The position numbers and the translations under genes were made by a program. The notes beneath the pieces are model-generated. The model worked only from the letters and a program-made list of their open reading frames with translations, searched no databases and was not told where the DNA came from. DNA of 12,616 nucleotides from Acidobacteriota bacterium (GTDB lineage: Bacteria > Acidobacteriota > Thermoanaerobaculia > Multivoradales > UBA5704). Positions 1 to 12,616 of this stretch are shown here, one piece after another; within the stretch, counting starts at the first letter, position 1; the number at the start of each line of letters is the position of its first letter. The stretch is from NCBI GenBank assembly GCA_040005235.1, contig JBDTZG010000106.1:1-12616 (forward strand), given 5' to 3'.

Positions 1-2
1 TC

Positions 3-743
3 GAGCGCTTCGCGTTCGGCGGGCCGCTCGACGCCCTGGCCTCCCGGCTCGAACGGCGCGATGTCGGCGCCGTGATCTTCGAGCCGATCGTCGGGCGCGA
101 GGGCGTTTTGCTGCCGCCCCCCGGCTGGCTCGCGTCGCTCGCGGACCTCACCCGCCGCGCCGGGGCGCTGCTGATCGCCGACGAAATCTTCACCGGTTTC
201 GGCCGCACCGGCCACCGGTTCGCCGTCGAAGCCGAAGGAGTCCGACCCGACCTCCTCTGCTGCGGCAAGGCGCTCGGCGGCGGCCTGCCGATCGCCGCGG
301 TGATCGGTCGGCGAGACCTCTTCGCCGTCTGGCACACCGCGGGCGAGGCCCTGCACACGGCGACTTTCGTCGCCCATCCTCTGGCTTGCGCCGCGGCCCT
401 GGCGGCACTTGAAGTCCTGGATTCCGAGCGCCTGCCGGAACGGGCCCTAGAGCTCGGGACCGCTCTTCTTCCCCGGCTCTCCTGCTGGCCGAAGCGCTAT
501 TCCGCCGTCGTCGAGGTGCGGGGCCGCGGACTGCTCTGGGGGATCGAGCTGCGAACGCCGCAGACCGCGAAGCGCTTGGTCGCCGGGGCGCTCGCACGCG
601 GCGTCTTGCTACTCGCCGGCGGACCGGAAGGCGACGTCGCGCAGATCGCCCCCCCGTTGACGATCGCTTCGGAACAACTTTCGAGGGCCCTCGATCTCCT
701 CGAATCGGTCCTGGCGTCGGTCTCCCAGGAGCCTGAGCCTTGA
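3..743 (+). CDS. Class III (ornithine/GABA-type fold) PLP-dependent aminotransferase, 5'-truncated by the window edge; substrate unknown
   Basis: The frame is open from position 3 (ERFAFGGPLDALASRLERRDVGAVIFEP...), so the GTG at 72 is internal. Class III motifs: EPIVGREG, LIADEIFTGFGRTG, PDLLCCGKALGGGLP (PLP lysine codon 267-269), TFVAHPLACAAA, VRGRGLLWGIEL, IAPPL. Confidence 0.9.
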   Translation, partial: ERFAFGGPLDALASRLERRDVGAVIFEPIVGREGVLLPPPGWLASLADLTRRAGALLIADEIFTGFGRTGHRFAVEAEGVRPDLLCCGKALGGGLPIAAVIGRRDLFAVWHTAGEALHTATFVAHPLACAAALAALEVLDSERLPERALELGTALLPRLSCWPKRYSAVVEVRGRGLLWGIELRTPQTAKRLVAGALARGVLLLAGGPEGDVAQIAPPLTIASEQLSRALDLLESVLASVSQEPEP

Positions 744-1309
744 GCACCTCGCCCCGGTTCAAGCTCGCCTTCATCGGCACCCATGGGGTCGGCAAGACGA
801 CTCTCTGCTATGGGCTTGCCGCCCTGCTCAAAGCCCGCGACCTCTCGGTCGAAGTGGTTCACGAGGTCGCCCGCCGCTGCCCGCTGCCGATCAACGAAGA
901 GACCTCCGTCGCCGCCCAGAGCTGGATCCTCCATTCCCAGATCGCCGAAGAGATCAGCGCGGAGTCGCGCTACCCGGTGGTCATCTGCGACCGCAGTGTG
1001 CTCGACAACTATGTCTACCTGCTCCTGGCCGCCGGCCGCCAAGACCGGCTGGAGCCGCTGATCGACGCCTGGATGGCCGGCTACGACCTGCTGGTCCAGG
1101 TGCCGATCGTCGCTTCGCCCAGTCCGGACGGCATCCGTTCTCCCAACCCCGGCTTTCAGGAGGCGGTCGATCAACGCCTCGAACGCGAGCTCAACCATAG
1201 GCGCCTGTTCGCCCTGCGTCTTGATCCTCACCGCCGCGAAGGTTGGCTCGACGCCGTGGAGCGCGAGGTCTGGGCGCGCCTTCGTCCGACCCAGCTCCAA
1301 CTCCTTTGA
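740..1309 (+). CDS. P-loop NTPase of NadR/AAA_28 or nucleotide-kinase type, 189 aa, function unknown
   Basis: N-terminal beta strand plus Walker A (KLAFIGTHGVGKTT), EVAR motif, and VVICDRSVLD resembling the DR motif of thymidylate/deoxynucleoside-kinase-like proteins. The TTG start overlaps the upstream TGA stop (TTGA, 740-743), implying translational coupling. Confidence 0.8.
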   Translation: MSTSPRFKLAFIGTHGVGKTTLCYGLAALLKARDLSVEVVHEVARRCPLPINEETSVAAQSWILHSQIAEEISAESRYPVVICDRSVLDNYVYLLLAAGRQDRLEPLIDAWMAGYDLLVQVPIVASPSPDGIRSPNPGFQEAVDQRLERELNHRRLFALRLDPHRREGWLDAVEREVWARLRPTQLQLL

Positions 1310-1344
1310 TCCGGCTCCGTCCGACGATCGCGCTCTGCTTGGGC

Positions 1345-1350
1345 TAGACT
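1345..1350 (+). promoter_or_regulatory. Candidate sigma70-type -10 element (TAGACT) for the cNMP-binding gene
   Basis: TAnnnT hexamer 9 nt upstream of the GTG at 1360 in a 50-bp intergenic gap. No recognisable -35 or Shine-Dalgarno. Confidence 0.35.
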
Positions 1351-1359
1351 TCTCGCATC

Positions 1360-2346
1360 GTGGCGCTCTCTCCTCTGCTACTTCGCCGCTGGGAGCTGTT
1401 TTCCCATTTCAGCGATCCCCAGCTCGAGCATCTTGCCGAGCATGTCGACCGCCTCCGTTTCGACGCCGGCACCGGGGTGCTCCAAGAAGGCGAACCGTCG
1501 CTCGGCGCCTACCTGATCGAGAGCGGCGAGGTTCTGATCGAACGAAATACCCCCTATGGCCGCTTCGAGCTGGCCCGGCTGGGGCCGGGAGACCTGTTCG
1601 GTGAGACCAGTTTCGTCGACGGCCACGCCCGCTCCGGCAACGCCACGGCGACCGCCGAGACCGCGCTCCTGACGCTCCAGCCGGAAGCCCTCGCCGGGGC
1701 GCTCGAAGACGACGCGAAGCTCCACCTCTCTCTCTACTGGGCGTTCTGGAAAAGCCTGTCGCAAAAGCTCCGCGCCACCAACGACAAGCTCTCGAGGTTC
1801 TTTTCCTCCTCGGCAGCTCCGGCGGCAACCCCCGCGGCCGTCGGCGCGGCGGCCATCGGGGACTTTCGAGTCGATCTCGCCTCCAAGCGGCGCCTCTTTC
1901 AGGAGCAGAAGCTCTCCAACCTGGAGATCAACTTCCTCACCACCCTCTCCAAGGAAAAGAAGCTCGCGGGCAACCAGGTCCTGTTCCGCGAAGGCGAGAC
2001 CGGCGACTCCATGTACGTGGTGCTCGAAGGTCGGATCATGATCAGCAAATACATCCCCGGGGCCGGGGAGGAAGCGCTCGCGTTTCTCGAGAGGGGCGAC
2101 TATTTCGGCGAGATGGCGCTGATCGACCGCCAGCCTCGTTCGGCGGACGCCAAGGCGCACGAGCAGGAAGCCGTGGTGCTCGCCATCTCTCGCGAGGTGC
2201 TCGAAGGGATCCTCGACATCCAGAAGATCTCATCCCTCAACCTTCTGAAGATCCTCTGCAACCTCGTGGCTTCCCGCCTCCGCGAGATCGACGACAAGAT
2301 CATCGGCTGGTTCATTTTGGCGGGCGGCTCGAACGGCGGCCATTAG
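1360..2346 (+). CDS. Tandem cyclic-nucleotide-binding domain protein (2 x cNMP, no HTH or catalytic domain), 328 aa
   Basis: Domain 1: VLQEGEP..AYLIESGEV..GDLFGETSFVDGHARSG. Domain 2: LFREGETGDSMYVVLEGRI..GDYFGEMALIDRQPRSA. Each is followed by a C-helix (SQKLRATN, ASRLREID), and they are joined by an Ala/Pro/Ser linker. The start codon is uncertain by a few codons. Confidence 0.88.
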   Translation: MALSPLLLRRWELFSHFSDPQLEHLAEHVDRLRFDAGTGVLQEGEPSLGAYLIESGEVLIERNTPYGRFELARLGPGDLFGETSFVDGHARSGNATATAETALLTLQPEALAGALEDDAKLHLSLYWAFWKSLSQKLRATNDKLSRFFSSSAAPAATPAAVGAAAIGDFRVDLASKRRLFQEQKLSNLEINFLTTLSKEKKLAGNQVLFREGETGDSMYVVLEGRIMISKYIPGAGEEALAFLERGDYFGEMALIDRQPRSADAKAHEQEAVVLAISREVLEGILDIQKISSLNLLKILCNLVASRLREIDDKIIGWFILAGGSNGGH

Positions 2347-3389
2347 CCGCTCGCTCTTTGGCGCGCAGCCAGAATTTTTCCAACCAGAGAAGAGGTCGCC
2401 AGACGCCGAATGTCCTCGGCGGCGAACCACCCGGCCTCCGCCCCTTCTCGGATAACCCCTCGGCTCCCGACCTCGCCGAGGTGAATCGCTACCCTCAAAT
2501 CTCGATAGGTGATGCCGTGTCGCGCCGTACCGATCCGCTCCAGGAGGCGCCAGCTCCCGCCGTAGCGGCGGCCAAGCTCGGCGTCCGCTTCTTCGACCGC
2601 GGCCTCTACCCAGGGCACCTCCCAAAGGCCGGCCAAAAGCGAGCTGTCGTCCGGGCGCCGAAACAGCAGTGTGCGTCGCTCCTCGTCCTCGACCACGACG
2701 GCGACGATCGACTTTTCCTCGCTCTTCCGGTCCGTCCGCGCCTTCGGATAGAGGTCCGCCTCGCCCATCGCCAACGCCAGGCAGCCCTCGGTCAACGGGC
2801 AAAGAAGACAGCGCGGGTTTTTGGGGATACAGACGGTAGCGCCCAACTCCATCATCGCCTGATTCGAGTCGCCGGCCCGGGAAGGGTCGAGCAGCCGGGT
2901 GGCCGCTTCGAGCAATCCACGTCGCACGCTGCCGCTCTTGACGTCGCCGCCCTCGGCTAGCCTACGAGCGAGCACCCTTTCCACGTTGCCGTCCAAAACC
3001 GGAACCGCGACGCCAAAACAGATGCTCGCGATCGCCGCCGCGGTATAGGGGCCGATCCCGGGCAATTTGAGTAGGCCTTCGACATCGCGCGGAAAACTAC
3101 CTTCTGCCGCCACCTGTTGCGCCGCCGCATGGAGTTGCCGCGCGCGGCGGTAGTAGCCCAGCCCCGACCAGGCGGCGAGCACCGCGTCGATCGGCGCGGC
3201 GGCCAGGTGAGCGACCGAAGGGAAGCGCGAGATAAATGCCTCGTAGAACGGGATCACGGTTTCTACCCGCGTCTGCTGAAGCATGATCTCCGACAGCCAG
3301 ACCCGATAAGGGTCGCGATCCCTCCTCCAGGGCAGATCGCGCCTGTGCCGGTCAAACCAAGTCAACAATCGTTCGGCCTCGGTCGTCAT
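2343..3389 (-). CDS. mutY: A/G-specific adenine DNA glycosylase MutY, 348 aa
   Basis: RDLPWR, PYRVWLSEIMLQQT, WSGLGYYRRAR, HhH motif LPGIGPYTA, VLDGNVERV, [4Fe-4S] motif C-x6-C-x2-C-x5-C (CIPKNPRCLLCPLTEGC) and a C-terminal NUDIX-like domain (LAGLWEVP). Start reassigned to the ATG at 3389 (MTTEAERLLTWF) because the 69-aa extension in the ORF track is not MutY-like. Confidence 0.96.
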   Translation of the reverse strand: MTTEAERLLTWFDRHRRDLPWRRDRDPYRVWLSEIMLQQTRVETVIPFYEAFISRFPSVAHLAAAPIDAVLAAWSGLGYYRRARQLHAAAQQVAAEGSFPRDVEGLLKLPGIGPYTAAAIASICFGVAVPVLDGNVERVLARRLAEGGDVKSGSVRRGLLEAATRLLDPSRAGDSNQAMMELGATVCIPKNPRCLLCPLTEGCLALAMGEADLYPKARTDRKSEEKSIVAVVVEDEERRTLLFRRPDDSSLLAGLWEVPWVEAAVEEADAELGRRYGGSWRLLERIGTARHGITYRDLRVAIHLGEVGSRGVIREGAEAGWFAAEDIRRLATSSLVGKILAARQRASG

Positions 3390-3590
3390 CGGAGTGGATT
3401 CTCGCCGACAAAAGGAGCCGACGTTCCCGTCGTGATCTCTTTTCTCTCCCTCTTTCGCGTATCTCGGGGAGGATTCCCTAAAACGAGGAGGAAGATCCGC
3501 CCAAACCCATCGTCGGTCTCCCCTCCAGGCCCTTGCGGGGCTCCGGGCGATCCTGTTACCCTGGAACCAGAACCTGCAGGGCCCTTCGCC

Positions 3591-3656
3591 TCGCAACTGG
3601 TTACTTCCCTCTGGTTTTCCTCAGGCTGTGGAAAAACTGCGGATATCGCTTATTCT
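3591..3656 (+). promoter_or_regulatory. dnaA upstream regulatory region: three DnaA-box-like sites, an IHF-like core and a candidate -10
   Basis: TTTTCCTCA (3615-3623, +), TGTGGAAAA (3627-3635, equals TTTTCCACA on minus, a perfect TTWTNCACA), TGCGGATAT (3638-3646, equals ATATCCGCA on minus). CAActggTTA at 3594-3603 and TATTCT at 3651-3656. Confidence 0.65.
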
Positions 3657-3679
3657 TTTTTCGACTTCTTCCCAGCCTG

Positions 3680-4999
3680 ATGGCACCGCAATCCCTCTGG
3701 TCTCAACTGCAACGGAAGCTCCAACAAGAGCTGACGGCGGAAGAGTACGAAACCTGGTTCCGGCCGCTGCGGGCGCGGTCCGACGGAAACCGGCGACTGG
3801 TGCTTTTCGTCCCAAACGATCGTTTTCTTTCGACTCTCGAAGAGAGCTATCGTCCGGCTCTCGATCGAGCTATCGCAGATCTGAATCCGCCGGGACTTGA
3901 GATCGTCTTGCTCCTCGACGAGGGTGATTCCGCCGCTTCGGCTCAGGCCCTCGCCCCGACGAGCGCGGTACCTTTGGCGCCCTCGCTCGCGTTCAACCCG
4001 AAGTACCTTTTCGAAAACTTCGTGGTCGGAAACTCGAACCAGTTCGCCCATGCCGCGGCGCGAGCGGTCGCCGACCGTCCCTCTTCCAGCTACAACCCTC
4101 TATTTCTCTACGGCGGGGTCGGCCTCGGCAAAACCCATCTGCTCCACGCCATCGGCCATCAGATCCTCGCCCTGCACCCTCATCTGCGGGTCCTCTATCT
4201 GCCCGCGGAGCAGTTCGTCAACGAGCTTATCAACTCGATCCGGTTCGACCGGATGCCCGCGTTCCGTGAGCGCTATCGGACGATCGACGCCCTGCTGATC
4301 GACGACGTCCAGTTCATCGCCAACAAGGAACGGACCCAGGAAGAGTTTTTTCACACCTTCAACACTCTCTACACCAGCCAGAAGCAGATCATCCTCTCGT
4401 CCGACTCGTCGCCCAAGGACATTCCCACTCTCGAAGAACGCCTGCGCAGCCGCTTCCAGTGGGGTCTGATCGCAGACATTCAACCCCCGGATCTGGAAAC
4501 CAAGGTCGCCATCCTGCGCAAGAAGGCTGATTTTGAAGGGGCCGACCTCCCTAATGAGGTCGCCGAGTTCGTCGCTCAACAGGTAAAGTCGAACATCCGC
4601 GAGTTGGAAGGCATGTTGAACCGCGTCATCGCCTTCTCGTCTCTGACCGGCAAGCCGCTCTCCTTAGAGCTCGCGCGCGAAACCCTTCGCGATATTTTGC
4701 CCCACGAAGGGCGAAAGCCCACCGCCGCCGAGATCACCAAGAGCGTCGCCCGCCACTACGGGCTCAAGGTCGTGGAGATCAAGAGCAAGAACAACTCCAA
4801 GCAGATTTCTTTTCCTCGCCAGGTAGCCATGTACCTGTGCAAGCGACTGACTGATCTCTCTTACCCAGATATAGGGAAGCAATTCAACGATAAACACCAC
4901 TCGACAGTCATGTATTCGGTCGACAAGATTCAGCAGCTACGCCAGGACGATGGAGACTTCGACCGCGTACTCCATAACCTGGAGCGCGGCCTTTCTTGA
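3680..4999 (+). CDS. dnaA: Chromosomal replication initiator protein DnaA, 439 aa
   Basis: Domain I (LWSQL..EEYETWFRPL), FNPKYLFENFVVGNSNQFA, Walker A YNPLFLYGGVGLGKTHL, Walker B LLIDDVQF, TQEEFFHTFN, RLRSRFQWGL, NIRELEG, and domain IV PRQVAMYL..HHSTV. Start reassigned from 3533 to the ATG at 3680 (MAPQSLW). Confidence 0.98.
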   Translation: MAPQSLWSQLQRKLQQELTAEEYETWFRPLRARSDGNRRLVLFVPNDRFLSTLEESYRPALDRAIADLNPPGLEIVLLLDEGDSAASAQALAPTSAVPLAPSLAFNPKYLFENFVVGNSNQFAHAAARAVADRPSSSYNPLFLYGGVGLGKTHLLHAIGHQILALHPHLRVLYLPAEQFVNELINSIRFDRMPAFRERYRTIDALLIDDVQFIANKERTQEEFFHTFNTLYTSQKQIILSSDSSPKDIPTLEERLRSRFQWGLIADIQPPDLETKVAILRKKADFEGADLPNEVAEFVAQQVKSNIRELEGMLNRVIAFSSLTGKPLSLELARETLRDILPHEGRKPTAAEITKSVARHYGLKVVEIKSKNNSKQISFPRQVAMYLCKRLTDLSYPDIGKQFNDKHHSTVMYSVDKIQQLRQDDGDFDRVLHNLERGLS

Positions 5000-5020
5000 C
5001 TTTGGGAGGCCCCCTCGCCG

Positions 5021-5123
5021 CTGCGAATCTTCTGCGGATAATTCTGCGGATCCGCGGCGGAGGATTTAGGGCTCCCCCTCTTCATCAGCAGGCATGCACA
5101 GCCTATCCACAGGCCGCCCGCAG
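5021..5123. repeat. Two oppositely oriented arrays of DnaA-box-like repeats with 10-12 bp period
   Basis: Minus-oriented: TGCGAATCT 5022-5030, TGCGGATAA 5033-5041, TGCGGATCC 5045-5053. Plus-oriented: TCATCAGCA 5082-5090, GCATGCACA 5092-5100, CTATCCACA 5103-5111, CCGCCCGCA 5114-5122. Several are weak matches to TTWTNCACA. Confidence 0.65.
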
Positions 5124-5137
5124 GTTTTGTCTATAAC

Positions 5138-5162
5138 CAACCCCCTCGATTACAAGCACTTA
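5138..5162. promoter_or_regulatory. IHF-like binding site within oriC
   Basis: TTACAAGCACTTA (5150-5162) matches WATCAANNNNTTR with 2 mismatches and lies between the box arrays and the unwinding module. Confidence 0.5.
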
Positions 5163-5168
5163 GGCCTC

Positions 5169-5208
5169 AAATCCGCAGATCCGCAGCGCCTTCTACCTAC
5201 GGCTACTG
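5169..5208 (+). other. Basal unwinding module: tandem overlapping DnaA boxes, GC spacer, DnaA-trios
   Basis: AAATCCGCA (5169-5177) and AGATCCGCA (5177-5185) overlap by 1 nt, followed by GCGC, then CTT CTA C CTA CGG CTA CTG (bottom strand 3'-GAA GAT G GAT GCC GAT GAC-5'). This is the same layout as the Bacillus subtilis box6/box7, GC-rich spacer, trio element. Confidence 0.75.
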
Positions 5209-5247
5209 TGAGATATGATTCCTGGTACCTGGTAGGAGAAGAAGAGC

Positions 5248-6342
5248 ATGGAGATTCGTGTTTCGCGCAGTGAATTTTTGGCCGAGCTGTCACCGATGCT
5301 CGGAATCGCCGAGAAGAAGACGACGATTCCGGTGCTCTCGCACCTGCTTCTCCAGGCTCGGGGAGCGAGGTTGTCGTTGGCCGCGACGGATCTCGACGTA
5401 TCGCTCACCAGCTGGTGCGACGCCGAGGTCGTGGAGGCCGGAGGGATTGCGGTCCAAGCGCGCAAATTCACCGAGATCATCGGTTCTCTAACCGGCGACG
5501 AGGTAAGTCTCGTTCTCGACGAGCCGCGAGTCCTCTCGGTTCGAGCAGGCCGCTCGCGGTTCAAGATTCACGGTCTCTCCCCTGATGATTTTCCGACTCT
5601 GCCTACGGTAGAGCCGACGCGAAAGATGGAGCTGCCGTTCGCCGACCTCAAGAGGATGATCTCCAAGGTGTTCTTCGCGGTCTCCGCCGAGGAGTCGCGG
5701 TTTCAGCTGAATGGCGCGCTGATTAAGCTCAAGGGCGACAGCATCGAAATGGTTGCGACGGACGGCCATCGTCTCGCCTTGGTAGAGCAGAAGGTCGAGG
5801 GTGCGGGGGAGGATTCCGTATTGGCACCCCGGAAGGCTCTGCAAGAGATCCAGCGCTTCGAGGGCGACGGCAAGATCGTTTTCGCCCGAGGCGAGCATCA
5901 TTTATCGTTTGGCTTGAACCGCCGAGAGCTCATCTGCCGAATCCTCGAAGGGACGTTTCCGGACTACGAGAGGGTTATTGCGCGAGACAACGACAAGCAG
6001 GCGATATTCGACCGGCGGGCTCTGGGCGATGCGGTCAAAAGGGTGGCGTTGATGACCGGGGATCGCGCCCGGGCGGTACGGCTCGACATGCAGGAAGGGC
6101 AGGTTACCGTATCGGCGGTGAACCAGGACCTCGGCGAAGCGGTCGAAGAGCTAGCTTGCGAGTACAGCGGACCCGAGATTCGTGTCGGGATCAACCCGGA
6201 TTACATGGCCCAGTTTCTCGCCGCGGTGGATACCGAGAAGGTGCGGTTCGACCTCAAGGACGAGAATACTCAGTGCGTCGGCTATCCCGTCGATGGAACC
6301 GATGCCCGGTACCTCTGCGTGATCATGCCGATGAGGATCTGA
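5248..6342 (+). CDS. dnaN: DNA polymerase III beta subunit (sliding clamp), 364 aa
   Basis: KKTTIPVLSHLLL, AATDLDV, DDFPTLP, SRFQLNGAL, VATDGHRLA, LEGTFPDYERVI and C-terminal VIMPMRI. Shine-Dalgarno AGGAG at 5234-5238. Expected synteny with dnaA. Confidence 0.98.
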   Translation: MEIRVSRSEFLAELSPMLGIAEKKTTIPVLSHLLLQARGARLSLAATDLDVSLTSWCDAEVVEAGGIAVQARKFTEIIGSLTGDEVSLVLDEPRVLSVRAGRSRFKIHGLSPDDFPTLPTVEPTRKMELPFADLKRMISKVFFAVSAEESRFQLNGALIKLKGDSIEMVATDGHRLALVEQKVEGAGEDSVLAPRKALQEIQRFEGDGKIVFARGEHHLSFGLNRRELICRILEGTFPDYERVIARDNDKQAIFDRRALGDAVKRVALMTGDRARAVRLDMQEGQVTVSAVNQDLGEAVEELACEYSGPEIRVGINPDYMAQFLAAVDTEKVRFDLKDENTQCVGYPVDGTDARYLCVIMPMRI

Positions 6343-6357
6343 CGCGGGCCTTTTCCG

Positions 6358-10003
<3,646 letters not shown>

Positions 10004-10010
10004 GGAATTC

Positions 10011-12616
10011 ATGAGCGAAGACACCCCGATCCTTCCTTTCGAACGACCGGTGCCGGTCGACATCGAAGAGGAGATGAAGCGAAGCTATCTCGATTACGCG
10101 ATGAGCGTGATCATCGGCCGTGCCCTGCCCGATGTCCGCGACGGATTGAAACCGGTCCACCGCCGCGTGCTGTATGGGATGTGGGAGAGCGGCAATACCG
10201 CCGGAAAACCCTATAAGAAGTCGGCGCGCATCGTCGGCGACGTCATGGGTAAGTTCCACCCCCATGGCGACACCGCGATCTACGACACGGTCGTGCGCAT
10301 GGCGCAGGACTTTTCCATGCGCTATCGGCTGGTCGACGGGCAGGGCAACTTCGGTTCGATCGACGGCGACAACCCGGCGGCGATGCGTTATACCGAAGTT
10401 CGCCTGACCCGCCTCGCCGAAGAGATGTTGAAGGACGACATCGACAAGGAGACCGTCGACTGGCAGGCGAACTACGACGGCTCGGAGGTCGAGCCTGTGG
10501 TGCTGCCCGCCAAGGTGCCGAACCTGCTGATCAACGGCACCTCAGGGATAGCGGTCGGCATGGCGACCAACATTCCGCCGCACAACCTGACCGAAGTGAT
10601 CAACGCGCTCGAGCTGCTGATGGACGATCCGGAGGTGACGGTCGAAACCCTGATGACCGCGATTCCCGGACCGGACTTCCCGACCGCGGCCTTTATTCAC
10701 GGCCTCGAAGGCATCCGTCAGGCCTACACCACCGGCCGCGGGATCATTCAGGTTCGCGCGAAGGCCAGCTTCGAGACCCAGGCCAAAGGCGATCGCCAGT
10801 CGATCATCGTCAACGAGCTCCCTTATCAGGTCAACAAGGCACGTTTGATCGAGCGGATCGCCGAGCTGGTGAGGGAAAAGAAGATCGAAGGGATCGCCGA
10901 TCTTCGCGACGAGTCGGACCGTGACGGAATTCGCGTCGTCGTCGACTGCAAGCGCGGCGAGGTGCCCGAAATCATCCTCAATCAGCTTTACAAGATGACG
11001 CAGATGCAGACGACGTTTGGCATCATCCTGCTCGCGATCGTTGACAACCAGCCGAAGGTCTTGACGCTCAAGGAGATGCTGTTTCACTTCCTGAACCACC
11101 GGAAGACGGTGATCATCCGGCGCACCCGGTTCGAGCTCCGCAAGGCCGAAGAGCGCGCCCACATCCTCGAAGGGATCTTGAAGGCGCTCGACCACCTCGA
11201 CGAGGTGATCGCGACGATCCGCGCGAGCCAAACGCCCGCGGAGGCGAAAGAACGTCTGATGGCGGGCTTCGCCCTTTCGCTGCTCCAGACCGAGGCGATC
11301 CTCGAAATGCGCCTCCAGAGGTTGACCGGCCTCGAACGGCAGAAGGTGCTCGACGAGTATCACGCCCTGCTGGAAACGATCGAGCGGCTGCGCGCGATTC
11401 TCGCGTCCGACCCGCTGGTGCTCGAAGAGATCCGGCGCGAGGTTCGCGAGCTGCGCGAAAAGTACGGCGACAAGCGGCGCACCGAGATCATCCCCGCCAC
11501 GCACGAGATCTCGATCGAAGACATGATCGCCGACGAGGACATGGTGATCACCGTGACCCGGACGGGTTACGTCAAGCGCTCGCCGCTCGCCCTCTATCGC
11601 GCGCAGAACCGGGGCGGCAAGGGGCGGATGGGGATGGCGACCAAAGACGACGACTTCGTCGAGCATCTCTACGTCGCCTCGGCGCACAGCTCGGTCCTGG
11701 TTTTCACCGAGAGCGGCCGAATGTACTGGATCAAAGTTCACGAGATTCCCGAGGCGGGACCGAACACGAAGGGCAAGGCGATCGTCAATTTACTCGACCT
11801 CGAAAAGCACGAAAAGGTCGCAACCACCGTCGCCGTACGCGAGTTCGCGGCCGACCGCTTTCTCGTCTTCGCCACCGAGCGCGGCACGATCAAGAAGACG
11901 CCGCTCTCCGCGTACGCGAACCAGCGGGCGGCGGGCATCATCGCGATCCAGATCGACGAGGGCGACCGCCTGCTCACCGTCCGCGTCACCGACGGTAGCC
12001 GCGAGATTCTAATTGCCACGACCAACGGCCTGGCGATCCGTTTCCCGGAGGCGGAGGTCCGCTCGATGGGGCGCAGCGCCTACGGCGTGAACGGGATTCG
12101 CCTACGCAAAGGCGACCGCGTCGTCACCATGGAGTCGCTCGAAGCCGAGGGCGAGATCCTCACCGTCACCGAAGGGGGCTACGGCAAGCGGACGCCGCTC
12201 GCCGAGTATCGCCTCCAAGGCCGGCTCGGCTACGGCATCATCAACTTGAAGGTGAGCGAGAAGACCGGCCCGGTCGCCGGCGTTCGCCAGGTCGTTCCGG
12301 GCGACGGCTTGATGCTGATCACGCAGGAAGGCAAGATCATTCGCTTGAACGTCGAGGGCATCCGGGTGATCGGACGTTCGACCCAAGGCGTGAAGCTGAT
12401 GGACCTCGAAGGCGAGGACCGGATCGTTGCGGTGGCGAAGTTGGCCGATGGCGCGGATGCCGGTGACCCCGCCGATCCAGCCGAAATCGGCGCCGAGGGT
12501 GACCTGGGCGACCCGAACAACAACATCGAAGCCGGAGCAGGAGAGGTCGGCGAGATCAAGACCATCACCGCTCTGGACGAGCTGTTGGAGGGGGAAATCG
12601 GCCCCAAGCCGGAAGA
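10011..12616 (+). CDS. gyrA: DNA gyrase subunit A, at least 868 aa, 3'-truncated by the window edge (absent from the ORF track)
   Basis: Manual translation from ATG 10011: [46 protein letters not shown] (catalytic Tyr codon 10389-10391), [14 protein letters not shown], GyrA-box QNRGGKG (11604-11624), pinwheel repeats and an acidic tail. Shine-Dalgarno TAAGGA overlaps the gyrB stop. Confidence 0.98.

Follow-up and report, generated by a model that had tools for sequence, protein, structure and literature searches.

DnaA boxes are commonly assumed to be recognised in almost the same way in all bacteria. Programs that search for origins take TTATCCACA as their starting point, and the contact residues of the Escherichia coli protein have been used to argue for a conserved specificity. 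One of these residues, R399, is the minor-groove arginine, and its alanine mutant is defective in binding. To our knowledge, position 7 is an A in every characterised high-affinity box. The residues of E. coli DnaA that make base-specific contacts are R399, P423, D433, H434, T435, and H439, as named in the part of PMC2533591 that was used; the assignment of residues to bases follows the relevant passages of PMC5742627, PMC5043019, and PMC2533591. For Cyanobacteria a box TTTTCCACA is given in the section of the Ori-Finder 2022 article that covers it (PMC10225481). The epsilonproteobacterial DnaA proteins discussed in the consulted part of PMC5043019 mostly have S435, and A7 is kept there. A layout rule for a box followed by DnaA-trios has also been described (PMC8287927), and the layout of the putative unwinding module analysed here resembles it.

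The window, i.e., the whole stretch of 12,616 nucleotides that was analysed, lies on a contig of 12.6 kb from a genome of 6.22 Mb with a GC content of 65.9%, while the flanks of dnaA have a GC content of 57%. The protein P0001 carries the Pfam domains PF11638, PF00308, and PF08299 above the curated cut-offs, which represent the N-terminal domain, the AAA+ domain, and the C-terminal helix-turn-helix. Its top PDB match is B. subtilis DnaA (8BTG, E 3.2e-131), and the whole genome contains no other DnaA match. The gene order, assigned by Pfam, is dnaA-dnaN-recF-gyrB-gyrA. A statistically unusual cluster of boxes adjoins dnaA and is kept in relatives, as is typical for an oriC. The window is predicted to comprise the chromosomal origin region of an uncultured bacterium, with clusters of DnaA boxes on both sides of dnaA, and this prediction forms part of the preferred explanation given below and shares its probability.

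The last 90 residues of P0001 could be aligned without gaps to domain IV of E. coli DnaA (1J1V_A, E 5.6e-18), and the alignment and all substitutions listed in the initial annotation were confirmed. An offset of 373 places all six base-specific residues on the right E. coli letters, and thus the residue numbering holds. Only P423 and H434 are kept (2/6), while N399, H433, S435, and Y439 are changed, so that by these six residues the protein is not a canonical box reader of the E. coli/B. subtilis type. "Phylum," "class," and "order" denote grouping levels of the genome collection that was searched. Among 170 sampled dnaA loci of the phylum, N399 is present in 151, H433 in 162, and S440 in 122; the variable positions of the helix are 435 (S95/T71), 438, and 439 (H106/Y57). 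The clade of the window, which roughly corresponds to a class and is represented by 36 sampled loci, is marked by S435, M438, and Y439, and N430 is a further residue typical of it. The outgroup set contained at least 120 stretches, at least 80 of them with flanks and at least 75 usable, and included both S435+Y439 loci and T435 loci, the latter serving as a high-GC control. Among the matches listed, R399 is found in 96% of 75 usable outgroup loci; the values of 100% for D433, Y439, and G430 follow from the design of the selection and are not a finding.

The coordinates of the features are compiled in Table 1.

Table 1. Genes, domain IV codons, candidate DnaA boxes, and putative unwinding module in the window.
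Feature	Position	Strand	Remarks
Box-like TTTTCCTCAG, T7	3615..3624	+	Head-to-head with next box; kept in genus alignment
DnaA box TTTTCCACAG upstream of dnaA	3626..3635	-	As CTGTGGAAAA in 5/7 genus members aligned there; GTGTGGAAAA in L007, degenerate in L006
DnaA box ATATCCGCAG, G7	3637..3646	-	Two members of the genus carry A7 here
dnaA, chromosomal replication initiator, 439 aa (P0001)	3680..4999	+	Pfam DnaA_N, Bac_DnaA, Bac_DnaA_C above cut-offs
Basic-loop codons SKNNSK (E. coli 396-401 SKRRSR)	4784..4801	+	N399 = codon 4793-4795; gapless 1J1V alignment
Start of recognition helix KHHSTVMYS (E. coli 432-440 RDHTTVLHA)	4892..4918	+	Gapless 1J1V alignment
Box-like AGATTCGCAG, T5 and G7	5021..5030	-	Orthologues in genus vary among G7, A7, and T7
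DnaA box TTATCCGCAG, G7	5032..5041	-	G7 invariant in 8/8 genus members
DnaA box GGATCCGCAG, G7	5044..5053	-	Orthologues A7 (L006), T7 (L004)
Two degenerate box-like sites TCATCAGCAG, GCATGCACAG	5082..5101	+	Each one mismatch to TCCRCAG; partial conservation in genus, weakest of the 12 sites
DnaA box CTATCCACAG, A7	5103..5112	+	L007 orthologue G7
Box-like CCGCCCGCAG, C4 and G7	5114..5123	+	CCCGCAG in 5/8 genus members; CCCACAG, CCCTCAG, and divergent sequence (L007) in the other three
Tandem boxes AAATCCGCAG and AGATCCGCAG, 8-bp period	5169..5186	+	Kept in 8/8 genus members, one A7 orthologue
Conserved spacer, DnaA-trio-like repeats, AT-rich GAGATATGATT	5187..5221	+	Nearly invariant in genus; probable unwinding module, as predicted from the sequence
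dnaN (beta clamp)	5248..6342	+	Pfam; followed by recF, gyrB, gyrA

The 12 box-like sites reported earlier consist of seven exact TCCRCAG sites and five of the seven sites with one mismatch. All counts could be reproduced, namely five exact copies of ATCCGCAG (3637-, 5032-, 5044-, 5171+, 5179+), G7 in 8/12 sites, a trailing G in 12/12, and no perfect TTATCCACA in the window. Shuffling yielded a mean of 0.74 copies of ATCCGCAG, and none of 200 shuffles reached five. The whole genome contains 465 copies, and the gap between dnaA and dnaN is the only genomic place with at least three copies per 300 bp. A second cluster of ATCC[GA]CA, on contig C45, is part of a coding sequence that looks uppS-like by eye, and it was attributed to chance. 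Seven of the eight exact TCCRCAG sites of the window fall within 331 bp of the two dnaA-flanking gaps. Three sites are at most one mismatch away from TTATCCACA (3627, 5033, 5103), and the one at 3627, TTTTCCACA, is the only site that fits TTWTNCACA; the invariant C6-A7-C8-A9 of the canonical box (TTATCCACA/TTWTNCACA) is broken by the G7 of the eight sites.

The tandem pair adjoins the putative unwinding element directly upstream of dnaN. Basal unwinding modules were defined by at least three in-phase 3'-NAN-5' trios at a distance of at most 16 bp from a box, followed by AT-rich DNA. The trio-like run of the window reads CTA C CTA CGG CTA CTG (5193-5208), its phase being broken by one base. In relatives, this location is occupied by uninterrupted CTACTACTA runs that lead into TGCTATATT; examples are TCCACAG GCC CTACTACTACTACTA and TCCGCAG..CTACTACTACGGCTA TGCTATATT. 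T435 relatives have TCCACAnnTCCACAG at the position of the tandem boxes. In 15 loci of the clade the trio-proximal box has G7 in 11 cases, A7 in three, and T7 in one. With an automatic rule, G was found nine times and A seven times in S435/Y439 loci, with 22 loci lacking a detection, and in 24 T435 loci A was found 19 times, G once, T three times, and C once.

Position 7 was compared throughout the relatives. When the dnaA flanks of 30 order-level loci were compared, the most widespread 8-mers were TCCACAGG (26 loci), TTTCCACA (26), TTCCACAG (25), TCCGCAGC (23), and TTCCGCAG (21), and 249 TCC[AG]CA sites are divided into 129 with A7 and 120 with G7. In a single-substitution scan, TTCCGCAG was found 40 times in the flanks versus once in the background of N399/H433/S435/Y439 loci (125x), whereas the numbers were 13 versus 9 (6x) for S435/H439 loci and 4 versus 10 (1.7x) for T435 loci. 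In the clade, T7 occurs 12 times in flanks versus three times in the background, and C7 twice versus three times. The difference in G7 between the groups was retained in GC-matched bins. Within the genus, the boxes are conserved islands amid diverged spacers, and position 7 flips at five orthologous boxes while positions 4-6 and 8-10 hold. Among the matches listed, the T435 outgroups contain 222 A7 versus 21 G7 sites in the flanks and 51 versus 36 in coding sequences. No enrichment of G7 was observed in the 27 listed S435+Y439 outgroup loci with a D433/R399 background (flanks A26/G10, coding sequences 24/24). Few of these 27 loci have any boxes near dnaA.

At the level of clusters, S435/H439 clusters have a mean of 1.49 G7 sites versus 0.49 in T435 clusters (one-sided p 0.012; clusters at 70% identity, flank GC of at least 0.45; 80% was also run, and single linkage at 60% merged the lineages too far). 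On eight independent pairs, the difference between S435 and T435 went the same way as G7 use in 1.7, the opposite way in 0.2, and showed no difference in 6.1 (median p of about 0.6), and H439 versus Y439 was likewise not significant on independent pairs. The link between residue and base is not significant after phylogenetic correction because the signal comes essentially from one clade. Of the check proposed in the initial annotation, de novo motif discovery combined with covariation, the first half thus recovered the A7/G7 motif in the flanks, while the second half gave no significant association of S/T435 on independent pairs. Single loci deviate in both directions: L121 is a T435 locus with G7 in the trio-proximal box, at least two TCCGCA sites are present in the flanks of 10 of 51 N399/H433/T435/H439 loci, and L031 has H439 and yet six G7 sites, which shows that Y439 is not required.

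The initial annotation had proposed a co-evolved recognition code, in which the 5' TT is relaxed because R399 is missing, whereas D433H, T435S, H439Y, and A440S switch the 3' part to CCGCA, resulting in WTCCRCAG. Every substitution is real, WTCCRCAG does fit the sites of the window, and positions 1-3 are indeed looser in its clade than elsewhere (T 34/50/54%). Nevertheless, a full code of this kind is improbable. The N399 and H433 loci include 63 T435 loci that have TTTTCCACAG boxes and no enrichment of G7. The other N399 groups keep the 5' T like R399 outgroups: T makes up 53-65% at position 1 and 64-85% at position 2 in the NHSH, NHTH, and NHTY groups, compared with 61% and 69% in the outgroups listed, so that the loss of the arginine does not explain the relaxed 5' end. 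R399 lineages inside the phylum are no tighter there (46 sites). Since N399/H433 loci mostly have near-canonical TTTTCCACAG and conserved 5' T's, R399N accounts for neither G7 nor the looser 5' end. Both R399N and D433H occur throughout the phylum alongside TCCACA cores and therefore cannot be what specifies CCGCA. S440 is common, and the trailing G is general (50-77% in all groups, 56% in the outgroups listed). Neither has a new motif replaced the old one, because the clade has A7 and G7 boxes in similar numbers (167 vs. 140), indicating a broadened reading and not a new code. What stands of the proposal is a lineage-specific G7 variant that co-occurs with S435, M438, and Y439.

An unchanged DnaA, for which the G7 sites are deliberately weak and perhaps ATP-DnaA-dependent sites among strong A7 sites, is also unlikely, albeit slightly less so than the full code. 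Such sites would resemble the low-affinity sites of E. coli or the W boxes (TCCCCA) of Caulobacter. A relaxed E. coli consensus with A or G at position 7 exists, each locus of the clade contains boxes of both the A7 and the G7 type, and the persistence of A7 boxes everywhere also fits a design of strong and weak sites. Weak variants at position 7 have been described for Caulobacter, as stated in the pertinent part of PMC4285127. However, G7 is present in the trio-proximal box of most clade loci, where T435 relatives have A7, the window contains five copies of one identical 8-mer, orthologous sites switch freely between A and G, and G7 does not serve as the weak variant in T435 lineages that share the origin layout. 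By far the least credible explanation is that old A7 boxes drifted in a GC-rich genome or that the sites belong to a different protein. The GC content of the genome is high, and TCCGCAG is 3.3x as frequent as TCCACAG genome-wide (1180 vs. 360), but the flanks of dnaA are less GC-rich, G7 is enriched and C7 is not, and the boxes are conserved within diverged spacers. High-GC T435 relatives lack G7, and in 23 high-GC outgroup loci among the matches listed it reaches only 9%. Drift towards GC, named in the initial annotation as an alternative, was thus not borne out. The G7 sites match the A7 boxes at every other position including G10, and the two swap at the same sites, so that a second reader protein is unnecessary.

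The best reading, with a probability of roughly two in three, is that the recognition of position 7 has been broadened in the clade to A, G, and sometimes T, and has not been switched. The evidence counted for G7 boxes comprises the enrichment beside dnaA, the uniqueness in the genome, the conserved islands, the A/G swaps, the trio-proximal G7, and the absence in T435 relatives and outgroups. The box of the clade would be nn(T/A)TCC(A/G)CAG with a degenerate position 7 (A and G in about equal proportions, T less often, and C not at all), and sequence comparison predicts that the G7 sites are working DnaA boxes and not products of drift. The DnaA of the clade would have lost the discrimination at base pair 7, probably due to T435S together with L438M, H439Y, and G430N in or before the recognition helix on an N399/H433 background; S435 appears to be necessary but not sufficient. 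R399N and D433H would be conserved alternatives of the phylum that still read near-canonical TTTTCCACAG, its consensus box with mostly T at position 3, and would be the cause neither of the trailing G nor of G7 and the relaxed 5' end. More tentatively, it is proposed for the phylum as a whole that DnaA with N for R399 and H for D433 may still read TTTTCCACAG, and that one large clade may no longer separate A and G at position 7. Among the literature hits listed for Acidobacteria DnaA boxes, lineage-specific motifs, and G7 strings, no earlier account of such boxes was found, and for the G7 strings none of the 15 hits listed out of 1,913 deals with DnaA; predicted box and trio modules are tabulated by phylum in the supplements of PMC8287927 and might bear on this.

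The comparison suggests that an entire phylum can exchange two of six "essential" contact residues with little change of the box, and that a large clade may accept degeneracy at one position of the box core, including that of the box that putatively nucleates unwinding. On one N399/H433 background, nature offers a set of variants (T435/S435, H439/Y439, G430/N430). For the prediction of origins in these genomes TCCRCAG should be used, as only three sites of the window lie within one mismatch of TTATCCACA. If the best reading is true, the clade would provide a test bed for the reading of base pair 7 by the helix, and a naturally occurring pair of initiator and origin whose altered specificity might be developed into an orthogonal replication module.

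Taken together, the locus represents a natural variant, shared across its lineage, of a well-known system and not a wholly new recognition code. Like E. coli domain IV on TTATCCACA (1J1V), it combines a helix-turn-helix and a basic loop with the core T4-C5-C6-x-C8-A9 followed by G, but N399, H433, S435, and Y439 are present, position 7 is A or G, and most boxes of the phylum have T at position 3. The cyanobacterial box TTTTCCACA, in the form in which that part of its source gives it, resembles the phylum consensus TTTTCCACAG; the reader here lacks R399 and D433, and the clade adds G7. The TTCAC-core boxes of Epsilonproteobacteria, according to the portion of Jaworski 2016 (PMC5043019) considered, likewise combine a change at one box position with substitutions at 435, 438, and 439, but T5 is fixed there and R399 and A7 are kept, whereas the present DnaA lacks R399 and it is position 7 that has broadened. 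The W boxes of Caulobacter (TCCCCA) are also off-consensus at position 7; they are very weak auxiliary C7 sites in the account drawn from PMC4285127, in contrast to G7 sites that are as numerous as A7 sites and occur in the trio-proximal box. The putative unwinding module resembles DnaA-box #6/#7 and the DnaA-trios of B. subtilis (PMC8287927, PMC10721633) in its location directly beside dnaA/dnaN and in its order of elements, in which tandem boxes precede a short GC spacer, trio-like CTA repeats (3'-GAT-5' when read on the opposite strand), and AT-rich DNA; it differs in that the boxes may carry G7 and that the phase of the trios is interrupted in the genus of the window.

The window comprises the entire contig C16 (12,616 bases) of a genome of 6.22 Mb, which consists of 140 contigs and has a GC content of 65.9%. 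The dnaA product was highly similar to the DnaA of B. subtilis (8BTG, E value 3.2e-131), and its C-terminal 90 residues could be aligned without gaps to the E. coli domain IV in 1J1V. The numbering was fixed by applying an offset of 373, at which the six base-specific residues listed in the accessible part of PMC2533591 coincided with the letters of the E. coli chain. At these six positions the protein contains N399, P423, H433, H434, S435, and Y439, and N398, K432, M438, and S440 were found in addition. The unusual residues that the initial annotation had described were thus confirmed.

Locations of genes, boxes, and dnaA copies
Feature	Location	Positions	Remarks
mutY-like gene	window, first in gene order		minus strand
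dnaA	window	3680-4999	P0001, 439 aa
dnaN	window, after dnaA	5248-6342	
recF, gyrB, gyrA	window, in that order after dnaN		
Head-to-head boxes	window, just upstream of dnaA	3615-3635	TTTTCCTCAG and GCTGTGGAAAA
Tandem boxes	window	5169-5186	8-bp period
Box-like cluster	window's genome	G000:C45:51923-52186	four ATCC[GA]CA in 260 bp
dnaA copies	complete genome G147	G147:C1:3512958-3514265; G147:C1:39121-40431	L083, L105
Second dnaA copy	same-family genome G021	G021:C71:37222-38496	full-length

The sequence ATCCGCAG was found five times in the window, each time in one of the two gaps flanking dnaA, and none of 200 shuffles reached five copies. A perfect TTATCCACA was absent from the window, and three sites matched it within one mismatch. 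When at most one mismatch to TCCRCAG was allowed, 14 sites were located in 331 bp of gap, compared to 65 in the remaining 12.3 kb. The scan also recovered all 12 sites that had been picked by eye, including their 5′ dinucleotides, the G at position 7 (G7) in 8 of 12, and the following G in all 12. Genome-wide there are 465 copies of ATCCGCAG, and the dnaA locus is the only place with at least three copies per 300 bp. The weaker cluster on C45 lies inside a coding region (putative uppS-like, by eye) and was attributed to chance. The two head-to-head boxes jointly form an inverted repeat TTTTCC...GGAAAA, which is conserved in the genus and may serve as an autoregulatory site or fold into a hairpin.

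Thirty dnaA loci were fetched from the genus, family, and order of the window, and all of them encode KS[KR]xN.. and KHHSTV.Y. Without a prior motif, the top 8-mers within 350 bp of dnaA on either side were TCCACAGG, TTTCCACA, TTCCACAG, TCCGCAGC, and TTCCGCAG, each of which was shared by 21 to 26 of these loci. TCC[AG]CA occurred 249 times (5 to 14 per locus), with A at position 7 (A7) in 129 and G7 in 120 cases, and was followed by G in 186. Together with 140 further loci a phylum set of 170 was obtained, from which two were later dropped because the flanks were short or the gene truncated; of the 151 sampled genomes, 147 yielded a DnaA. Residue 399 is N in 151, residue 433 is H in 162, and residue 432 is K in 159 of the 170 loci, showing that the two most striking substitutions, N399 and H433, are a signature of the phylum. 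The helix positions 435 (S 95, T 71), 438 (L 58, M 57, I 51), and 439 (H 106, Y 57) vary inside the phylum.

The ratio of TCCACA (A7) to TCCGCA (G7) in the dnaA flanks differed between the residue groups (399/433/435/439): 167 to 140 in the 38 N/H/S/Y loci, 128 to 49 in the 40 N/H/S/H loci, 207 to 29 in the 51 N/H/T/H loci, and 56 to 4 in the 12 N/H/T/Y loci. A single-substitution scan of TTCCACAG, in which the flanks were compared with a background from the same loci, yielded the G7 form TTCCGCAG 40 times versus once in the S435/Y439 group (125-fold enrichment), 13 versus 9 times with S435/H439 (6-fold), and 4 versus 10 times with T435 (1.7-fold). In the S435/Y439 group the T7 form TTCCTCAG was also enriched (12 versus 3, 16-fold), while the C7 form TTCCCCAG was not (2 versus 3). 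GC drift would not be expected to produce such a pattern at this position, with A and G, a few T, but not C, and the difference between the residue groups persisted in GC-matched bins. The interpretation in the initial annotation, which had attributed CCGCA to the altered helix with D433H among its changes, was partly supported; the association of G7 with the helix changes is real at the level of the clade, but the roles proposed for R399N and D433H were not supported, because both are phylum-wide and T435 loci that contain them have mostly A7.

Within the genus (8 loci, DnaA identity 85–99%) the gaps have diverged and the boxes are conserved islands. Position 7 of five orthologous boxes alternates between G and A, occasionally T, while positions 4–6 and 8–10 hold. 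Downstream of the tandem boxes lies a nearly invariant element, CGCCTTCTACCTACGGCTACTGTGAGATATGATT. At the corresponding place other genera have a box, a short GC spacer, CTACTACTA(CGG)CTA, and TGCTATATT, and T435 lineages have TTTTCCACAnnTCCACAG GCC CTACTACTACTACTA and then an AT-rich stretch. Such an arrangement corresponds to the box-plus-DnaA-trio layout, which, according to the accessible parts of PMC8287927 and PMC10721633, was defined in B. subtilis and is predicted widely. The trio-like run of the window, CTA C CTA CGG CTA CTG, is broken by one base, and the trio module of its genus is therefore a candidate. Among 15 clade loci found with one pattern, the trio-adjacent box had G7 in 11 loci, A7 in 3, and T7 in 1. 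An automatic rule gave G in 9 and A in 7 S435/Y439 loci, with 22 not detected, versus A in 19, G in 1, T in 3, and C in 1 of the T435 loci. Therefore, G7 probably occurs in the functional core of the putative origin and not just at peripheral sites. The two trio-adjacent boxes have an 8-bp period (TCCACAnnTCCACAG; e.g., the window and the loci L100, L107, and L081), which holds across the phylum, and thus the two 9-mers share one base.

In a FastTree tree of DnaA domains I–III, from which the trait columns had been excluded, 35 of the 38 N/H/S/Y loci formed one clade of 36 (support 80 overall; its two parts had 99 and 100); the remaining member, L031, has H439 and six G7 sites. Residues that set this clade apart from the other members of the phylum are S435 (100% versus 44%), M438 (86% versus 19%), Y439 (97% versus 16%), Y422 (78% versus 12%), N430 (94%; G in 86% of the rest), and D/N431 (100%; G in 80% of the rest), and I394 and L420 are further domain IV markers. 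When loci with a flank GC of at least 0.45 were clustered at 70% identity, the 13 S435/H439 clusters had on average 1.49 G7 sites versus 0.49 in the 19 T435 clusters (one-sided p 0.012), but independent pairs for S versus T435 (8 usable) differed in the same direction in 1.7, in the opposite direction in 0.2, and not at all in 6.1 cases (median p ~0.6), and nothing was found for Y versus H439. As the clusters are still related to each other, the link between residues and G7 is suggestive, but not established.

Outgroup contigs were scanned, yielding at least 120 stretches, at least 80 with flanks and at least 75 with a usable dnaA and flanks. Among the matches listed, D433 and Y439 are fixed by design in all 75 usable loci, and R399 is found in 96%. 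The 48 T435 loci among them, from Actinomycetota, Cyanobacteria, Gammaproteobacteria, and others, had 222 A7 and 21 G7 sites in the flanks and 51 and 36 in the gene; G7 made up 9% in the 23 listed loci with a flank GC of at least 0.55. The 27 listed S435 loci, a thin sample, had few boxes near dnaA (A 26, G 10, C 13, T 10) and no enrichment of G7, indicating that S435 and Y439 are insufficient in a D433/R399 protein.

Loss of Arg399 had also been proposed to explain a relaxed 5′ TT, and the trailing G to be part of a special code. Neither proposal was supported. Box positions 1–3 are T-rich in the N399 groups (65, 85, and 81% T in N/H/T/Y loci), similar to the R399 outgroups among the matches listed (61 and 69% T at positions 1 and 2, A or T at 3), and R399 lineages within the phylum are no tighter (46 sites), so that the loss does not map onto the relaxation, which is confined to the window's clade (34, 50, and 54% T). 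G at position 10 occurs in 50–77% of the sites across all groups and in 56% in the listed outgroups; in these data it is shared by DnaA boxes in general.

Several lineages deviated. Seven loci of one family-level clade with T435/M438 (L063, L131, L139, L141, L143, L147, and L150) have no or one TCCACA beside dnaA, and either the origin is elsewhere or the box is different. L035 and L038, from the window's class, have K399, the helix KHHTTALHA, and no TCC[AG]CA beside dnaA. A deep lineage of the phylum (L066, L159, L160, L163, L164, L167, and L168) combines R399 with M432, H433, S435, and N439 (MHHSTVMNA), and A7 prevails in its boxes (26 A, 5 G). Additional dnaA copies were also observed. The two full-length proteins of G147, a member of the phylum, are each about 50% identical to that of the window, and both have N399/H433/T435/H439. 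In the window's family, extra DnaA-like copies occur in G021, where the second copy (59% identical) is on the contig of the main dnaA, and in G022, where fragments with TGA stops are found on several contigs. The MAG G188 (Terriglobales bacterium; L178, L292, and L293) encodes two homologues that are just 40–42% identical to the window's DnaA, one with R399-type and D433 residues.

A literature search retrieved no prior account of the DnaA boxes of this phylum or, among the matches listed for G7 strings, of G7 boxes. Every high-affinity box in Table 1 of PMC4285127 has CACA at positions 6–9, and the sole position-7 variant mentioned in the accessible part of that article is the very weak W box of Caulobacter. 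Base-specific contacts of the DnaA helix are assigned to positions 432–435 and 438–439 in the available text of PMC5043019. Loss of the Thr435 methyl group, together with the neighboring changes, would remove a contact that favors an A:T pair at position 7. According to the same text, Epsilonproteobacteria have mostly S435 and keep A7, in contrast to the clade with S435 and G7, and thus S435 alone is not enough. Taken together, the protein family, the origin architecture, and the box frame are already known, and what is new is that a core position has become degenerate in one large clade and that two contact residues are replaced across the phylum.
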